Shown in pieces: positions 1-10,833 of a DNA stretch of 10,833 bases. Made by a program: the position numbers and the translations under genes. The notes under the pieces were generated by a model. That model was not told the origin of the DNA, made no database searches, and saw only the letters and a program-made list of their open reading frames with translations. How positions within the stretch are numbered: the stretch's first letter is position 1; the number at the start of each line of letters is the position of its first letter. The DNA comes from a bacterium. GTDB taxonomy: Bacteria > BMS3Abin14. The DNA lies in contig CP070698.1 of the NCBI GenBank assembly GCA_020349685.1, forward strand, positions 1,021,934 through 1,032,766. Reading direction: 5' to 3'.

Positions 1-33
1 CCAGACACTAGACACTGGGATGCCGAAGAGGCC

Positions 34-66
34 AAAAAAACGGGGCTCCTTTCGGAGCCCCGTTTT
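34..66 (-). terminator. Intrinsic (Rho-independent) terminator of the fdnGHI operon, possibly bidirectional
   Basis: Perfect 9-bp stem CGGGGCTCC (41-49)/GGAGCCCCG (54-62). The loop reads GAAA on the minus strand and is followed by 7 U (34-40). There is also a T4 tract on the plus strand (63-66). It lies ~20 nt after the fdnI stop. Confidence 0.92.
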
Positions 67-85
67 GTCTTACCGTGAAACCGGT

Positions 86-688
86 TTAGGCCTCTTCGGC
101 ATCCCACTTCGGATGGTTCTTCTTGGCCCATTCCCTGGTTACCGTACCCTTGGTCATGGCGCGCCACGTGCCCGGCACGCCGATGGTGCCCAGATAGGCA
201 TGGATGGCAATGAAGCCCATGAAAAGGATGAATCCGAGGTTGTGGAGAAAATACATCCACTGCTGAAGCCCCCTGCCGAGCTGGAAGGGGAACCACATGG
301 CGAGCCCCGTCAGGGCCATGAGGACCGCCAGGATGATGGCGACCCAACCTGCCAGCTTCTGTCCGGCGTTGAACTTGCCTGCCGGCGGGGCTTTGGCGCT
401 CGGATCCATGTACTCCTTGATCACGGCTCCTAGGGAATCTTCTCCTGGAGCAGAGATATCCTTGAACCACTGCAGGAAAATGATCACGGTTGCCACTATG
501 AACACGATCCCTGCCCAGTGGTGGATGACCCTGGAGTTGTCCACCCCTCCGAACAGTCCGGTCAGGCCGAAGAAGGACTTGGCGTAAAGACCCAGCCCCG
601 TGATGACGAGCACGATGAAGGCGAGCATGTTGATCCAGTGGAACATCCGTTCACCCTGGGTGGTCCTTTTTACGAGATGATGTGACAT
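86..688 (-). CDS. fdnI: Formate dehydrogenase-N gamma subunit (di-heme cytochrome b556 membrane anchor), 200 aa
   Basis: Four hydrophobic helices with His heme ligands (ERMFHW, RVIHHWAG, YFLHN, IAIHAY). Family motifs GKFNAGQK and GTWRAMTKGTVTREWAKKNHPKW are present. The ATG overlaps the fdnH stop (TGATG) and has an SD AAGGAGGTGA upstream. Confidence 0.95.
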   Translation of the reverse strand: MSHHLVKRTTQGERMFHWINMLAFIVLVITGLGLYAKSFFGLTGLFGGVDNSRVIHHWAGIVFIVATVIIFLQWFKDISAPGEDSLGAVIKEYMDPSAKAPPAGKFNAGQKLAGWVAIILAVLMALTGLAMWFPFQLGRGLQQWMYFLHNLGFILFMGFIAIHAYLGTIGVPGTWRAMTKGTVTREWAKKNHPKWDAEEA

Positions 689-1512
689 CAGTACTCACCT
701 CCTTCCCCGGGTGAGGGTGAGGGTGACGGCGCAGCCGCCCCGCCCTCTTCATCGGGCTCTTTGGGACCGATGGTTATATAGTGGGCGATAAGACCCACAA
801 CCCCGGCCACGAAGGCGATAACGCCCACGGGCTTCATGATGGTGCGCCACAGGAAGGTGGGGGTCGGGATGGCGGGTTTGGCCGGCAGGCCGTACTGTGT
901 GGCGCTGTCCTCGAGCAGGAACACGACGTTCGTGCGCAGGGGTCCGCCGTCGTAGACCGCAAGGCCCTTCTCCTTGGCAGCGGCCGTGATGCCGCCCAAT
1001 TTTCCCTTATCGGTGAAATAGAGGGCATCCGTGGGGCAGGTTTTGGTGCAGGCGGGCTCCATGCCCATACCCTGGCGATCGAAGCAGAGAGTGCACTTGA
1101 ACGCCTTGTCCTCGCCGAACCCCTCTGCGTTGGACCGGTCATAGCGGGGAACGTCGAAGGGGCATCCGAACACGCAGTACTTGCAGCCGGTGCACAGTTG
1201 CTGGTTGATCACCACGGAGCCGCTGGCCTCGCGGGTGATGGCCCCCGGAACGGGACATGCTTTCATGCAGCCCGCATCGGCGCAGTGCATGCACCTGTGC
1301 TGACCGAAGAACCATCTGATCTCCCCATCCCTGTCCACCTCGTTGAACCGGATCTTGGTGTAGGTGTTGTAGGAGAGATCCGGGGGGTTCTCGTAGCTGC
1401 CCTTGCACTCGGTCGGAACCGCCGAAAGACTGTTCCACTGCTTGCAGGCTGTCTGGCAGCCGCGGCAGGCAGTGCATCTGGTAGTATCGATAACGATCAT
1501 TTTTTCAGCCAC
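688..1512 (-). CDS. fdnH: Formate dehydrogenase-N beta (4x[4Fe-4S]) subunit with C-terminal TM anchor, 274 aa
   Basis: Four Cys clusters: CTACRGCQTAC, CMHCADAGCMKACP, CTGCKYCVFGCP and CTLC...PACTKTCP. Also GSYENPPDLS and a C-terminal TM helix (VGVIAFVAGVVGLIAHYI). GTG start preceded by GAAAGGGGGTGA. Located between fdnG and fdnI. Confidence 0.95.
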   Translation of the reverse strand: MAEKMIVIDTTRCTACRGCQTACKQWNSLSAVPTECKGSYENPPDLSYNTYTKIRFNEVDRDGEIRWFFGQHRCMHCADAGCMKACPVPGAITREASGSVVINQQLCTGCKYCVFGCPFDVPRYDRSNAEGFGEDKAFKCTLCFDRQGMGMEPACTKTCPTDALYFTDKGKLGGITAAAKEKGLAVYDGGPLRTNVVFLLEDSATQYGLPAKPAIPTPTFLWRTIMKPVGVIAFVAGVVGLIAHYITIGPKEPDEEGGAAAPSPSPSPGEGGEY

Positions 1513-1529
1513 TCAAATCACCCCCTTTC

Positions 1530-4500
1530 CTATTTCTTATCGACGTTGACCATGAAGGCCTTCGTCTCTGGGATCATGGTATTGGCGTCCCCGATGCTGG
1601 GTGTCAGAAGGTTGCTCGAATCGCCATAGGTCGGGTTGGTGTAAGCCTTCCCGTTGGCCATAACGTCGTTCTCCTTCGTCGTCGCCCAGCCGAACGCCCA
1701 GGGCAGTCCTACCTGGTGGACCGTGGCGCCGGCGACCTGGAACGGCTTGAACCGTTTGGTCACGATGGCGATGGCGTCCACCTTGTTGCGGACCGAGGAC
1801 ACGACGACCTTGTCGCCGTTCCGGATGCCCCTTTCATCAGCAAGCTCTACGCTTATCTCAACGAAGTTGGCCGGCATCATCTCGGCCTGCCACGGCAGCC
1901 ACCGGGTCAGAACACCTGTCTGCCAGTGCTCCGACACCCTGTAGGTGGTGGCGACGATGGGGTACCTGTCGTCACAGTTGAGGAACTGGTCCATCTTCCC
2001 CGTGAAGATCTTCGAAACGGGGTTGATCCTCTGGGGGTTCATGAGGTTGCGCTCGATGGGACACTCCAGAGGCTCATAGTGTTCGGGGAAGGGACCCTCG
2101 GAACGCCCTGGCCCGAAGATGTGGGAGACCCCGTGGGGCTTCATGATGTAGGCGAGCTTCGTAGCGTCGTTCCAGGTTCCGTCGGGCTTGCGCAGGGGAG
2201 GCCATCCTCCGTCCGGCACATCGCCGACCCACTTGGAGCCGTTCCAGTAGACGACCGGCTTGTGGGGAGCCCACGGTTTGCCGTATTCGTCCACCGAAGC
2301 CCTGTTGTAGATGATCCGCCGGTTGACCGGCCAGCACCAGGTCCAGCCGTTGTACAGACCGATGCCGGTGGGATCGGACTTGCCGCGGCGGGCCATGCTG
2401 TTGCCCGAATCGGTGTAGGACTGGCAGTACAGCCAGTTACCGGAGGAGGTGGACCCGTCGTCCTGAAGGAAGGCGAAGGAGGGGACGAGATCCCCTGCCT
2501 TGAAGTCCCTGGCGCCGACCTTCTTGTCCTCGAGGAAGTAGCCGTTGATCTCCTTGGCGATGAGGTGGGTGTCCATGTGACTGACCTTGCCATCCGGACC
2601 CTTGGGACCGTAATTCCAGTCGAGGTTCACAATGGGCTCGGGGAAAACCCCGTTCTGCTCGGAATACAGCTTCCGCACCCGCCACTGGAGTTCGTTGATG
2701 ATGTCCGCATCCGTGGGCGCGGGGGGCTTGACCGCCGCGTAGCGCCACTGTGCCCAGCGGCCCGAGTTGGTAATGGAGCCTTCCTTCTCGAAGGACATGG
2801 CGCAGGGGAGCAGGAACACCTCTGTCTTGACCTGGCTCGGATCGACGCCCGGGCCGCGCCAGAAGGATCCGGTTTCGTTGTCGAACAGGTTGACGTTCAC
2901 CATCCAGTCCAGCGTAGCCAGGGCCGCCCTGACCTTGCCCGCGTTGGAACCGGAGCAGGCCGGGTTCTGTCCCCAGGCGAAAAAGCCCGTGAACTTGCCG
3001 TTGAGCATCTCGTCAAAGAGCACGAGCCACGAAGCGTTCTGCCCTTCGTCGAGTTTCGGCAGCCATGAATACTGGGTTTCCAGGTCGGCGCTCTTGCCGA
3101 AGTGTGCCCGCAGAAGACTGGCGCTGTACTTGGGATAGTTGCTCCACCAGTTGGCCGAATAAGGCTCTTTGGTCTTGGGTGTCTTCGCATCGTTGTACTT
3201 CGCGAAGGTCGACAGTGACGCGCTGGGCGTTCCCAGGTATCCCGGAAGGATGTGGAACAGGAGGCAGTGGTCCGTGGATCCCTGCACGTTGGATTCGCCG
3301 CGCAGTGCGTTCACACCGCCGCCCGCCATCCCGATGTTGCCCAGCAGGAGCTGGATAATGGCCATGGTCCTGATGTTCTGGGTGCCGACAGTGTGCTGGG
3401 TCCACCCCATAGCGTACATGATCGTGCCGGTGCGGTTGGGTTTGCCCGTGGAAGCGTAGGTCTTGTAGACCTCGAGGAGCTTGTCCTTGGGCGTCCCGCA
3501 GATGGCCGAAACCTTGTCCAGGGTGTACCTTGAGAAGTGCTTTTTCAGGAGCTGCAGGACGCACATGGGGTCCTTCATCTCCGGGTCCTTCTTGACAACG
3601 CCGTTGGCATCGGTCTGGAAGGACCAGGTGCTCTTGTCATAGCTCCTCTTCTTCGGGTCGTAACCCGAGAACAAGCCGTCCAGCTCACCCGGCATCTTGA
3701 AGTCCTTGTTAACGATAAACGGACCGTTGGTGTACAGCCGGACGTAATCCTTGTGGTACAGCTCGTTGTCGAGGATGTACTTGATCATTCCGCCCAACCA
3801 GGCGATGTCGGTGCCGGACCTCATGGGAGCGTAAATGTCGGCCTTGGAGGAAGTTCTCGTGAAACGCGGGTCCAGGCTCAGAAGCTTGGCCCCATTCTCC
3901 CTGGCCTTCATGACCCATCGGAAACTGATGGGGTGATTCTCGGCAGCGTTGCTGCCAGAGACGATGATGACATCAGAGTTCCTGATGTCGATCCAGTGGT
4001 TGGTCATCGCCCCTCTTCCAAACGACTCTGCCAGAGCCGCTACGGTTGCGCTGTGTCATATGCGCGCCTGATGTTCGATATACACCAGGCCGAGGGCGCG
4101 AAGCCACTTCTGGAGGATGTAGCATTCCTCGTTGTCGAGGGCCGCGCTGCCAACATGGGCGATGGCGTCGTTCCGGTTGACCACCTGGCCATTGTCGTTG
4201 ACCTTGGTGAAACCGGCATCGCGGCTCTTCTTGATCTTCTTGGCTATCTCGTTGTAGACCCAATCCCAGGACTTCTCCTGCCACTCGCTGCTGCGGGGGG
4301 CACGGTAGAGGGGTTTGGTGATGCGGTACTCGCTCTCCGAGACCTGTCTTAAAGCCTGCGCCTTTGAGCAAAGGGAGCCCTCGTTGATCGGGTGATCAGG
4401 GTCTCCCTCCATGTTCACGACCCTTCCGCCGTGGGCACTGACAATGAGGCCGCAGCCCACGGCGCAGTAGGGACAGATGGTCGTTGACTCCTTGGCATAC

Positions 4501-4625
4501 TTGATGGCGACGTTGCCCTCGCGGGCTCCCGCCATCGCTGTGCCTTTGAGTCCCAGGCCACCTAGCGCGGCGCCAGACACGGTCGCACCGGAGATCTTGA
4601 TAAAGTCTCTCCTGGTTACGTTCAT
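1530..4625 (-). CDS. fdnG: Selenocysteine-containing formate dehydrogenase-N alpha subunit (Mo/W-bis-PGD), ~1031 aa, Tat-exported; Sec at codon 4056-4058
   Basis: ORFs 4056..4637 and 1530..4007 are in the same frame. Reading through the TGA gives EHQARI-U-HSATVAALAESFGRGAMTNHW, the canonical FdnG active-site motif. Also present are the Tat motif TRRDFIK, the [4Fe-4S] motif CPYCAVGCG...GSLCSK, the catalytic Arg in NALRGESNVQG, and C-terminal PFPEHYEP and IPETKAFMVNV. ATG 4625 has GGAG 6 nt upstream; GTG 4637 is an alternative start. Confidence 0.96.
4018..4045 (-). promoter_or_regulatory. Bacterial SECIS element (Sec insertion sequence)
   Basis: Starts at nt +11 after the UGA: CCG-(U bulge)-AGCGGCUCU-GGC-AGAGUCGUU-UGG. 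This is a 12-bp stem (including G-U pairs) with a bulged U and a G-containing apical loop at +24..+26. Confidence 0.85.
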
Positions 4626-4748
4626 CCCTGTCTCCACCTTCCTTTCTTACGGGTTAAAGTCCAGATAGCTTACGACAATTGTGCGGATAAAAGGTCAAGT
4701 CACCTCCTTCCCGAACGGTTTCCTCCTTCCATACCGGTTCTTTTTCTG

Positions 4749-4790
4749 AAAAATGATAAAGGAAGCCATGCATACGCAATGGCTTCCTTT
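4749..4790 (-). terminator. Leader (attenuator) terminator, the putative riboswitch expression platform upstream of fdnG
   Basis: Perfect 12-bp inverted repeat AAAGGAAGCCAT (4758-4769)/ATGGCTTCCTTT (4779-4790). On the minus strand the GC-rich stem is followed by UUUAUCAUUUUU. It lies ~125 nt upstream of the fdnG start. Confidence 0.75.
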
Positions 4791-4874
4791 GCAAAAAGGG
4801 CAGGCACCGGAATTGCTCCCGGCACCCTATCGTCCCGCCCATCCTCAGGGGACGTCACGGGATCGGAAGACACT
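4778..4874 (-). ncRNA. Moco-family riboswitch candidate lacking P3 (tungsten-cofactor/Wco-type variant)
   Basis: The minus-strand RNA folds by eye as follows. P1 is AGUG-U-CUUCC/GGAAG-C-CAUU. P2 is UCCCGU...CGUCC-CCUGA-GGAUG...GCGGGA. P4 is GGGUGCCGGGA-GCAA-UUCCGGUGCCU with a GNRA loop. P5 is UGC-CCUUUUU-GCA, followed by AAGG. The 5' CUUCCGA and 3' GCCUGCCC..UUGCAAAGGAAG parallel the Moco motif hallmarks CUCCGA and GCCUCCC..UUGGAAAGG. It sits upstream of a Mo/W enzyme. Confidence 0.75.
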
Positions 4875-5002
4875 CAATAGACTTTGGAATCAGGATGTGC
4901 AGCGGGCTTTGCACCCGTAAAAAAAACCCGTGTGCTGAAAGATACCGCGTTCTTAATACTGTATGCGATAAACCAGGTAAATGCTCCCCCCTGTTGAACT
5001 TG

Positions 5003-5031
5003 AGGTTATAATACGCTGTTCTATTTTTCAA
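5003..5031 (-). promoter_or_regulatory. Candidate sigma70 promoter for the riboswitch-fdnGHI transcript
   Basis: TTGAAA (5031-5026)-N17-TAACCT (5008-5003) in an AT-rich stretch. An overlapping TATAAC is at 15-nt spacing. Confidence 0.45.
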
Positions 5032-5088
5032 GGTAAATTATCGCCCAAAAATCCGCACACGTTGGAAAATTAAAGGTGAAATACTATT

Positions 5089-6012
5089 TTAAGCGTCCTC
5101 GGCCTCCTCTTCGGTGATCGTCCCTATCCAGACACCGCATATATTGGGCGCGCCCCTTGAGTATCCTTCCTCCTCGATGGCTCGGTCAAAGCCGGGCGTT
5201 TTGAGATCCTCCACCTCAGGGTGTGCGCTGCCGAGATCATCCCCCTCGATCCTCCATCCCTTGATGTAGGACTGGCACTGGCTGCAGACACTCGCTGACA
5301 AATTGCGGTAATCGGGATCCTCTGAATAAAGATATCCCGATTCCCTGGGGTTTTCGTGACCGCAGTAAGGGCAGGCGAGCCTTCGGTAGCGCCAGTGCGC
5401 TTCGCACCTGTGGCAGATGAGATGCCTTTTGCCCCCCTCACCCATCATGTAGGCCACGGCGGGCTCGCCACCGCATACGGGACAATGCCCTTTCTCCCAG
5501 CTGGAGGTGTCAACATCGGCGCACCGTACGGCCGCTTCCAGGAATGGGCGCTTCAGGGCATTGAATAGAACGAACATGACAACCTCAGGGTTAACTCCCT
5601 CGATGGACACCAGGTTCTTTCTGAGGGGCTCCTCCCCCTCCGTCAGATAAATGCGGGCAAGTCCCCTCAGCCTGGCCGTATCATCCTCCAGACCCGCCAT
5701 GTCACTGAGCAGGGCCGCGCTGTCCTCCGAATGGCGGCCCAGAACATGGATCACCTGCCCGACCATGACAGCCAATTCATCCTCATCCGGCACCATTTCT
5801 TCAGGGTCGATGAGGGTAAACCCCTCGGAAAGCCTCATCTGGGCTTCCTCCTCGGTCAGGGCCCTCCTGTTCTCTCCTCCCACAGAGCTCTTTTCGTTCA
5901 ATTCGAAAAGATCCCGGTAAAGACCCAGGACATCGTCCATACCCTCGACATCCAGCTTACCGGCAAGGAGGGCCTGACTGGCAGTTTCGCGTCTGGTGCT
6001 TTTTTCCGTCAT
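5089..6012 (-). CDS. fdhE: Formate dehydrogenase maturation protein FdhE, ~307 aa
   Basis: C-terminal Cys pairs WEKGHCPVCGG, RHLICHRCEAHW, RLACPYCG and CSQCQSYIK are typical of FdhE, and the gene is adjacent to fdn genes. The start was moved from 6045 to ATG 6012 because GGAGGT lies 6 nt upstream of it. Confidence 0.9.
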   Translation of the reverse strand: MTEKSTRRETASQALLAGKLDVEGMDDVLGLYRDLFELNEKSSVGGENRRALTEEEAQMRLSEGFTLIDPEEMVPDEDELAVMVGQVIHVLGRHSEDSAALLSDMAGLEDDTARLRGLARIYLTEGEEPLRKNLVSIEGVNPEVVMFVLFNALKRPFLEAAVRCADVDTSSWEKGHCPVCGGEPAVAYMMGEGGKRHLICHRCEAHWRYRRLACPYCGHENPRESGYLYSEDPDYRNLSASVCSQCQSYIKGWRIEGDDLGSAHPEVEDLKTPGFDRAIEEEGYSRGAPNICGVWIGTITEEEAEDA

Positions 6013-6052
6013 GGGGATACCTCCGGGGAAACAAATCATTATCATGACATCA

Positions 6053-6134
6053 GAATGAGGAATAGGGAAGGAGGGAGGAGGAATAATACGTTTCTCTTCG
6101 TCCTTCGTCCTTCCTCCTTCTTCCTTCGTCCTTC
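6053..6134. repeat. Inverted pair of heptamer tandem arrays (imperfect hairpin)
   Basis: Left arm GAATGAG GAATAGG GAAGGAG GGAGGAG GAATAAT (6053-6087). Right arm TCTCTTC GTCCTTC GTCCTTC CTCCTTC TTCCTTC GTCCTTC (6093-6134). CTCCTTC is the reverse complement of GAAGGAG. Confidence 0.8.
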
Positions 6135-6141
6135 AAATTAT

Positions 6142-6159
6142 GTCCAGGTCCAGGTCCAC
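6142..6159. repeat. Short hexamer tandem repeat
   Basis: GTCCAG GTCCAG GTCCAC, immediately after the stop codon of the 936-aa gene. Confidence 0.55.
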
Positions 6160-6162
6160 GAA

Positions 6163-8973
6163 CTATACCTTGGCTTTTTCGATCCTGCCCATAAAAACCT
6201 TCAACTCCATGCCTCCCGTGGAAAAATCAAAGACCGGGGGGGTCAGGGCGTTGGCGCCCGGCTCATCATCCCCGTAAAGGGTCATGGAAGCAACGTGATA
6301 GAGCGTCCCATCCCTTTCAAAGGTGCCGATCCTTCCCGTAACGAGGGCCGTGGCCTGGACACCTGCTTCATGATAGGGAGAAAGGACATTGATATTATCC
6401 CCGCTCCTGATTCCCAGGGAGAGGGCAAGTTTTTCCCCGATCTCCACCATTCGGCCTGTCCCCAGTTCCCTTGCCGCGGCCGGCCAGGCCGTAACGCCCC
6501 CGGTCCCCATGATATGGCCCGTCCTGTGCAGCATGATAATAACGGGATACTGGGAGAGGACCTCCTCCGGCCTTCTGGACAGATAGCCCCACTTGTCTGC
6601 ACCCTCCTTTCGAAGCTGCAGACCGGGATTGGATTGCCCTCCGGTCAGAAAATCGGGAAGGGGGCTGTGAAAGGGCTCGTGGTGCTCCGGAAAAGGGCTT
6701 CCTTTGTCTACAAGCCTCCAGAATTTGATGGGAAGCTGGGGCCTCAGCGGCAGGACCTCTGCCGCGGAATACCTCTTTTGGCTCTGCCCTTTCCACCGAA
6801 GATAAGCCCCTTTCTCATTTCCCGGCTCTCTTGCCCAGGAAAAGGGATCGGCGACACCCCAGGGCCAGAACCAGCCCCACCTGTCGTAGAGGCCCACTGC
6901 ATCGGGATCGACGGGATCTCTTCGTCCGGCATTCCATGTTTCGCTTTCCATCCAGCCCCGATAGAGCTGGTTTCCGCACCGATCATCCTTCTGCCAGGAT
7001 CTGTCTGCGGGTAATGGTGTCTCCTGTCCTCCGCTCCATCGCCACCCGTTGATCTCTGCGGCCACATTTTCCGGTGTCATGGCCAATGGCCAGTTCAGGT
7101 CGAGCACTGGTCCCTCGAGAACACCGCCCTCTGCTTCGTACTTTGCGCGGATGGAGTTGCCCAGACTGGAGAGGAATTCGAGGAGTCGCGGCACCTCCCT
7201 GTCGTCATTCCCGACAGGGCTGACAGACCTTACCCTCCTGCCGTGATCTGTCATGGAACCGTTTTTCAGCGCCGGTGGTTCTGTCGGGATAAACAGGACC
7301 TCCGTTTTTATGGTTGATTCTCGGCCCGCAGGCCGCTTCCAGAAGCTGCAAAGGCGATTGGGAATGGAATCCATGACGACGAGCAGGTCCAATCTGTCAA
7401 GGACCTTGTGTATCGAGGAGCTGTCGGAAAGGCTGCTCAGGGGGTCGGTTCCCATGGCAATCAGAGCTCGTATCTGTTCATCACCGACACCCTGGATGAT
7501 GGTGCTGACAGACGGACTTTCGTCCTCCTCAAGGTGGGGGATATAATCCAGCGCCTCCTTTATCCTTGTCGAAGGATACCAGGCCTGCACCAGGGCATGG
7601 AACGCTTCCGGATTTTTCACGCCCTCGTTGTCTTTTCGGTACCGCGGTATCGGGATGTAACCCGGGAGGTAGGGGGCCATGAGCCCCATGTCACAGACGC
7701 CCTGCGCGTTGCCGGCTGCTGCGGGCAGAACAACGCCTCCGCCCTTCTTGTCGAGGTTTCCGAGAAGGGCCTGCGCCACCGCGGCCATCCTGACGGCCTC
7801 CGCGCCTGAAGGGCTGACCAACGCTCCGGAACCGAGAATGAATGTCGCCGAAAAATCAGGGCTGGCGGTCCTCGCCAGAACGGTACATGCCCGGCGCAGA
7901 AGATCGATATCCACCCCTGAAATACCTGTGATCTTCTCGAGGTCATACCGCTCGAAATGCTTCTTCATTCTCTGGAAGATCGAGTAGGGTTCCGAAAGAG
8001 TTTCATCGACGATCTCCCTGTTCTTGTATTTCCCCGAAGCGTGTTTCTCGTAAGCTCCCATGATCTCGCTCAACACGATGAAGGCCGCGTCCGAGTTGTC
8101 AACCAGCTCGGATTTTCTGATATCAGCATACTTGAGAACCCAGTTTACGAAGGCACCGAGGACGGCGTTGTCTGTTCCAGGACGCAGCTGCAGCCACAAG
8201 TCGTTCTTCTTTATGGTTTCCGATTTCCTCGGGTCGAGAACGATGACCGTGCCGCTTCGTTCGCGTACCCTGTCGAGGAAACGGCAGAGGGCTGGCGCCG
8301 TCTGACCCGGGTTGCATCCAACAAGGACGACAACGTCGCTATGGCCGACCTGAGTTGCAGGATGGGTCCCGCCCGGGATCCCCAGAGTGTCCAAAAGTCC
8401 TGAAACAGCCATACCGTGGCTGGATCGAACGGTTGTGTCCATGCCCAGAACGCCCAGCGCCCGGAACAGTTTGGAGGTTGTGTAAGCTTCTTCGTTGGTA
8501 AGATTTCCACCGGTTATGACGCCGAGGCTGTCGAAACGGTTGAAGATCTTTTCACCGCCGCCTGAAAAAATACCGAGATCCCTGTTCCTCAGGTCCTTAA
8601 TACGCCTGGCGACGAGGTGAACAGCTTTATCCCAGTCGATCTCTTCAAAGCTTTCAGCGCCGGGAGGACGGTACAGCGGCCTGGAGACCTCCGCGAGATC
8701 CAGTGACCCCGTGAGGGATGCCCCGCGAGGACAGAGCGACCCCCGGGCCACCGGGCAGTCTGGATCACCCTCGACGAGCCAATGACCGTGCTCCCGGGAC
8801 CGGTAGATCAGACCGCAGCCGAGACTGCAGAGGGGACAGCGCCCAGGGATCTCCCGGCCTGAGAGAAGGGCGCTTCGTTTAGACGCGCTCAGGGCGGGAA
8901 GCCTTGCGCCAGCCACCAGGCAGGCAAGGATCGTCCCGCCGGTTTTGAGGAAGGTGCGGCGTTTGAGTTTCAT
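6163..8973 (-). CDS. Divergent FdnG-like molybdopterin-oxidoreductase-family protein, 936 aa, with Tat signal and [4Fe-4S] motif but non-canonical active site (Ser for Sec/Cys, Ala for Arg)
   Basis: Collinear with FdnG along its length: KRRTFLK Tat motif, CPLCSLGCG...EGDPDCPVARGSLCPRG, RPLYRPP, NEEAY..KLFRALG, LRPGTDNAVLG, LLGNLDKKGGGV, PFPEHHEP, and GMELKVFMGRIEK. The frame is uninterrupted. Confidence 0.9.
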   Translation of the reverse strand: MKLKRRTFLKTGGTILACLVAGARLPALSASKRSALLSGREIPGRCPLCSLGCGLIYRSREHGHWLVEGDPDCPVARGSLCPRGASLTGSLDLAEVSRPLYRPPGAESFEEIDWDKAVHLVARRIKDLRNRDLGIFSGGGEKIFNRFDSLGVITGGNLTNEEAYTTSKLFRALGVLGMDTTVRSSHGMAVSGLLDTLGIPGGTHPATQVGHSDVVVLVGCNPGQTAPALCRFLDRVRERSGTVIVLDPRKSETIKKNDLWLQLRPGTDNAVLGAFVNWVLKYADIRKSELVDNSDAAFIVLSEIMGAYEKHASGKYKNREIVDETLSEPYSIFQRMKKHFERYDLEKITGISGVDIDLLRRACTVLARTASPDFSATFILGSGALVSPSGAEAVRMAAVAQALLGNLDKKGGGVVLPAAAGNAQGVCDMGLMAPYLPGYIPIPRYRKDNEGVKNPEAFHALVQAWYPSTRIKEALDYIPHLEEDESPSVSTIIQGVGDEQIRALIAMGTDPLSSLSDSSSIHKVLDRLDLLVVMDSIPNRLCSFWKRPAGRESTIKTEVLFIPTEPPALKNGSMTDHGRRVRSVSPVGNDDREVPRLLEFLSSLGNSIRAKYEAEGGVLEGPVLDLNWPLAMTPENVAAEINGWRWSGGQETPLPADRSWQKDDRCGNQLYRGWMESETWNAGRRDPVDPDAVGLYDRWGWFWPWGVADPFSWAREPGNEKGAYLRWKGQSQKRYSAAEVLPLRPQLPIKFWRLVDKGSPFPEHHEPFHSPLPDFLTGGQSNPGLQLRKEGADKWGYLSRRPEEVLSQYPVIIMLHRTGHIMGTGGVTAWPAAARELGTGRMVEIGEKLALSLGIRSGDNINVLSPYHEAGVQATALVTGRIGTFERDGTLYHVASMTLYGDDEPGANALTPPVFDFSTGGMELKVFMGRIEKAKV

Positions 8974-8981
8974 TAAGTTCC

Positions 8982-9009
8982 GTGACTCGTAATTGGTGAT
9001 TTGTGATTG
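8982..9009. repeat. Degenerate heptamer tandem repeat in the 5' UTR of the FdnG-like gene
   Basis: GTGACTC GTAATTG GTGATTT GTGATTG, consensus GTGATTN x4. Confidence 0.6.
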
Positions 9010-9041
9010 GTTGGCAGGTATCCCACGCCTTCGAAAAACTT

Positions 9042-9070
9042 ATTATTACTGCCCTCTGCATGGGTGTCAA
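9042..9070 (-). promoter_or_regulatory. Near-consensus sigma70 promoter for the FdnG-like gene (and probably fdhE)
   Basis: TTGACA (9070-9065)-N17-AATAAT (9047-9042), ~70 nt upstream of ATG 8973. Confidence 0.7.
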
Positions 9071-9076
9071 TTTTAT

Positions 9077-9107
9077 CTGCAAAAAACCGGTACCGCGTTT
9101 TTTGCAG
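9077..9107. promoter_or_regulatory. Perfect 11-bp inverted repeat: transcription-factor site or terminator hairpin for the gntR pair
   Basis: CTGCAAAAAAC (9077-9087)-N9-GTTTTTTGCAG (9097-9107). It is 6 nt upstream of the -35 box and ~55 nt after the gntR stop. Confidence 0.55.
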
Positions 9108-9161
9108 TACCGGCCGATAATGTCAGAGAAATGTCCTGGAATCAATGTTTCCTGAAAGGGA

Positions 9162-9866
9162 TCAGTCCTCCTCTTCCTTCCTCCCCTTCTTCCTTTCCTG
9201 GGATCTGGTCAGATGGTCGACGAGGACGCGTCCACCGGTCATGACATTGGTCTTGACGCTCTTTTCCACAAGGCTCTGATCACCGCTCCTGAAAGCTTCT
9301 ATGATCTGAGAATGCTGGTGTATGGCGTTCTCAAACTGCCCCGGCAAAGTCAGGGAGATGATCCCGAAGCGGTTGAAGTGGTCGTTCAGGTTGGAGATCA
9401 TCTGGATCAGGCGTTTGTTGCCGCAAAGCCTGACAAATCCCTCGTGGAACCTCGTATGGACCCTGTAGAACGATTCCAGGTCGTTCTTGTCGATAAGCTC
9501 CTTGAGTTCATCGTTGATCTTCTCGAGCCTGGCGATATCCTTTCCCTTCATGTTCCTCGCGGCCAACCTCGCCGCCAGGCCTTCCAGCGTGCTTTTTATC
9601 TCGTAAAGGTTTATAGCCTCATCGGTGTCGATGTCCGTTACGACAGCCCCTTTGCGCGGGATGATCTGGATGAATCCTTCATTTTCCAATTTGCGGAAAG
9701 CTTCCCTCAAAGGGGTACGGCTTATCCCCATGGATTCCGCCAGCTCCCCTTCAGGGATCTTCTCTCCTGGCTTGAACTTGCCCTTGATAATGGCTGTTTT
9801 TATGGATTCGGCGATATCTTCGGAAAGGAGTTTGGGCTCGTCGATCCTGATCTTGAAACTGCTCAT
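9162..9866 (-). CDS. GntR-family transcriptional regulator (wHTH + FCD domain), 234 aa
   Basis: wHTH motif IIKGKFKPGEKIPEGELAESMGISRTPLREAFRKLENEGFIQIIPRKGAVV. FCD features LYEIKSTLEGLAARLAA, RFHEGFVRLCGNKRL and HQHSQIIEAF. Confidence 0.95.
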   Translation of the reverse strand: MSSFKIRIDEPKLLSEDIAESIKTAIIKGKFKPGEKIPEGELAESMGISRTPLREAFRKLENEGFIQIIPRKGAVVTDIDTDEAINLYEIKSTLEGLAARLAARNMKGKDIARLEKINDELKELIDKNDLESFYRVHTRFHEGFVRLCGNKRLIQMISNLNDHFNRFGIISLTLPGQFENAIHQHSQIIEAFRSGDQSLVEKSVKTNVMTGGRVLVDHLTRSQERKKGRKEEED

Positions 9867-9906
9867 AATTCCGCTCCCGGGGCATGGCGGAGACCGTACC
9901 TGATCC

Positions 9907-10581
9907 TTACAGGGCCGTTTGCTTCTTTACCTCCTGCTCAACCCTTACAGCCAACTCTTCACCGCTGAGCAGGGCGTGTTCCAGGACCACGGCCTCGGCA
10001 AGGCGCCCATCCTTTCTCGCCAGAGCCCTGATAATGGTCCTGTGCTGCCTGACGGAATCCATGAGCCTTCCCGGCACAGATAGCGCCTGGAGGCGGAACC
10101 TCATGAACCTCTGCACCATGTGCTCACGGAATTCCAGGAGCTTCTCATTACCACAATACGATATAAAAGTATTGTGAAACTCGTCGTTCTTCCAGAAAAA
10201 TGACTCCACATCGCCCTTTTCCGCCAGGACGGCCAGCTGTTCATTGATCTTCCTGAGCTTTTCGATACCCTTTTCGGTGATCTTTTCAGCCGCGATGCGC
10301 GCGGCGTAACCCTCAAGCAGACTTTTCAGTTCGTAAAAATCGTCGATCTCCTTCCTCGTGATCTTCGATACGACGGCTCCTCTCCTCGGAATGACCGTCA
10401 GGAACCCTTCACTCTCGAGCTGCCTGAAGGCTTCACGTATCGGGGTTCGACTGATCCCGAGCTTCTCTGCAAGCTCCGGCTCGGTGAGTTTCTGGCCCGG
10501 ATTCAGCTCACCTTTGATGATGGAATCCCTCAGGGAAGAAACGATCTGTTCGCGGAGTGTCTGATGTTTCTTTAATCTCAT
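9907..10581 (-). CDS. GntR-family transcriptional regulator (wHTH + FCD domain), 224 aa
   Basis: wHTH motif IIKGELNPGQKLTEPELAEKLGISRTPIREAFRQLESEGFLTVIPRRGAVV. FCD features NDEFHNTFISYCGNEKL, RQHRTIIRAL and LEH. Confidence 0.95.
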   Translation of the reverse strand: MRLKKHQTLREQIVSSLRDSIIKGELNPGQKLTEPELAEKLGISRTPIREAFRQLESEGFLTVIPRRGAVVSKITRKEIDDFYELKSLLEGYAARIAAEKITEKGIEKLRKINEQLAVLAEKGDVESFFWKNDEFHNTFISYCGNEKLLEFREHMVQRFMRFRLQALSVPGRLMDSVRQHRTIIRALARKDGRLAEAVVLEHALLSGEELAVRVEQEVKKQTAL

Positions 10582-10626
10582 ATTCTTTTAATTCCAGAGG
10601 GTTACATGGTTAAAAAAACCTGAATA

Positions 10627-10651
10627 TTGTACACTGTATACAACTATACAT
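10627..10651. promoter_or_regulatory. Putative GntR operator cluster (autoregulation)
   Basis: TTGTACACTGTATACAA (10627-10643) is a 17-bp palindrome with one mismatch that contains TGTATACA. It is followed by CTATACA and overlaps candidate minus-strand -10 hexamers TACAAT (10631-10626) and TATAGT (10648-10643). Confidence 0.65.
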
Positions 10652-10716
10652 CATTGTCGGGGGAAAAAATATAAAAAAACAGTGAACTGGGAGCGAAAAA
10701 CATCTTATTGTTAAAA

Positions 10717-10726
10717 TTGTATACAA
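10717..10726. promoter_or_regulatory. Putative GntR operator
   Basis: Perfect palindrome TTGTATACAA, matching the GT-Nx-AC type operator of the GntR family, upstream of the gntR pair. Confidence 0.65.
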
Positions 10727-10743
10727 AGGTCATTCAATTATCG

Positions 10744-10833
10744 ATTTTCCATTCTCCATTCTCTATTTTCCATTTTCCATTCTCTATTTTCCATTCTCCA
10801 TTCTCTATTTTCCATTTTCCATTCTCTATTTTC
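10744..10833. repeat. Heptamer tandem repeat (ATTYTCY)n, at least 12.9 units, running off the window end
   Basis: Units A=ATTTTCC, B=ATTCTCC and C=ATTCTCT occur in the order ABC AAC ABC AAC A(partial). This is a 42-bp higher-order unit duplicated exactly. Confidence 0.95.

Follow-up and report, generated by a model that had tools for sequence, protein, structure and literature searches.

A predicted transcriptional ON riboswitch of the molybdenum/tungsten-cofactor class in the leader of a formate dehydrogenase operon

The fdnGHI locus and its leader aptamer

The stretch of DNA that we analyzed (10,833 nt of CP070698.1, assembly GCA_020349685.1, BMS3Abin14; hereafter the window) carries all of its relevant genes on the minus strand. 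Two GntR/FCD regulators (9907-10581 and 9162-9866) are followed by a gene for a molybdopterin oxidoreductase of 936 aa (6163-8973) and by an FdhE-like gene (5089-6045), and a gap of 460 nt separates the latter from an fdnGHI-type operon. The operon encodes a formate dehydrogenase-N-like catalytic subunit with a Tat (twin-arginine) signal (fdnG, 1530..4625), an fdnH-like 4Fe-4S subunit with the Form-deh_trans (FDH-N membrane) anchor (688..1512) and an fdnI-like cytochrome b subunit (86..688). The fdnG reading frame of 1036 codons begins at the ATG at 4625-4623 and contains an in-frame TGA at 4058-4056 (codon 194) that is read as selenocysteine; the orthologs retain this in-frame TGA, for example as I*HSAT in L024.

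A candidate promoter (TTGAAA, 17-nt spacer, TAACCT) lies at 5003..5031 on the minus strand and would mark the start of the leader. The block at 5031-5003 (TTGAAA-17-TAnnnT) is conserved in three genomes of the same genus and partly in a fourth, and a consensus promoter scan proposed instead an overlapping site, TTTACC-18-TATTAT, at 5037-5008. The same scan found no promoter-like site between the hairpin described below and fdnG (4749-4626). With the 5031-5003 block as the promoter, the aptamer would be preceded by about 115 nt of leader; small conserved hairpins, such as CGGG...CCCG at 4917-4903, are found in this interval.

About 120 nt upstream of the operon, which encodes a Tat-exported, selenocysteine-containing enzyme, lies an aptamer of the Moco/Tuco class (RF01055; 4768..4880, minus strand). 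The covariance model is matched over its full length (model positions 1-135) with 48.1 bits against a gathering score of 36 (E 3.4e-09); RF01055 is the sole Rfam RNA family matched in the window, and a search of the whole genome gives the same match. P1 is formed by a 5' strand, AGUGUCUUCC (4865..4874), and a 3' strand, GGAAGCCAUU (4778..4787), the latter in common with the 5' arm of a downstream hairpin. Folding and a check of the pairs bear out the P1 coordinates of the initial annotation, 4874-4865 with 4787-4778, giving nine pairs and one U-C mismatch (4870 x 4782), and P1 is present in the unconstrained folds of transcripts ending at 4778, 4775 and 4770.

The helices of the aptamer are maintained among the 14 orthologous fdnG leaders that we collected, 92.9% of the cells being paired compared to 36-56% for controls in which the partners were slid. 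Compensatory changes on both sides occur at 10 aptamer pairs, in P2 and P4, a number reached by none of 500 shuffles. P1 and P5 are invariant within the fdnG family and so are the core nucleotides of the aptamer; of the P1 5' strand, only G4871 and CUUCC (4869-4865) are conserved across the orthologs, the Rfam scores of which range from 34 to 46 bits.

In the alignment to RF01055 the P3 positions of the window aptamer are deleted, P4 carries a GCAA tetraloop and P5 is of the G-C/C-G version. We know of no direct demonstration of ligand binding by a Moco/Tuco aptamer. According to the accessible part of PMC2408646, a direct binding test is impractical even for the E. coli Moco RNA; P3 is absent in 58 of 176 family members and is thus optional; and P3-less RNAs correlate with tungsten-cofactor metabolism, the absence of P3 being proposed as a mark of tungsten sensing. 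As P3 is missing and the genome of the window encodes three AOR-family genes, the ligand of the fdnG aptamer is probably the tungsten form of the pterin cofactor.

A hairpin sharing a strand with P1

In the hairpin, the 5' arm AAAGGAAGCCAU (4779..4790, minus strand), which includes the conserved AAA junction of the aptamer and falls in invariant columns, faces a 3' arm, AUGGCUUCCUUU (4758..4769, minus strand), that is anti-SD-like and nearly invariant in the 14 orthologs. All 12 pairs of this hairpin (4790-4779 x 4769-4758) are Watson-Crick, and beyond a bulged U two or three extra pairs lead up to a GUAU loop. The isolated hairpin folds with -20.4 kcal/mol (z = -5.08), a stability that none of 200 shuffles attains. 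P1 and the hairpin have nine nucleotides in common (4787-4779) and therefore cannot coexist; the mutual exclusion proposed initially, with the P1 3' strand placed within the 5' arm of the terminator, is thus borne out by the computed folds.

The stem is followed by a U-rich, interrupted tail, AUCAUUUUUCAG (4746..4757, minus strand), the expected zone of termination. Its first ten positions, 4757-4748, read AUCAUUUUUC, an interruption of the U-tract that had already been pointed out. The zone would lie about 120-125 nt before the fdnG ATG, in agreement with the spacing of about 125 nt given at the outset.

A consensus terminator scan of the window left the hairpin unflagged, likely because the perfect 12-bp stem leaves a loop of 9 nt and the scan allows a maximum of 8. 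The scan flagged instead the P4 stem of the aptamer with a U-run (4827-4793), a candidate that we rejected: this U-run lies within the P5 loop and varies among the orthologs.

In folds of the growing transcript, P1 is part of the minimum free energy structure of RNAs that end at 4775 or 4770 and has given way to the hairpin in those that reach 4765 or further. With the RNA extended to 4742, the energies are -57.4 kcal/mol with the hairpin and -42.9 kcal/mol with P1 enforced. Given this advantage of about 15 kcal/mol for the terminator, the ligand cannot win at equilibrium and the switch would have to be kinetic, beyond the earlier argument that the longer terminator simply wins.

Aptamer leaders across genomes

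The GTDB phylum of the window consists of a single family, in which the motif was found in 14 of 15 other genomes, and the lineage with the fdnG version is known solely from metagenome-assembled genomes. Most genomes of the family have one long, high-scoring aptamer copy and one copy of 111-114 nt. The short copy, gathered from 14 genomes of 9 genera, precedes fdnG in every case, and all 14 leaders keep the P1-overlapping hairpin, with energies of -17 to -24 kcal/mol and 96.4% of its cells paired, compared to 35-61% when the partners are slid. The six core positions of the P1 3' strand all pair in the hairpin in 13 of the orthologs and five of the six do so in the remaining one (G014). The hairpin loop and the sequence downstream of the tail drift and the 3' arm is almost invariant. 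No compensatory changes were seen in the hairpin among the 14 orthologs, because its 5' arm is the invariant core of the aptamer.

As terminator-like we counted a compact hairpin of -7 kcal/mol or lower followed by at least 5 U in 8 nt. Twelve of the 14 fdnG leaders have this arrangement, the tail of the window being U-rich but interrupted. The two leaders that lack the U-run belong to other genomes of the window's genus and keep the hairpin with a weaker tail. U-richness after the stem is retained across the 9 genera in leaders that are otherwise G+C-rich. In one family member (L097), what is left of the aptamer before fdnG (580-700) is the 5' strand of P1 with a portion of P2, and the hairpin is gone as well, indicating that the switch was lost at least once.

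We also scanned 80 loci of FdnG homologs, each with 700 nt upstream, for the aptamer. At the gathering score, the aptamer is absent from all 68 loci that belong neither to the family nor to one Rokubacteria MAG; the association with fdnG is therefore lineage-restricted, and that scan provides no independent replicate of the overlapping hairpin. The MAG carries a P3-less aptamer (L161, 370-481; 39.3 bits) about 200 nt before its fdnG homolog, the only match among 69 FdnG-homolog loci outside the window's family. A P1-overlapping hairpin is absent from this leader, which counts against the ON reading.

The moaA leaders of the same lineage are built differently. In the genome of the window (2.03 Mb, one contig) RF01055 has two matches, one before fdnG and the other before moaA. 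The moaA aptamer, likewise without P3 by inspection, has a separate terminator of canonical form downstream, with a GC-rich stem and U6, 13 nt beyond the point where the P1 3' strand starts. Among the MoaA leaders of the same genomes, seven, and one more that is cut by a contig end, have terminators 9-21 nt after P1 that do not overlap it, and one has an SD inside P1. By its geometry, the non-overlapping terminator is the predicted layout of an OFF switch.

A survey re-centred on another phylum (55 genomes, 57 aptamer matches) revealed aptamers of 110-112 nt before genes of aldehyde:ferredoxin oxidoreductase (AOR; AFOR_N/AFOR_C). In 11 of 14 AOR leaders, a compact hairpin again uses the P1 3' strand as its 5' arm and runs directly into U5-8. 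P1 differs between the AOR loci (GGAGCC, GGGGCC, GAAGCC, GGAGUC), and both the P1 5' strand and the 3' arm of the hairpin track these changes. We scored this as triples of the P1 5' base, the P1 3' base and the hairpin 3' base across the 26 loci classed as ON-type, which include one low-scoring locus with an unreliable 5' anchor (L088). P1 positions 2, 4 and 5 co-vary on the three strands: position 2 is C-G-C in 20 loci and U-A-U in 3; position 4 is U-A-U in 14, C-G-C in 8 and U-G-C in 4; and position 5 is C-G-C/U in 13, G-C-G in 7 and A-U-A in 1. The three-way covariation comes only from the AOR group of the other phylum. Two alternative helices that both track one strand are the signature of a switch.

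The 89 aptamers were classified by platform and by first downstream gene (Pfam on 27 representatives, the others by blastp to them). An overlapping hairpin with a U-run is found in 23 of them, and all 23 precede genes of cofactor-using enzymes, FdnG or AOR; these cases represent few lineages, and as related genomes are non-independent they are not 23 events. The arrangement accounts for 12 of the 14 FdnG leaders, the other two keeping the hairpin with a weak tail, and for 11 of the 14 AOR leaders, the other three having other layouts. It occurs in none of the 61 leaders of all other genes, biosynthesis and transport genes included; before solute-binding and transport genes an SD inside P1 is found in almost all. 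At L064, upstream of an unannotated gene, there is a partial overlap that is weak.

Several leaders of the survey are of separate interest. RF01055 aptamers precede genes of NAD-type aldehyde dehydrogenases (Pfam Aldedh) at six loci (L004, L035, L063, L065, L069 and L071), two with an SD inside P1 and three without an assignable platform; at L004 a hairpin with a U-run, 64 nt after P1, was dropped by the compactness filter. Set against the overlapping design at AOR genes of their phylum-mates, the Aldedh aptamers look like a cofactor-dependent swap of isozymes. Aptamers also precede the gene of a 163-aa 4Fe-4S protein (L040, L046, L048, L049, L066, L070 and L074), where a GGGAGG SD lies about 12 nt beyond P1 and is complementary to CCUCCC within the aptamer itself, an arrangement that may be a translational platform, either ON or OFF. 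Finally, two tandem RF01055 matches, 55 nt apart, lie before a radical-SAM gene (L067, G111:C1:371732-372051), the first aptamer of the tandem being followed by its own terminator.

Certain aptamer features recur among the 26 ON-type loci. In 25 of them the P4 tetraloop (window 4811-4822) is GCAA or GUAA, not GAAA, together with a short P2; the accessible part of PMC2408646 describes members with a GCAA loop as lacking the tetraloop receptor. P5 is of the variant GC...GC (CCUGCC...GCAAAG, with CCUGCU in 3) instead of CC...GG in all 26, and this variant is also frequent in the SD-in-P1 aptamers of the second phylum.

Alternative readings and a proposed kinetic ON switch

The alternative that survives best, an unlikely one in our judgment, is translational OFF control with the hairpin as an anti-sequestor. 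Without ligand the hairpin would tie up the GGCUUCCUUU arm and leave the ribosome-binding site free, and P1 formed with ligand would release the arm, which would pair with AAAGGAAGG at the ribosome-binding site of fdnG (4645-4637) and block it. The anti-SD-like 3' arm is indeed complementary to the conserved ribosome-binding region of fdnG (AAAGGAAGGUGGAG, 4632..4645, minus strand), a complementarity that is expected anyway because AAAGGA in the aptamer core resembles an SD. When P1 is enforced, full-leader folds pair the arm wholly or partly with this region in about 6 of the 14 orthologs, a pairing that would work against activation, whereas in the window the nearest and predicted partner of the arm is a mid-leader purine box, 4767-4758 pairing with 4717-4726, and the ribosome-binding site is left open. 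PMC2408646, in its accessible part, speculates that the cofactor might repress enzyme genes. A sequestor, however, would have no use for the U-rich run found directly after the stem in most of the fdnG and AOR leaders; the arm lies 105 to about 330 nt from the ribosome-binding site, with variable sequence in between; and the moaA leaders show that the lineage builds its OFF switches differently.

The purine box is one of two in the middle of the leader, GGAAGGAGG (4730-4722) and GGGAAGGAGGUG (4712-4701), which together span 4701..4730 on the minus strand and are possible partners of the 3' arm. Nearly all fdnG leaders (L020-L033) have strong SD-like purine boxes (GGAGG) at a distance of 30-70 nt downstream of the hairpin, and no conserved start codon follows them among these leaders. 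An upstream ORF after the GGAGGUG box, a TTG-started frame of 14 codons in the window, was considered and rejected, as inspection showed its start codons to be unconserved in the orthologs. The boxes may instead serve as a sink for the released arm, so that the true ribosome-binding site stays accessible, as modeled by the fold of the window.

A further alternative, which we regard as quite improbable, is that the hairpin competes with P1 without terminating transcription, and instead tunes the stability or the processing of the RNA or operates via Rho or some other factor; the regulation could then go in either direction. The interrupted U-tract, the weak tails of the two orthologs of the same genus and the failure of the consensus scan to call a terminator are in line with it; against it, U-richness after the stem has been kept across the genera in spite of the G+C-rich leaders, and the canonical hairpin and U6 of the moaA leader indicate that riboswitches of this lineage use intrinsic termination. 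The RNA libraries bear on both readings. A 246-nt metatranscriptome contig with 0 differences to the window spans 4557-4802 and thus crosses the hairpin into fdnG, which would suit a hairpin that does not terminate and is equally expected from read-through of an ON switch; a second contig covers 4773-4853. As the Logan metatranscriptome contigs show neither 3' ends nor strand and DNA carry-over is possible, they are compatible with the existence of read-through transcripts in nature, and the end of coverage at 4853 is no evidence of a transcription start. We consider it very improbable that the aptamer is a relic in decay, with a hairpin that attenuates constitutively or arose by chance, for the modest Rfam scores (48.1 in the window, 34-46 in the orthologs) and the remnant in L097 are outweighed by the ten compensated pairs of P2 and P4, the invariant core nucleotides and the retention of the element in 14 genomes.

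Based on these comparisons we propose that the fdnG leader acts as a riboswitch of the molybdenum/tungsten-cofactor class that turns transcription ON under kinetic control, as in the pbuE type, a reading that the sequences make likely. What the sequences show is the aptamer, the two helices that exclude each other, the conservation of these elements and their occurrence before enzyme genes; from this we infer termination at the hairpin, the identity of the ligand and the direction in which the cell would respond. As stabilization of P1 removes the 5' arm of the terminator, only one direction of transcriptional control is possible, and the ON interpretation put forward in the initial annotation gains support from the 14 fdnG leaders, the layouts at moaA, the covariation at AOR genes and the association among the 89 aptamers.

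According to the proposed mechanism, the P1-containing fold of the aptamer would be the most stable one as the P1 3' strand (4787-4778) emerges from RNA polymerase. The 3' arm of the hairpin (4769-4758) would emerge about 10-20 nt to a few tens of nt later and could then invade P1 and the AAA junction to form the much more stable hairpin of 12-15 bp, followed by the U-rich tail. Without ligand the invasion would succeed and transcription would stop at about 4750, some 120 nt before fdnG; with the pterin cofactor bound in time, P1 and the junction would be locked, the hairpin could not nucleate and polymerase would read through into fdnGHI. Production of the Sec/Fe-S/haem enzyme would thereby be limited to conditions in which the cell has its cofactor, and the moaA aptamer of the same genome would shut biosynthesis off via its separate terminator. 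The genes for the 936-aa molybdopterin oxidoreductase and the FdhE-like protein directly upstream (5089-8973) have no aptamer of their own, and if no terminator follows fdhE, the switch would additionally gate read-through from that upstream operon.

Moco/Tuco riboswitches have so far been treated as feedback OFF switches. Our data raise the possibility, which we put forward tentatively as one nearly as apt to hold as to fail, that the class contains a structurally distinct and widespread ON subclass for apoenzyme genes (FdnG, AOR) alongside the OFF versions, which in this reading would serve genes of biosynthesis, uptake and cofactor-independent aldehyde dehydrogenases. The marks that we propose for such a subclass, with the same reserve, are the absence of P3, a short P2 that lacks the tetraloop receptor, a P4 loop of the GYAA type, the G-C variant of P5 and the use of P1 as an arm of the terminator. 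If the ON subclass is real, a single metabolite signal would swap isozymes and match the apoenzyme to the supply of cofactor, one aptamer class would work in both directions within one genome, and the annotation of many AOR and FDH leaders in the supplement of PMC2408646, as far as it is accessible, would be altered. It would also be the first cis-acting coenzyme riboswitch that turns on its own holoenzyme, and would account for the way in which anaerobes are spared the cost of Sec/Fe-S/haem apoenzymes when cofactor is lacking. The positive, gain-of-signal read-out of an ON switch could in addition ease the screening of pterin intermediates for the long-standing question of the ligand.

The closest parallel in logic is the adenine riboswitch of pbuE (ydhL) in Bacillus subtilis, in which the P1 3' strand is part of the 5' arm of the terminator, the terminator is more stable than the P1 state and the ligand must bind during transcription for read-through to occur. 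The fdnG leader shares this platform, both in the overlap of P1 with the predicted terminator and in the greater stability of the latter; pbuE differs in having an aptamer of the purine class and another ligand, and in controlling an efflux pump rather than an apoenzyme. The biological purpose is shared with the AdoCbl riboswitches of EutX/Rli55 and AspocR, in which the utilization of ethanolamine or propanediol is controlled via trans-acting or antisense RNAs, the length of which is set by the riboswitch. There, as proposed for fdnG, the presence of the cofactor is required for expression of the enzymes that depend on it, yet these systems have no cis ON switch in the leader of the enzyme itself, such as we propose here.

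The E. coli moaA Moco riboswitch belongs to the same family (RF01055) and has the same conserved junctions, P1, P2, P4 and P5, and it too resides in the 5' leader of a gene linked to the pterin cofactor (PMC2408646, accessible part). It possesses P3, which the fdnG RNA with its GCAA tetraloop lacks, and its ribosome-binding site is inside P1, so that translation of the biosynthesis genes is repressed (PMC2408646, same part); the initial description of this RNA as an OFF switch agrees with that account. In the fdnG RNA, unlike in E. coli, it is an arm of the predicted terminator that lies inside P1, before the gene of a cofactor-using enzyme, a geometry that implies an ON switch.

The 'Tuco' riboswitches of Eubacterium limosum resemble the fdnG RNA in being P3-less members of RF01055 in a user of tungsten enzymes, some with terminator hairpins after them, and are described in the accessible part of PMC11725836 as sequestor/antisequestor designs or as having downstream terminators. 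There focA and fetABC1 rise under tungsten limitation, which is OFF behavior, and these data, the only wet-lab kind that we found for P3-less members, count against the ON reading; that part of the paper describes neither a P1-overlapping terminator nor ON behavior for E. limosum. More generally, we found no statement of an ON-type Moco/Tuco switch or of a P1-overlapping terminator in the open full-text literature as far as it is accessible, PMC2408646 and PMC11725836 included, nor is an ON-type member stated in the accessible parts of PMC9971707, PMC1950547, PMC9495176, PMC3766115, PMC3543383, PMC12318220, PMC13390414 and the TaRTLEt preprint. The 2008 supplement (PMC2408646, in its accessible part) already lists Moco RNAs upstream of one operon that is Formate-Dh-Na-like and of many COG2414 (AOR) genes. 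Thus the riboswitch class and its association with AOR and FDH-N-like genes were known, whereas the predicted ON expression platform, apparently tied to a compact subtype of the aptamer, is new as far as this literature goes.

Follow-up and report, generated by a model that had tools for sequence, protein, structure and literature searches.

An exported formate dehydrogenase-like protein without catalytic residues, encoded beside a true formate dehydrogenase

The window analysed here, a stretch of 10,833 nucleotides, encodes two proteins resembling the large (alpha) subunit of formate dehydrogenase (FDH). One is a canonical selenocysteine FdnG with its two partner subunits. The other is a paralog with altered residues at the metal site, and it raises the question of what a protein of this kind does, and why it is kept alongside the true enzyme. 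The features of the window, all on the minus strand, are:

86-688, minus strand: FdnI, cytochrome b561-type membrane subunit
688-1512, minus strand: FdnH, iron-sulfur subunit with four clusters, anchored in the membrane by its C-terminus, 274 residues
1530-4637, minus strand: canonical FdnG (TIGR01553), with Sec194 (TGA, 4056-4058), His195 and Arg446
4768-4880, minus strand: Moco/Wco riboswitch aptamer RF01055, between fdhE and fdnG (48.1 bits, gathering score 36)
5089-6045, minus strand: FdhE-like protein, 318 aa, four CxxC motifs, sole copy in the genome
6163-8973, minus strand: FdnG-like paralog, 936 aa (translation, alignments, predicted fold)
7720-7722, minus strand: codon GCA of paralog Ala418, opposite FdnG Arg446, the catalytic arginine
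8419-8421, minus strand: codon AGC of paralog Ser185, aligned to Sec194 of FdnG
9042-9070, minus strand: promoter-like site TTGACA-17-AATAAT (11/12, a consensus match only), upstream of the paralog and some 70 nt from its start
9162-9866, minus strand: GntR/FCD regulator B, syntenic with the paralog
9907-10581, minus strand: GntR/FCD regulator A, syntenic with the paralog

Catalytic positions in the paralog and its family

Translation of the paralog gave 936 residues with no internal stops, upholding the intact frame described in the first-pass annotation of this DNA, and BLASTP aligned it end to end with the neighbouring FdnG at 26% identity (E 1e-101). Ser185, preceded by Arg-Ser and followed by His186 (CAC), falls opposite Sec194, and Ala418 opposite the catalytic Arg446. 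Both placements, with the retained His, had been proposed at first reading and are confirmed. MAFFT alignments and phmmer against PDB 1h0h_A and 8rcg_A reproduced the BLASTP register, and with four independent alignment methods in accord a misalignment masking a Cys or an Arg was rejected. The nearest cysteines are C363 and C427, the latter opposite FdnG Thr455. The Tat signal, the four FS0 cysteines and the PFPEHxEP motif, likewise said to be intact, were all found (RRTFLK, with the twin arginines at residues 5-6; Cys46/49/53/81; PFPEHHEP). R5 and R6 are invariant in all 25 family sequences that have an N-terminus, as are C46/49/53/81 wherever the N-terminus is present.

Further positions around the metal differ from those of active enzymes. 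By phmmer alignment, paralog Ser382 lies opposite Met405 of DvFdhA and Leu385/Val386 opposite its Thr408/Gln409, and the Thr-Gln-His positions are variable within the paralog family. Met405 is essential for DvFdhA activity (PMC11134731), and replacement of Sec by Ser abolishes FDH-H activity, as stated in PMC3160892. Because the Met405 equivalent and the Thr-Gln-His motif have been lost together with Sec/Cys and Arg, the paralog is, to judge from its sequence, almost certainly not a formate dehydrogenase, as had been suspected. In place of the conserved Lys beside FS0 the family invariably has Arg (R83); of the Lys44 substitutions tested in E. coli FDH-H, K44R alone left the enzyme active, and it lowered cluster occupancy by just 4.5% (PMC12176258).

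The Ser and the His of the window copy are themselves not fixed. Residue 185 is Ser in nine of 14 species (codon AGY), Gly in four (GGN), among them the two remaining species of the genus to which the window belongs, and Cys in one (TGC), with single first-base changes separating these codons; across 32 cluster representatives the counts are 29, two and one. Residue 186, which half of the clade has as Arg or Tyr, is His in 23 of the cluster representatives, Arg in eight and Tyr in one, while residue 418 is Ala (13), Thr (seven), Val (seven) or Ser (six) and never Arg (0/33). None of the residues known to be required for formate/CO2 chemistry (Sec or Cys, a conserved His, the Arg, the Met405 equivalent and Thr-Gln-His) is kept by the family, and no replacement metal ligand is conserved. 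The option of a Ser-ligated enzyme, raised in the first-pass annotation, is not supported, given the mixture of residues at position 185. A check suggested there was whether RxSH and the Arg loss are conserved across a clade with dN/dS below 1; the Arg loss and the dN/dS stood, but the conservation of Ser185 and His186 did not.

Fold and cofactor pocket

A first AF2 model based on a 23-sequence alignment was too poor (pLDDT 58.1), and a second run with 116 sequences was used instead (pLDDT 90.4, pTM 0.92). Foldseek matched this model to D. vulgaris W-FDH, E. coli FDH-N (1kqf_A) and D. gigas 1h0h_A with query TM 0.84-0.87, and an ESM Atlas model gave TM 0.88 (885 residues) against FDH-N alpha clusters. 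The predicted structures show that the paralog adopts the FDH-N alpha fold. Family models placed it less squarely: with TIGR01553 (FDH-N alpha, NCBIfam) it scored 390.6 bits, below the cut-off of 814.2, as against 1409.5 bits for the neighbouring FdnG, and among Pfam domains PF00384 (88.4, cut-off 24) and PF04879 (34.6, cut-off 22.7) were above threshold and PF01568 (20.6, cut-off 26.8) below. The expectation that automated annotation would mislabel the protein as FDH alpha is supported, in that relatives are indeed annotated 'formate dehydrogenase major subunit' or 'FDH-O major subunit precursor', although the NCBIfam FDH-N model rejects the paralog. This matters for genome-based metabolic models, which count each 'formate dehydrogenase major subunit' as formate/CO2 chemistry and would miscount this family as well as other degenerate FdnG-like proteins.

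The segments lining the pterin pocket differ between FdnG and the paralog as first quoted (YAMGWTQH to LGSGALVS, WGQNP to MGTDP, FEKEGSITNSGR to ALKNGSMTDHGR, and TYRVSEHWQTG to LHRTGHIMGTG), but the description of them as eroded does not hold. Their mean conservation within the family is 0.79-0.85, compared with 0.71 for the whole protein, and they are therefore better regarded as remodelled. Of 62 columns with at least 90% conservation in 27 canonical FDHs, 41 carry the same residue in the paralog, and 193 of its 936 positions are invariant among 26 family members. The nucleotide-binding motifs DPR, GxNP, PGTD and NxQG are retained, along with R579, N908 and mostly K925, and in a comparison with 33 further degenerate FdnG-like proteins the paralog kept the most of these motifs. 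At several canonical cofactor-contact positions there are invariant polar replacements (N213 to H204, N624 to D576, Q630 to R582 and T455 to C427); the article texts searched list no residues that contact MGD in FdnG/FdhA, although supplements may contain such lists, and the pterin pocket is therefore judged here from conservation statistics. The paralog possibly binds a pterin-type cofactor, for which the 41 retained columns are indirect evidence. Cys427 was also considered as a novelty of the family and rejected, the NAQGxCDM motif being common to cytoplasmic FdhF-type proteins.

A conserved pocket with invariant polar replacements would also fit a working, remodelled site, and this counts against reading the protein as disabled. 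The paralog could be a Mo/W-bisPGD enzyme acting on a substrate other than formate, with Ser or no obligatory protein ligand, and delivering electrons, by way of FS0, either to FdnHI or to a soluble acceptor. Arsenite oxidase functions without a protein ligand to Mo. The retention of Tat export, FS0 and the nucleotide-binding motifs, the above-average conservation of the pocket, the invariant polar residues at cofactor-contact columns, the purifying selection described below and the two carboxylate-type (FCD) regulators upstream are all consistent with such an enzyme, yet its would-be ligand drifts between Ser, Gly and Cys by single-base changes, positions 186 and 418 flanking the metal site vary freely, as do the Thr-Gln-His positions, the PF01568 score falls short and the gene has been lost or truncated in two species. 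On balance we consider this alternative unlikely. In a more specific form, which we regard as quite unlikely, the metal would need no protein ligand, so that Ser, Gly and Cys would all be tolerated; electrons from the substrate, perhaps a carboxylate sensed by the FCD-type GntR pair, would enter FdnHI via FS0, and by extension a large metagenomic group, a 45-tip clade of Tat-exported FdnG-like proteins lacking the Sec/Cys-His-Arg set, would constitute an unrecognised periplasmic redox class and not a set of dead relics. Overall, our assessment leans towards a pseudoenzyme over an enzyme with another substrate.

Selection, distribution and gene order

The paralog family is confined to one small uncultured phylum, where 14 of the 16 species genomes, spanning nine genera, carry it at full length. 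In three same-genus pairs (dS 0.18-0.63) its dN/dS was 0.141, 0.152 and 0.163, compared with 0.077-0.086 for FdnG and 0.20-0.26 for FdhE, and identity to the window copy over the fetched loci was 49-75% for the paralog, 41-65% for FdhE and 82-87% for FdnG. With the frame intact in those 14 species, these ratios bear out the first-pass description of an intact, selected gene. The paralog is missing from one genome (G014), in which a single contig carries GntR-GntR-FdhE-FdnGHI, and in another (G004) it is reduced to a 466-aa 3' remnant; both retain fdhE-fdnGHI, with FdnGHI highly conserved. The paralog appears to be useful but dispensable.

Faster evolution than FdnG and loss or truncation in two of 16 species might suggest an fdnG duplicate on its way to becoming a pseudogene. 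A dN/dS of about 0.15, an intact frame across nine genera and 193 invariant positions make this highly improbable, the selection and the intact frames refuting it in practice, as does the tree: the stem leading to the family is long and has full support, and the paralog did not arise by recent copying of the neighbouring FdnG.

A scan of genome contigs with a family alignment recovered eight family loci (48-75% identity), all from uncultured MAGs, and all other matches were at or below 27% identity and mostly cytoplasmic FdhF-type proteins with NAQGxCDM. Many other degenerate FdnG-like proteins are present in metagenomes, and in a tree of 93 sequences the degenerate FdnG-like proteins group in the 45-tip clade mentioned above, which may be a long-branch artefact. 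When metagenome contigs were scanned with the 'R-D-S-Y' alignment of the degenerate clade, 76 of 80 loci proved to be canonical Sec/Cys FDHs (R/T-x-U/C-H plus Arg); three (L136, L140 and L152) retain Cys without His and Arg, and the main match of L127 is canonical and its second match weak. No gene context of other degenerate families was recovered from those 80 loci.

The order of all seven genes is identical in eight of ten fetched loci. The paralog almost always lies between the two GntR/FCD regulators and fdhE, followed by the Moco riboswitch and fdnGHI, and the riboswitch between fdhE and fdnG was also found in six of seven relatives scanned. In the window fdhE is directly downstream of the paralog across a 117-nt spacer, in which RNA folding gave no significant structure (z = -1.6), and the two genes appear, from this arrangement, to be co-transcribed from their own promoter. 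As that predicted promoter lies upstream of the Moco riboswitch, the paralog is probably not gated by it. Evidence of transcription is weak, a handful of contigs of 151 nt from a single RNA library that may contain DNA; near-identical contigs over fdhE, the riboswitch and most of fdnGHI were not found in RNA library X20, but contig gaps of this kind prove nothing. With the paralog and fdhE upstream of the riboswitch and fdnGHI downstream, the locus offers a testable regulatory arrangement.

Proximity to the genome's only fdhE, an evolutionary rate like that of FdhE (49-75% versus 41-65% identity) and the shared position upstream of the Moco riboswitch would also suit a protein that assists in maturing or targeting the true FdnG, perhaps by holding cofactor or by engaging FdhE or Tat ahead of FdnG, and that is not itself a stable subunit in the periplasm. 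The invariant twin-arginine signal, however, implies export, whereas maturation factors remain cytoplasmic, and FdnGHI persists, highly conserved, in two species without an intact paralog, so that we judge a helper role decidedly unlikely.

Proposed role and known counterparts

The reading that we prefer, with a probability of roughly 0.55, is that the paralog is a functional but catalytically disabled, non-catalytic accessory or alternative FDH large subunit ('alpha-prime'). Its folding and the insertion of its iron-sulfur cluster, possibly together with a pterin-type cofactor, would take place in the cytoplasm, helped by the FdhE-like neighbour; the assembled protein would then be exported by Tat to the periplasm, where it would act within the FdnGHI/FdnHI respiratory module as scaffold or electron conduit, a role likened to that proposed for the Ser-bearing OmeA of Dehalococcoides. 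Its association with FdnH/FdnI or FdhE we infer from gene order alone, and no dedicated gene for a beta or gamma subunit accompanies it. That two of 16 species have lost or truncated it speaks against its being a core structural component of the FDH complex. The same two species constitute natural knock-outs and the true FDH alongside an internal control, so that the locus, with the likely partners FdhE and FdnGHI known and adjacent, is a clean natural case for asking why a disabled molybdoenzyme subunit is kept.

By its published descriptions, OmeA is a close parallel in kind: an outward-facing large subunit related to FdnG/FdoG, belonging to the organohalide-respiration complex of Dehalococcoides, with Ser in place of Sec/Cys as in the window copy. 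According to PMC3160892, PMC5736913, PMC10772276 and PMC6258894 it does not act as a formate dehydrogenase and is regarded as a non-catalytic component of a complex that transfers electrons. The novelty originally attributed to the paralog was overstated, as PMC3160892 and PMC5736913 already describe FDH-like subunits with Ser for Sec in Dehalococcoides; in the open-access literature searched for the BMS3Abin14 family or for dead FdnG paralogs, no description of the family was found. There are also clear differences. OmeA has its own NrfD-type membrane partner, OmeB, borrows HupX as iron-sulfur subunit and is associated with a hydrogenase and a reductive dehalogenase, in a host without true FDH or quinones, whereas the paralog stands beside a true Sec-FdnGHI and FdhE. 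In the paralog family the Arg has also been lost, the Ser is not conserved and there are no dedicated partner genes: no NrfD-type membrane partner gene was found in the window or the syntenic loci, where the neighbours are FdhE, FdnGHI and GntR regulators. The dedicated membrane partner of OmeA therefore weakens the analogy. A locus labelled Dehalococcoides mccartyi (L067) and its genome (G041) were searched for OmeA; the FDH homologues recovered were all of the cytoplasmic NAD type, with neighbours of the 2Fe-2S and NuoF-like kinds.

With the FdnG/FdhA enzymes (PDB 1kqf, 1h0h, 6sdr) the paralog shares its fold, Tat signal, FS0 cysteines, domain order and many nucleotide-binding motifs. At 25-26% identity and about 100 residues shorter, with six deletions relative to FdnG, it differs from them in lacking Sec/Cys, the Arg, the Met405 equivalent and Thr-Gln-His, and in having Arg for the FS0-adjacent Lys. 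QrcB, ActB and the C-terminal domain of NuoG belong to the same superfamily and have lost catalysis, acting as structural or electron-transfer parts; the NCBIfam model of the first is named 'molybdopterin-binding-like subunit QrcB'. To the QrcB and NuoG models the paralog scored only 42.8 bits (versus 440) and 37 bits (versus 470.05), and it is much nearer to FDH-N alpha. The window copy resembles the Ser-ligated DMSO, TMAO and biotin-sulfoxide reductases in having Ser at the metal-ligand position, but it is remote from the BisC/TorA type (bisC_fam, 22 bits versus 1017.55) and from DmsA (dmsA_ynfE, 47.9 versus 777.7), and in its family the Ser gives way to Gly or Cys in five of 14 species. Because similar proteins are already known, the paralogs represent a new family of a known kind, that of an exported, FDH-shaped protein without the catalytic residues.

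Gene order and expression of the locus

All genes of interest in the window lie on the minus strand, and the FdnG-like paralog is preceded in transcription order by two regulators.

Features of the locus, in transcription order
9907-10581 (-), GntR/FCD regulator, first
9162-9866 (-), GntR/FCD regulator, second
6163-8973 (-), paralog, an FdnG-like ORF of 936 codons, third
5089-6045 (-), FdhE-like gene, fourth, followed by a 450-nt spacer
4768-4880 (-), Moco/Wco riboswitch aptamer RF01055 (48.1 bits, E 3.4e-9), between fdhE and fdnG
1530-4637 (-), Sec-containing FdnG, TGA at 4056-4058
688-1512 (-), FdnH
86-688 (-), FdnI, cytochrome b subunit, last

This seven-gene order is common to 8 of the 10 loci that we fetched and searched by tblastn with the window's proteins, the exceptions being species G009, which has a single GntR/FCD regulator where most species have two, and G004, which is rearranged. 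The tandem regulators are mutually paralogous (41-45% identity), and in most species they are retained upstream of the paralog. FdnG has an ambiguous start within 4625-4637 (-): the longest ORF begins at GTG 4637, and an alternative ATG lies four codons downstream, immediately before the twin-arginine motif. FdhE occurs once in the window's genome and retains four CxxC motifs; FdhD is encoded elsewhere. At locus L023 of G015 (8539-9436) the FdhE match falls in two overlapping pieces in different frames, which could reflect a frameshift or an assembly error of that MAG.

About 70 nt upstream of the paralog is a sigma-70-like sequence close to the consensus (TTGACA-17-AATAAT). The RF01055 aptamer was found at the equivalent place in 6/7 relatives' loci scanned at the gathering threshold (L024, L026 and L027 were left out) and was not found at that threshold in L018. 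Lying between fdhE and fdnG, this cofactor-sensing element precedes fdnGHI and has the paralog and fdhE on its upstream side. A hairpin flagged as terminator-like (4827-4802) is within the aptamer. The paralog-fdhE spacer (6046-6162, -) carries a purine-rich run opposite a pyrimidine-rich run and could form a long hairpin; its folding was not significant (z-score -1.6), and one DNA run had a 6-nt deletion at 6142. DNA of this organism was found in sediment metagenomes of several studies. Contigs of 151 nt from one metatranscriptome library (X20) match the paralog at 7369-7519 and 7979-8129, and others match the GntR gene at 9222-9511, all with 0-1 mismatches. RNA libraries may carry DNA, and these matches therefore hint only weakly at transcription.

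Fold and active-site residues of the paralog

The paralog aligns with the neighbouring FdnG over its full length (BLASTP, 26% identity, E 1e-101), and its frame has zero internal stops. The first-pass annotation had reported an intact protein with a substituted active site, and its residue observations are confirmed. Codon 8419-8421 (AGC) encodes Ser185 opposite FdnG Sec194, preceded by Arg-Ser and followed by the retained His186, while codon 7720-7722 (GCA) encodes Ala418 opposite the catalytic Arg446. The Tat signal (RRTFLK), the FS0 cysteines (Cys46/49/53/81) and every quoted segment pair were likewise found as described. Three MAFFT alignments and phmmer against solved FDHs reproduced the Ser185/Ala418 register.

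An AF2 model built from a 116-sequence alignment (pLDDT 90.4, pTM 0.92) predicts an FDH-N alpha fold; a model from only 23 sequences (pLDDT 58) was too poor for use. In Foldseek searches of the PDB, the model matched D. vulgaris W-FDH alpha chains, E. coli FDH-N (1kqf_A) and D. gigas FDH (1h0h_A) with TM 0.84-0.87 (by query) at 25-26% identity, and the ESM Atlas model is concordant (TM 0.88 over 885 residues).

Metal-dependent FDHs are described as requiring a Sec/Cys ligand with second-sphere His and Arg (PMC13397495, PMC11134731), and replacement of Sec by Ser is reported to abolish FDH-H activity (PMC3160892). Across the paralog and its homologues (hereafter the family), the Arg position is Ala in 13, Thr in 7, Val in 7 and Ser in 6, and never Arg (0/33); position 186 is His in 23, Arg in 8 and Tyr in 1. 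Met405 of D. vulgaris FDH alpha, reported as essential for activity (PMC11134731), corresponds to Ser382, a position that is Ser or Ala across the family, and the nearby Thr408 and Gln409 to Leu385 and Val386. The NCBIfam FDH-N alpha model gave the paralog 390.6 bits against a cut-off of 814.2, and the neighbouring FdnG 1409.5. It is close to certain, as first proposed, that the paralog is not a formate dehydrogenase.

Distribution, selection and natural losses

The paralog is a member of a family, not a lone decaying copy. In a word-indexed search, identities were 49-76% for 32 other cluster representatives and then fell sharply to 29%, and a profile search of 1.84 billion representatives gave one family cluster (1509 bits) and one fragment, the next match scoring 522 bits. 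Among GTDB species genomes the family is confined to the window's own phylum (16 species in one family and nine genera), where 14 species, including the window's, carry it at full length. When all GTDB genomes were scanned with a pattern, 8 family loci were found, every one in an uncultured MAG, and nothing else was above 27% identity.

Nei-Gojobori dN/dS for unsaturated same-genus pairs was 0.141, 0.152 and 0.163 for the paralog, compared with 0.077-0.086 for FdnG and 0.20-0.26 for FdhE, and 26 members, with identities down to 49%, all share the same residue at 193 of the 936 positions. These values, together with the distribution, make it close to certain that the paralog is not a pseudogene. 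In the same genome pairs, dS of fdnGHI is far below that of adjacent genes (window 86-4637 vs 5089-10581; loci L018-L026); between the window and L019 the paralog has a dS of 2.8 and the GntR genes 2.3-3.1, against 0.77 in FdnG. Possible causes are strong codon bias and recombination affecting the fdnGHI block.

Two species offer natural knock-outs. G014 (L193, G014:C93) has GntR-GntR-FdhE-FdnG-FdnH-FdnI on one 10.7-kb contig without Ns, with no paralog and only ~160 nt between the second GntR and FdhE; its congener G009 has the paralog, and this is a clean deletion. In G004 (L027, G004:C1:296000-315900) the paralog has lost its 5' half to unrelated signalling genes (DUF4388, response-regulator, Hpt), which also take the place of the regulators, and it persists as a 466-aa 3' ORF upstream of fdhE-fdnGHI. 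Both species keep fdhE-fdnGHI intact, and therefore the paralog is not indispensable for retaining the true FDH.

Other degenerate FdnG-like proteins exist. Among 93 aligned sequences, 27 passed a canonical filter and 33 outside the family had neither Cys at the ligand position nor Arg; three FS0 cysteines are present in 33/33 of the latter and the fourth in 32/33, and nearly all start with a twin-arginine motif. Ten degenerate proteins bear the source names 'formate dehydrogenase major subunit', 'formate dehydrogenase-N subunit alpha' or 'molybdopterin-dependent oxidoreductase'. A FastTree phylogeny (962 columns) recovers the family as monophyletic (support 1.0), with a very long stem (1.18 substitutions per site). 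The family falls inside the periplasmic FDH-N radiation, within a 45-tip clade having zero canonical members (support 0.915). We regard that clade as no more than a lead: the sequences were picked for their similarity to the family, and long-branch attraction could have acted. Many of the metagenomic FdnG-like proteins P0123-P0253 are without the R-x-C/U-H motif and the catalytic Arg; P0134, P0141, P0144 and P0146 form one clade with R-D-S/T at the ligand site, and P0150 has R-S-S-H with Arg retained. FdnG-like proteins on metagenome contigs L136, L140 and L152 keep the ligand Cys with His changed to Val or Gln and Arg to Ala, another kind of partial degeneration.

The pocket, position 185 and likely role

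Canonical FDHs (27 sequences with R-x-C-H and the Arg, cytoplasmic types included) have 62 alignment columns conserved at 90% or more; the family retains the same residue in 41 of these, among them the DPR, GxNP, PGTD and NxQGxxD motifs, R579 and N908. At several of the remaining columns the residue is different yet invariant (FdnG to paralog: K92 to R83, H82 to C73, N213 to H204, N624 to D576, Q630 to R582, T455 to C427). The Lys-to-Arg change beside FS0 corresponds to K44R of E. coli FDH-H, described as the sole active variant among the Lys44 substitutions tested, with 7.1% of wild-type activity and cluster occupancy down only 4.5% (PMC12176258). Four segments lining the pterin pocket had been called eroded, a description that does not hold: their mean within-family conservation is 0.79-0.85 against 0.71 overall, in the top 13-30% of same-length windows. 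Constraint is truly lost at the positions nearest the metal (186, 224/226, 385-387, 418/419 and 569), and from these patterns the pocket appears remodelled rather than eroded.

Position 185 is Ser in 29, Gly in 2 and Cys in 1 of 32 cluster representatives, a sample dominated by close relatives. For this reason we went to the codon itself in the genomes of 14 species: 9 have AGC/AGT (Ser), 4 GGN (Gly) and 1 TGC (Cys). The Gly species include G001 and G002, both other species of the window's genus, and the three residues' codons differ in the first base only. Such switching, with two freely varying flanking positions, does not look like the behaviour of an obligatory metal ligand, and it is the main reason for disfavouring the Ser-ligated enzyme offered as one option by the first-pass annotation. 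Of the clade-wide signature it had proposed to test, R-x-S-H with loss of the Arg under dN/dS < 1, the Arg loss and the constraint stand, and Ser185 and His186 vary. An active enzyme whose Mo/W site is ligand-free or loosely ligated seems unlikely.

We favour instead, at a little better than even odds (roughly 0.55), an intact, selected, Tat-exported and FS0-bearing FDH-N-alpha homologue that is unable to oxidise formate and whose probable role is that of an accessory large subunit, non-catalytic and dispensable, with links to FdhE and FdnGHI; both this role and these partners are suggested by gene order. Judged by the curated models of QrcB and NuoG, it is a homologue of neither. The nearest published parallel is OmeA of Dehalococcoides, an FdnG/FdoG-related large subunit described as facing outward, carrying Ser for Sec, lacking FDH activity and having a putative bis-MGD site and a not yet settled role in an electron-transfer complex (PMC3160892, PMC5736913, PMC10772276, PMC6258894). 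The principle is common to both. Unlike OmeA, however, the family additionally lacks the Arg, varies at the Ser position, comes without dedicated partner genes and coexists with a true Sec-FdnGHI.
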